A DNA stretch of 64,000 nucleotides. It comes from Somniosus microcephalus. Taxonomy: Eukaryota. The position numbers were made by a program, and so were the translations under genes. This document shows, piece after piece, positions 1 to 64,000 of the stretch; the first letter of the stretch is position 1; every line of letters starts with the position of its first letter. Below the pieces are notes generated by a model. The model was not told the DNA's origin and ran no database searches. It worked only from the letters and a program-made list of their open reading frames with translations. The stretch is taken from positions 76,198,001-76,262,000 of the forward strand of contig CM126217.1 in NCBI GenBank assembly GCA_052327205.1, read 5' to 3'.

Positions 1-246
1 CTGATTTTAATCGCTCCACCACTGGTGGATGTGGCTTCAGCTGCCAAGGCCCTAAGCTCTGGAATTCCCTCCCTAAACCTCTCTGCCTCCTTTAAGATGC
101 TCCTTAAAACCTACCTCTCTACCCTAATATCTCCTTATGTGGCTCGGTGTCAAATTTTGTCTTGTAATGCTCTTGTGAAGTGCCATAGAACGTTTAGCTA
201 TGTTAAACGCGCTATATAATTGCAAGTTGTTGTTGTTGTTGTTGTT
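1..246 (+). mobile_element. L2-type LINE 3' end with (GTT)n tail
   Basis: Contains ...ggccctaagctctggaattccctccctaaacctc... and ends gcgctatataattgcaagttgttgttgttg. The same tail recurs at 3257-3320 and on the Deu-type SINEs in this window. Confidence 0.7.
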
Positions 247-899
247 TGGCTAATGTTGTTCAGATGCCCTGTGGCAGTCTGGAAGGATACGAAGCTGCAA
301 ACATTGAGATTTGCTGTCATTTTAACTGCCACGGATGGAGCAACTGTGGCAGCTGAAAATCTTCGTGATGAGGTTGGCAGAGATGTCCAATGGCATCCTG
401 GGATAGGTGCAGCCATTGGATGCACAGTTCCTCGGAGAGGTCCTCGTAGGACTGGTGCAGTACCTGGTGGGCTGCTGTCTTCAATCATGGTGCCTGATTC
501 ACCTGGCTTGGACATGCTGTGGCTGCTGCAACTCCTCCTCCATTTTGATGGCATTGAGTTGTATGCCCATGGGGAAAGGTATCCCTTGTCCGAAGTTGAT
601 TTGAGTGTGGGTTTGGAGGTGGAGATAGTCGGGGATCCCAAAGTTTTTTTTACTGGGAAGAGAGAACAGCACTATGGTAAAATTAAGTACAGGTGTTAGT
701 GATCAGAAAATGTGAAGGAATGGGTTAAAAAAAAGTTCATCAGGAGCTTGCAATCAGTAAGTGAAGTCGATGCCCTCTTCAGCTCACCAACCCCTCAATG
801 ACACTTGTCTGAAGTGATAGAGGTAGCTGTTAGACCATCTTTTGGGGGTTGTAAAATTACAGGATGTCGTAAAGCAAGGAAGCTTCTGTGTACTTCAAC

Positions 900-1096
900 A
901 GCGCAGCTATTCAAATGTGCACCGAGGGACTTTGACAGACTTACGGTTTGCAGTTAAAAATATCAAGGAAACTTGTGTTTAGCACATTTGCATAAATGCA
1001 CCCAAATGCGCTAAAATGCAAATTTCCTTGATCTTTTCACTGAATAACGGTGTAACAATGGCGTAATTGTTGAAGATAGTGAAGGAATTCAGGGCC
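900..1096. mobile_element. Degenerate Harbinger-type MITE end with internal hairpin
   Basis: Ends gaattcagggcc, like the termini of other MITEs here (57537-57548). Imperfect inverted repeat of about 35 bp at 957-1037. Left boundary not defined. Confidence 0.4.
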
Positions 1097-3256
1097 TATC
1101 TCTTTGTTTGTGTGCAACTTTTTTTCCCTCTTTGTTTTATATTTCTGTCTAACTCTTAAATCTCTCCTCGACAGGCCACCCATAAATGTTCTTTAGCTGA
1201 TGGATTCAATATTTATCAATATGTATCTCTTGCGTTTCTTAAGGCTGGGGAGTGCAGCAAGAAGCAATATATAGTGTATTTATAGAAGGATTAAGTAAGA
1301 AGAGGCCGTCAGAGAGGTGCTACAGGTGAGTAGGTGGAACTGAGGCTCAGGCCAGGAGGAGCTGAGGTGGAAGTTATGGGCAAGAGGAAGCAGGAGGTTG
1401 GAGCACACGGGGACTGGGAATAATCAGTGAGATTTCAGTCTGGGGCATGAGAAGACTTGAGATGTAGGAGTACCCGTAGAATGGGATGTCCTCTAGTAAA
1501 CAAGGAATACTTAATCTCAGCCCCCAGAGAGTGGATCTCTGGGGCAAAATCTATTGGACAGTTTTCCAACAGTACTTCAGTCATTTTATAACTAAGTTTA
1601 ACTATTGGTAATGACTTGTTTTTTTTATATTATAACCTTAATTTTTTGATGTATATAGTCGACTGGCTGAGGAAACAGTATGGCCACGCATAGAAGTTTG
1701 AAAAAATGTTTTGAGTGATTTGATTGTTTTGCTTTGTGGCAGTTGCTGGTTTCTGATTGGCAGCTTTGAAAATATTTGAGTAACTTGATTAGTTGGTGTT
1801 TTTTCATGTGGAGGGTGTTGATTCATGCTGGGTAACATTTCCTACCGGTCTGTATTTCTACAAATCTGTGTGGTTAACTTAACAGATAATGGTTATTTCG
1901 GCCAATCAAATGCAAGAGCGACAGGTCTGTTGGATATGTTATAATTTGAAGTGTGAGGAACAATTGCAACAAACTATGCATACACGCTAGACTCAAGACT
2001 TTAAATGATGTAGACACATGTACATTTTAAATGTTATTGTCCTTCCACAAATAGCTAGTTATTAGAGGACCTCCAGGTCATATTGTAAAATTTCCCCCAT
2101 TTCAAGTTATTTTGTGTGAGATGAACAATCCATCCTGTTAATTTGTAGCTTTCTGAAAAACCCAGTATTCAGAATCACAAATTGATTGCATTACTTCCTA
2201 AACAAATCCTTGCTGATACATGAAGTAGCACAGTGCAAGAGGTTGAGCTGCAACTACTCTATAAATAATCAGTTGGTTTGTTGGTGCTTGGGAGAGGAGG
2301 TATAAAAATAACGAGAACTGCCAACTGTTGGAATACGAGGCCTGGGTCCTTTTGTTCTGTTCGGTCGTAACGTTATCATGCTCAGTTCTTGGCTTAATTA
2401 TGTTCCACCGAACATGTTAAACAATAAACAGATTTTGAAGGATTCTAAAAAAAAAAAACCCAATAACTTGGAGAACAGGAACAAAAAGAAAATATTACTA
2501 AATTTAGAGCAATGGAAGAGATTTTAAAATGTTTCGGCCTTTCCCATTGAGTGAGATCAGATTCAATCTGACAGGGTTTAGATTTAAGTGAGTAAGCTCA
2601 TTAATATTAAGGAATCTAATATACACAGACACATTAGTCTTCAAGAGGCCATTTAAAGGGTACAGTTGAAGGAAAACAACCTTTGGAATTAGCCAGGATC
2701 TCAAACTTAAGATCATCGACCCTGTAACCAGTAATCTTGCGAATTCTTTAAACATCTTGTATAATATGACAGACAAAATCAGAAGGTGTAAACAAGAGGA
2801 TGTTGTCAACATATCAGAAGATCTTACGTTGTTTGTCTCTAATCTCGACATATCCTGGTGAGCATTAGTAGCTGTTATTTGTGCTTTTACAGCAATCCTT
2901 GCAGCTCAATCTTTAGTTTGAGAACAAAGGTCAAAGACAGATCTTGCACATCTCTGGCATTCTAACACCGTACCTGCATCAATGACGGTCTCTCCCAAAG
3001 TGTCAATCCAACTTCAAACTTTATTTAGAAAGCCAAACTTCCAGCACCCAAAACAGACAAGTCCACTCCACTTTGCCAAATACGTTTTTACCATTAACTG
3101 AAACAACAGATACTGGTGTCATTTATTCTCTGCATGATAAAAGTACCATAAATGTAAACCTCACTTTATCAGTAGGGTATCTGGCCAGAAAAGAATTAGA
3201 CTGATTAGGGACTAGAGTAACCCAGTCGAAGATGATTTTGGAATCAATATTGAGGA

Positions 3257-3320
3257 GTAAAGCACCTTGAGGCATTTTACTACGATAAAGGTGCTACATA
3301 AATGCAAGTCGTTGTTGTTG
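3257..3320 (+). repeat. Short L2/SINE 3' tail fragment
   Basis: gtaaagcaccttgaggcattttactacgataaaggtgctacataaatgcaagtcgttgttgttg matches the tail at 170-246. Confidence 0.6.
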
Positions 3321-4565
3321 AGTGACATGTGGCTAAAACTGAACCTTTTTTAAAAAAAAGAGTAAAAAATAGCTTGATTCAATATATCCGGTAGGTAGCC
3401 TTTGCCGCTGGCTTCATTAGAAGTCTGTAACAAGAGAGGTTCAGAGGAAGGTGCCAATTTTTTCTTTAAATAAAATCCAGATGAGCATCATTCTGAGCTA
3501 GGAGCTTTGTGTGATGGAAGTATATTAATAGCATTTTCTATTTGTTGAGGAATAATTGGTTTCTCCAGCTCTTCCATTGCCGTTGATGCGGGTTTGGGTA
3601 ATTTCAGTAGTTTGAAATAAAAAAACTCAATCGGCATCAGAACATCCACTCATTCATTTATAAAATACCACAGAAAAGTTTTTTTTAAATGCTATTAATA
3701 TGATTTGGATTTGTAGTTAAATTATTAAGGAGTCTGCCAAAATCTATCTATATATATATATAAAAGGATATGTCTCTCTGTCTGTCTCTCTGTCCGGCTA
3801 TACAATCAAAGTTATAGAGTGTACCTACACATATGTTATATCAAAAGAAAGCTCATCATTAGGGGACTCTTGTAGGCGTATTTACTTTTTGCTCGGACAA
3901 AAATTGTGCCGACGGTCGGACAAAAGTTGTGCCGGCGGTATCCAAAAAACGTTCAAATTCTGCTCATTATCCGCTCATTTGCATCGAGTGGGGGCGGGTT
4001 CATTGTGTGTGCGGGCGGGCCATCCTACAGTTGAGTGACGTGATGATTGACCAATCCTACAGTTCAGTGACCTGACGGTTGACCAATCGGTGTGTGTGTG
4101 GGCGGGCCTTATCATTCTGAACCGAGGTGACTGGCTGCCATCTTGATTCCAAACTGTTCATTTCTTTTTCCCACTTTCTGTATGTTTCTTTTCAAATCTA
4201 CATTTCCAGCAAAAAAAAGTTGCTTTTAAAACACAAATTGTTTTTAAAAAAAATTAATTAATTTGTAAATCTTTTCTCTAACATCTAAAATTTTCCTACC
4301 TTTCACCGTTTTTCCAGGCTTGTAAGCCTGGGCCTCTGTTGCCCAGCCACGCCCGAGCTAGGCACCTCCCGTCGCGCTCAACAAACGGCTTACGATCGCC
4401 GCCATCTTTGTGAAGGCTGGAGGGGGCGGCCTGAACCGAGCGTCGCCACCGCCGCCATCTTAGTAAAGGCGGGTGGGGCAGGAGTCAGCGCGCGTGACTT
4501 GAGTCTGGCCGGGCCTCACGCGGTAGGTTGTGCGGCGGCGTCTCTCTCTCTGCTCTTGAAGCTGG

Positions 4566-4720
4566 CTCGGGCGGGGGGGGCGGGGCTCGGAGGATCGGGG
4601 TTCGGCAGATCGGGGCTTGGGGGGGCGGGGCTCGGGAGATCAGGCCTCGGGAGATCGGGCCTCGGGAGGGCGGGGCTCGGGAGGGCGGGGCTCGGGAGAT
4701 CGGGGGGCGGGGCTCGGGCT
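4566..4720. repeat. 15-bp GC-rich tandem repeat inside the Helitron (about 10 units)
   Basis: Units GGGCGGGGCTCGGGA / GATCGGGCCTCGGGA, seen as the [10 protein letters not shown] 5-aa periodicity in the ORF track. Confidence 0.9.
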
Positions 4721-4729
4721 GACGGGGCG

Positions 4730-5957
4730 CTCCCCTCTCCCCCTCCTTCCCCCTCCTCCCCATTCACCCCCCTCCCCCTTCCTCCCCCCCTCCTTCCCCC
4801 TCCTCCCCATTCACCCCCCTCCCCCTTCCTCCCCCCCTCCTTCCCCCTCCCCTTCTTCCCCCTCCTTCCCCCCCTTCTTCCCCCTCCCCCCTCGCACCTC
4901 CCCCTTCTTGCCCCCCCTCCCCGCTCTTCCCCCCGCCCTTCTTTCCCCGCTCCCTTCTTTCCCCGCTCCCCGCTCCCCCTTCTTCCCCCGCTCCCCCTTC
5001 TTCCCCCCCTCCCCGCTCCCCCTTCTTCCCCCCTCCCCCTTCTTCCCCCCCTCCCCCTCCTCCCCCTTCTTCCCCCCTCCCCCTTCTTCCCCCCTCCCCC
5101 CCCTCCCCCTTCTTCCCCCCCTCCCCCCCTCCCCCTTCTTCCCCCCTCCCCGCTCCCCCTTCTTCCCCCCCTCCCCGCTCCCCCTTCTTCCCCCCCTCCC
5201 CGCTCCCCCTTCTTCCCCCGCTCCCCCTTCTTCCCCCCCTCCCCGCTCCCCCTTCTTCCCCCCCTCCCCGCTCCCCCTTCTTCCCCCCCTCCCCCTTCTT
5301 CCCCCCCCTCCCCGCTCCCCCTTCTTCCCCCTCCCCGCTCCCCCTTCTTCCCCCCTCCCCCTTCTTCCCCCCTCCCCGCTCCCCCTTCTTCCCCCCTCCC
5401 CGCTCCCCCTTCTTCCCCACTCCCCCTTCCCCTCTCCCCCTTCTTCCCCCCCTCTCCCCCTTCTTCCCCCCCCCTTCTTCCCCCCCTCCCCGCTCCCCCT
5501 TCTTCCCCCCTCCCCGCTCCCCCTTCTTCCCCCTCCCCCCTTCTCCGCTCCCCCTTCTCCCCCCTCCCCGCTCCCTTCTTCCCCCTCCCCTTCTTCCCCC
5601 CCTCCCCTCCTTCCCCCTCCCCCTTCTTCCCCCCTCCCTCCCCCTTCTTCCCCCCTCCCTCCCCCCCTCTTCCTCCCCCCTCCCCTCCCGTTTCCTCCCC
5701 CCNNNNNNNNNNNNNNNNNNNNNNNNNNNNNNNNNNNNNNNNNNNNNNNNNNNNNNNNNNNNNNNNNNNNNNNNNNNNNNNNNNNNNNNNNNNNNNNNNN
5801 NNNNNNNNNNNNNNNNNNNNNNNNNNNNNNNNNNNNNNCCTTTCCTCCCCCCTCCCCTCCCCTTTCCCCCCTCCCCTCCCCTTCCCCCCCCCTCCCCTTT
5901 CCCCCCCTCCCCTCCCCCCTCCCTCCCCATTCCCCCCCCTCCCCTCCCCCCTCCCTC
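4730..5957. repeat. Polypyrimidine minisatellite with variable units such as CCCCTTCTTCCCCCCTCCCCGCT; includes N gap 5703-5838
   Basis: Almost pure C/T on the + strand with recurring CCCCTTCTT and CCCCGCT subunits. Confidence 0.9.
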
Positions 5958-7212
5958 CCCAGTCGCTCTCTCTCATCCCCCCCAGTCGCTCTCTCTCTTC
6001 CCCCCAGTCGCTCTCTCTTCCCCCCAGTCGCTCTCTCTTCCCCCCAGTCGCTCTCTCTTCCCCCCAGTCGCTCTCTCTCTTCCCCCCAGTCGCTCTCTCT
6101 CTTCCCCCCAGTCGCTCTCTCTCTTCCCCCCAGTCGCTCTCTCTCTTCCCCCCAGTCGCTCTCTCTCTTCCCCCCAGTCGCTCTCTCTCTTCCCCCAGTC
6201 GCTCTCTCTCTTCCCCCCAGTCGCTCTCTCTCTTCCCCCCGTCGCTCTCTCTCTTCCCCCCAGTCGCTCTCTCTCTTCCCCCCAGTCGCTCTCTCTCTTC
6301 CCCCCAGTCGCTCTCTCTCTTCCCCCCAGTCGCTCTCTCTCTTCCCCCCAGTCGCTCTCTCTCTTCCCCCCAGTCGCTCTCTCTTCCCCCCAGTCGCGCT
6401 CTCTCTTCCCCCCCAGTCGCGCTCTCTCTTCCCCCCAGTCGCTCTCTCTTCCCCCCAGTCGCTCTCTCTCTTCCCCCCAGTCGCTCTCTCTCTTCCCCCC
6501 AGTCGCTCTCTCTCTTCCCCCCAGTCGCTCTCTCTCTTCCCCCCAGTCGCTCTCTCTCTTCCCCCCAGTCGCTCTCTCTCTTCCCCCCCAGTCGCTCTCT
6601 CTCTTCCCCCCAGTCGCTCTCTCTCTTCCCCCCAGTCGCTCTCTCTTCCCCCCAGTCGCTCTCTCTCTTCCCCCCAGTCGCTCTCTCTCTTCCCCCCAGT
6701 CGCTCTCTCTCTTCCCCCCCAGTCGCTCTCTCTCTTCCCCCCAGTCGCTCTCTCTCTTCCCCCCAGTCGCTCGCTCTCTTCCCCCCCAGTCGCTCTCTCT
6801 CTTCCCCCCAGTCGCTCTCTCTCTTCCCCCCAGTCGCTCTCTCTCTTCCCCCCAGTCGCTCTCTCTCTTCCCCCCAGTCGCTCTCTCTCTTCCCCCCAGT
6901 CGCTCTCTCTCTTCCCCCCAGTCGCTCTCTCTCTTCCCCCCAGTCGCTCGCTCTCTTCCCCCCCAGTCGCTCGCTCTCTTCCCCCCCAGTCGCTCGCTCT
7001 CTTCCCCCCCAGTCGCTCTCTCTCTTCCCCCCAGTCGCTCTCTCTCTTCCCCCCAGTCGCTCTCTCTCTTCCCCCCAGTCGCTCTCTCTCTTCCCCCCAG
7101 TCGCTCTCTCTCTTCCCCCCAGTCGCTCTCTCTCTTCCCCCCAGTCGCTCTCTCTCTTCCCCCCAGTCGCTCTCTCTCTTCCCCCCCAGTCGCTCTCTCT
7201 CTTCCCCCCAGT
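5958..7212. repeat. 22-bp minisatellite (AGTCGCTCTCTCTCTTCCCCCC)n, roughly 55-60 units
   Basis: Homogeneous tandem array with 20-24 bp length variants, ending about 45 bp before the Helitron CTAG. Confidence 0.95.
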
Positions 7213-7559
7213 ATATGCCCTCAAAGGACCCTCAGCACCGCCGGGCACTTCAGCTAGTTATATTTTAAAAAATAAGTTTCCTAATCAAGTGGTGGGGTCT
7301 GACTTTCAAATTAGAAACCACTTACTGCGTTAGAACATAAAATTAATGGAAATCAGTAGATTAAGATTCTACTTTTTTATATATTTATATATTTTCTACT
7401 CAATTTTCACTTTTTAACAGCTCCCCTTGATATGCTCCATATCCAATCCAAGAGAGCAGGCTATCTGCTCCCAGGTTCTTAAACTGGACTCTAGGAGGTG
7501 CTTGAAAGCAGCCTGAATAGACTTTTGTTCCCTCTCTACGGGGAAGCAACTGGCATGAA

Positions 7560-8015
7560 TTCAGCACATTCCTAGTGTGGTACATCTTAGATTGGGAACT
7601 CTTATCATGTGGGGAACTATCAGTGCAAACCTGCATCAAATGCACTGTGGCTACAGTGTGTACCATCCACAGGATGCATTGCAGCAACTCGCCAAGCTTA
7701 TTTTGACAGTATCTCCCTCCGCTGAAACCTCTACCACCAGGAAGTGCAAGAGCAGCAACATCATAAGAGCACTATTACCTCCACATTCATCTCAAAAATC
7801 ACACTCCATCATAGCTTGAACATATACTATCATTTGTTCATCAGTGCTTGGTTAAAATACGGTAATTCCCTACTTAACACCATCCTGGGACTACCATCAC
7901 CACAAGGACAGCACTAGTTCAAGGCTGTGGCTCACCACCAGCTTCTCGTGGCAACTAAGAATGGGCAATAAATGTAGTTCTGCCAGCGTCACCCACATCT
8001 GGGAACAATTATACC
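7560..8015 (+). mobile_element. Degenerate non-LTR retrotransposon 3' end (CR1/L2 group)
   Basis: Decayed C-terminal coding trace (TVATVCTIHRMHCSNSPSLF) and a 3' UTR ggctcaccaccagcttctc...gggcaataaatg...cccacatc followed by an A-rich tail. Confidence 0.55.
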
Positions 8016-8729
8016 AAAACAAAATTCAAAAGGAAATGTTTGTCACTGGAGGATGGATATTCTGGGTCCTCACACTTCTAGCGCATATTGAAAAGTCATG
8101 GGCAACACACCGACGATTTTCTTGCATGCTGGTGGCAGGCTAGGACTTAAATATCCAAGCTTATTAGCTGTCGTAATAGACAGCATAAAACATGAATTTT
8201 TGGAAGATTTTTTTCTTTTAAATTAGCTCTGAATGGACTTTCTCCTGTGTAAAAAAACAAACTTGCTTTCTACAACAAATAACATCGGACAAACCACTGC
8301 AATATTCTTACAAATCCCCAATAATATGCATGAAGAGCGCGTCAGATTTTCTTTCAAAACTTTTTGGTTTTCTTCCCCATTGAAAAAAGCTGTAACACAA
8401 TCCATGTATTAGTTTATATAGAACGCCTAAGAAGCTGACAATTCTGAATGCTTTTCAACATGAATTTGTATCACCACTAATTCATTCGGTTTTAAACTGG
8501 GGATATTCAGGAACTCAAATCCCTCAGTGCATAATTTTATTTAAAAAATCTGGGGCAAAGTGCGTCCAACTTAGAAATTCTAGGCATAAAATTTGGTTTG
8601 AATGTTTTTTAAACCTCCAAGGAAAAGTCCCATCTAACGATTACCCTACCCCCCACCACCACAGTTCAGTAGCAGCAGTCACTCGCATAAGCAATCGGAA
8701 CATCTTACTTTTATTGGTGTTGACTCACA

Positions 8730-10155
8730 CNNNNNNNNNNNNNNNNNNNNNNNNNNNNNNNNNNNNNNNNNNNNNNNNNNNNNNNNNNNNNNNNNNNNNN
8801 NNNNNNNNNNNNNNNNNNNNNNNNNNNNNNNNNNNNNNNNNNNNNNNNNNNNNNNNNNNNNNNNNNNNNNNNNNNNNNNNNNNNNNNNNNNNNNNNNNNN
8901 NNNNNNNNNNNNNNNNNNNNNNNNNNNNNNNNNNNNNNNNNNNNNNNNNNNNNNNNNNNNNNNNNNNNNNNNNNNNNNNNNNNNNNNNNNNNNNNNNNNN
9001 NNNNNNNNNNNNNNNNNNNNNNNNNNNNNNNNNNNNNNNNNNNNNNNNNNNNNNNNNNNNNNNNNNNNNNNNNNNNNNNNNNNNNNNNNNNNNNNNNNNN
9101 NNNNNNNNNNNNNNNNNNNNNNNNNNNNNNNNNNNNNNNNNNNNNNNNNNNNNNNNNNNNNNNNNNNNNNNNNNNNNNNNNNNNNNNNNNNNNNNNNNNN
9201 NNNNNNNNNNNNNNNNNNNNNNNNNNNNNNCTGGGTCTGCGCTGGAGCCAAGCCCCGGGAACGGGCGTGAGCCGGCTTGAGGCTGTGAGAGAGGGCCGGG
9301 CCCGATTGCCGGGGTAACCCTTCCCCCCTCGTCCCGCCCTCCCGAGCCCCGCCCCCGCCCAAGCCGGCTTCAAGACCGCCGATTCGCTCGCGCTCTGGGC
9401 CGACGTTGACGCCGCGCGCTGCCTGCCGCCCCCACCCCGCCTTTACTAAGATGGCGGCGATGGCTATGCTCGCCTCAGTCCCGCGCCGCCAGCCTTAGAA
9501 AGATGGCGGTGACCGCGGGCCGCTTGTTGAGCGGGACGGGAGGTGCGTAGCTCGGGCGTGGGCTGGGCAACAGAGGCCCAGGCTTCGAGGCCTGCCTGCA
9601 AAAACGGTGAAAGGTAGGAAAATTATAGAGGTTAGAGAAAAGATTTACAAATTAATTAACTTTTTATAAAACAATTTATGTTTTAAAAGCAACTTTTTTT
9701 TTTGCTGGAAATCTAGATTTGAAAAGAAACACGCAGAAAGTGGGAAAAAGAAATGAAGAGTTTGGAATGAAGATGGCGGCCACTCACCTCAACTCAGAAG
9801 CATTAGGCCCGCCCACACACGCACCGATTGGTCAACCGTCAGGTCACTGAACTGTAGGATTGGTCAATCGTCACGTCACTCGACTCTAGGATGGCCCGCC
9901 CGCACACGCAATGAACCCGCCCCCGTGACACAGCGATTGGTCGACTGTCGGGTCGCTCGACTGTACGATTGGTCAACCTTCACATCACTCGATGCTAATG
10001 AGCGGATAATGAGCGGAATTTTGAACGTTTTTTGGATACCGTCGTCCGACCAGAACGTAAATACGCCTATGAGAGTCCCCTAATGATAAGCTTTCTTTTG
10101 ATATAACATATGTGTCGGTACGCTCTATAACTTTTGATTGTATAGCCGGACGGAC
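8730..10155 (-). mobile_element. Non-autonomous Helitron-like element, copy 2 (5' tip lost; 3' part in N gap 8731-9230)
   Basis: 9335-10153 is the reverse complement of 3793-4600 with substitutions and indels, e.g. agagtcccctaatgataagctttcttttgatataacatatgtg vs cacatatgttatatcaaaagaaagctcatcattaggggactct. The left boundary is inferred only. Confidence 0.75.
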
Positions 10156-11950
10156 TATTAGCATAACCCTCTATTCTCTTCTCCCCATATGCTTGTCCCC
10201 TTAAATGCATCTATACTATTCGCTTCAACTGCTCCCTGTGGTAGCGAGTTTCACATTCTCACCACTCTTTGGATAAAGAATTTTCTTCTGAATTCCCTTT
10301 TGGATTTCTTGGTGTCTATCTTATATTGATGGCCTCTAGTTATGCTCTTCCCCACAAATGGAAATATTCTCTCTATATCCACTCTATCAAAACCTCTCAG
10401 AATTTTAAAGACTTCTATTAGGTCATCCCTGAGCCTTCTTTTTTCAAGAGAAAAGAGACCCAGCCTTTTCATCCTTTCCTGATATGTATATCCTCACATT
10501 TCTGGTATCAACCTTCTCTGCACCCTTTCCAGTGCCTCTATATCCTTTTTATAATATGGTGACCAGAACTGCATGCAGTGCTCTCAATGTGGTCTAACCA
10601 AGATTCGATAGAGGTTTAGCATAACTTCCCTACTTTTCAATTCTATTCCTCTAGAAATAAACCCTACTGCTTGGTTTGCCTTTTTTATGGTCTTGCTAAC
10701 CTATGATGCAACTTTTAGTGATTTGTGTATTTGTACTCCGAGATCTCTTTGTTCCTCTACCCCACCTAGACTTGCACCCTCCAAGTGATAAGTGACCTCC
10801 CTATTCTTCCGACCAAAATGTAATAGCTCACATTTATCTGTGTTGAACTTCATTTGCCAATTATTTACCCATTCTGCAAGTTTATTAATGTCCTCCTGTA
10901 ATTTGTTGCAGTCCTCCTCAGTATTGACTATCCTCCCCCCACTAATTTGGTGTCATCCGCAAATTTAGAAATTGTGTTTTTGATTCCAAAGTCTAAATCA
11001 TTAACATAAATTGTGAACAACAGTGGTCCCAGCACTGATCCTTGTGTAATACCACTACCCACCTTCTGCCACTGTGAATAGCTACCTTTACTCCCACTCT
11101 CTGCTTTCTGTCTTGAAGCCAGCTAACAATCCATTCTGCTACTTGTCCCCTGACTCCACATGCTCTGACCTTATTCATCAGTCTATTATGGGGTACCTTA
11201 TCGAAGGCCTTTTGAAAATCTAGATAAATTACATCTACTGCATTACCATTGTCTACTCTCTCTGTTACCTCTTCAAAAAATTCAATAAGGTTGGTCAAGC
11301 AAGACTTTCCCTTTTGAAATCCATGCTGACTATTCATTATTATACTTTTCATTTCTAGATGTTCTTCTATTCTCTCCATTATTTTTCCTACCACCGATGT
11401 TAAGCTGACTGGTCTATAATTCCCTGGACATGTTCTATCTCCCTTCTTAAATATAGGTATTACATTAGCTATCTACCAGTCCTCTGGCACTACACCTTTT
11501 TCTAACGAATTATTAAATATGTGTAGTAATGCCTCTGCTATCTCTTCTCTAGATTATTTTAAAATGCAGGGATGCAATCCATCCGGACCAGGGGTTTTAT
11601 CCTCTTTGAGGTTGATTCGTTTATTTAATATAGCCCCTTTTTTATTTTAAATACACTTATCTCATTACTCATCTCATCATCCAATATCATGTCCATCTGT
11701 TCTATCTCCCTGGTAAATACCGAAGCGAAATAATAATTTAATATTTCTGCCATCTCCCTATCGTTACCTGTGGTATTGTCCTGTCTATCCCTTAATGGCC
11801 CTATTCCCATCCCAACCTTCCTTTTTTATTGATGTGCCTGTAAAATATTTTACTATTTTATTTTATGTTCCTTGATAATTTAATGTCACACTTCCTCTTT
11901 GCCTTCCTAATTGTTTTTTTGACTTCTTTCCTAATCCCTTCGTATTCTCT
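10155..11950 (-). mobile_element. CR1 LINE, 5'-truncated and frameshifted RT region
   Basis: ORF pieces include AEILNYYFASVFT, QHGFQKGKSCLTNLIEFFEEVT...DVIYLDFQKAFDKVPH and LGLFSLEKRRLRDDLIEVFKIL. Confidence 0.95.
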
Positions 11951-12493
11951 CTGAAGAGACTGGGGGAGCATCTTGTGGGACAAGTACAGTAGATCACTTA
12001 AGAAAGACACTATGGGCTCACAACTGGGTGATAATTAGTTTGTAGTTATAAGTTGTGTTCAAATCTTGGTGTGCAGAGTGGTCCTGTGGTAGCTGATGAC
12101 CTTGCAATGGCAGGTGACAATTATATCAATGTTGGTCTTTGGGCAGAAGTTATTGAAGAGTGGAAAGACTAAGACAGATGCTGGACATGACTGTTAATGT
12201 GGCGCGGGGTGGGGATTGTTCAGCTGAAGTGCTGTTCAATGAACGGCTGCTGAAAAGCATTGGCTTCAAGTTTGTCTTGAAGCCCTCCTATTTCTTCACT
12301 ATCCTTGATGTCATTTGTTTTGTCGTCAACATCTGGTTGAAGTTTCTTATCCAATGGTGCTTCAAGTGTTGTCCCCATTGCAGAGCAAAATTAAGAAGTA
12401 TACAGCAAACCACTATCATATGGTACACTTGTCTGAGCTGTATTGGAGAAAGCCACCAGGTCTGGGAGGGTTGCCTGAGCACACCGCTGATCG

Positions 12494-12732
12494 ACATAGG
12501 AACATAGGTACAGGGGTAATTGACCCCTTGAGCCTGTTCCATAATGCAATTAGATCATGGCTAATCTGTATCTCAACTCCATTAACCCGCCTTGTTCCAT
12601 TTCTCTTAGTACCCTTACCCAACAAAAATCTATCAATCTCAGTCTTAAAAATTTCAATTGACACAGCATCCACTACCCTTTGTGTGAAAAAGTGCTTCCT
12701 GATTTCACTGCTAAATAGCCTTGCTCTAATTT
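12494..12732 (-). mobile_element. CR1 3' end fragment
   Basis: Tail acataggaacatagg; minus-strand peptide IRKHFFTQRVV...FKTEIDRFL. Confidence 0.85.
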
Positions 12733-12735
12733 GCT

Positions 12736-13100
12736 TTAGCAAACATGGCATCAGTCACATGTTTGTTGCAAGCATGAACTGCCAGCTGACTGATATTACC
12801 TGTTGAGCCTCGAAGGAGCTAGAGGCAAAGAAGCTGAGGGCCACAGTGACCTTGACTGCACCAGGCAATGCAGTGCCTGCTGTGACAGTGGCTTTCAGTT
12901 CTTGTTGCAGTAGGTGACAGGTCTGTGACAGTTTCCATGAAAAAGTGCAACCTCCTTATCCACTGCCCCTCTGAGAAGCACAGATATATAACTCTGGGCC
13001 TACACACTGTGTTGGGAGGGCAAGGCTTTCCACAAGCTCTGCTCTTCCTCTGTGGTCTCCCAGGAGCTGCCGCTTCATGTGGTCCTTTCACCTATCGCTG
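12736..13100 (-). pseudogene. PIF/Harbinger (HARBI1-like) transposase N-terminal remnant
   Basis: Minus-strand pieces RPRVIYLCFSEGQWIRRLHFFMETVTDL, TALPGAVKVTVALSFFASSSF and ISQLAVHACNKHVTDAMFA match the HARBI1-type N-terminal HTH region; frameshifted. Confidence 0.75.
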
Positions 13101-14289
13101 CTGCTCTTCTTCCTCTAACCAAAGGGATTCCCATTTTCAGAACAAAGAGCATTACCAGTACCCCCTTAAGCTTCCTGATGGTTATCCAGTTGCTACAAGA
13201 AAAAGTTACTCACTGGATACACTTACTGAGTCACCAATCAAGCTGCATTAACCCCTAGTGCTCTCAGTTGAATCTTGAGTTTTCTGTGTGGTTGGACTTG
13301 GAGGGCTTTGTATTGCTTCCTTCCTTCTTCTCATTATACAGGACCAGGATGTACTACCCTAAGCTTTTCCTAGATGCACCTGTCCCTTTACTTCCCTATG
13401 GTATTGATTCATTTTTATTGTTTTTTTATGTACCCCGAATGCATGATGTTCACTTCTGTGCTTGAAATACTCATTCACTTACATTGAACTGGTCATTAAT
13501 GGCCCAGAAATCATGCCTGAGACTTTTCCTAGAATAACTCTATAATTTGTTTTCCTAGTCCTAACCACCCCCCTGAAAATATCAGCTTTCAATAGAATTC
13601 TATGGCTTTCCTTGGCTTAGTCCTTACCAAGATTATCACCACAAAAATCTCTTGCCTTAGCTACTTTTGCCTCAGGTATTTCACTGTTACAGACTAATAT
13701 TTATCGTTAACTTGCTGTAAGTAGTGGGACGTTGATTTCTTTTTAAATTTTATTTTCCTTTTTTATATTTTTGTGGGTTTTTTTGTAGTAGTGATTTGTA
13801 TTTGAAAATTCTGAAACAAAGAAGTTTTATTTTAAAGGAGCAGAATTATTGTTGTCACGGGAAATAAATGATCAAAAAATATAGCAGAGAGTGACAGGCT
13901 GCATGATTCAAGAGTATTCTACCTATTTGAACCTGACACCAAAACAGTCTGTCTTTCTCAGCATAGAACTTTTATTGCATTTAACAAAAACTCATTACCT
14001 CCAAAAAGAACATGGATCTGAACAGAACCTGGGCTTGTAACTGTGAGACATTCACTAAATAAACAAATGTTTGATAAAGAACGGAGCACTTGTAAAGAAT
14101 TTAAGCGTGTATTTACAGCCTGTTTATTACACTTCACCATGACTGCGGAACCTCTACTAGGCGTTAAATTGCCATGTTGCCAATAAAATGTACAAAAAGC
14201 ACTTTGGTTGAGAAAACATTACTATTAAATAGTAGCACACTGCAACCACTACTCTTGTGTTAGTTTCTGTGCTGATATGTTATGCACTT

Positions 14290-15003
14290 TGATAGATTTT
14301 ATGCTGAATGTGAACATCTGAAACCTTTGGCTGAAAATCCTCCAGATAAACACTGACAATTCCGACAGCAAGGGGCACAGCTGCTGTTGTCACTTGTTGT
14401 TCTGGGTAAGACATAGTTAAAGAAGGAACACAAGTTTTCCTATCTTTAAGTAACACTTTAGTTGTTATTTTATCACTGTTTTACAGATGCAGTGTATTTT
14501 ATTACAGTAGTATTAAAAGTTTTAGTATTTAAAGTTTTTGTCTTTGTTTGGCAGTTGATTTCAGTCTTAATTTGAATAAAAATATTCTAATGTCCCAACT
14601 AATATTTCCTTTATAAAGTCCTCCAAATGTTCTCCCAGTTCTTTGCTATTTTGCTTCCTTTTAATCATGGCAGAGTTTTAGAAGTTTGCGATCAATTGCA
14701 AGGCTATATTATGTCCTAATACTTAAATACTGTACAATTTTAAATATATGTTAATTTGACTAGCCCTGTCTATGCCACAAACTGTTTGCAACTGAGCGAG
14801 TGGGCAGACAACCATTATCTGTACAGTCTCTAGTCTGATTGTTGTAGGTGTACAAGAGTGGCCTTGGATGATAGATTTTATAAACATCTGAAACCTTTGG
14901 CTGAACAATCTTCCAGATAAACACTGACAATTCCGACAGCAAGGGGCACAGCTGATGTTGTCATTTGTTGTTCTGGCAAGACATATTTAAAGAAAGAATA
15001 CAA
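14290..15003 (+). repeat. Direct repeat pair of about 140 bp (14290-14433 and 14869-15003)
   Basis: Shared aacatctgaaacctttggctgaa...tccagataaacactgacaattccgacagcaaggggcacagctg with few differences. Confidence 0.9.
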
Positions 15004-15984
15004 ATATTATTAATATATATATTATACCTTCCAATTTTTGCCTTTCTCTGGCAAAGTGCTTGATCTCTGCTTTTTACCCATTGCTATGCTACAGCCAAGA
15101 CTGGACCTTGTGGCGAAGTACAAGATTTAACTAATTTCCTTAAACTCCATACCGGGATCATATTAGTGCTAACATCTTGCACCATCATACTGCCTTATGC
15201 ATGTTTTAAATTTACAAATAGATGGTCTGGTGATCAATGTATTAAGTTCTGCAGGATTGTAGTTCCGCAGGACATACAGTTATGCCTGTGAGTCTACTTG
15301 GTGTGCTCCCAATCGCAACCAACTTATCGAAGAGCTGATTAGATAATGGTTATTTTTCCACATGCAGGGAGATCAAACTCATGGTACCAGACACTCCGGC
15401 TACTTCAGTACACCTCCTAGTGGACAGTTATGGTACATTTCTAGTGGAAGACTTGTGGAGAAAATCTTATACCTCGGGCAATGGTGCAGAATTGATTTGA
15501 AAGAAGTAGTAACAGAAAAAATGTTGAGTGGGGGAATATAAATGCATAATGCTTAATCATAACCATACAACAACATAATCTTCTATGTATGCCTTGTGTT
15601 TGTAACAATGTGTAAATTTAAAGCAATCCTATATAATTGCCATTAATAATTGGAAATGATCACAACCCACCTCAGGTAGGATAGTCAACTAAAGCAAACA
15701 CATCTGAGCAAGAAGGACTCTGTTTCCTTTGTTATTTCCTATTGCTGGTATTTTCCCAAGGCTTTTAGACAGACATTAGGATCACAGCCAGAATCAAAGA
15801 ATGATGACGTTTCCCACAACCTGCCTTCAATTTGTTGGTGCTGACTACCAAGTGTGGCGGGATGCTTTTCACTTCTGTTTCATGTGTTTCACTGTCCCCA
15901 ATGTTCTCAGTTCGACACTGTTACAAGCACCTCCCAATTGTCAAGAAGACAATAAGTCAGATACAATTCCTCATTTGTGTTGAA

Positions 15985-16235
15985 TCAGTCTATCTCGGCG
16001 GGGGCAGCACATGTTGCTAATTAGCCCTAGTTGTCCCTTTGTGTGGGTAGGAGGAAAATCGACTAGGCTGTTGGTTCAAATGGCTGTCCAGTGACTCCTG
16101 TTGGAAGGTGCAGATGTTCGTTGATGATATAATGGAGTTCAGCTGTAATACGTTCCACGGTCAATCAATGTCTAGTCTACATGACGAATGGCCATTTGGA
16201 TGAGATAGCAAGCACCAGGGGAACTGTATCTCAAC
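15985..16235 (+). repeat. Old SINE-like remnant
   Basis: Degenerate ...tccagtgactcctgttggaagg...gaatggccatttggatgag... resembles an old elasmobranch interspersed repeat; family not assigned. Confidence 0.3.
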
Positions 16236-18229
16236 AACATCAAAAGAAGATGTTGGGACGTTAGCAAGAATCTGTGATGAAGGAATTCTATGCTGGCGTC
16301 ATCTGCAACAGAAATTGAATTAGAATTGAGGTGTAGTTTAAGAAAGAACTTAAAACAAAAACCTGAGTATGTTGTAGTAAAGGATGATAGTTGCATTTGC
16401 AGTTAGTTACAACGAGATGACTAACCGTTTATATAGGACTCTAATGCATGTTACAATTGAATCATTTAATAACTACAAAATGGTTTGTTGGCGATTTCTG
16501 CTGCTGAATAGTGTACAAACCTCCCTCCAAAAATACGATGCAAATACGGTGCGCTTAAAGCTGGAGAAGGCAACGGCCGCTAGAGGGCAAAACCCACACA
16601 AGTCCTGGTGCGAACAATAAGCTGGAAAACTGGTGTGGAGCGGAAAATAATTCGGACTGAGCAAACTGAATAAACTAAGCGAAACAAGCTTAAAGAAGAT
16701 GTGGATTCTGGTATTTTTCTACCAGTTACTTGCTCGGTTAAGTTTCAGCCATCACCAGCGCCTCACAATATGCTGCAATTAGTCAGCAGTGAGAAGGCAC
16801 TGCATAGTTGAGGAGGAGGACTAGAAATAACCACAAACCGCATCAAGATAGGATATTCAACAACAAAAAACACATTCGGAAGGATTGTCTGTTTCCTTTG
16901 TTATTTCCTGTTGTTGATGCTTTCCTGATGCTTTGCGCACATAACCGTACTGGGTTCGCAGTTAGCATGAAGCTTTTCCCACAGATTGCCCTTCAGTTAC
17001 GAAAGAGATCAGGAAAAGGAAATGCCGGGAAAAGCGTGCATCGTGCAAAAATCAATGCTTTGAAGTTTTAATTCCGGAGTTAGAAATAGTCAGTAACCGA
17101 GCACCGATAGTGTTCTGAAATAAATCCAACCGAGAAAAAATGGAAAGGGGCGTCCCATCAGCTCGGAGCAGTCAATGCTGGAGAGGATGGTGTAGTGCAG
17201 GAACATCACTAATCACACGTGCGCTTGTGTATGAGAAATGTAATCCCTAGCCGCCAAATCACCCAGGAGATGTCTCGCTATATGACTTGAGAATTAGTAA
17301 ACCGATGCGGTGTAGTAAAATGTGAATGACTGAGAAAACACGTAGAATAATCAAATCCCTGGTCTGAACTTTTTCCAAGTCCCTGTTTGTTCCGGACAGG
17401 AACAGCGCGGGTGTAGACGACCCTGGCAACATACAATCAAATGTCACCGAGAACCTGCTTCTCTCTCTCTCTCTCCCCTCTTCCCTTCCTTTACAAATGT
17501 TTTCCGGCTTTATTGCACTTGGAGCCATTACTGTGCCTCAATATAACGATCCCTGTTTCACAGAGAAAAAAGGACAAGTTAACTCCTAACGCTTGGGATT
17601 AAGTCCGTGTCATCGAATCTCAGTGAAATATATCAAAATTAAGTATAATTCTATTTAAATGAGTCATGTGAAAACATCAGCTAAACCTATACATACACCG
17701 ACTGCAAAATATGTAAGCACATTAACATATCATGGGACGTTGTATGATCTTTGGATTAAGGGTGCGCAATCCTAAATTGCCAGTGTTTTCATAACCTGTT
17801 CCCAGTTCCTTAAATGTTGGTACCAAAACTTACTTCCTACGGTGCACGTAAATTGGGTGAAGAGTTCTTCTAGCGGAACTGTAAATATGTTTATAAAAAA
17901 CCGGCTTACGTTTTCACTATATGGAGGAAAGCTTCACCCTACAGCTCCGAAGCTGCAGTTCTGACTAACCCTTGTCCAGCCCAGCCCATGACGGTACACA
18001 GGAAGAAACCAGCAGAGATATTGGTGCAGGAAATCCCAAACACTCGATTACAACTTTAACACTGAAACTACCCACCCGCTCATTTTAACCTTATTATCCC
18101 CGAGGATGGCCGCAGTGTCCATAAACTGTCGATACATTTTAAAATATCGGGCTAAGTTATTCAATTAATGATATTTTCCCCTGATAATGTTCGCAGTGAC
18201 AGGCGGCACTTCAATGTGTGTTGCAGAAA

Positions 18230-18960
18230 CAGTACTCTGCAAAGGCACGCTATTTCAAAGACACTGATGTTGGCGTGGGCGAAACTGCGGCGTGACAGTT
18301 CCGTCCATTCATCAGTCGCCAATAATTGGCCGCCGAGGAAAAGCGTGCCCTTCTGCGCGACCAAGCCCAGTGGAAAGTCTTTCAAACCGAATCAACGCTC
18401 TGAATTTCATCCCCGTGCCTTTCGCTGCATTCCGTGTAAACCATACAATCGGTGCACCTTTGGCCGGCCGAGCTAGAGATTCTGCAATTTGACAAGAGCA
18501 TGGGTCAAATTGAAAAGAGTGAGGGTGTGTGTGTTTTTAAATTCCGGATGCACACAGGGGTCGATGCTGCAGGTGCAGCGTGCTGAGTGGCGGCTGCGCC
18601 GGGGCCTGGGGGTGAAATTGACCAGCTCCCGGGGGGCGGGGGGGAAGCGGGAGAGGGGGGCGTGGCCGTACGCATGCGCCCTGCTGCCCGCCGGGGGTCC
18701 ACACACGCGGCTCCGCTTCTTGCAAGCAGAAACACACACACTCACCCAGCGTCTGCAGCCTTTCTATATATATATGTGTGTGTGTACATAAAAGCGGATT
18801 CCTCAATGTAGCCGACCGATTGCACGCCGAGTCTGCGTCCTGGGGCGATCGGCAGCACCTTGCAGTCTGCTGCGGGTTTAGAGACTCAAAAGGGGGGGAA
18901 AAGGAAAAATATATATATTTAATATATAAAACAGCTCGAGGATGCGGATCCATCCCAGCG
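18230..18960 (+). promoter_or_regulatory. TMTC2: CpG-rich promoter and 5' UTR of TMTC2
   Basis: Strong local CpG/GC enrichment just upstream of the coding exon. GC boxes GGGGGCGGGG (about 18632) and GGGGCGTGGC (about 18657), an NRF1-like TACGCATGCGCC (18669-18680), and TA-rich tracts at about 18765 and 18910-18931. The TSS cannot be determined. Confidence 0.8.
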
Positions 18961-18997
18961 AGGTGAAGAGAGGAATCGATGCGATATTGTAGTAGAC

Positions 18998-19080
18998 ATG
19001 ATTTCTGAATTTGTGAGCAGCGCGGTTGCTATTGCCCTGTATCTGAACACACTGACTGCTGATTTCTGTTACGATGACAG
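18998..19080 (+). CDS. TMTC2: TMTC2 (transmembrane O-mannosyltransferase targeting cadherins 2), first coding exon
   Basis: ATG at 18998 reads MISEFVSSAVAIALYLNTLTADFCYDD(S), closely matching the vertebrate TMTC2 N-terminus as I recall it (MIAELVSSALGLALYLNTLSADFCYDDS). It ends at a strong donor CAG|GTAGGT (phase 2, 83 coding nt). Too short for the ORF track. Confidence 0.95.
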
Positions 19081-20653
19081 GTAGGTATTGTTCTCTTCTC
19101 CGTACTTCCTGATTGATCACTTCAAACTGCTGCCAGCTTTTGCCAGGCGATTCAGTCCAATGATTATTTGAGCCTGTGGACGAAGTGAGGGATGCGAGTG
19201 GGAAGTGCAAGCTTGTCTGCGATTTAAAACTCTCAGTCTGCAGATGCCGTTTCAGTGGAGCTGTAAATCTTGTGCTCCAATTGGGGTGGGATAAAGATCG
19301 TCCATCCATGTCACTCGCTTCGAAATCAAATTGCACGGGGTCCTCGCCAAATACTCCCAAATTCTCCCACTTTTGGGCAATATTTTTAGCTCTCTGAGTC
19401 ACCAGAAGATGTTTTAATTTGCTGTGCTAGCTGAAATCCGCATGCTTGTCAGCACTGTTTTAAAAGAAAAGTAATTCCTCTTTAAGTATTTGTTTTAAAA
19501 ATGCATAGCACCTCCGATCGCGAGGTGAAAAAGATGTCAGCTGTGTTGTCTAAGAGACTGTGAAGCCTTCTGTAAAATCTTAACAGTTTAGCTGGTGTTC
19601 CATTAGTGAAAACCGCAGTGTTTTGAAGCTCAGTATTGTTGCAAATTGATTAAAAGCGTCCCCGCTATTGTGAATCTGGAGTTTAATTCAGTTTCCGGTG
19701 ACTTAATCTGATTACCATTTAGTGGCTGCATAATTGGAATATATGAGAACAATCACGCGTGGATAAACTTCAGTGTCTGGGGTTTTCATGCTCTATTTAA
19801 ATTAAACCTTCCTTGAACTGACGGTACATTGACTTGATCGGTTCAGATTATTCCGAGGGTTTAAGAATGAGTTTGGTGCTGCAAGATTTGAATTGTTCTA
19901 TTAAAAGCCGATATTCATTCGAGACATTTTTTTCCCCCTGTGCTTCGGCTCAGCTTTTCGAGGGCCTGTCAGGAAAAAAAAATCATTTGGCTAGGAGCTG
20001 ACAAAAGTGAGACCATTGCCAACAGCGAGCGATGCAGACTGCTTCTTACTGAAGCGTGGCTGCTTTATTTACAGTGAGATGCTTAGAGAAAGGTTTCAAC
20101 CTTTTTTCATAATCAGTGAGTTTCATTGAAAGTACAGAGGCTTTGACAGGTTAATTTTGTCACATTCAATAATAAAGTAAATCAGCCTCCCTTCTCGCCA
20201 AGAAAAGACTATGTCCAACAGTGAGATCTTTGTGTGTGGGTGGGTGGGGGTAATCCTGAGTGATTGGAAATATGTTGAAATTAACGGTATTTATCTGTTG
20301 TGCACCGTTAGATACTTAGAAGTAAGGCATGCTTTCTTAAAATTAGTGAGTAATTTGAGACCCGTTAGATCTGCACTGGAGTCCTTCAAAGAGCAACTCT
20401 GAAGAACAGAAATGTCAGCTCAGGAGATTCCTCCTGTTGGCCTGTCCTTCACAAATACAACAATAAGCACGTGTGTTTTAAGACAGCAGTTCAGGTTAAC
20501 TCCAGATAACGGTCTCACCCAGTACTGCTTGTCTGAAAAATACATCTTCGTGTCTAATTAAAATAGAATACGCAGGGGGGGAAATAATACACCAGGAGAG
20601 TGGTTGGCTCCTTGCCAACTTTTCAGCATCTTGGAGACAAGGTGCAGAAATAT

Positions 20654-20883
20654 GGGCCCCGCAATTACCCCGTGGGACACTAATGTATCAGCTTAACGTT
20701 CATCTGAAATCTCTGCTATTTTAGTGGCGGCGTTAACCTTTTAGAATAAATTAACCCATTTAAAATAAATTAACTCATTTAAAATAAATGGGTTAACGGC
20801 TCCACTAAAATAACAGAGAAAAGAATTTCAAAGGAATAGTTAAGAGTTTGTATGCCGGTATCCCATGGAGTCATTTCAGGACC
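20654..20883. mobile_element. Palindromic MITE (Harbinger-like termini)
   Basis: Arms tctctgctattttagtggcggcgttaacc and ggttaacggctccactaaaataacagaga; termini gggccccgcaatt and atttcaggacc. Confidence 0.7.
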
Positions 20884-21786
20884 ATGATGTTTTGTCACTT
20901 AGCCTTGGCTGTCAGTTACCTCCTGCTGAATGTTGCTTTGAATAAGCAGTAGGGAAAGCAGGGTACGACTGGAAGTTTGGCCTGAATGTTGAATGATTAG
21001 TTTGCTGTACCTATTCTCAGAAGTTATAAAGAGATGGCAGCTCAGATCAGGATTCCAGGTAGCTCATGATGAGGTTTTTTTAGGGGGTTGGAGGGGAAGG
21101 TTTAATTTTTAGTTAGATATTTTTGAATTGTATTTTTCAGCCAGTGATCAGGGGAAAGTGAAGTGTAGAGCTTTCCCCCTGAATATTCCTTCAGATTGTG
21201 AAAGCGATTTCAATAATTTGAAAGTAGAATGTTGTCCTCAAGCTAACATTTAACAGACCCCCTCCAAACATTAGAAAGTGAATGTGATAAGTTATAATTA
21301 CTTCAAGTAAGAACTAGTCTGTTCTCAAATTGATGACTTGGCTGTGCAGTATACTGTTGTAATTGGCATATTGTAATTGGCATATTGTATGACAATCATT
21401 TGTACAGCCAGCGGACAGACTAGTTTTTCCAGGGAGAGTGATTGTAATATGTACACCCATGTTTCATTGCTATGGTGTTTTTCATGGGTGCTACCAATAT
21501 TGTGCTAGCATGCAAAAGTGAAAGGGATAAATGATCATTGTGAGAATTTCACCTTGATTCACTGGTTAAATAATCTTTTAATATTATTCCAAATGATTTT
21601 CTGTGAGGTATGCTACGTAAGAGTTACCTCTTGGATCACACAGCACAACTGTTATTAAGACACTTGGAATGTCAAAAGTATTTTTTATATCAAAATAAAT
21701 ACTGTTTACCACATATAAATAAATATTATGTGGTGCTCAATGAATTTAGGACAGTAATGTAGGCTCAGGGTTCAGAAGATGGACAT

Positions 21787-22045
21787 AAAGAAAGTATTTG
21801 TATTTATATAGCACTTCTCACAACCTCATCATGTCCCAAAGTACTTTACAGCCAATGAAGGACTTTTAAAGTGTAGTCACTGCTGTAATGTAGGAAATGT
21901 GGCAGCCAATTTGCACACAGCAAGGCCCCACAAATTGCATGAATTAAATGACAAGATTATTTGTTTCAGGTGTTGGTTGAGGGATAAATGTTGTGCAGAA
22001 CACTGGGAGAACTCTCCTGCTCCTCTTTGAATAAGGTGCCATTTT
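21787..22045 (-). mobile_element. Deu-domain SINE fragment (SacSINE1/AmnSINE-like)
   Basis: Reverse complement of the central and 3' parts of the full copies at 30077 and 43091. Confidence 0.85.
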
Positions 22046-25000
22046 ATTCAGGCTAGTATTTCTATAATGCAGTGCGCATCTAGCATATTCAAGTTATGTT
22101 GTCAGCTGCATCTCACTATGCCTCACCGTGAGCTCGGTGACAAAACAGCTTTGCATTCATTGAATCACAATGAAATTCTTGGTCTGCTACGTATCACATG
22201 ATCATTTGTCTTTCACTTTTGCAAGCTGTGCATCTTAGAATATACATACCACGTTGTTCTTCATGAATTCACGACGACAAACTTAGAGAATACCATTGTG
22301 CACATGCTCAGAGCTTCGTTCTCCAGGTAGTCAATTTTTTTAATGTCACGAGAGAGCAGATGGCAGTGGCAAAATTTGAAACATTCCCAGGTGACTCAAT
22401 GGATATAATGTATTTTCACAGGATTGAAGTTATGTTACATCTTGTGCGTAGCCCAACCAATGTGAGATGCCCTTGTCTTGTTCCTTGGATTTTCAGTGTC
22501 CTCAAGAGTCAGGTTGGAACCTGGCTGTTGAGAGTCACACTGCTGCTTTCACATTGATGTACATCAGAAACCCTTTGTATCAATACAAAAGTGGTAGTAT
22601 ACTGGCACTGATAAATTGCCCAGTCTTTATTCTCATTGTGATGTAATCTGAAGCCCTTAATTGTATTTTCCTGATAGTCATCCAGTATCCTCTCTGTTAT
22701 GGGAAGAATGGGTCTCTCTCAATTTGTGGATTAAGCGTGCAAGTCTTGTACAACAATCGATCGTGTGCCCCATCTCTTGAGTTGAAAACAGCCCAATTCC
22801 TCCCAGAATGCCATTGTTTACCACTGTGTTCAAGTCTGTACAACCTCATTTACGTAATGCTGTGAACAATGTTTTAGATACATTGCTGCTTGAAAGTTAT
22901 GGGGAGTCTGACAACTAACTGCTGTCACTCATAAACAATAGCTCCTGTAATCTCTCTTATGCAAGACATTAAAATACTGAATTATATATTCATTTCATGC
23001 CAGCGTTCAAAAACTATCCTTGATTTCTGAATCCAGATTCTGCTGGAAGTTCCAACCTATGAAGTCTAGGAGCTAAATTGAACTCCCATCAAATACATTT
23101 ATAAATTCTGTTATTGAATATAACCAAAACATAATAATATAACTGAAGGTGCAACAATTACACATCTTGAACCGTGCTTTATTTGCAACTTTGGTTAAAA
23201 ATCTTACCCTCCCCTCCCCTCCCCAAAAGTCCAACTATTCAGTAAGTTATGTTGAGAAAGATTATTTGGCGACAGTTTGGAGAGATCTTGTAAATAAAAA
23301 AAAGTAAACTGATAGTGATTTTTCAACCTCTTCAACTCTTAATTTTTATCTTTAATGATTTTTTTTGCACTGCCAACAGTGGCATGAATTTCAGATTAGT
23401 AGTTATGAAATTAATCCAATCACTCAAGCGTTTGGATCAGGATATACATTGAATAGTACCAAGCTGCCTGCATGATTGCATACAGTTAAGAATGTGGCCA
23501 GCATGGAATGACAGTTTAGATTAGACAGCACAGCAGACTGATTTGAATGAATTTTCATCAGTGTTAACTTTAAACTGGAATTATGAGTTGCGATGCTTAT
23601 CAGCATCTAACACTGCACCAAATTAATTTCCAGTGTTTAGGACTGAGCTCAACATAGAGCAGCAGATTAAAAAGTAGGTTTTTGAATTCTACTAATAAGC
23701 AATCATTAGCAGGTCAACCCATTGTGAACACATTGTGTAGAGCAAGATAACTCTAGTCATATGCAAATACATTTTAAGCCGTATTCCCAGTGCTGGTTGT
23801 TAATATGTAGTAATTGAAATTGTTAATAGCACTAAGGGATAATATTTCTAAGCTGGTGCATTATAATAATGAAAAACACCTCAAAATGTTTCCTGAAGAT
23901 TTCTTTTCTTTGTAATTAAATGTGATGACATATTTAGTTGCTATAATTTTAGATTTAAAGTTGAAATCTGGAGATGTTAACATGTAAAAAATATCCAGTA
24001 TACTATACAATGTAAACGGTGTGTCTGTTCTAATGACGTATGTAGTAATTGGTTGGGGAATTATAATGTGCTAATACAATTTTCTGTTATTCTCAAACAA
24101 CAGGTTTTTGGAAACTTGCATTAAGTGATTTAATGTATTTCTCTTGGATCAGACACTTTGGCAGTAACCTTGGTGTTTTGAGTCAAATATGTCAGCCACC
24201 TATCAGAAGCCAGATGGGTGCTTTATCAATATTCCTGTCAGCTCTGGTATTACATGCAGTAAATTTGCTGATATGATTAGAAAGTCTTGTTACTTTTCTC
24301 TGTTTCCCTTCTGTTTGTAACACTGTTTCCTTTTTGGTTTCCCGACACTGGTGAAATCATGCTAAAACGATTACAACATTTTTTCTCGTATTTAATGCAA
24401 ATAAATATCAAAGCCATTTCCTTTTAAAATTGCCCAATTGAATGCTAGATGAGCAAATCTTGAGAGGTTAGGGACATTTAATACTGAATCATCTGTAGTG
24501 TATCCTGAGTTGCTATTTGCTATGGTGCCCAATGAGCAACTTTCATAGCTGAAGAAACAGTTTAGTACATTGCAAATTCTTGACAGTAGTTACACTCCAC
24601 TGCCAAAATATACTAGAAAAAGGTCATGCATCTCATATAAGCCTCTCTTCTCACTAAGCTAGAAATTGTTCTTAACATCTGTTTAAAAATAGTTGGCATG
24701 ATGTTTATAACTAAAAGCTCTATTTTTAATACAAGGGGTTCTGCGATTCTTTTTAAAGCCCAAAATTCTTCTTAAGCAATTGTTTTGAGTTATTGAAATT
24801 ACAACAGAAAAAATCCATTTAAGAAATTATAAACCAGCACAAAAATAATTTCCTTTTTAGAGTGTCATTACTAATCAGGAAGCACATATGTATTAAGAGC
24901 TGGTATGGTAATATCATTGAGCAAGGGTGATAAAAGACAGAGCACAGCAAGTTAAATGCACTGTCAGATACCTTTCTGTTAAGCTGTTTGAAGACCTAAA

Positions 25001-26296
25001 GTTTATTTATACTAGCTAGAAAGAGATCTAGTATTAGGCATATCTGAAAAACAGAAATAAACTATAAATTGTTAAAAAGGAACCATTATCTGAGTCAAAA
25101 CGTGTGTAATTCTTTTTTTATCTCTTTCAACACCACATATGTATGTTTGGGTTTGAAAACGGTGGCTTCAAATAATTTGAGTAAATATTGTTCGGTTTAA
25201 ATATATAATTATATTTCAATAGAGCTTTACAACAAAGCTACAGTAAATCTCTTCCACTAATAATCAAGGTCACTGGTTTGCAGTTTCCATGGCAAAATGC
25301 ACAGACTTGTAGAATGCTCTCCCCAAAACACTGGTTAAAATTTTGGAATCCCATATAATAAAAAGAGTTTGATTGATTCAATCACTGTAAATCAACAGAT
25401 GGAATTGTGGAATGCTACCCCAAAACACCACTTAAAAATCCCAGAATCTGTGTAACAAAAAGGGCATTTGATTTATCCAGTCATTGCAAAGGAGTGGCCC
25501 TGCTTATAATGATTCCACTCAAGTTATAGAGGAAGACAACTGGGAAGAGTTCACTTGTTCTCAGCTGTTCTTCCCGGACCTAATGATTTTAACTGATGTT
25601 CCCATGTCGAATGTCTGGATTCTGGAATAGAATCGACCTGCAATTGCTTTTAAAACAGTGGAACGGAGTGAAGGAGATACAATAGCATTGCTGCACTCCA
25701 AAGAATTGGACAGTTATCAACTGGGGGGGTTCCAGTGCATGATTGGTTATTGTACTCAATTCTCCTTGCACAGTAATAGATTGTGTGCTCAGTCCCACTT
25801 GTTGAAAACAGAATGTTTTTTCTCATGTCTAATCTTAATAGGATACGGTTTTTACACCTGCCAAATTTGTAGCTAAGTAAACACTCGAGTTTGCACTATG
25901 TGAGTTATTGACAAAGATGTAACTTAGCATGACAGTAATCTTTTTGGTCAAGAACCAACTTGCATTCAGAGAATCTTTATTATCCACTGGGCCACAGATT
26001 TACTTTATTGTGTGCTCATCCTGGCGAGGGACGTCGGGGCTGGGTAATGATCAGAATAAAGCAATCTCATATCGGCTATAATCCAGGCATGTGCAAAAGA
26101 AGCTTCTTTCTATCCTGCTGCAATAATGCATCTGAACCCAACTTGGAAAGAACCCCTACTGCACAAGTGTAAATGTTCTAATTTCCCCACACTGTCCATT
26201 CTTGTAGTCCCTCTTCCTCAGGATACAGTTACATTACACTAAAGTTACTTGAAGCAAATCCCTTTCCAGTTTGCTGTGGTTCAGGAGCTAATTTAC

Positions 26297-26600
26297 ATGA
26301 GATGTTAATCTGAGGCCCTGTCTGCCCTCTCAGGTGGACGTAAGAGATCCCACGGCACTATTTTGAAGAAGAGCGGGGAGCTCTCCCCAGTGTGCTGGCC
26401 AATATTTATCCCTCAACCAACACCTGAAAACAGATTAATCTTATTGCTGTTTATGGGACCTTGCTGTGCACAAATTGGCTGCCACGTTTCCCACATTACA
26501 ACAGTTGACAACATTTCAAAAGTACTTCATTGGCTTTAAAACGCTTTGGGTCGCCCCGAGGTTGTGAAGGCCGCTTTGTAAGTATAAGTCTTTCTTTTTC
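26297..26600 (+). mobile_element. Deu-domain SINE, 5'-truncated
   Basis: ggcactattttgaagaagagc...ctggccaatatttatccctcaaccaac...caaattggctgcc, ending in a (tttc)n tail. Confidence 0.88.
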
Positions 26601-28314
26601 AGACAGCCAAAACACAACTCCCAATCTGAACCAATAACGTAGGAGGTATATGAACGCTAAAGTAATATCAACACTTTGGTCAGTAATGGCAGAGCTGGTG
26701 GATAGAACCCCAGTGGAAAAAAGCATAACAGTGGATTCATTTACTTTTATTCTGTGGGTAGATCATTCTGTACTGACTCAGCAAAGAATAATTTGGAAAA
26801 CAAACTACAGCATTTAGCAGGAGGAGCTTAAACATCAATTTTTGTTATGATGCTATGCCATTATAATGTCCCAGTGCTGCATGCGGGAAGAAATTTGAGC
26901 TGGGAAATCCAAGCTGCTCAAGACCTTGTTTTCACTATGGAAAGGGTCATGTGCTTCAGGTGTGAACCCATCAACTACTGAGGGGGAGGCAGAGATCAGT
27001 TCCAGGTCCCAAGTATCCTGAGGAATCAGATACTGATTTGGCCCGTGTTTACATTTCAACTTTAGCATCACAGCAATGTTAACGTTAGAGTATAAATGCA
27101 CCTTCAGAGAGACAGCCAATTTATTGCCCATTAGTAGTGAACTCACATTTTAAGTTGTGAGCTTGTAGTCACAAATATTTGGATTAGGGTTACTCAAACT
27201 GGTTTCGCTTATACTCTTAAGAGTTGCACCATCCAGATTTACTAAATTATGAATATTGTACCACAGAGTTGGGAACAGCATGAAAAAGGCTAATTTAAGA
27301 TTAAATAGATTGGACTTTCCTGTATCTACTTTTGCACAGTTGACAAAGTTAAATAAATTCCAGAAGTCTTTTTGTCTCTTTCATTGGAGATGTGGCAAAG
27401 GTTTTGAAATGCTGAAAAGTTTTTGCATAAAAACAATAGAATGGTAAGGAATTTATGGTGATGAGGCTCTCACTCTGAAAAATGAAAATAGGAAGTGCTT
27501 TGGTGAAACAAAAGATGAAGTTTTGCTATTATTACACTTTAAGATTTCATTATTACCTCAAACTGCTATCTACTTTATGTTTGTTCCTATCTGGTTTGCA
27601 TTTTGCCACTGATGACTGCACACATCAGACATCGGAGCTGGAGTAAAGTGTTGTGGATGCTATAGCTTCAATGTGTTGCTGTGCTTATTCACAGCATGAA
27701 CTGAGCTACTGGCGCATCTTTAACTGGGGAAAAATGCAAAGTAAGCGACCTCACCTGAAATTGATCCTCCAATGGCAGGAAACAATATTCCCGATCTTCA
27801 ACACTGTAGCTCTCATTCATTCATGTGGGTAAAGCCACTATTTAAAAAAAAAAAAAATCCTATTAGTATGAGCCTGGTATTGTGCAGCATAATGACATCA
27901 TGACGCTACATGCTGTGGTGGAGATGAAAGTGTTTAGTGGAGGAAAATAAAGTGTCTGCTGGTTTTATAGGATGCTTTTGAAGTAAAATAACTAAACAAT
28001 TATATTTGTACTATTGGGTAAACATAAAAGAGAATTCTTTGGATGTTTAATGCTAAAAATCATATATGAAGGCATTGTTTCTGATTTCATTTCATTCTCA
28101 CCACATGTATAATGCAATGGGGCTAAAAGGATGAAGGTAAAGAGGGTTGAAAGCAGAAGGTGTCTCATAAAACCGACTCATGAGCGCAGCCAGGTAGAAC
28201 TTGCGCCATCAGTGTTAATTGGCCAAGGATGGTTTCTTTTGATGGTGGTGTAAAATTCAAAAGTCATTTTTAAATGATTTTGGTGCTGCAACTGAGAATC
28301 TAGCATTATATCGT

Positions 28315-28478
28315 GTTTTACAGCACAGAAACAGGCCATTTGGTCCAACTGGTCTATGCCGCCGTTTATGCTGCACATGAGTCTCCTCCCACCTTACTTC
28401 ATCTTAGGCTATCGACATATCCTTCTATTCCTGTCTCTTCCATGTACTTATCTAGCGTCCCCTTAAATGCATCTATAG
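28315..28478 (-). mobile_element. CR1 3' UTR fragment
   Basis: cagcacagaaacaggccatttggtcc...ccccttaaatgcatctata, homologous to the end of the CR1 at 10155. Confidence 0.75.
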
Positions 28479-28576
28479 AATCTAAACAGAGGCAGTAAAT
28501 TCACTTTAAAATTATTAACACTGCTACATTGGAGAAGAAAGGATGGATGATTTTCCAGGACCATAATATACTCTGA

Positions 28577-29622
28577 AGGCTGGATTCTAATGATCGGGTA
28601 GTGGGGCAGCGGATGGGATGGGCCAGTTGCCCGATTCCTGAGGTGGGGTGTCCGTTCCATTTCCAGGGCTGGGCCTCATTAACATGTCGGCGGCAAGCTG
28701 TAAGCCCCAGTGTCCTGCCGCAGCTCACTGGCAGGAAGGTAGATCCGAGGGGTGGTGGTGGTGGTGGTGGGTGGGCAGAGGGTTATTGCGAACCTGGGCA
28801 GGGGGGAGCCTGAGCCGGCAGCGGCCCACATTTTTCATGTGGAGCCTGGAGGAGCACTGCTGCTCCTTCTAGCCCCACAGAAAATAATTTGAACACTTGC
28901 CTTTTCTGGCCTCTTCTGCTGTACTGCCAGGCCTTACTGAGGGAAGGGCCCACGGTGCATGCTGCTGCTGTTAAAATTGCATTGGTGTCCTAGATAAATC
29001 GTAGGACCCCAATTTGCATAGATTCATAAGAACAGAGGAATTAGGAGCAGGAACAGGAGTAAGCCATACGGCCCTTTGAGCCTGCTCTGCCATTCAATAA
29101 GATCTTGGCTGATCTTCGACTTCAACTCCACTTCCCTGCCCAATCCCCATATCCCTTGATTCCTGTAGCATCCAAAAATCTATCAATCTCAGCCTTGAAT
29201 ATACTCAACGACTCCGCTTCCACAGCCCTTTGGGGTAGAGAATTTCAAAGATTCACAAGCCTCTGAGTGAAGAAATTCCTCCTCATCTCAGTCTTAAATG
29301 GCCGACCCCTCATCCTGAGACTCTGCCCCCTGGTTCTAGACTCTCCTGCCAGGGGAAACTACCTCTCAGCATCTACCCTGTCAATCCCCCACTGAATCTT
29401 ATATGTTTCAATCAGATCACCTTTCATTCTTCTAAACTCCAGAGAGTATAGGTCCAATCTACTCAATCAGCTTCATGAGGCTCCTGCCTGCCTCAGATGG
29501 GTGCCTGCCTGGGCCACCCAGCAGATGCCCTCAGGAAAATGGCAGAGGAGCAGGAACTGGTTGGTAAGTCCACCACCTCCATTTTAACTCCCATTTTGCC
29601 GGGTGGAGGGAGTTAAGATCCC
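28577..29622. mobile_element. GC-rich Harbinger-like MITE remnant interrupted by a CR1
   Basis: Starts aggctggattctaa (compare gggctggatttt at 51034). The GC-rich body resumes after the CR1 at about 29470. Confidence 0.5.
29025..29468 (-). mobile_element. CR1 3' end fragment
   Basis: Tail cataagaacagaggaattaggagcagg; ctctgagtgaagaaattcct encodes RNFFTQR on the minus strand. Confidence 0.88.
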
Positions 29623-30076
29623 TCTTTAATAGTTGATTTGTGAAAGTGTAGCTGTGGTATGATTCCACATCTCACAAGGTCACCAAAATAAAATCACATG
29701 TTGGAATGTGCTAGGCATTCCTCTGCTTCCTCTAAAGGGACTACCCACACTAGGGTGTAAATGTAGAAAAATATATTGAATAAAAAAGACTTACATATAA
29801 TCTGCACTGACATTTCTCAGCACTTTTGTTGATTGCATAATTACTTGTATGTTAAGTAGCTGATCCACTCGTATTATATCACACATATGGGCACCTATTA
29901 GCTGTCCTTATTCATATCCACAGAGAGGAAATGGTGGTTTGGTTTCCACACTGCTGAACCTGCACCCATTTAAGTATCAAGGAGTTTAGCTTTATCAACA
30001 TCAAAAAGGAATGCCTCAACATATATTGTAATATAGCAATGTTTTTAATATGGATATCATTCCTCATGTATACAAA

Positions 30077-30548
30077 GTGTCAGCTGTGGCTCAGTTGGCA
30101 GCACCCTCACCTCTGAGTCAGAAGGTTGTGGGTTCATAGTCCCACTCCAGGGACTTGAGCACATAAAGCTAGGCTGACACTCCAGTGCAGTGCTGAGGGA
30201 GCGCTGCACTGTTGGAGGTGCTGTCTTTCAGATGAGATGTTAAACCAAGTCTGCTCTCTCAGTTGGATATAAAAGATTCCATGGCACTATTTCGAAGAGG
30301 AGCAGGGGAGTTACCCCCGGTGTCCTGGCCAATATTTATCCCTCAACCAACATAACAAAAACAGATTATCTGGTCATTATCACATTGCTGTTTGTGGGAG
30401 CTTGCTGTGCACAAATTGGCTGCCGCGTTTCCTACATTACAACAGTGACTACACTCCAAAAAAAAAAAGTACTTCATCGGCTGTAAAGTGCTTTGAGATG
30501 TCCGGTGGTCATGAAAGGCGCTATATAAATGCAAGTCTTTCTTTCTTT
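30077..30548 (+). mobile_element. Full-length tRNA-derived Deu-domain SINE (SacSINE1-like)
   Basis: A box tggctcagttgg, B-box-like ggttcatagtcc, a Deu-type core and an L2-like tail gcgctatataaatgcaagtctttctttcttt. Confidence 0.9.
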
Positions 30549-31104
30549 AACTAATAAACAGAGCATTTGCAAGAACCTGAAACTAAACATCAGCTGACAA
30601 ATTTTGATTAAAAATGTCAACATATTTTAAATAGAAGTAAAAAGAAACTAAATCACAATGTTCTATATTCCCACCATCCTCAATATTTTCTATGTACCTT
30701 TCCTCCATGTCAATTGAACCCTTGTGTTTGGCCAAGAGTTGGACAGTCGGCCTGTTGCCTCGCAACTACCAATGCTACTCGTAAATTGCCCAATAAGGTA
30801 CGTGGAATAGGGTCGGTTCACTTTCCAGTCGTTCTCCTACACCTCTGGAGAATCCCATATTTCATCTTGTGACCACTCCAGACAGCCTGGCTGAGATTGA
30901 GAAATCCTTCCATAAACAATCACAAAGGTAGAAGTTATATGTTTCCATTCTGTGGTGTGCTAATGCAGTGTACCACCAGGCTGGTTACTTGATTACTCTC
31001 TTGAACCAGCGAGTTGAATTGGATTGGTAATTCAACATGAGCAATCGAGTTAACTTCATGCAGATACCAAAGACAGTGCAAATTACAGCAGAGCTAAAAC
31101 AAAA

Positions 31105-32541
31105 CCTTTCTTAGATACAGGGGTGGTGCCAGAGGACTGGAGAATTGCAAAAAAAGGCGTAAGGATAAACCCAGGAACCATAGGCTAGTCAGTTTAACCT
31201 TAGTAGTGGGGAAGCTTTTAGAAACGATAATCAGGGACAAAATTAACAGTCACTTGGACAAGTGAGGATTAATTAAGGAAAGCCATCACAGATATGTTAA
31301 GGGAAAATCATGTTTAACTAACTTGATTGAGTTTTTTGATGAGGTAACAGAGAGGGTTGATGAGGGCAATATACATGGATTTCCAAAAGGCGTTTGATAA
31401 AGTGCCACATAATGGGCTTGGCTGCAAAGTTGAAGCCCATGGAATAAAAGGGACCGTGGCAGCTTGGATATGAAATTGGCTAAGTGACAGGAAACAGAGA
31501 TTAGTGGTGAACAGTTGTCTTTTGGACTGGAGGAAGGTATACAGACAGTGTTGTTCCCCAGGGGTCGGTTCTAGGACCACGGCTTTTCTTGATATATGTT
31601 AATGACTTGGACTTGGGTGTACAGGGCACAATTTCAAAGTTTGCAAATGACACAAAACTTGGAAGTATAGTGAACAGTGAGGAGGATAGTGATAGACTTC
31701 AAGAAGACATAGAGAAGCTCGTGGAATGGGCGGACACATGGCAGATGAAATTTAACGCAGAAAAGTGCGAAGTGATACATTTTGGTAGAAAGAATGAGGA
31801 GAGGAAATATAAACTAAAGGGTACAATCCTAAAGGGGGCGCATGAACAGAGAGACCTGGGGGTACATGTGCACAAATCATTGAAGATGGCAGGACAGGTT
31901 GAGAAAGCGGTTAAAAAAACATACGGGATCCTGGGCTTCATAAATAGAGGCATAGAGTACAAAAGCGTGGAAGTTATGATGAACCTTTATAAAACACTGG
32001 TTCGGTCTCAACTGGAGTAGGAAGGATGTGAAGGCCTTAGAGAGGGTGCAGAAAAGATTTACAAGAATGGTTCCAGGGATGAGGGACTTCAGTTACGTGA
32101 ACAGACTAGAGAAGCTAGGGTTGTTCTCCTTAGAGCAAAGAAGGTTGAGAGGAGATTTGATAGAGGTGTTCAAAACCATGAGGGTTCTAGACAGAGTAGA
32201 TAGAGAGAAACTGTTCCCATTGACAGAAGGGTCGAGAACCAGAGGACACAGATTTAAGGTGATTGGCAGAGGAACCAAAGGCAACATGAGGGAAAAACTT
32301 TTTTACGCAGCGAGTGGTTATGATCTGGAATGCACTGCCTGAAAGGGTGGTGGAAGCAGACTCAATTACGGCTTTCAAAATGGAGTTGGATACGTACCTG
32401 AAGGAAAAAAAATTGCAGGGCTACAGAGAAAGGGTGGGAAGTGGGACTATCTGAAGTGCTCTTGCAGAGAGCTGGCACGGGCTTGACAGGCCGAATGGCC
32501 TCCTTCTGTGCTGTAACCATTCTTTGATTCTATGATTTTAT
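31105..32541 (+). mobile_element. CR1 LINE, 5'-truncated and degenerate
   Basis: IYVNDLDLGVQGTISKFANDTKLG, WQMKFNAEKCEVIHFG and LGLFSLEQRRLRGDLIEVFK; tail attctttgattctatgattttatg. Confidence 0.95.
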
Positions 32542-32739
32542 GAAACTATATACATAATCAGTATATTAGAATGATGAAAATGTAACAAAACATAGAAAAC
32601 TATATGTTCAGTCAACTTAGTAACTGCAGACTTGGCAGATATATTTATCTAGCTGCAGTCCAGTTATTTTGTGTTCAACTTGAACATCCTTAATTTCACC
32701 ACTGACCTTACCAATCATGTAGTCATTTGGAGAGCTTTT

Positions 32740-33099
32740 GGGCAGCACGGTGGCATAGTGGTTAGCACTGTTGCCTCACAGCGCCAGGGACCCGGGTTCG
32801 AATCCGGCCTCGGGCGACTGTCTGTGTGGAGTTTGCACATTCTCCCCGTGTTTGCGTGGGTTTCCTCCGGGTGCTCCGGTTTCCTCCCACAGTCCAAAGA
32901 TGTGCAGGTTAGGTTGATTGGCTATGATAAAAAATTGACCCTTAGTGTTAGGGGGATTAAATACGTGGGGTTATGGGGATAGGGTGGGATATGTGTTGGT
33001 GTAGGGGTTACGGGGATCGGGTGGGATATGTGTCGGTGCAGGCTCGATGGGCCGAAATGGCCTCTATCTGCACTGTGGGGTTTCTGTGATTTCTGTGAT
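32740..33099 (+). mobile_element. HE1-like V-SINE, full length
   Basis: tRNA head (tggcatagtgg, ggttcgaatcc), V-domain gtggagtttgcacattctccccgtg...gggtttcctccgggtgctccggtttcctcccac, and CR1-derived tail gatgggccgaaatggcct...(tttctgtga)2. Confidence 0.9.
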
Positions 33100-34554
33100 A
33101 TTAGGCATGAGGCATTCTTTGGATCTCGTGCTGTTACGTTTAGCAGCTGCCTCATCTGTTAGATTAAGGGACTTGCCATTGGCAGACAGTACCGTGACAA
33201 GATCAATGTCTAGAGGGGATTTTCTTCTATCTAAAATTAAGATTAATTATGGCGAGAATTTATTTTGTTACTACGGATTGCACCTGTGAAATTTGATTTT
33301 TCCCGTTCATCAGGAATTTGTCTGTACTATCATCCATCTTCAAGATTTCTGCATATAAGCATCTTTATTTGCTGTACTATGAATGCAATTAGAGGGTTGC
33401 TTATACTGTCTCTCTAGTATTAAGGTAACCTGTGGCTTACTATATTTTTACTAGTCATATATAACATTGACTGTTTCTTATTAAAATGGCCATATAACTA
33501 AATTTTCCAGTAGTTCCATCTTTATAATTACATGCAAAACTGTGTCATGTTACAATTAGCTTTTTAGATAATCTTGCAGTATATTATTATTGTTAGTGTC
33601 TTGTATGTGAAGTACATACATGAAGTGTACAGTTGTAATTGTTTCCATGGGAAGTGCTCATCATAGCATTAAGACTACAATCCCATATGGTGTCTAGACA
33701 GTAACTGCATAAAGTCCTTTGTGATTTTTTCCCCCAGTTTTAGACACAGCATTTGGGGTGTTCTGTATTGGTTTTGGAAGTTCTCTCAAAGAAACAATCA
33801 GAAAAACCTCTGTTCTTCCTACATAGCCTTTGATTAGAGCTTAATGTTGCAAGTACCACAATGCGGATGTTTGGTCGTTTAAGTTGGGCATTGATGTGCT
33901 GGAGGGAACTTATACTCTTATGGTTTCAAAGATTGTTTTATTTGTGAATGCATTTCTGTGCAGGCAGGGGAGTTGCTAATTGTGGGTATCATTTTGCATG
34001 AATGTTTTATGAATAGTTTCATAAAGCTGTCAAAACAAATCTGTTTGTTCCTTTTGTGGTCAGGTACTGCTGATTTCACAATCAAAAATCAGGCTTCTGA
34101 CTAAATCAAATGATTGCATTGTCTCATTCTTTAAAGGGCACCATCTTCTCAAACCTGACACCTGCAGATTGGAGAGGTTGTGGTTTGACAGAACAGTAGG
34201 GTTTAGTCTTTATTTGAAGCCCTTCTTTCAAAAGGCGACTGACAGAATAATTGACTTTTTTTTTAGAAAATGCACGCTCTTGAACACTTATTGCAGTAAA
34301 GCAGTGTATCTACAGTCCATGTGATGGATCTCTTTTGGAGGTTATTGGCAAACATTCCTCTTGTTTAGTTCCCAAGACTGGTTCAATTCAAAGTTATAGT
34401 TCTTCTCATAAGCCACACAGCCAGAGGCCAATTGCTCATACAGTATACAATATAAGACAGCTATATAAATCACCTCTGTCATTTGAGATAGTGACTTAAT
34501 AGCCCTGATATTCATTATTTATTTACTTATTTATTCTTTGATTTTCAGATAGTG

Positions 34555-34735
34555 AGGCTAGAAACTACCATTCAGGATATTAAAACTTAATGTTGTATTC
34601 TGTAAGTTAATTTAATGTAGCAATTAACCCATTTAGATTAAATGGGTTAGTTCCTCCATTAAATGACAGAGATAAATGACATATAAGCATGTTAAGTATT
34701 CATCCACTATTATTGCCAACAGTAATTTCTAGCCT
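34555..34735. mobile_element. Palindromic MITE related to 20654-20883
   Basis: TIRs aggctagaaa and tttctagcct; central hairpin taacccattta-gat-taaatgggtta. Confidence 0.65.
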
Positions 34736-35619
34736 ATGTAAGGAAGCATGGAATGAAAAAGTTTGTTCAGCTCATCAGGCTAGTTCCTTCTATGGATTAT
34801 GTAAATCCATTCTCTACCTAACCCATTAAATCTGCTCAGTTAAACACATTACTGCATCTGTCAGATGGTCTGGATGTGATTTGAGCTCATTGTCAAGGTG
34901 AATCTAGGGTCTCTCCAAAACACTGTTGGTACTTCAACTCAGTGAATCACCATCTACCCTTATAATTAACTTCTCAGATCTGAGAATATTGTGATTTTAA
35001 AAAGGAATCCATTACTTGTCAAAATTTATTATAACTATATTGCATTTTTTAAGCTTGTAGTTTTTCTTTTGAAAGAAAGCTCAAAATTCACTTCATTTGC
35101 TTTAATGGACATTTTCACAAAGGTATTTTCTAGTCTATTGTGAAGTTTGAGTTCAGTCAGCAGAATACTAACTCCAATTGGCAACATTCAACATTGCACA
35201 TGCTGGGCTGCTGACTGTTCATTTGAGAAGGTTTGTTCAATCTCATTTTTCAGAAAGTACTAGATCATTGGGAAAAATGGCATTCTGATAGCGTCTACTA
35301 AGCTGAGAGAAAGCCTATGAGAACATTCTTCTGAGGTCCACAGCTATTTTGTATTACAACAGTGTCATGGTAGCATCTATTAGTGAGTCTCTTCAGCATG
35401 ATATAATGCTCAGCCCAGTGACAGAAATGCATTTTTAACAACAATTGTTCTAGTGCTTGAGGCTCTGCAAAGTAAATGGAGTGTGCAATTAATTGGAAAA
35501 TGTGAAGTTTGGTCTGTCAAAGGGTTGTATCTATCAGATCCTATTGAAGTATTTCAATAGGGTTTGATGCACACCTTTAAAAGAGCGGATAGCCCATATA
35601 TGGGGCCATGTCCATTATT

Positions 35620-36530
35620 GATTTATACAGCATCTTTTAACGTAATAAAATAACCCATGCACTTTACAGAGGAGAGCCTGGACTTAGCAGAATAGTTAGG
35701 AGAGCTGACCGAAAACAAGGTTGAAAAGATAGATTCTGACGAGGCTCTTAAAGGCAGGGACAAAACTAGCTTAGGAACATAGGAATAGAAGTGGCCATTC
35801 AGCCATTCGAGCCTGCTCTGCCATTAAATTAGATCATGGCTGATCTGTACCTCAACTCCATTGACCCGCCATTGCACCATACCCTTGATGCCATTACCTA
35901 ACAGCAATATATCGATCTCAGTCTTGAAAATGTTGATTAACTAACCATCCATTTTGGGAATAGAGTTCCAGATTTCCACTACTGTGTAAAATAAAATGCT
36001 TCCTAATTTAACTCCTAAATAGCTCAGCTCTAATTTTAAGATTATGCCCGCTCACCAGAGGACACTATCAAATCCCTTTTTCATTTTAAACACCTCAGTT
36101 AGCTTACCCTCAACCTTCTAAACTCAAGGAAATACAAACCACCGTGATGCAATCTATCCTCTTAATCTACCCCTTTAAGCCCTGGTAACATTCTGGTGAA
36201 TCTCTGCTGTATCCACTAAAAGGCCAATATACCTTGCCTGAGGTTCAGTGCCCAAAACTGAGTGCAATACTCCAAATGTGATTTGACCAAGAGCCAAAGC
36301 AAAGAGATTTAAGGACGAGCTCCAGAGAGTAGGGATAAGGTGACTGAAGGCTTTCTGGTTGATGGAGGAGTGACAAGGGGGAGGCAGAATGTACAGGAGG
36401 CCACAATTGAAAACCGAAGGGTCTGGGCTGGAATGTAGGTATAAAGGAGGTTGCAGAGGTAAGAATGGGTGAGGGTATGGATGGATTTGGAGGCATGGAC
36501 AAACATTTTGAATTCAGTGTACAACTACAC
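35620..36530 (-). mobile_element. Old L2 3' region split by a CR1 3' fragment (CR1 at about 35772-36292)
   Basis: L2-like tail atttatacagcatcttttaacgtaataaaa at about 35622 with L2-like sequence resuming at about 36295. The CR1 tail taggaacataggaatagaag and a CR1 body lie between. Confidence 0.65.
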
Positions 36531-36920
36531 AAAAAAAGGTTGTATTTTAAAGCTTTGTTTTTTTTAAACACATATTCTACCATCTTAGAGCAAAGCTAGC
36601 TTTGAGTTGTGGATGCACATTCCTATTTTCCAAGAAAATGCTCTGTACAGGGACTGATCACTACCACATCTGTTCTGTGCCTGGGTTTGACCCAGAATAG
36701 CAACTGGCCATTGGATGGTGTGCTACCCCCTGTCATCTCTATGCCTATGGGCATATTCTGAATCATCTGGAATTGAAAAACAATTTCAGACACACCCGAA
36801 TCATAAGCCTGCCTAATGATGCTCAGTAGGAAGCAAAGCCTTAAAAGATTGTTAAACTAATCTGGAAATCATTATTTGCCAATCACGCAACAGTAGTTAT
36901 TTGTTATATTGAGGATGGTA

Positions 36921-38037
36921 GTGGCTAACATAAAAGGGAACCCAAAGTCTTTTATAGACACATAAATAGTAAAAGGTTGGTCAAAGGAAGGGTGGGGCCG
37001 ATTAGGGACCAAAAAGGAGATTTTCTTCAGGAGGCAGAGGGCATGGCTGAGGTACTAAATGAATACTTTGCATCTGTCTTCACTATAGAAGAGGATGCTG
37101 CCAATGTAGCGTTAAAGGAGGAGGCAGTAGCGATATTGGATAGGATAAAATTGATAAAGAGGATGTACTTAAAAGGTTGGCAGTACTCAAAGTAGAAAAG
37201 TCACCCGGTCTGGATGGGTTGCATTCTAGGTTACTGAGGGAAGTAAGGGTTGAAATTGTGGAGGCTCTGGCCACAATCTTCCAATCCCCTTTGGATATGG
37301 GGGTGGTGCCAGAGGACTGGAGGATTGAAAAAGGATTTAAAAAAGGAGAGCTGGATAAACCCAGCAATTACAGGCCAGTCAGTCTAATGTTGGTGGTGGG
37401 GAAACTTTTAGAGACAGTAATCCAGGACAAAATTAATTGGCATTTGGAAAAGTATGGGCTAATAAATGAAAGTCAGTACGGATTTGTTAAAGGCAAATCA
37501 TGCTTGACTAACTTGATCGAGTTCTTTGATGAAGTAACAGAGCGTGTTGAGGAGGGTAGTGCAGTTGATGTGTATATGGACTTTTAAAAGGCGTTTGACA
37601 ATGTACCACATAACGGACTTGTTAGCAAAATTAAAGCCCATGGGATTAAAGGGACAGTAGCAGCATGGATACAACATTCATTAAGGGACAGAAAGCAGAG
37701 AGTAGTGGTGAACGGTTGTTTTTCAGACTGGGGGGTGGTATACAGTGGTGTTCGCCAGGGGTCGGTATTAGGATCACTGCTCTTTTTGATATATATTAAT
37801 GACCTGGACTTGGGTATAATTTCAAAGTCTGCAGTTAATATGAAACTTAGAAATGTAGTAAACAATGAGGAGGATAGTAACAGGATTCAGGAGGGCATAG
37901 ACAGACTGATCAAATGGGCAGACACATGGCAGATGAACTTTAATGCAGAGAAGTGTGAAGTGATACATTTTGGTAGGAAGAATGAAGAGAGGCAATAGGA
38001 ACTAAATGGTACAATTTTAAAGAGGGTGCAGGAGCAG
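36921..38037 (+). mobile_element. CR1 LINE internal RT fragment, truncated at both ends
   Basis: AEVLNEYFASVFT, KSPGLDGLHSRLLRE, NYRPVSL, GFVKGKSCLTNLIEFFDEVT and GVRQGSVLGSLLFLIYINDL. Confidence 0.95.
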
Positions 38038-40617
38038 ATAATGTACTGTAGATATGGGAGCCAGCAAACAACATTTCAGGTAAAGCAGAGCAACTTCCTG
38101 TTCATGGAAATGTGGATTCTAAAATGAATGATGTACATAGGATAGTGTCACTGTTGGAGAAATTCCACTTCTTCAGTGGCTAAGACAGTACAATTTTCTA
38201 TTCAATACTGCCCAACATTAATTTTCATTTCTGCTACAGTACATAGCAAATGAGCTGCTTTTTCTAAGTAATCCCTCATTCCTAGATTGTCAGTTCAGGT
38301 TACTGCCTGAATCTTAACGAATCGGTATTGCATGTCTCTCTCTGCCTCGAGCACAACAACATTGATCCTGGTCGGCGAGGAAAAAAAGGCTATAGTGTAT
38401 AAAATATGAATATTTTAAAGAGGGCAAATAAAAAGGTCATAACGAAGCTTATTTTAATATAATTGTGAGGTACATCCTGGTAATTAAGCTTTAAAAGTCC
38501 CCCTGGTCTTGTATAGTACCAATAGTCTTATGCAGAAACATACAGGGCCTAACATTCCTCTTTTCACACACAAACCCATGAATTACTAATTAAATTGCAC
38601 GAAAGCGTGCCTTTCAAATGCATAATTTGTGAAAATGCGATTTTGATAAAAGCAACAAAAAAGTGGCAGCCACGCATGACGTGCTTCAGTAATGATCCTT
38701 TAACACTTCCCAAGCAGCTACCAAACCACTTAACCACGTAAATGTCAAAGTTTGATAATCCAGTTGTGCAGTGTTAAATAGTTGGGGAAAATATATGAAT
38801 GCAAACAGAGTAAAAGACAATTTAGCAACAACTTTTTTCAATTAACAGAGCATGCCAACAGTTTTGGTTGGTGGGGGTGGGGGTGGGGGACATCATGCTA
38901 GCATAGAAAGATAGCAAGAAGCACGACAATATGTTACAAATATGGTCACTGCTGCCTCCACCACTTCAAGAACCTGGCAGTGGCCCCAGAAGAAGGTCCC
39001 TGACCTCAATGAAAGCATAAAGGCAAGGCATGATGATTACTGCAAAGCAGTTCACACACAATATTAACGCATATGAAGGAAAGTAATAAAAGATTTATAT
39101 GAAAAAGTCTTGTATTGACAGAGTAACATTTGCAAAAATCTTGCAAGTGAGGTTATTAGAAGTTAAAAAAGCAGGATCATGCAAATTGCATTAGATATGA
39201 CATGATAGGAAAAAATAAAATACTGCAGGAAGTAATTTCCATGGACCAAATCATGTGTCTCAATTCTCCATCGTTCTTATATTTCAAAGTAAAACCAGCA
39301 GGAGTCTTTGGGGCTCAAACTCCTAAGTATAATAGTGGAAGGCTTCAACTTACTTGGGGAATGTTACAAGCAACCGAGATGGAAGGATTCCAAAACTTTG
39401 TAGTTGCCCACACAGATCAATTGGTTTTTTGAGAGGCCCTCCAACAATGGCACAAGTTGAGTGCCACAGGAGCAGCTATTTGGTACTTATGTCAGTGACG
39501 GTTTTGTGCCATCACATAACCCTGAACAAGTGACAGTAAATGATGCCTCTGAAAGCACTGAGCTCAAAGCGATGATTGCCAAAGATATTCCTGGTACTGA
39601 TGGAGGTCCACTTTGCTTTCTGTATCCTGTTGCGAGTCATGTGATTCCTACACCCTCGGGACTCCCGGCCGTCCTGTCCTCCTGCTCCGCTGCAATAGTA
39701 CATGCCAATGGTAACTGTGCCCATTCTCTCAGATAGAAGACCCCTCTGTATATTTAATTCTCTCATTACTGTGGCAATACTTCAAAATATTGCCCTTTGT
39801 TAAGCTCACTAACTGCAGGCCTGATCTGGAGTAAAATACTTTTCAGAGTGACTTTTTGCAGTTACAAAATGTTGCAGGAGTTCATCATTAATGATCTTTA
39901 ACAGTTACATTTGTGTTTTGTTTCTGACTTCTTACTTTTTACTCCTACGTTGGAGGCATAAGAATGCTCAGAACATTAATAAATATGGACAAATTGGCAC
40001 ATTCTCCTGACATTCAACATTCCTTATTCACATTTATTTTTTTATTAAGATTAGCTAACACAAGAGGTAAGGATGCAGAGAGCTCTGTAGCTGTAGAACC
40101 AGATTTTCAGAGAGTTGTTTCGTTTGAAATGATTGTGGTTTCACAGTTGATCTGAAGCACTTCCTCGTGTATAAATCGTGGTATCTGAGTGGTGCTGCTA
40201 GATCCTCCTCCAGTCTGCTGTGAACACTTTCTACTCCGTATAAGCCAGTGTAAAGCCAGCAGTAATACTGAACTAATGATTCGGATATTGAACAAGTGGA
40301 GTCCAGTGTTGGACTTGAAATAGCTAGGAAACGGTTACTGTTTGTATAATTGATATTGGAATCGTGGATACAGGAGAAGATAGGAATGGGAAAAGTCCAT
40401 TCAGCCTGCCCAGCTCATCTGGTTGTTTAGGTCCATGCACGTGGGTGCTCAGACCATTATCATATCCTTCTACCTTGGTGTTGAGTCTCTGTACTCTCTG
40501 TAAATTCAGGAATCTGGCCATGTTATTGGCACTTATCTATTGATAGAAAACACTGAAAACTTGAACTAAATCTGCAATATTGCAATATTTAAATGTGAAC
40601 AACAGCATAGGCCAGTT

Positions 40618-41129
40618 ATAGAATAATAGAATCATAGAATGGTTACAGCACAGAAGGAGGCCACTCAGCCCATCGAGCCCGTGCCAGCTCTCTGCAAGAG
40701 CCCTTCAGCTAGTCCCACTCCCCCACCCTTTCCCTGTAGCCCTGCAAAATTGTTTCCTTCAGGTACTTCTCCAATTCCCTTTTGAAAGCCATGATTGAGT
40801 CTGCCTCCACCACCCTTTCAGGTAGTGCATTCCAGATCATAACCACTCGCTGCGTAAAAAAGTTTTCCCTCATATTGTCTTTGGTTCTTTTGTCAATCAC
40901 CTTAAATCTGTGTCCTCTCGTTCTCAACCCTTCTGCCAATGGGAACTGTTTCTTTCTATCTACTTTGTCTAGATCCCTCATGATTTTGAACGCCTCTATC
41001 AAATCTCCTCTCAACCTTCTCTGCTCTAAGGAGAACAACCCCAGCTTCTCCAGTCTATCCACGTAACTGAAGTCCCTCATCCCTGGAATCATTCTTGTAA
41101 ATCATTTCTGCACCCTCTCTAAGGCCTTC
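40618..41129 (-). mobile_element. CR1 3' end
   Basis: ORF 40709-41092 (LGLFSLEQRRLRGDLIEAFK...FFTQRVVMIWNALP); tail atagaataatagaatcatagaat. Confidence 0.95.
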
Positions 41130-43090
41130 GATTGTTGAGTGATTTTTCTTTTAGCAGCTATATTTTTAGAAATTCCCTTGCCTAAAACATTTGACAGTTT
41201 TTTTTTCCTGAGATGTTAAAATTGTGGCTTGGTTTGGTGTTAAAATGGAGCTTACAATCAGAGGTCTCCAGGTATTTTATTTTGAATCCAACTCATCCCA
41301 GCATTCCTGCAAATCAGCTTTGTGGCACATATTCTAAATTACATTGTCATGTGAAAAGTACGCACTGAGCACAAAGTCACTCTTGCATGCATCAGTCTTC
41401 AATTTGCTTTGATGCCTATCCTCTGTGCTTGAATCAGAGGGGAAATGATGGAAGCAGCGCAGTGTGTGCTGATGTTTCCATGTAAGTGGTTCTGTGGTTC
41501 ATTACAGTCAGTTGGTGCCTCTACAGACCAGCAGCGACTACAAATTGTCCTGCCAGGAAACTTCGTTAATTATCTTTAACTGAATACAGAAAATGATGAG
41601 ATACCGTAGCCATTCTTTTCATAGGCAGATGTTCAGATAATTAATAACCTGAAAGTCAAACTACTTAACCTTTGCACAGATTAGAATTGCACTATGTTGT
41701 GTCAGTTATTTACTTCTTGAATTTATTTTTATTTAAGGCAATGATTTCACGGATATGTGAACAGTCCCCAGATGTTGTTATTATGTACACTGGTTGAGAA
41801 ATGCTGTTCCTAGGTTACTGATTTACACCATGAACCTCAATCCTTGGGCCTTCAGTTCTTCCATCAGCATTAACTATTTGGCGATTGATTGTAAATGACT
41901 TGGCTTTCAGAATGGTCTTCCCCATCTTTCCTTGTTAAATATGAAAGCTAAAAGTTAAATGGCATTAAGACAGGCAAGTGGGATTTGTGGACGGCACTAA
42001 AATAAAAACATCAAGGTTACATATTTTTTTAAAGAATAAAGTTTTCTTCTTCTAATTCTAGCTGAGAATATTTGTACCTGAAATAAGATTTGGGAAAGTT
42101 CCATTTTACCTGATTGCCTGTCACAGTGAACAGCGGTACGGCCTATCTTGTTCTAAAAGATTTATTTATAACCAAAAATCCTACGAATAAACTACTTCTC
42201 ATAGATTTCTGCTGTGTTTTACATGATAGAAATTTCATGTAACAAAAATAGATAAAAGCTTAAAGGCTCTTTCCGTATTTAAAACGTTAATTTTACACGT
42301 TTGCGAAACTGCTATAGAATTTGGTAAATTGAACTGAAATTCGAGCAGCTGATGATATTGACCACGTAAACAAATGCTGTCATGTTTTCTGATGAATGTA
42401 ATGAGTGGCTGTGTGTGGGAGATGGGCTGAGTTCTTTATTTCTCCCAAGGCAGGCTACAATCTGCTGCGGTTATGGAAATCACACTGGTTAGAATCAAAA
42501 GACAGAATCTCATGCCATACCCATTTATTTCATTTCATTTCTAGCTGGATGGTGGTTAGCAGTATAATTAGCACCAGATAGTGAATCAATACGAGGAGAA
42601 AATCACTGACAGAAACTGATGTCTTTGGTTACTGAAGCAGGAGCTGATCAGAGATTACTAGCAGCGCTTTCTGTCACTTGTGATGATGGCTGTCACCGAT
42701 CATGCTATGGGCAGGTGATAGGCATCACCATTTATAGGCAAAGTAATCAAAAGGGGACAATGATCAGAAGGTCTGCTGACTGACCAAAAGCTACGGATTA
42801 TGCTGTGCCTACAGTATTTAGTATCATTTCATTACTTATTTCATAGATTGAGATCACTAAATCGCCACACCAATGAGTGAGTTGAATCATTTCTGTTCTA
42901 TATACAATATTGTCCTGGATTCTGAATATTCAGTACCTCTCATTACAAATACTGCTGTTCAATAATATTGCTTAAGAAATAAAATGCAGAAATGCTATTT
43001 ATGTTTGAATTCTTCATATTTTTGAAACTATAAAGCCATAGTAGATTCCATATAATCATTGTAGTTTTGAACTGAGCTGCAGTTGTGTAC

Positions 43091-43531
43091 TGTCAGCTGT
43101 GGCTCAGTGGGTAGCACACTCGCCTCGGAGTCAGAAGGTTGTGGGTTCAGGGACTTGAGCACAAAAATCTAGGCTGACACTCCTGTGCAGTGCTGAGGGA
43201 GTGCTGCACTGTTGGAGGTGCCGTCTTTCGGATGAGACGTTAAACTGAGGCCCCATCTGCCTCTTCAGGTGGACGTAAAAGATCCTCTGGCACTATTTCG
43301 AAAAAGAGATGGGGAGTTATCCCTGGTGTCCTAGCCAATATTTATCCCTGAATTAACATCACTAAAACAGATTATCTGGTCATTATCACATTGCTGTTTG
43401 TGGGACCTTGCTGTGCGCAAATTAGCTGCCGCGTTTCCTACATTACAACAGTGACTATACTTCTTTGGCTGTAAAGCACTTTGGGACGTCCGGTGATCGT
43501 GAAAGGCGCTATATAAATGCAAGTCAGTCTT
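43091..43531 (+). mobile_element. Near full-length Deu-domain SINE
   Basis: Collinear with 30077-30548, with a short deletion removing part of the B box. Confidence 0.9.
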
Positions 43532-46500
43532 TTGTTTGGCAAAAGCTTGTAAATAAGGAGTTGTTATTTTATACACAGTAAGGCCATTCTCTCAACGGAA
43601 CAAATGAAATGCCAAACCAATCTGTCATCAAGTAGAAGAGCCTCTTTATAAGGCTGTCTTTTGGTACTATACAGAAAGCAGGCTGTGTATAGAGAACGTG
43701 TATTGATCTCAGCTGGGACATTAAAGGGAGTTGCTAAACAGAAACAGAGCATTTTTCCACAAGGAGAATCAACGAGACGGTCACTCTCGTGCATCTCCTA
43801 GCTTCATGTTCCGGAGCAGCATAGGCACGGATCTGAGAGCAGGTCGTGCCTCTGGCTTATTAATCAGTAAATGGTGAACGTTATCTGAAGAAGGGAAAAA
43901 ATAAAATAAGGCAGGGGAACAGAGAGTTGTTCTATTTTGATAGTCCTGAGCATTTGTCTCCAGTATTTATTATCTGTTTTTATAAAGAGCTTGGCAAAAT
44001 ATATATTATCACTGAGAGTGACAGATGGGTTTTATTTTCTACTGCACCCGTGGGATATTTTTATGCTACACTAGGCAGCAGTGTGCATATCTGAGAGAGA
44101 CTTCAATATCAGTTCACAGTGAAATATGGGCATTTTTGTGCTGTGGGCACACATCCCACAAGGAATTGGTTAGGATTCCCTGATCTCATTTCACATAGGA
44201 CACTTGCAGCAGGCAGAGAGAAGACATTTCATTCCATCAGTCTGGGGTGGATTTAAACCCAGGGTTTTGTGGAGGTGGAAGGATAGTGTGAAAATCAACT
44301 TGTCACCAATCATCTGGAGTGGCAGATTTGTGTCAACATTGTAGCATTCTATTTCCCCTATAGGAAATAGTGTATTTTGTTCTAGTCACTGTACTTCATA
44401 TAAAAACTCGATCTGTGGCATTTTTAAGTATTTAAAAATGACAGAGCACTGTGTGTTTCCCAGGGCTTAAAATCTGGGTAGACGGTGTTTTGTTTAGCAG
44501 CTAGTGTGAGTTGGGAAGGCATGGTGCTATAGTCAGTGGTTGGTGATGTAACATTTGCATATTGATTTGTCATTGGCCTGCAGGCATCTGTAAGGACTGC
44601 TATTGTTTAGAAGACCCAGGGGGTCCTGACTCCATCTTGACCACACGGTGCTGTACTGCTGTGAGTCAGATCAGACCTGATGCTTCATTAAAAGAGTTTA
44701 AACTGTAATACTCCGTTGTCCTGCAATTTATTATTTTTGTACAAAGTGTGCAAAACAAGAAAGGTGAGATGGCATTACTGCTGATTTATTTCTGTAATTC
44801 CTCTCATCTCAACATAGTTTCCATATTACAGTTGAATTCTTCCACTTCCCTTTTTGTCAGGTGCACATTTGTTGACCATTTTTGTTTTTAATTTGACTGT
44901 CTCCAGCTCTAGTGGAATAGTTTTTCTTTCTCTCAATTTCTTCCCCTTTCCTGCCTTGACGTTGGTAACTTCAGCAGCAGCCTTCAGTGCCTTGCCCAAG
45001 AGACAATTCTTCATGTGCGAACCTAGGCACAAAGGGTCATCAGAGAGTGGAAGAGGGACAGCAAGAAGGTTGGTGTTGCTAAAGGATGTAAGAGATATAT
45101 GGAGAGGCAAGCAGAACATTTAACATAAACACATCGGGAAAAGGAGAGAGAAGAAAAAAATAATAGAAGTGGAAAGAAAACAGAGAATATGAGAAACCGA
45201 AGTACAAACAATGGAGGAAGAGAAGAACATTAGCAAGAAGAAGCTAAGAGACCAAGAAGAAGGAAACATCTTGAGAGTAAAAAGTAAGTTATGAATATTA
45301 GTTGATCCCCATGGTGTAGCTCAAAGACAAATTTTTTTTTTAAATCTCTCTTTTCCTGTAATAACCTCTCTACAGGAGAAACCTGACCAAGATATGGGGC
45401 CACTCCTGTTCAGGCTCTAATGTCACTCTACACAGGAAGCATACCTCTTACAACCCATTCCTTAAAAGGCTCAGGTAACCGGGATGTTTTGTGAATTCTT
45501 ACGCTAAGGTATAGGCACAGGATTTGGGGTTTACAGTATCATTACATTCAAAATTTCCTTTGGGTTTGCATACTAGTGGCGCAGCACATGTTAACTTTTT
45601 AAAATTCGTTTTGTGTTGCAATTAATTATCATTAGTCTCTGAAGCAGCTTGCTGAGATGAATATGAGACGGAACACATTAAAACAGTTCAGAGCTTTTTT
45701 TTTTACAGTTTGTTCTGAAGATGTCTTGAATTAGCATGGTTATTTTGTGCAGGCCCCTGACCTCATCTTCAGCTAGCTGACCTCTCATCCTCTCATGTTG
45801 TCCTGGACTTGTCTAATGCTAATTAGAAGTCCAGTGTTTGTATTTCACTGCTGTAGTGGCTTCTAAAAAGTGATGGTTGACCAAACCACAATGGTGGTCT
45901 TTCACACAAAAAAGAAACCTTATAGAACAACAGGGAAGAAGGAAGAAAACCACAATATCCAACTGAGTCTGTTGCCTGACTCAACTATGAGTTGTTCAGT
46001 GTTATTTCAGGGAAGTTACTTTTACTCCTGTGTCTAAAAATGTTTCACTGATGGCTCATGGATTTGAAATAAACTCTGTTATATTAATGATGCCACCTAC
46101 CTTGTTAGCCATAATCTATTTAACCTTTTTTCCTGGTCCCTTGACCTAATAATCCATCTAACATTTTAAGTTAAAGATGGCTTGACAAGCTTTTAAAAAA
46201 AATTTTTTTTTTTTAAATTAAAGCAACGTGAGGTTACATAAAAATCTTATGATATACAAGTTTCCATTTACATCTGTTTCAACAGAAGTCAGGTAATGGG
46301 AGGTATCCATGGTTGTTGCGTATTTATGCAGTGCCTGTTGAAGTGTAATAATTGACCACACATGGTTTGCTTGATTTGACTGTTCTTGACTGCTGATTGT
46401 CTGTCTGCTGATGGGTAGGACAGGACAGCCCGACAGGCTCTCCTTCAGTATAGCCTGGGTGATTTCTTTTTGCATCTCCTTTTGACTATTTCTTATCAGA

Positions 46501-49235
46501 CATATTTCTTTCACATTTTGCGCTATGCATGCAGTGTATGTGTGGGGGCGATTACCATCTTTTGCTTCTTCCCAACTCGTAAAACGGGGATGGTATATAT
46601 AGAATTCTATCAGGGTTTCTCACAAATGAACACGTGCTTCCTAGCTGTTATTTAAGAACCTTGCCAGCTGGATGAAAATGAGTTTATTTTATCTGTTGTG
46701 ATGCTGATCTATAGTACCCTACCCGAGCAGATGTGTTTATCTATGTGGTGAGAGTGACTGATGGCAGCTTCCTTTCATCAAGGGCCTGTAAAGTGCAACC
46801 ATACAAATTAACCCAGGTCTTTGCTGGAAAAAGATGTTAAATAATTCTAAAAGGATGGCTAATTTAGAGATGGATGGAAATTTTTATGAAGTAATATAAT
46901 CATTTACAAATGTTCTCTTCATGGCCCAGTTTGATTTTAAGTTGTTTAACTTTGGACTGAGCCAGTAGTGTGATAAATGTACTGTATGGCTGGCCATAAA
47001 AATTCTATGTTTAAAGACCCTGTAACTGTATTAATGCTTGTAGATTAATTACATTATATGATATACTGTTATCATTCATTTGAAGTTAAGTTAAGTTAAA
47101 ATAATCACAGAACAAAAGAAAAAACCCAACATGGTACCGGGAAGGAAAGTATGATAAAAGAAAAGAAAGACTTGCATTTATATAGCGCCTTTGACGACCA
47201 CCCAGAAACGTTAAAAATGGTGTGGAATTATTTGATGCCTACTGTTATAAATCTCATCATTCATCAAGAAACTACTCATGAAATAACGCTGGACGGCCAG
47301 CTGGTGGCGCCGTCCAAGGAGTATAAATACTCGGGCATCGGCCCCAGCCTGCCAGGGACATTTTGTAAGACAAGGAACTAGTGAAGTACAACTAGACCTC
47401 CATGTTCTGAAACAAGTTGATTAAAGCCTTGCTTTATGCTCAAACCAAGTGCGTAGTGAGTTTTATTACGTCACCTACCTCATGTGGTAATGCTTACCAC
47501 CTCATTTATCATTGCTTTTTTTGCCACCAAGGGTGGATGTGGGTATGGGCAGCAAACTGGAAATGTAATTACATCATAAAGAGTCTTGGAAGACACTAGT
47601 GCCTCTACATTATACATACAAAGATCACTTGGCACAGACTAAATGCTTCTCCATCTTGCTTTGGGAGCAGTCTTTTTTCGAGTGGCGTGTACCTGCTAAT
47701 TATGCCCCACATGCATTATAAAGTCCACTCCAATTGCTGCTAAAGTGGGATTAGAAACCTGTTTAGTTCCAATACACAAAAAGGTATTTGACCCAATTCT
47801 CTTCCATTTAAAAAATATCCAAATAATTTACAAATGAGAAAAGGACATTCAGTTTATTCCAGCCTTTCTGGGCTGAGATCTAAGCCCCGAAAATGTGATG
47901 CTGGCAATTTCATGGCCATATACGCACATGGTGTAGGCACCCCCATGCTGACAGTATGAAGGACTGGCCTCCTAGTAAATTGTGAGAGAAGCCCGCTCCC
48001 TAATTGTAGTAGGCTCCCTGCACTTGGAAGATGGGTACTGGGAGATAGGCTGGAAATGCAATTGGCTGGGGTGGGGGTGGAATTTTCCACAAGGTAGCAG
48101 TTCCTAAAAGGATAGGCCTCACCCTTGAAGGGGAGTCAACTTTAAAGTGAAATTCTTCTTTCTGGAGTAAGTAAGAAACTTTTGTGGAAACTGCAATGGA
48201 GTCGAGGGCAGTTAGGCATTGGAAGTGCTAATGCACGAGATACAGCAAAGGAGAGTGGCACACTTTGAGCGGAAGGCGACCCTCCAGTGAAAGCAGAGGC
48301 TCAAGTTGCACAGTTGGAGGTAGTGTAGAGAATGAATGGAGTTTTTCAGGGCCATAATATTTGACTAAAGATAAAGAAAAAAATTAATGGAATCAGGAAG
48401 AGTGTCAAAATATGTATAATTTTCCATACTTTAGCAATATAGTGAGTTTCGGAACTCTGAAGGAGATGCCCAGCAAATCATCCCAAAAAGCTTTTCCCTT
48501 TTCTATACAATTGAAGAAAAGCAGCGGGACATATTTTTTGCACAGTACATAGGCTTGCACAATGGCATCCAAATGCTGAAATGTCTGCTCTGCACCCACA
48601 TTGCCACCAGACCCTACATGCAGGCTGCAGTGGTTTGCAGGGCGGATGTGCACTAGCCACAGGGCTGACTGTTTGGGTGCATTACCGATTCATAACATCT
48701 GGATGTCTTGGTGTGTAATTCCAATAAAAGACTGCATACAAACCACCAGGAGCAAATGTGCACCGGTGGGGAACCACCAGGTTTGAAGAAGCTGACCCAA
48801 TATGAGGAGATGGCCCGTGGTAAATTTTGCCCGATACTGTGGATGGAACAGCGGAGGGAGAATTTGAAGGAATGTTGTCCTACCCATAAAGCCTCCTTCT
48901 TTCTCTCTTATTGTTATCCTCACTCACTATCTCACTCTGGTAACACAGTGGCCTACATCATATAATAGTACTGTGGCACACAATATGTTGGCATCTTACC
49001 ACCCAGAATCCACATAATACATCTTCCTTTTCCTATAGGCTCTTCCCAAGATGAGATGGAGCCAGCTAGTGGCAACCAGGAGGAAAACACTTCACAACAC
49101 GTCACAGCATGCACACGACTTGCCGAAAGTACCATCACAGATCCAAGCAGGGGGGTGTTTAGATAACCAGTTTGAGGCGGGAGCACTGGGTGAAGCACAG
49201 ATCACAAGTGAGGATGACTAAGTGGAGGTGGCAGC

Positions 49236-49451
49236 AGAGTTATATGGCACAGAAGGAGGCCATTCAGCCCATCGAGTCCGTGCCGGCTCTCTGTAGAGCA
49301 ATCCAGTCAGTCCCATTCTCCCGCTCTATCCCCGTAGCCCTGCAAGTTTATTTCCCTCAAGTGCCTATCCAGTCTCCCCTTGAAAACATTGAGTGTCTCC
49401 GCTTCCACCACTTCCATCGGCAGTGAATTCCAGGTCATCACCACTCGCTGC
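49236..49451 (-). mobile_element. CR1 3' end fragment nested in the Harbinger remnant
   Basis: ggcacagaaggaggccattcagcccatcgag...accactcgctgc, homologous to 40640-40855. Confidence 0.85.
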
Positions 49452-50479
49452 ACAGAAGCAGTTGTCTGGGCTTTCAGCTTGGGACATTCCTCAGTTCAGT
49501 GGGCATTCCTCAGTTGCTGTACTAGATCTGCTTTCAGCCAACAATTGACCAATAAGTAAATGATCTTCATGATATCCTTTAGGGTAGCACTGAACACTCT
49601 AAGGGTTGTTGGCAAATGTTCCGATTGTATTTCTGACCTCTTTGTAAGAGTACATGAAAGATTTTCACACCATGGAGCAAGTGGCTACTTCATGAGTATC
49701 AGCAGGAGAGCTGAAAAGAACAGTGAGATTAAGCCCAGAGACAGTCTCTTTTGCTAACAGTAATGATTGGGACTCTTAACTTACAGGAGTTTGCCACTGG
49801 CAGATGTGATGGGCTGCAGGATTGGCTTTACACTCCTCAGCGTTACCCTGTGATCTGTTCTCCTGGAGCTAGCTAGTCATCCTGCAGAGGTGCCCAGCTT
49901 TGGTGGCATGGTTGGAGAAAGAACAGAAGAGGCAGCTTGCTCTCTGGGTTAGGGCAGATTGCATTTCTATCCAATTAATTCTTGAATGTGGTTTCAGCTG
50001 CAGAAGGACCACGTAATGATCCTACAACCAGAGCTTTAACACCATCTCTATCTTTTGAGGTTTACACTCACTGGCAGTAACCTAATACCACAGTTAGTCA
50101 TTCCATTCGAGGACTACTTAGACATAGTAGGGTAGGCACTAGAAGAAGCATGTGTTATAGGGTCACTAACGGGAGCATAGTGGGAGATAGTAGTAACATG
50201 TCATTATGTAAATATCATTAAAAAATTAGAGGATTTTATTTCTTTAGTGTATTGGGAAGAGCACTATTGAAGTTCCAACTGATTGTGAGATGGTATAAGA
50301 TTGCAGTTAAACTACAGTGGATGAAAATGTAGAGCATATTGTTTCTGGGGACAGTGGCGCTTCATTTACTTGCAATTCTTATTCAGAGGCTTGTCTGGCA
50401 ATTACTGGAAGCAATTATCAATTAGTGCCTGCTGCACCAGTCTTCCAGGCTGTGACTGGATCTTCATGATTGCTTCCTC

Positions 50480-52160
50480 TTTGTCCTGCTGCACCATGGC
50501 TCCTCTTTGAATGGTGAAGTTATGCAACATGCAGCGCATGGTGATTTATTTTGGGTGCCTTTGCAGGGCTATGGAGAAACATTAGTCTTGAGTAGCCCAA
50601 GCAGCAGAATCTTCACTTCAATATGACATTGGTAAGCTACACGTTAATTTTGGCTGAAGCATATTGTATTTATGTTTAAATGCTGTTTCAGAGTTTCTCA
50701 GTGGGGTCGATAGTCAAGGCTGCAGAGGATAGCTCTGGTCTCCTAGTAGCCATCTACCCAATATATGTGAGCCTTCAAATAATGCAGGCACAGTGGGCTG
50801 CCACTTAATGAAGATATAACAGATGCATCCTGGATTACGGGCATTGATGTACGTTATGATGTTTCTATAGTCAGACCAAAGTCCTTTCTGTTCATGTAGG
50901 ATATGGGTTGATCTGAGGAACCCCGATGCCCACATGGATGACCTGCACTCTTGGGAATCCTGCTACCCAGTGAAAGTTCTGCGCTTTGTCCATAGGAGGA
51001 AAAATTATGAACATATTGCTCTCAGTAGACTTGGGGCTGGATTTTCCCAGCCCTAAGGAGGCGGGTTTGGAGGCGAGACTGCTGGGAAAATGGGAAAAAT
51101 TTGGAGCGGGTCCCAGCCCCGCTCCCAACCCACCTCTGAACCATCTTCCCGGGAGGCAGGTCCCCGACTTGTGCAGGGACCCGTCTTCTAGTAGCGGGAA
51201 GGGGATTAGAGCCAATTAACTGCCTGTTAACAGGTAGTTAACAGGCAGTTAAGAGGCTTTTCCCCATTTTCAGCCTGCTGATGTGAGCTTCCCGATGGTG
51301 GGAAACCCCACCAGGGTCAGTGAGGCGAGCTGTGGGTCTGCTGAAGTGTAAGTGTGCAAATGACAGCTGAAGAGGTAGTGTGATGGGTGCAATTGTGCAC
51401 AGGTAAGTATGACAGGTGAGAGAATGTAGTGAGAAATATTTTTATTCTGTTTATATGTATCTGCAGGTGACAAGATTTGATGCTTCTGTGAGGCTTCATC
51501 TGATCGGGAGAATTGACCGATGACTTCTGCAATCTCACATGCAGCTGCCATCTGTTTTCTCCGAAGGAGAGAGTCATTGGTGGGCCTGGATGCAAGGGCT
51601 CACCTTTGGACAGTGATTGTCAGTGTTTGACAGCACCTTTAAGAAAAGCAGCAGATGAAGCGTCGTGCACTGATGTCAGCTGACACTGGCTTTCCCTTAA
51701 TTGGCTGGCAAGCCCGCAGGGCGGGCTTAACAAGGCCAATCAAGGGAAAATAGCGTCTGTTCGTCAGACGTCGCTGGGGGCGGGACTACAACCCGGAAGG
51801 CAGCAGTCCTGCCCCCAACTCATCTCGGCTGGCAAAATCCAGCCCTTAGTGTCTGTCACTTGCCACTTGCGTGATACCTTTATGAACTGCATACTGGCTG
51901 AAGTGGAAAATATCCCCTGCAGTGGCTTGGAGGAATCTGGTAACATTTAAACCTTAATGCTGTGGTAACCTTCATAGCTACAGGAAAACCTATCCCTGGT
52001 CCAGAAAGTGCAGCACAGACTGGAGCAGATGGTATTGTTCAATTACAGCCTCTCTTGTGAAGCGGAGGCTGTGAAAGCAGCTGTCTTCTGACATGCCCAG
52101 GTATGAGTGTCGGAATCCGCACATGCAGTTCCAGGGCCAGTGATGGGTGCAGACATAACA
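50480..52160 (-). pseudogene. HARBI1-like DDE transposase pseudogene, split by the MITE at 51034-51845
   Basis: RHSYLGMSEDSCFHSLRFTREAV (N-terminal), NFHWVAGFPRVQVIHVGI (decayed GFP.V.GAIDCTH), INARNPG, and WLLGDQSYPLQP*LSTPL...KYN (GD.GYPL motif); stops and frameshifts present. Confidence 0.8.
51034..51845. mobile_element. Harbinger-type non-autonomous element (MITE) with 19-bp TIRs
   Basis: TIRs gggctggattttcccagcc and ggctggcaaaatccagccc (one mismatch). Flanks TTG and TTA fit a 3-bp TWA target duplication with one substitution. Confidence 0.85.
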
Positions 52161-52823
52161 GCTCAGGTGTTTTTGCACCAGCATTTTCTCTCTGCCCGTG
52201 AACTCTTCTTCCTCATCTAAATCATGCAGTGCTATAGGAACTCCCAAAGGAGTTCCCATTCTCAGCATTTTTGTTACAACCATCAGCAGTATTGTAGGAA
52301 AATGTGGTAAACAAACATATTCAGATGCAAAAATTGTACCCTTCATTGTAAAAGGAACTAATGCAGGGAGCATAATGCAACTAAAAATCAATGAGTTTTG
52401 AAGACGAGTTTGATTTCAATCTGGGAATAATAACCTAGCTTTAAGAATCCATCTTAAATAAGCCAGGCCAGTAGATTAGTCATATGTCCAATTTATATAC
52501 ATGAGGTGAGCACCAGAAGTGGAGCTTATTCAGTGTGAATTTCGGTGTGGTAACTCCTCTTTTGCAATGAAGCTGGCTGGCAGAACATCTTCCCTTTATC
52601 CCTTTTTATCCTCTGCCATGAATCGAATTGCACAGTGACTTGGATGCTCACCTGTGTATGCCTAAAATCCTGACCCATGCTTAGCCCACAGCAAGGCCTT
52701 GAGCCACCAGCAACGCCTCAATATTTTGGACCTCTTGCTGTATAACTGTTATGGTGATTCAGTTAGATTTTGCTTTAATGAAGGCCTTTATTCTAAAACC
52801 CTACTGTGCACAAACACGAAACT

Positions 52824-53272
52824 AATAAAATAGTACATTTATTTTTGTTTTCCTTCATTCTCCCACACTAAGGAATGACATCACCAATTAATAGTGCGTG
52901 TGGGGACAACTCAGTCCCTTGTGTAATGAGTAAGTTGCTTTATGTTTTGTTTTGGACAGATTCATGGTTGATGGGAATTCGGAGAAGCAACAAATGCCTC
53001 CTTTTGAGAAGGAAGGATGCCACAAACATTTTAGGGAAGGGTGTGAGAGCTTCAAAATAAAATGTAAGGATTAACAAAAACCAGCAATAAATTGTAATAG
53101 ATTGGGTGTGATAATACCATCAACAGCCTGTAGTGCCAATCAGCCATGAAATGGTTCCACTAAACTGGCAGACACTTCCATACACAAAAGAATAAAGTAG
53201 TACACCTATTTATGTTTTCTATAGTTCCTTCACAATAAAGGATGACATCACCAATTAGCACTGCCTGGGGAC
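52824..53272 (+). repeat. Diverged direct repeat pair of about 80 bp (52824-52907, 53191-53272)
   Basis: Exact shared core atgacatcaccaatta (52875-52890, 53242-53257) with alignable flanks. Confidence 0.75.
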
Positions 53273-54499
53273 CGCATATTCTCTTGTGTGAATAGCGTAT
53301 TCCTGTATGTAACATCGGTGGAAAATCACCAATTATTTTAATAACACTTACCGGCAATTTGTAATAAATGATGTTGACTGTCCTTATTCTAAAAAGACAT
53401 GGGAGGGTAGTTTGCATTGGACTAAGTTTAAATGTTTAGAGCACTACTGTACTATTGCATCTTCTTGTGGGGTCTATGCTAAACTTCTATGATTATGTAA
53501 TAAGATTGAATGAGTCCTATGAGTTTACAGAACAAACAGCTCTGTTCACATAGAAAACTTCAATAGCTATCCAAATACAGCAGGCTCTCATTGTAACATA
53601 CTTTAACCACCATATAAGATGTAGGGGAAGCTGTGCTTTTTATAGTGATCTCTTTGTATGACTAACAAAGATGGGGTTAGAAAGAAGGCCTACTTTACAT
53701 AATTGAAATTACCACCTAAGGATCTAACCCATTGCCGTTTCTGTGGAATCATCTGTGAGTTTCTACTATCTCATTTATGTGGTAAAGTCAAACATGAGAA
53801 ACAGCACCAGGGAATGAAACACAGGATTGCTTACTAAATGTTGAGGTTCCTGATGGAAGCCTTTTATTTTAAGTGACTTTTTGTGCCCATCAAAGCAAGA
53901 GAAGTTAATACTTTAGAATGTAATACGTTTTGATGTTTTGCCCCCAATTATCAGCATCAAGTACTCCTTGGTTGGGTATAAAAACTTTTAAGCAAAGGTC
54001 TCTACACTGCCCTAACAACCAGGGTTATTTCCCTAGCTGATGTTACTGTTGGGAACCTGGTCCTCTAGCAGCATATATCAAAACATTGCAGGCATGCTGT
54101 CCACGACTTTCCACCCATTTATTTTAATGGATGAAAAATCTTGGGCCAGCACCTATGATTTCCTGATGTGTGTGATCGGTGGGCAAGGTTCCCTTCTGGC
54201 ACCATGGATCGAGAAAGTTACACTCAATGTGCCTTAACTTCAGCCTCCTACATCAGTGTAAATACTTACAAAGTTAGCCAGCCTTATGACCTTTTTTCAC
54301 CCTCTTCAAGTTTACCTTTGATTTTCTACACTGTGTCATCCTCTCCTAGTGGAAATGACTTCTGCTGGAGAACAGTTTCATGGGTGATGACAGCAGTTTA
54401 GAAACTGACCTAAGGCTTCATTCTTAGTTTGGGAGTCTGGACAGTTCCCTTTCTGATACCCATGCTAGTTGACTTGTAAATGGTCCCCTCACCTCTTTT

Positions 54500-55540
54500 C
54501 AAAACCACGGTTATCATTCCACTCCTCAAGAAACTCATCCTCAATGCCTCTTCCCTCACTATCTAGCATCCTGTCTCTAACCTCCTCTTTCTCCTCAAGG
54601 TCCTTGAATGTGGTGTCACCTACCAAATCTCACCCACAATCCCTCCTGTTTGAATTCCTCCAGTCAGGTTGTCACTCCTTCCACAGCACTGAAACTGTCC
54701 TAATCAAAGTCACGACTGTAATTCTCTGTGACTGTGATGCATTACCTGCCCTCGCCCTCCTTGATCTTTCTGCAGCCTTTGACATTTTCGATCACACTAT
54801 CCTCCTCCAATGCCTCTCCTTCATTGTGCAGCTCGATGGGACTGCCCTCATTTGATTTCACTCTTGCGTATCAGATTAAAGAATAGCATCTCTCATAAAG
54901 ACTTCTCTTTCCTCCTCCCTGCACTGTCACAGTGGTCCCACGAATGATCCATCCTTGGCCCCCTTCATCATCTACATGCTGCTCCTTGGCAACATCATTT
55001 GCAGACATTGGGTTAGTTTCCACATGTACTCTGATGACACATAGTTCTACCTCTTCATTAACTATCTACTGCCTCTGTGGTGTCAGCCAAGCAATCTTGG
55101 ATGAGCCACAATTTTCTTCAGCTAAACTTTGGGAAGCAATCAGCATTGGTCCCTGGCCCAAACTCTGTACCCTCACTATCATTAACAGCTGCCATTCAGC
55201 CGACTAAGCCCACACTGGAATTCCCTCCCTAAATCTCGCTATCTCTCCACTTCCCTTTGGTCCTTTAAACCCGCCTTAAAATCTACCTCTTCGACCCTTA
55301 TTCTTGCCTTTGTCACCTCGACTCAATTACTCCAATACTCTTCTGGCCAGCCTACCATCCTCCATAAACTTCAGCTTATCCAAAACTTTGCTCTCCATAT
55401 CCTACCGCACACCTAGCCTTGCTTGCCCATCACCCCTGTCTTTACTGACCTACATTGGCTCCCGGTTCCCTAGTACCTCAAATTTAAAATTTCTATCCTT
55501 GTCTTTAAATCCCTCCATGCCCTTGCTCCTCTCTATCTCA
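54500..55540 (+). mobile_element. L2 LINE RT remnant, heavily decayed
   Basis: [18 protein letters not shown]...[17 protein letters not shown] and a downstream catcacccctgtc...acattggctccc (ITPV...HWL) motif. Confidence 0.88.
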
Positions 55541-55726
55541 GCAAATCACAGGTGCGGTCCCATGACTTTCCATCTGTAATGAATATAAAATTGTGGGGAG
55601 CATGGCTGTGATTTCCTAATGTGCAGTCTGGTGAGTGAGGCTCCCTAATGGGAGTGCCAGCTTGTCCAATTGGCCCAGTCCAGTTATGCACATTTCCAAC
55701 AAGAGGTCAGTGGACTGTACGATAGT

Positions 55727-56432
55727 AAAATACTGCGGGTGCTGGAAATCCGAAATAACAACAGAAAATGCTGGAAAAACTCAGCAGGCCAGGCAACATC
55801 CGTGGAGAGAGAAATAGAGTCAACGTTTCAGGTCGAAACCCTTCGTCAAGACTGAAAAAGCACAGGAAATGAAACAGATTAAGAGGCCAGTTTGGGGGCA
55901 GGGAAATGGGGATGAGAGAACAAAAGAGGTGGCAAGACATTAGGTATTCAAAACGAGATGAGATGGTGATAGGACTAGTGGAGACAAAAGACGGCTCTAG
56001 GTTAGGTGTGAAATGCGCTGGCAGAATGAGAGACAGCTGCCATGTGGGAGAGAAAAAAAGGGGGAAGGGCCAAAACAAAGGTGTGGATAAAAAATATATA
56101 AAGAAATGTAATAGGGGCCGAGGTTATGATCTGAAATTGTTGAACTCAATATTGAGTCCGGAAGGCTGTAAAGTGCCTAATCGGAAGATGAGGTGCTGTT
56201 CCTCGAGCTTACGCTGGGTTTCCGTGGAACATTGCAAGAGCCCGAGCACGGTGAGGTCTGAGTGGGAATGGGGTGGTGAATTAAAATGACAGGCGACCGG
56301 AAGCTCGGGGTCATCCTTACGGACTGAATGGAGGTCTTCCGCAAAGCAGTCACCCAATCTGCGTTTGGTCTCCCCAATGTAGAGGAGACCACATCGTGAG
56401 CAGCGAATATAGTATACTAGATTGCAAGAAGT
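55727..56432 (-). mobile_element. Penelope-like element 3' fragment (GIY-YIG endonuclease plus pLTR)
   Basis: ORF 56124-56465: NLVYYIRCSRCGLLYIGETKRRLGDCFAE...PVACHFN...RKLEEQHLIFRLGTLQPSGLN. The downstream pLTR reads gacgaagggtttcgacctgaaacgttgac...cctgctgagtttttccagcattttctg. Confidence 0.92.
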
Positions 56433-56782
56433 ACTGTAATTGGGAATGGGAACTGTAATAAACATAATGATCCATCCTATTTAAGATCATAATCTCTATA
56501 GGAATTTGTTACTATGCCCAGCACTGTAACAATTTAAAATTGGTGTCTAAGATTGTATTTTGGAGAAGGTTTGTTCTCTTGTGAAGGAGCAATTTGTTTG
56601 GGTTTGACATTGATGAGTCAGCAGACATGTACAGTGATGTACATGGTGTTTGCACTGCTCTGAATTTTGTTTACTTCTTTATAAACAAATTGGTTAGCCA
56701 GACACCAAAGCTTGTGATAGTTAAAATATGTAAGGTTGCCAGTGTGGAGTAGGTGTTGTTGTTATCCCCAATGCCTATTAAC

Positions 56783-57548
56783 GGCCCAGTAATTCCGTTC
56801 CAAACGCGTGAGTACGGTCGGGGTACTCACGCGTCTGGCCGGAGGAAATGCCGGTTTTCAGCATGTACAGCGCATGTAGGGAAAACTGGCATTTCCTGTC
56901 CTCTGAACGAAGGGGTTCAGAGGCAGAACGCGCGCGACTGCACAGGCAGCGCGTGCGCAGTAAAATTCCTTTTTTTTTCCAGAGTTGCGCGCGTGTAAAG
57001 GCCTCCGGTCTTTACGCGTGGAAAAACAAGACATAAGTATTTAGTTTTTCAGGTAAGTGGGCTTTTAGTACAATGTAGAATTTTTTTTTCCACAGGTTTG
57101 TTATTTTTAAAGAATTTACAGGATGGTAAGTTTAGTTTTAGACCCTATTTTTAAAAAATGTCTTTTTTTCAAAAAGTTGATTAATTGTTTAAAACATTTT
57201 TAAAAACTTATTTATAGTTATTATAATCAGTGGGATGTTTTTAAAAATTTTATTTAAAGTTAAAGTAGTGTTTTGGCCGCCCATACTTTTCATGAGTTTG
57301 ACAGCTCTTACTGTCAAACTCATGAATCAGTTTCCCCTCCCCTGATTGGCTGCACAGTGCTCACCTGATCCCAGCCGGCACATCGCAATAACTACGCCGC
57401 TGGATCAGGTAAGCACATCGCGCCGACAGCTGAACCGGGCCTGTGACAGGAAATGCAAGCAGGCCCGGGCTTCAGATGTCGGCACGCAGGGTGAGTGCAG
57501 ATCGGGGGCTTGCACGCGCGGCAAGCCCCCGATCCTAATTTCAGGGCC
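56783..57548. mobile_element. Harbinger-type MITE with 3-bp TSD (AAC)
   Basis: Imperfect TIRs ggcccagtaatt and aatttcagggcc; AAC at 56780-56782 and 57549-57551; CpG-rich ends, AT-rich centre and several internal hairpins. Confidence 0.8.
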
Positions 57549-57580
57549 AACATCAAAAATAAGCTTTGCTTATTAAAAAC

Positions 57581-58257
57581 ATGCAGGTGCAGCAAGCAAT
57601 TAGGAAGGCAAATGGTATGTTGGCCTTCATTGCAAGAGGATTTGAGTACAGGACCAAGGATGTCTTACTACAGTTATATAGGGCCTTGGTGAGACCACAC
57701 CTAGAGTACTTTGTGCAGTTTTGGTCTCCTTACCTAAGAAAGGATATACTTGCCATAGAGGGAGTGCAGCAAAGGTTCACCAGATTGATTCTTGGGATGG
57801 CAGGACTGTCTTATGAGGAGAGATTGGGTCGACTAGGCCTGTATTCACTAAAGTTTAGAAGAATGAGAGGGGATTTCATTGAAACGTATAAAATTCTGAC
57901 AGGGCTGGACAGACTGGATGCAGGGAGGATGTTTCCCCTGGCTGGGGGGGTCTAGAACGAGGGGTCACAGTTTCAGGATACGGGGTAGGACATTTAGGAC
58001 TGAGATGAGGAGAAATGTCTTCACTCAAAGGGTGGTGAACCTGTGGAATTCTCTACCACAGAAGGCTGTGGAGGCCAAGTCACTGAATATATTTAAGAAG
58101 GAGTTCGATAAATTTCTAGACACAAAAGGCATCAAGGGGTATGGGGAGAGAGCGGGAATATTGTATTGAGATAGAGGATCAGCCATGATCATATTGAATG
58201 GCAGAGCAGGCTCGAAGAGCCAAATGGCCTACTCCTGCTCCTATTTTTCTATGTTTC
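57581..58257 (+). mobile_element. CR1 3' end
   Basis: QAIRKANGMLAFIARG...LYRALVRPHLEYFVQFWSP...FTQRVVNLWNSLP; tail tttctatgtttc. Confidence 0.95.
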
Positions 58258-58439
58258 CAAAAGCAACCATTGTGTCAGGATGAGCACCTCCTGGTTAAAG
58301 CAGACAAAGTTACAACCAATTGGCATGGTTTGTGAGCCATTGAATGCGATTGTGTCTTTGTTCTGACCCTTTGTTGAACGTTCTGCATCTGTCACTGCTT
58401 GAGTCTGAGGATATATGTGACAAAGATTCCCTAGTTCTT

Positions 58440-58780
58440 TAGAATCATAGAATGATACAGCATATAAGGAGGCCATTCGGCCCATCGTGCCTGTGCCAGC
58501 TCTTTGAAAGAGCTATTTAATTAGTCCCATTCCCCTGCCTTTTCCCCATAGCCCTGCAAATGTTTCCCCTTCAAGTATATATCCAATTTCCTTTTGAAAG
58601 TTACTATTGAATCTGCTTCCACCACCCTTTCAGGCAGTGCATTCCAGATCATAACAACTCACTGTGTAAAAAAAATCTGGTTCTTTTGCCAATTACCTTA
58701 AATCTGTGTCCTCTAATTACTGACCCTTCTGGCACTGGAACCAATTTCTCCTTATTTACTCTATCAAAACCCTTCATGAG
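58440..58780 (-). mobile_element. CR1 3' end fragment
   Basis: Begins tagaatcatagaatgatacagcatataaggaggccattcggccc; homologous to 40618-40985. Confidence 0.9.
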
Positions 58781-59147
58781 TTGAGTTGAATTCAAGTAGT
58801 TCTATTGCATGTACTGTTTCCCAAAGCTCTTTATTTGTGCTCTCTGTAAAAGCCAACTCCCATAAGCACGCCTGTGCTTCCCATGATCCCAAACATGACC
58901 TTCTTTGCAAAATATCTGTATTGAGCCAGGACTCTGAGTGTAACAGAATGAGCTTACATTAAAAAAAACTTATTTTGGGTTGAGATAGTAACAGGAAAAA
59001 TATAAGTTTCTGTTGGATTTTATGTAAGTATTACACTAAAACACAAGAAATGAACCACAACTAGATTTCGGAATACAAATTAATCACTGTGTTTTCAGTT
59101 CTGATGAAGGGAATGCATAGGAAACATTAACTTGTCCTGATGCCACA

Positions 59148-59390
59148 GGTGTCAGCTGTGGCTCAGTGGGTAGCACTCTCGCCTCTGAGTCAGAAGGTTG
59201 TGGGTTCAAATTGCACTCCAGAGACTTGAGCACGTAATCTAGACGGACACTTCAGTGCACTACCGAGGGAGTGCTGCACTGTCGAAGATGCTGTCTTTCA
59301 GATGAGTTAAACCTGGCCAATATTTATCCCTCAACCAACATCACTTAAAAAAAAAAACCAGATTACCTGGTCATTATCTCCTTGCTGATA
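59148..59390 (+). mobile_element. Deu-domain SINE, internally deleted and 3'-truncated
   Basis: tRNA head gtcagctgtggctcagtgggtagcactctcgcctctgagtcagaagg, then a jump to cctggccaatatttatccctc. Confidence 0.85.
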
Positions 59391-59915
59391 GCCTCACTGT
59401 TATTTTTGCCACAAAATCTGGGCTATTATCAATAGAAGCTATTGTTTCTCCTGTTAAGAACTGACACATTCAACTAGAGGTCACAATGGCTGCATGTGTG
59501 ATGTAATCCAACTCCTTTCTGTGGAGTTCAGCATTGTGGGTTACCTAAAAAAAAACTTGTATAAAACAAAACAAACTAAAAATTGCAGCCCAACAAAATT
59601 CTGCTCAGCAATAAGCTGATCCTACTAGCGATGAAGCATCATTAAATACAAGTGAGTACGACATCTGAAAAGTTGAGGTTGGCTTGAAAGCGCATCAACA
59701 GTAATGTGTTGCCAAGGATGAACTCTTGAATATTGCTACATGTGTTTTCCTTCACAGCATATAAGCATTTTAAGTTTGACATCTGTTCTTTTTTTTTAAA
59801 TTTGAGTTAGGTGGGAACAATCTCACAACACAAACTCCAACAGGCTCTACTAAGAAAATGTCACCATAAGTATTGATTTTTGAGCTACAAAAGCATAATT
59901 CAAAATGGTACATGA

Positions 59916-60528
59916 ATAGAGGTAGAGTACAAAAGCGTGGAAGTTATGATGAACCTTTATAAAACACTGGTTCGGCCTCAACTGAAATATTGTGTCCAAT
60001 TCTGGACACCGCATTTTAGGAAGGATGTGAAGGCCTTAGAGAGGGTGCAGAAAAGATTTACGAGAATGATTCAGGGATGAGGGACTTCAGTTATATGGAT
60101 AGACTGGAGAATCTGGGGTTGTTCTCCTTAGAGCAGAGAAGAGTGAGAGGAGATTTGATAGAGGTGTTCAAAATCTTGAGGGGTCTGGACAGAGTAGATA
60201 GAGAGAAATTGTTCCCATTGGTAGAGGGTCGAGAACCAGAGGACACAGATTTAAGCTGATTGGCAAAAGAATCAAAGGCGACATAAGAAAAAACTATTTT
60301 ACGCAGCGAGTGGTTAGGATCTGGAATGCACTGCCTGAAAGGGTGGTGGAGGCAGATTCAATCACTGCTTTCAAAAGGGAGCTGGATAAGTACCTGAAGG
60401 AAAGAAATTTGCAGGGCTACAGGGAAAGGGCGGGGGAGTGGGACTAGCTGAAGTGCTCTTGCAGAGAGCTGGCACGGGTTTGATGGGCCGACGAATGGCC
60501 TTCTTCCGTGCTGTAACCATTCTATGAA
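59916..60528 (+). mobile_element. CR1 3' end, same subfamily as 31105-32541 and 40618-41129
   Basis: LGLFSLEQRRVRGDLIEVFKIL; 3' UTR nearly identical to 32430-32530. Confidence 0.95.
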
Positions 60529-61047
60529 TGTAAAGAGCTAGTGGAGTACCAGTATATTACTTTGTGCCAGTTTGATGGTTATGACTAGAAATTAAAACAC
60601 TGATGCTAAATAGTCAGTTTAATGCTTCTGTTCTGTGAAAGAAAACACATGGTGAAAAATCTTGGAGCTAACCCACACAAATACTGTTTATTCTTTTTTT
60701 GTATAAATTGAATGTTCCAATAATTAAGAGTTGTACATTTTATATTAAATAGAAGATTAGATCTGTCACATTGTTCTGACCTGTGCTTCAAAACTACTTT
60801 AAGACTTTTGTTATGAACAAAGATGCTTACTTGAATATGGCTCAGTAATATCAGTGATAATTCAGTTTGCATGTGTTGAAACAGCCCATTAACTAGAGTG
60901 TTTTAGTTTTACAACTTGCCAATTTTATCTGCTTGCTATTTTTGAATTGTTTTTAAATTTCCTTCCCCTTCCCTGCTCCCCTCCAGCTGTTGGAGAAATG
61001 GTCTTTCTGGTGACACGGTCAGCAATTCACAGCCGAGGGAACATATA

Positions 61048-61355
61048 GGCCCAAATTTTGCGGTAAAAAATAACGGTGAGGCTATCAGCACTCACCGTTA
61101 TTAAAGTGTGGATCGGACAGCAACTTCCAGCGCCCGCACGTGCGCAGTTAAACGCAGAAATCAGGAAGTTGCCGTCTGAGTTGCCCTGCTCCTCCAGAAG
61201 CTTTGCTATACCGGTGACTCGGCATTGAAACACATGGAAGAGCATGAAGTTGCTGTACTTGCGTGATACATTCACACTAAACTCGCCAGAAAAAGGTTAG
61301 GGCTTGTAGGGGGACTTCAATTATCCGAACATAGACTGGGAGAAAACAACAGTGT
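61048..61355 (+). mobile_element. MITE left end fused to a tiny CR1 endonuclease fragment
   Basis: ggcccaaattttgcgg terminus and a CpG-rich body to about 61305, then gggggacttcaattatccgaacatagactgg (GDFNYPNIDW). Confidence 0.6.
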
Positions 61356-62629
61356 AAAGCCTTGAGAACAGAGATTCCATGAGGGAAGTTGCATTCTCCA
61401 TCACTGAATGGAATACTCCAAACTGCTGTTTCAAATGTGCCAGAGCAAGACCCCCCAAGCCTCTCATATAATTGGAAAACTATTTGACCATGGCAAAGTA
61501 TGACTGTTTAAGTTACACTGTGTCAATCAAATCTGGTGGGTAGCACCATTTGTTGTGTCTCTCTTAAATTATATACCTCAAAATGGTTGTCAGATGATAT
61601 GTTTACACTTTGTAACCAACCCTGGGTTTTAACTATATATATATACATATATAATTACTTATAAAACCCATTTGCAGAACTAGTGAGTTCTGTTTTCCTA
61701 GCTTTGAAACCTGACTCTAGAATAGTCCTTTAAGTACGTTAAGATGAGTTTGTTGAAACACCTCAATGGCTGCCCGTTTTACACCCTGCCCGATTTTTCC
61801 TTTCCATTGAGAAGTCAAATCAGGCGACATATAAAATCAAACAAGATGGTGCAATTAAATGGAATGGAACCAGAATGTAACCAAGGTACATTAAACAACG
61901 GTCACTATGGTAACCGTGGATGGTAATCTGCCAATGGGACATACAACACAGACGCAGGCAATGGAGCAACAACTCTTAAACACAGAGACTGTTTCATCCA
62001 TTTATAATGTGAAATTCACCGAGACACCTAGAATGAACCCGCTGTCGCCGTTTCCCGCCTGGTGAAATTGACCCCATTGACTTCAATGGAAAGGAAATCT
62101 TTGCGCACACGATGAAGTTGAATTTCACACTGATTGTGTTAACACTGCCCAAACGAAATATCACTTAAGGCACTTAATGGCCATCAAAGAAAGCAGACAT
62201 GATCCTGTCTGCCTGAATCTGGTTCGAGCCCATGTCCTGCAGTTGAAATGACAATTTGTCAACCAGTTCCACGAGGGGAAAGTTTATTTCCGATAGAAAT
62301 AAGGTTCCCTCACACAAGTTAAAAAAAATTATCCAGAGATTACTGCAGATGTAATGGAAAATAACTGAGCGGGATACAGTTGCTTAACAAATGCTGAATT
62401 ATAGTTTATGTAAACATTAAAAAATTCCCATTATCTTGCCAAAATATTTTCAGTGTGATATTAAATATTGCAACAGAACAATAACACATTATTGGCATAG
62501 CAATAATACATTTGTGTTTACATTCAGTAAAGTAGTGCTGGAATTTATGCTTCAGGCACTCATGGTCACTGAAGATATATATTGACATGCATTGCACATA
62601 TTGTTTGGGTCTAAGACGGGTGCAAATCA

Positions 62630-63137
62630 AACAAATTTAGCAGTGGGATGGCCTGTGCCCAGTCAGTGCAGAGTCGAGGGTCCCACTACTAATTTATGTT
62701 TTTTTTTGGGGTATCCTGGGTGGATGCTGAAAACAGGCATAACGGCCCTTAACTCTGTAAATTTGCAGCCCAACGCCTGTTGCAAGACCCCATTGAGAAA
62801 TTCGTAAGCAATGAGCGGGGCAGGTGTTGGGCCGACCTTGCTCAGGATCCTTCAGCGGTCTCTGTGACCGCCAACTCCAAGTAATGATTACATTTTTTTT
62901 TGTTTTAAAAAACAACCCATCCTGGGGAGCAGGAGTGTTCCCCCGCGACTCCACAGGGGCCGCAATTGCCCCCCCTCCAACCAATCCTCCCTCCCTGTAC
63001 TCCTCGCTGCTACAGGCGAGGCAGGTGGTTTGACATTGATGATTTCGCTCGAGCCCGAGGACCTGTTTCCTTCTGACCTTGGTACGGGCTCACTCTGGTC
63101 GTGCAGCAATTAGTCTGGCCAGACTAATTTCTAGGCC
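62630..63137. mobile_element. Harbinger-type MITE, right part
   Basis: GC-rich body ending aatttctaggcc, the reverse complement of the terminus at 63669. Left end not defined. Confidence 0.55.
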
Positions 63138-63537
63138 ATGTTGCCAAAAATAAATAAATATATAAATACCTGTAAACAAAAAACATGGGATTTTATATTG
63201 AAACATAAATTTGTATGTCACATCTTAAACGCACTCAGAAATATTGCCTACTAGTGCAGTGTAGTGTTCTTTTTACTATTTTTAATCCAAATTTTAGGTG
63301 ATGAAATGCCCACACATGGCATCTGTACTGTCAGGATGTATAGTGTTGAAGAGCTCTGATAATGACAATTACTAAGATGGATGCACTGCATTTAATGATC
63401 ATAATATACTGTTCATAGCACACATTGCAAAATTTAATTTTAGCATCAATTTGTTCATGTTTCAGTCAGAATTTAAAAATGTTTGAATTGATATACTACT
63501 TTAAACATATATTTTGCAACACACTGTTTATTCACAA

Positions 63538-63657
63538 ATCAGCTTTGCCTCACTGGTAGAGCTTTTGCCTCTGAGTCAGATGGTCATGTGTTCAAGCCCC
63601 AGTCCAGAGTCTAGAGTGTATCATCTAAGCTGACACTTCACTTCAGTACTAAGGGAA
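63538..63657 (+). mobile_element. Deu-type SINE tRNA head, decayed
   Basis: tcactggtagagcttttgcctctgagtcagatggtcatgtgttcaagcccc...ctaagctgacac matches the heads at 30077 and 59148. Confidence 0.7.
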
Positions 63658-63668
63658 TAAGAGATGTT

Positions 63669-64000
63669 GGCCTAGAAATTCGGTGGGCTGCGCCACCAGT
63701 TAGCGCCTAAAGAGGGCACTCAGTGGCTTTAGCGCCACTGGCCACGCCTCCCGCGATATTTAGCTGGGGTGCTAATGGCGGCGTTAGCCTGTTGCGCTGC
63801 GCCGCCACCGATGACGTCATTGGTGTGCGCAGCACCCTGCTACCGCCCCGATCTCGATATTCGGTAGCGCCCGCCTCTGTAGCGCCGTTCGCAACTCGCG
63901 CCCGGTTCACGGGGCCTACCTGTGGCGGCAGTGGCACAAATTAAGGTGGAGGTGCGGGGCAGCCATTTTTTCCGGCGGCTGCCTGCCAGCACCTCTGTCC
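63669..64000. mobile_element. Young CpG-rich Harbinger-type MITE, left part (runs off the window)
   Basis: Abrupt start ggcctagaaattcgg followed by undecayed CpG-rich sequence. Confidence 0.7.

Follow-up and report, generated by a model that had tools for sequence, protein, structure and literature searches.

We show that positions 3743-7257 of the analyzed window (the whole stretch of 64,000 nucleotides) hold a real yet fairly ordinary rolling-circle (Helitron) copy, whose family is very abundant in a shark- or ray-like fish. We assign a probability of about 85% to these positions being one full-length non-autonomous canonical Helitron (HLE1) from a family of ~10^4 copies. The element spans 3515 bases, of which ~2.5 kb (~70%) is simple or tandem repeat. 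It has two termini, a sharp 5' boundary, and a 3' end that falls within a Rep/PIF1-linked terminus type. Family abundance is high in organisms E, F, and G, while organism A has no cover. The features of the locus are as follows (a caret marks a junction).

3742..3743, plus strand: left junction, host A then the first element base (A^TC), from the sequence and a step in contig depth
3743..3765, plus strand: 5' terminus, TC and then a TA-rich run closing in TATAAAA, from the sequence
3772..3795, plus strand: short (TC/TGTC) microsatellite just within the 5' end, from the sequence
3990..4110, plus strand: promoter-like block with GC boxes at 3992, 4013, and 4100 and GACCAATC at 4049 and 4081, from motif counts against shuffles
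4022-4088, plus strand: 32-base tandem unit carrying GACCAATC, from repeat analysis
4127..4317, plus strand: intron-like segment of 191 nt, from its splice-motif pattern
4137..4461, plus strand: three YY1-like GCCATCTT motifs at 4137, 4401, and 4454, from motif counts against shuffles
within 4137..4461, plus strand: full CCGCCATCTT at 4399 and 4452, equal to the last two YY1-like motifs
4574..4718, plus strand: G+C-rich 15-base minisatellite, ~8 copies
4730..5960, plus strand: low-complexity C/T-rich tract, including a 136-N assembly gap (5703-5838)
5957..7212, plus strand: tandem array of a 22-base unit, 57.3 copies with 96% matches, 35 of 56 parsed units being identical
7230..7245, plus strand: decayed subterminal hairpin, arms 7230-7234 and 7241-7245, loop 7235-7240
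7254..7258, plus strand: 3' terminus CTAG (7254-7257), then host T and A+T-rich flank
9231..10154, minus strand: second, partial copy, from sequence comparison

The termini are those of a canonical Helitron. Both junctions given in the preliminary description, A^TCTATCTATATATA at the 5' end and GCCGGGCACTTCAGCTAG^T at the 3' end, are present as claimed. The absence of a target site duplication (TSD) also holds: the insertion lies between A and T with 0 duplicated bases, and terminal inverted repeats (TIRs) are absent as well (2/20 matches between the ends). Set against the defining features of HLE1, as given in PMC11417382, the element shares the TC and CTAG termini, the A^T target, the lack of TSD and TIR, a putative stem in the family register, and the lack of coding capacity; it differs in its decayed stem and its high repeat content. 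A Helentron/Helitron2 (HLE2) derivative or a TIR MITE is hardly credible, given a target of A^T rather than T^T, these termini, and the missing TIRs and TSD, even though Xenopus HLE2 elements more often have minisatellite arrays in their interior (PMC12001565). The window has many A^TC and CTRR^T words by themselves (869 and 255, respectively, on the plus strand), so the termini alone prove little. The case rests on the depth step, an orthologous contig from run X1, and 57 independent 3' ends.

Contig depth steps sharply at the 5' end. Depth was mapped in four runs (X1, X12, X13, and X15) out of 17 runs from 8 organisms, none of the 17 being recorded as RNA; the small shares of the remaining 13 do not count as evidence. 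Summed contig depth, which by the tool's own warning is no copy number, goes from 15.6 (X12) and 11.3 (X13) in the flank to 231,988 and 278,629 in the bin 3743-3792. Depth thus rises ~10,000-fold, and a step in the bin beginning at 3743 is seen in X12, X13, and X15, three of the four runs; X15 covers the family and almost no flank, and is thus uninformative about the insertion at 3743. In X12 (3291-3774) and X13 (3291-3765), individual contigs run across the junction. Joints entering the element at 3741-3745 from other flanks make up 4 of the 15 displayed (26 were found), their short side measuring merely 20-21 bases. The 5' TC terminus is therefore one that copies share sharply.

A relative without the family appears to retain the empty site. 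In X1, depth is near 10 over the flank and zero over 3843-4192. The first 457 bases of a 916-base X1 contig match 3289-3743, and the remaining 459 are unlike. The match ends on the shared T at 3743, as an empty A^T site predicts. We therefore regard this contig as a putative empty site. The preliminary description had proposed a search for such a site in relatives; the match stops exactly at 3743. The flank is 93-95% identical to organism A with gaps counted (5-7% difference), and the insertion appears younger than the divergence from that organism.

The 3' end is shared with repeat families of other organisms. The last 18 element bases and the target T are present at 57 metagenome loci (17 or 18 identical). 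Conservation ends past the T, with 55 distinct 20-base right flanks. These loci are the ends of repeat families whose AT-rich flanks are unrelated but which share a conserved 5-bp hairpin; at 3743-7257, the right flank is 15/15 A or T. The CTRR terminus is thus sharply shared, as judged on other organisms' families and not on the host's own copies. One locus, L032, codes for Helitron_like_N (E 7e-59) and PIF1 (E 9e-62), ending 230 bases before the same terminus. Of the 51 long open reading frames (ORFs) of these loci, 23 were searched with Pfam, and the one in L032 had Rep/helicase domains. Among the best 120 of 4120 relatives of its protein, those named include bdelloid rotifers, a pseudoscorpion, a flatworm, insects, and the frog Ascaphus; none of the named ones is a cartilaginous fish. 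Together, the depth step, the 57 loci, and L032 support the earlier call of a non-autonomous canonical Helitron with these ends. A Rep/Hel partner with the same ends was also envisaged there. L032 is a possible counterpart that shares the 3' end and belongs to another organism, and Pfam detected no Rep/helicase domain among 106 ORFs of the window (at least 78 aa; ORFs overlapping 4560-7213 left out). RVT_1 alone was detected, in 5 of these ORFs; short-exon host genes are beyond the reach of this search.

The 5' end also follows the layout of these families. In 19 of the 57 loci, a TA-rich start lies ahead of a shared 5' motif, the same layout as at 3743-7257, and a GT-type microsatellite occupies the equivalent 5' position in related families. 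Compared with these HLE1 families (L001-L057), the element has the last 18 bases, the loop, and the 5' layout (TC, TA-rich run, microsatellite) in common; the interiors are dissimilar, and one well-sampled family there is ~260-320 bases long and keeps its stem. Since none of the 57 loci resembles the 5' arm at the DNA level (E 0.01) and the arm looks like a Pol II promoter, it could instead be a different promoter-bearing repeat (for example LTR-like or SINE-like, with a satellite), the 3' tail being an unrelated Helitron remnant. We consider this very unlikely, because the sharp A^TC start, TA-rich run, and microsatellite are the layout of families with the same 3' terminus, there is no TSD, and Rfam returned 0 matches across 3000-10700.

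The subterminal hairpin, which in HLE1 elements lies ~12 bases from the 3' end, has decayed in this copy. The ten bases upstream of the 3' pattern are conserved in the 57 loci (top letter 0.49-0.96) and make up the stem. In the family register (7230-7234/7241-7245), 4-5 pairs form in 41/57 loci, compared with 14/1140 control arms; of the 5 pairs, 3743-7257 retains 2 of Watson-Crick type plus 1 wobble. Its fold is -0.8 kcal/mol against a median of -5.1 kcal/mol, and 3/57 loci are equally weak. The pairings first proposed for the stem (TGCCC 7216-7220 or CCC 7229-7231 with 7243-7247) are not in the family register, and they fold no better than shuffles (z = +0.79; 153/200 shuffles as good).

The two ends probably moved as a single unit. 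The 136-N gap lies within the element, and the description of the element as intact was therefore overstated, more so as most of its length is repeat. A composite locus, in which the 5' arm and 3' tail come from two Helitron insertions or were rearranged or mis-joined across the gap, is unlikely but has several points in its favor: the ends are separated by the gap and 2.5 kb of repeats, the evidence is from short-read contigs, and Helitrons abut or lie head to tail in related families (L030, L041, and L054, the last two having head-to-tail CTAG^TC junctions) and also in bats (PMC4778049). Nevertheless, the 64 kb contain a single 5'-type terminus and a single 3' terminus of the family type, which share a strand and are correctly ordered; the other partial 3' match, at 60460, lacks the GGG arm, and C/T-rich repeats occur on both sides of the gap. 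We thus favor one full-length element.

A related inverted copy lies nearby, as the preliminary description had noted, although it is partial and offers no proof of the ends. This copy 2 begins at the equivalent of 3789, that is, without the first 46 bases, and adjoins a LINE 3' UTR. Its CCAAT block is duplicated, and its 3' part runs into a 500-N gap. Because it is truncated at the 5' end and gap-hidden at the 3' end, it confirms neither element end. Over the best block, 453/503 bases are identical to copy 1 (10% difference). This exceeds the 5-7% difference between the flank and organism A, and so calls for diverged source subfamilies or fast CpG decay. The largest identity class of family contigs is 90-95% (3842/9109 in X12, SINE-tail contigs included). 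The proposal that the family is fairly young is accordingly borne out in part: the insertion seems later than the organism A split, but the largest class of contigs is 90-95% alike and the hairpin has decayed.

The 5' arm may carry a Pol II promoter and the first intron behind it, derived from a parent element or a captured host gene. CpGs are well preserved, as first described, with an observed/expected ratio of 0.98 (3743-4560); the two flanks have ratios of 0.37 and 0.36, and 10153-64000 has 0.36. The motifs are named for their likeness to consensus motifs (NF-Y-, Sp1-, and YY1-like). Four GC boxes fall in 3743-4560 (as many in 2/1000 shuffles), as do two GACCAATC motifs (as many in 0/1000, for a motif derived from the same sequence). 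A stricter NF-Y pattern occurs once, and 99/1000 shuffles have as many; plain CCAAT and TGACG counts in copy 1 are not above shuffles (645/1000 and 344/1000, respectively). For the YY1-like motifs, 0/1000 shuffles have as many in either copy, and the long form CCGCCATCTT is not found in the remainder of the window.

The intron-like segment comprises a donor-like site at 4127, a branch-like CTAAC (4278-4282), a pyrimidine tract, and a CAG ending at 4317. Both copies have the acceptor-like site. Copy 2 shows the complete donor-acceptor pattern (1/1000 shuffles), which is absent from copy 1, whose base 4131 differs from the letter found in >99% of family depth. What appears new here, and the one notable feature of the element, is a Helitron 5' arm in which promoter-like motifs and an intron-like segment exceed what shuffled sequence gives. 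A close parallel is offered by promoter-carrying bat Helitrons such as HelibatN3, with its NUBPL promoter, 5' UTR, first exon, and a portion of the first intron (PMC4224331; PMC4778049). Both are non-autonomous and number thousands of copies, and close to its 5' end each has a splice donor along with motifs of promoter type; this resemblance is at the motif level. In bats the donor gene and transcripts are known; here the cassette is a predicted one. Unlike HelibatN3, 3743-7257 seems to hold an acceptor too, and hence a whole intron.

Protein matches point to a cartilaginous-fish host, as previously suggested. For the LINE reverse transcriptase in the window, Chiloscyllium, Leucoraja, Mobula, and Hypanus are the four best-scoring named animals, all cartilaginous fishes, with 52-58% identity (among the best 120 of 274 matches, most of them unnamed). 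LINE proteins do not tell a shark host from a ray. Viral contigs gave 0 matches to two 3' patterns. Prokaryote genomes gave 2 matches to a 19-base interior word, which we attribute to chance as similarity ends at 19-20 bases.

A mechanism can be proposed from the Helraiser experiments (PMC4778049). A Rep/PIF1 transposase made elsewhere would nick at the 5' TC and peel one strand off. Peeling would halt once the hairpin and CTAG are reached, and the resulting circle would go in between A and T with no duplication. Transposition would need the ends alone, leaving the interior free; in 3743-7257 it would have been filled by simple repeats and the 22-base array. Because its hairpin has decayed, this copy would probably now terminate poorly.

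Helitrons are already on record from cartilaginous fishes. The whale shark paper lists Helitron (PMC8455134), and the HELIANO study and its supplement (PMC11417382) include Helitron-1_CM, Helitron-1_AmRa, and Helitron-2_AmRa and report HLE1 in 4/8 chondrichthyan genomes (Hypanus, 1,651; Mobula, 4,818; Leucoraja, 11,154; Carcharodon, 1), the four other sampled genomes having no row in that supplement. Thus, the suggestion that the family might be undescribed in cartilaginous fish fails at the superfamily level. The recorded elements resemble ours in class, host group, and an order of abundance near that of the skate. In the literature and the HELIANO supplement, we found no paper that describes the family or prints its 3' end. 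Listings may also exist in Supplementary File 3 for the spiny dogfish, in the whale shark repeat tables (13 of 24 files covered), and in PMC2997563. Heli1Xen1, from Xenopus and other vertebrates, shares the TC...CTAG termini, a TATATAAA-type 5' end, and a patchy distribution among relatives (PMC12001565); its hairpin sequence differs, and horizontal transfer is shown there for Heli1Xen1.

The class assignment is itself routine, as Helitrons are known from skates, rays, a chimaera, and the whale shark. What is added is a family that is defined, has its ends mapped, probably has an empty site on record, and has spread in a limited set of lineages. Insertions of this kind are handy presence/absence markers for close relatives. 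A bolder reading, which we hold only tentatively and consider doubtful, is that a Helitron recently entered one cartilaginous-fish lineage, possibly by horizontal transfer from an invertebrate-rich clade with the same 3' end, and that it then spread a functional CpG-island promoter and first intron in >10,000 copies. Should this be true, vertebrates would have a second case of promoter dispersal like that in bats. For a host that is a true shark, it would represent a burst among fishes in which HELIANO recorded no more than 1 element in four genomes. Were the 5' cassette an active, intron-bearing promoter, the family would supply many new transcription starts and splice sites to a slowly evolving vertebrate group.

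The element at 3743-7257 is a real non-autonomous Helitron of the canonical class HLE1, and with a probability of about 85% it is a single unit. The ends proposed in the preliminary description, A/TC at 3742/3743 and CTAG/T at 7257/7258 (slashes mark the insertion points), are present in the sequence. Its claim that a target-site duplication is lacking also stands, and a search for an inverted repeat at the two ends found none. Bare A/TC and CTRR/T words are common in the window (869 and 255, respectively), so evidence from outside the window is required. The element has a length of 3515 bases in five parts.

Features of the putative Helitron and its relative
3743-7257, plus strand: the element (copy 1), comprising
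5' arm, 818 bases
15-base minisatellite
C/T tract, 1.2 kb, enclosing a 136-N gap
22-base array, 57 copies
3' tail, 45 bases
9231-10154, minus strand: related partial copy (copy 2)

The 136-N gap lends some weight to a possible composite locus, in which the two ends would not belong to one unit. The evidence for the two ends comes from the metagenome and sequencing-run comparisons that follow.

The tail of the element is identified, from sequence comparison, as a Helitron terminus. This evidence comes from metagenome loci, not from the host's own family copies. Metagenomes were searched for the final 18 bases followed by the target T, with a single degenerate position, and 57 loci matched; many come from a few datasets and families, and they are thus not 57 independent lineages. 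Across them, the ten bases 5' of the pattern, and outside it, are conserved (top letter 0.49-0.96), and sequence past the target T is not (55 distinct flanks, mean A+T 80%). The conserved bases pair with the pattern as a 5-bp stem; 41 of the 57 loci keep 4-5 of these pairs, versus 14 of 1140 control arms. One locus, L032, encodes Helitron_like_N and PIF1 in a frame of 1227 aa that stops 230 bases short of the same terminus; an STPR frame lies upstream of this Rep frame, with one stop codon between them. Together, the conservation, the stem and the Rep/PIF1 frame show that the tail is a Helitron terminus.

L032:218-5219 (minus) is itself an autonomous Helitron that is nearly complete, with STPR, Rep, and PIF1. 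Its protein shares 76% identity with one from a bdelloid rotifer. It has 4120 relatives; in the 120 of them that were listed, the named organisms are rotifers, a pseudoscorpion, a flatworm, insects, and a frog, and no named cartilaginous fish appears. In 19 of the 57 loci, a TA-rich run and microsatellite open the element 260-320 bases upstream of the 3' end, the same layout as the 5' end of 3743-7257; the first base there is not always clear. These 19 loci, within L005-L057 (e.g., L031, L012, and L057), form a small family of non-autonomous Helitrons, 260-320 bases long with ends and stem intact, representing eukaryotic DNA in metagenome assemblies. CTAG/TC head-to-tail junctions occur in L041 and L054, and copies in L041, L054, and L030 lie head-to-tail or abutting, as rolling-circle replication predicts. 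The interior of 3743-7257 matches none of the 57 loci.

The hairpin of this copy has decayed. In the stem register (7230-7234 with 7241-7245), two pairs and one wobble are left, and folding of the final 33 bases gives -0.8 versus a median of -5.1 kcal/mol. Two subterminal stems suggested earlier fold no better than shuffles. By analogy with Helraiser (PMC4778049), a transposase encoded elsewhere would initiate at the 5' end, the hairpin would serve as terminator, and insertion would target AT within A+T-rich DNA. Loss of the Helraiser hairpin reduces efficiency to 8.8% and increases read-through, so the copy at 3743-7257 would probably move poorly. No transposase was found in the window, where 5 of 106 ORFs have Pfam matches, RVT_1 every time.

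Sequencing runs place the 5' boundary at 3743. A search with 3000-4560 listed 17 runs from eight coded organisms, and contigs of four runs were aligned on 2993-4492 (threshold 85% likeness). In X12 and X13 (organisms E and F), the unique flank has a summed depth of 11-20 for the most part. Depth is 158-172 in the final bin before the element and 232,000-279,000 in the next, which starts at 3743. Element-to-flank ratios of 6,000-61,000 (four bins computed) suggest a family abundance on the order of 10^4, summed contig depth not being copy number. One contig bridges the flank/element junction in each of these runs; thus, the samples of organisms E and F both have the insertion. In X15 (organism G), the family is present with the same majority letters, and the flank is nearly absent. 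In X1 (organism A), flank identity is 93-95% counting gaps and depth is zero over 3843-4192, contigs being a better guide to presence than to absence. A 916-base X1 contig aligns to 3289-3743 and is unlike beyond; its match ends one base past the A, exactly where the match of an empty A/T site would be expected to end, and the contig is thus a candidate empty site. Joints entering the element at 3741-3745 from other flanks make up 4 of 15 joints shown (26 found), their short side being only 20-21 bases.

A short, high-copy, SINE-tail-like repeat lies in the left flank (3260-3320), and several other family copies appear to begin directly after such tails. Over 4043-4142, Helitron to SINE-tail depth is 19,230 to 529 in X15, versus 605,279 to 126,251 in X12/X13. 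Depth around the CCAAT words and the donor also peaks more sharply in X15 than in X12 or X13.

Copy 2 belongs to the same repeat family, as had been proposed; it corroborates neither end of the element, the first 46 bases being absent and the copy running out in a 500-N gap. In the best block, 453 of 503 bases are identical to copy 1, and 13 of the 50 mismatches are CpG-type. Copy 2 carries the family majority letter at 14 of 15 listed sites checked (75 further sites lie beyond the listing). The 10% divergence between copies exceeds flank divergence from organism A, where the family was not seen, and this counts against the proposed reading; diverged source subfamilies plus CpG decay could explain it. 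A CCAAT/GC-box block of ~106 bases is tandemly duplicated in copy 2 (9928-9992) and other family members, and joints from 4089/4095 to 3990 in family contigs represent this duplication. A decayed LINE with reverse-transcriptase remnants (10160-11643, minus) abuts the truncated start of copy 2 through its 3' UTR; at the join, the LINE lacks the final stretch of its tail and the Helitron its first 46 bases, through deletion or because the gap hides them.

Other repeats include three fragments of LINE 3' ends, roughly 90% similar to one another (32030-32541, 40618-41129, and 60072-60491), from a younger retrotransposon family, and several SINE-like copies (26297-26597, 30148-30544, and 43148-43532). 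A LINE reverse transcriptase filed under the bacterium Carnobacterium (P0128), 58% identical to the window LINE, is probably host contamination.

LINE proteins of the window identify the host as a cartilaginous fish, either shark or ray. The suggestion that the family might be undescribed in cartilaginous fishes fails at superfamily level, Helitrons being already on record there. They are recorded in the whale shark (PMC8455134), and Helitron-1_CM, Helitron-1_AmRa, and Helitron-2_AmRa appear in the supplement of the HELIANO survey (PMC11417382). HELIANO reports HLE1 in 4 of 8 cartilaginous-fish genomes, with 1,651-11,154 elements in the batoids Hypanus, Mobula, and Leucoraja and 1 in the white shark; three other sharks and a sawfish have no row in it. 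Reviews call the elephant shark DNA-transposon-poor (PMC6817897, PMC5381603, PMC4350176), and PMC10468316, in its excerpted text, names Helitron in a reference only. Further background comes from PMC2997563, PMC12001565, and the EDTA v2 preprint. A search confined to the literature found no published description of this family.

The 5' arm resembles a promoter, a feature absent from the preliminary description. Its CpGs are preserved, as that description noted (observed/expected 0.98 versus 0.36-0.37 outside). Youth of the element and an unmethylated promoter state could each account for this, and the data fit either. The motif tests, based on consensus patterns for GC boxes, YY1-like motifs, and splice sites, were devised post hoc, with the sequence already viewed. 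The arm has four GC boxes (as many in 2 of 1000 shuffles), two GACCAATC words spaced 32 bases (0 of 1000, the word being derived from the same sequence), and three motifs resembling YY1 sites (0 of 1000). The corresponding counts in copy 2 are four, four, and three. Plain CCAAT and TGACG show no enrichment over shuffles in copy 1. An intron-like segment spans 4127-4317; copy 2 has the full donor-acceptor pattern (1 of 1000 shuffles) and copy 1 the acceptor only, its donor base 4131 deviating from the letter held by >99% of family depth. The YY1-like motifs are preceded by both CCAAT words and by three of the four GC boxes, an order that agrees with that of human promoters, where Sp1 and NF-Y activate upstream of the start and YY1 acts at or just after it (PMC11269187).

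The putative cassette may have been the promoter of the parent element from the start, or it may have been captured. Promoter capture is documented in bat Helitrons, alongside high amplification (PMC4224331). We regard it as conceivable, if rather unlikely, that a lineage-limited burst dispersed an active promoter-intron cassette.
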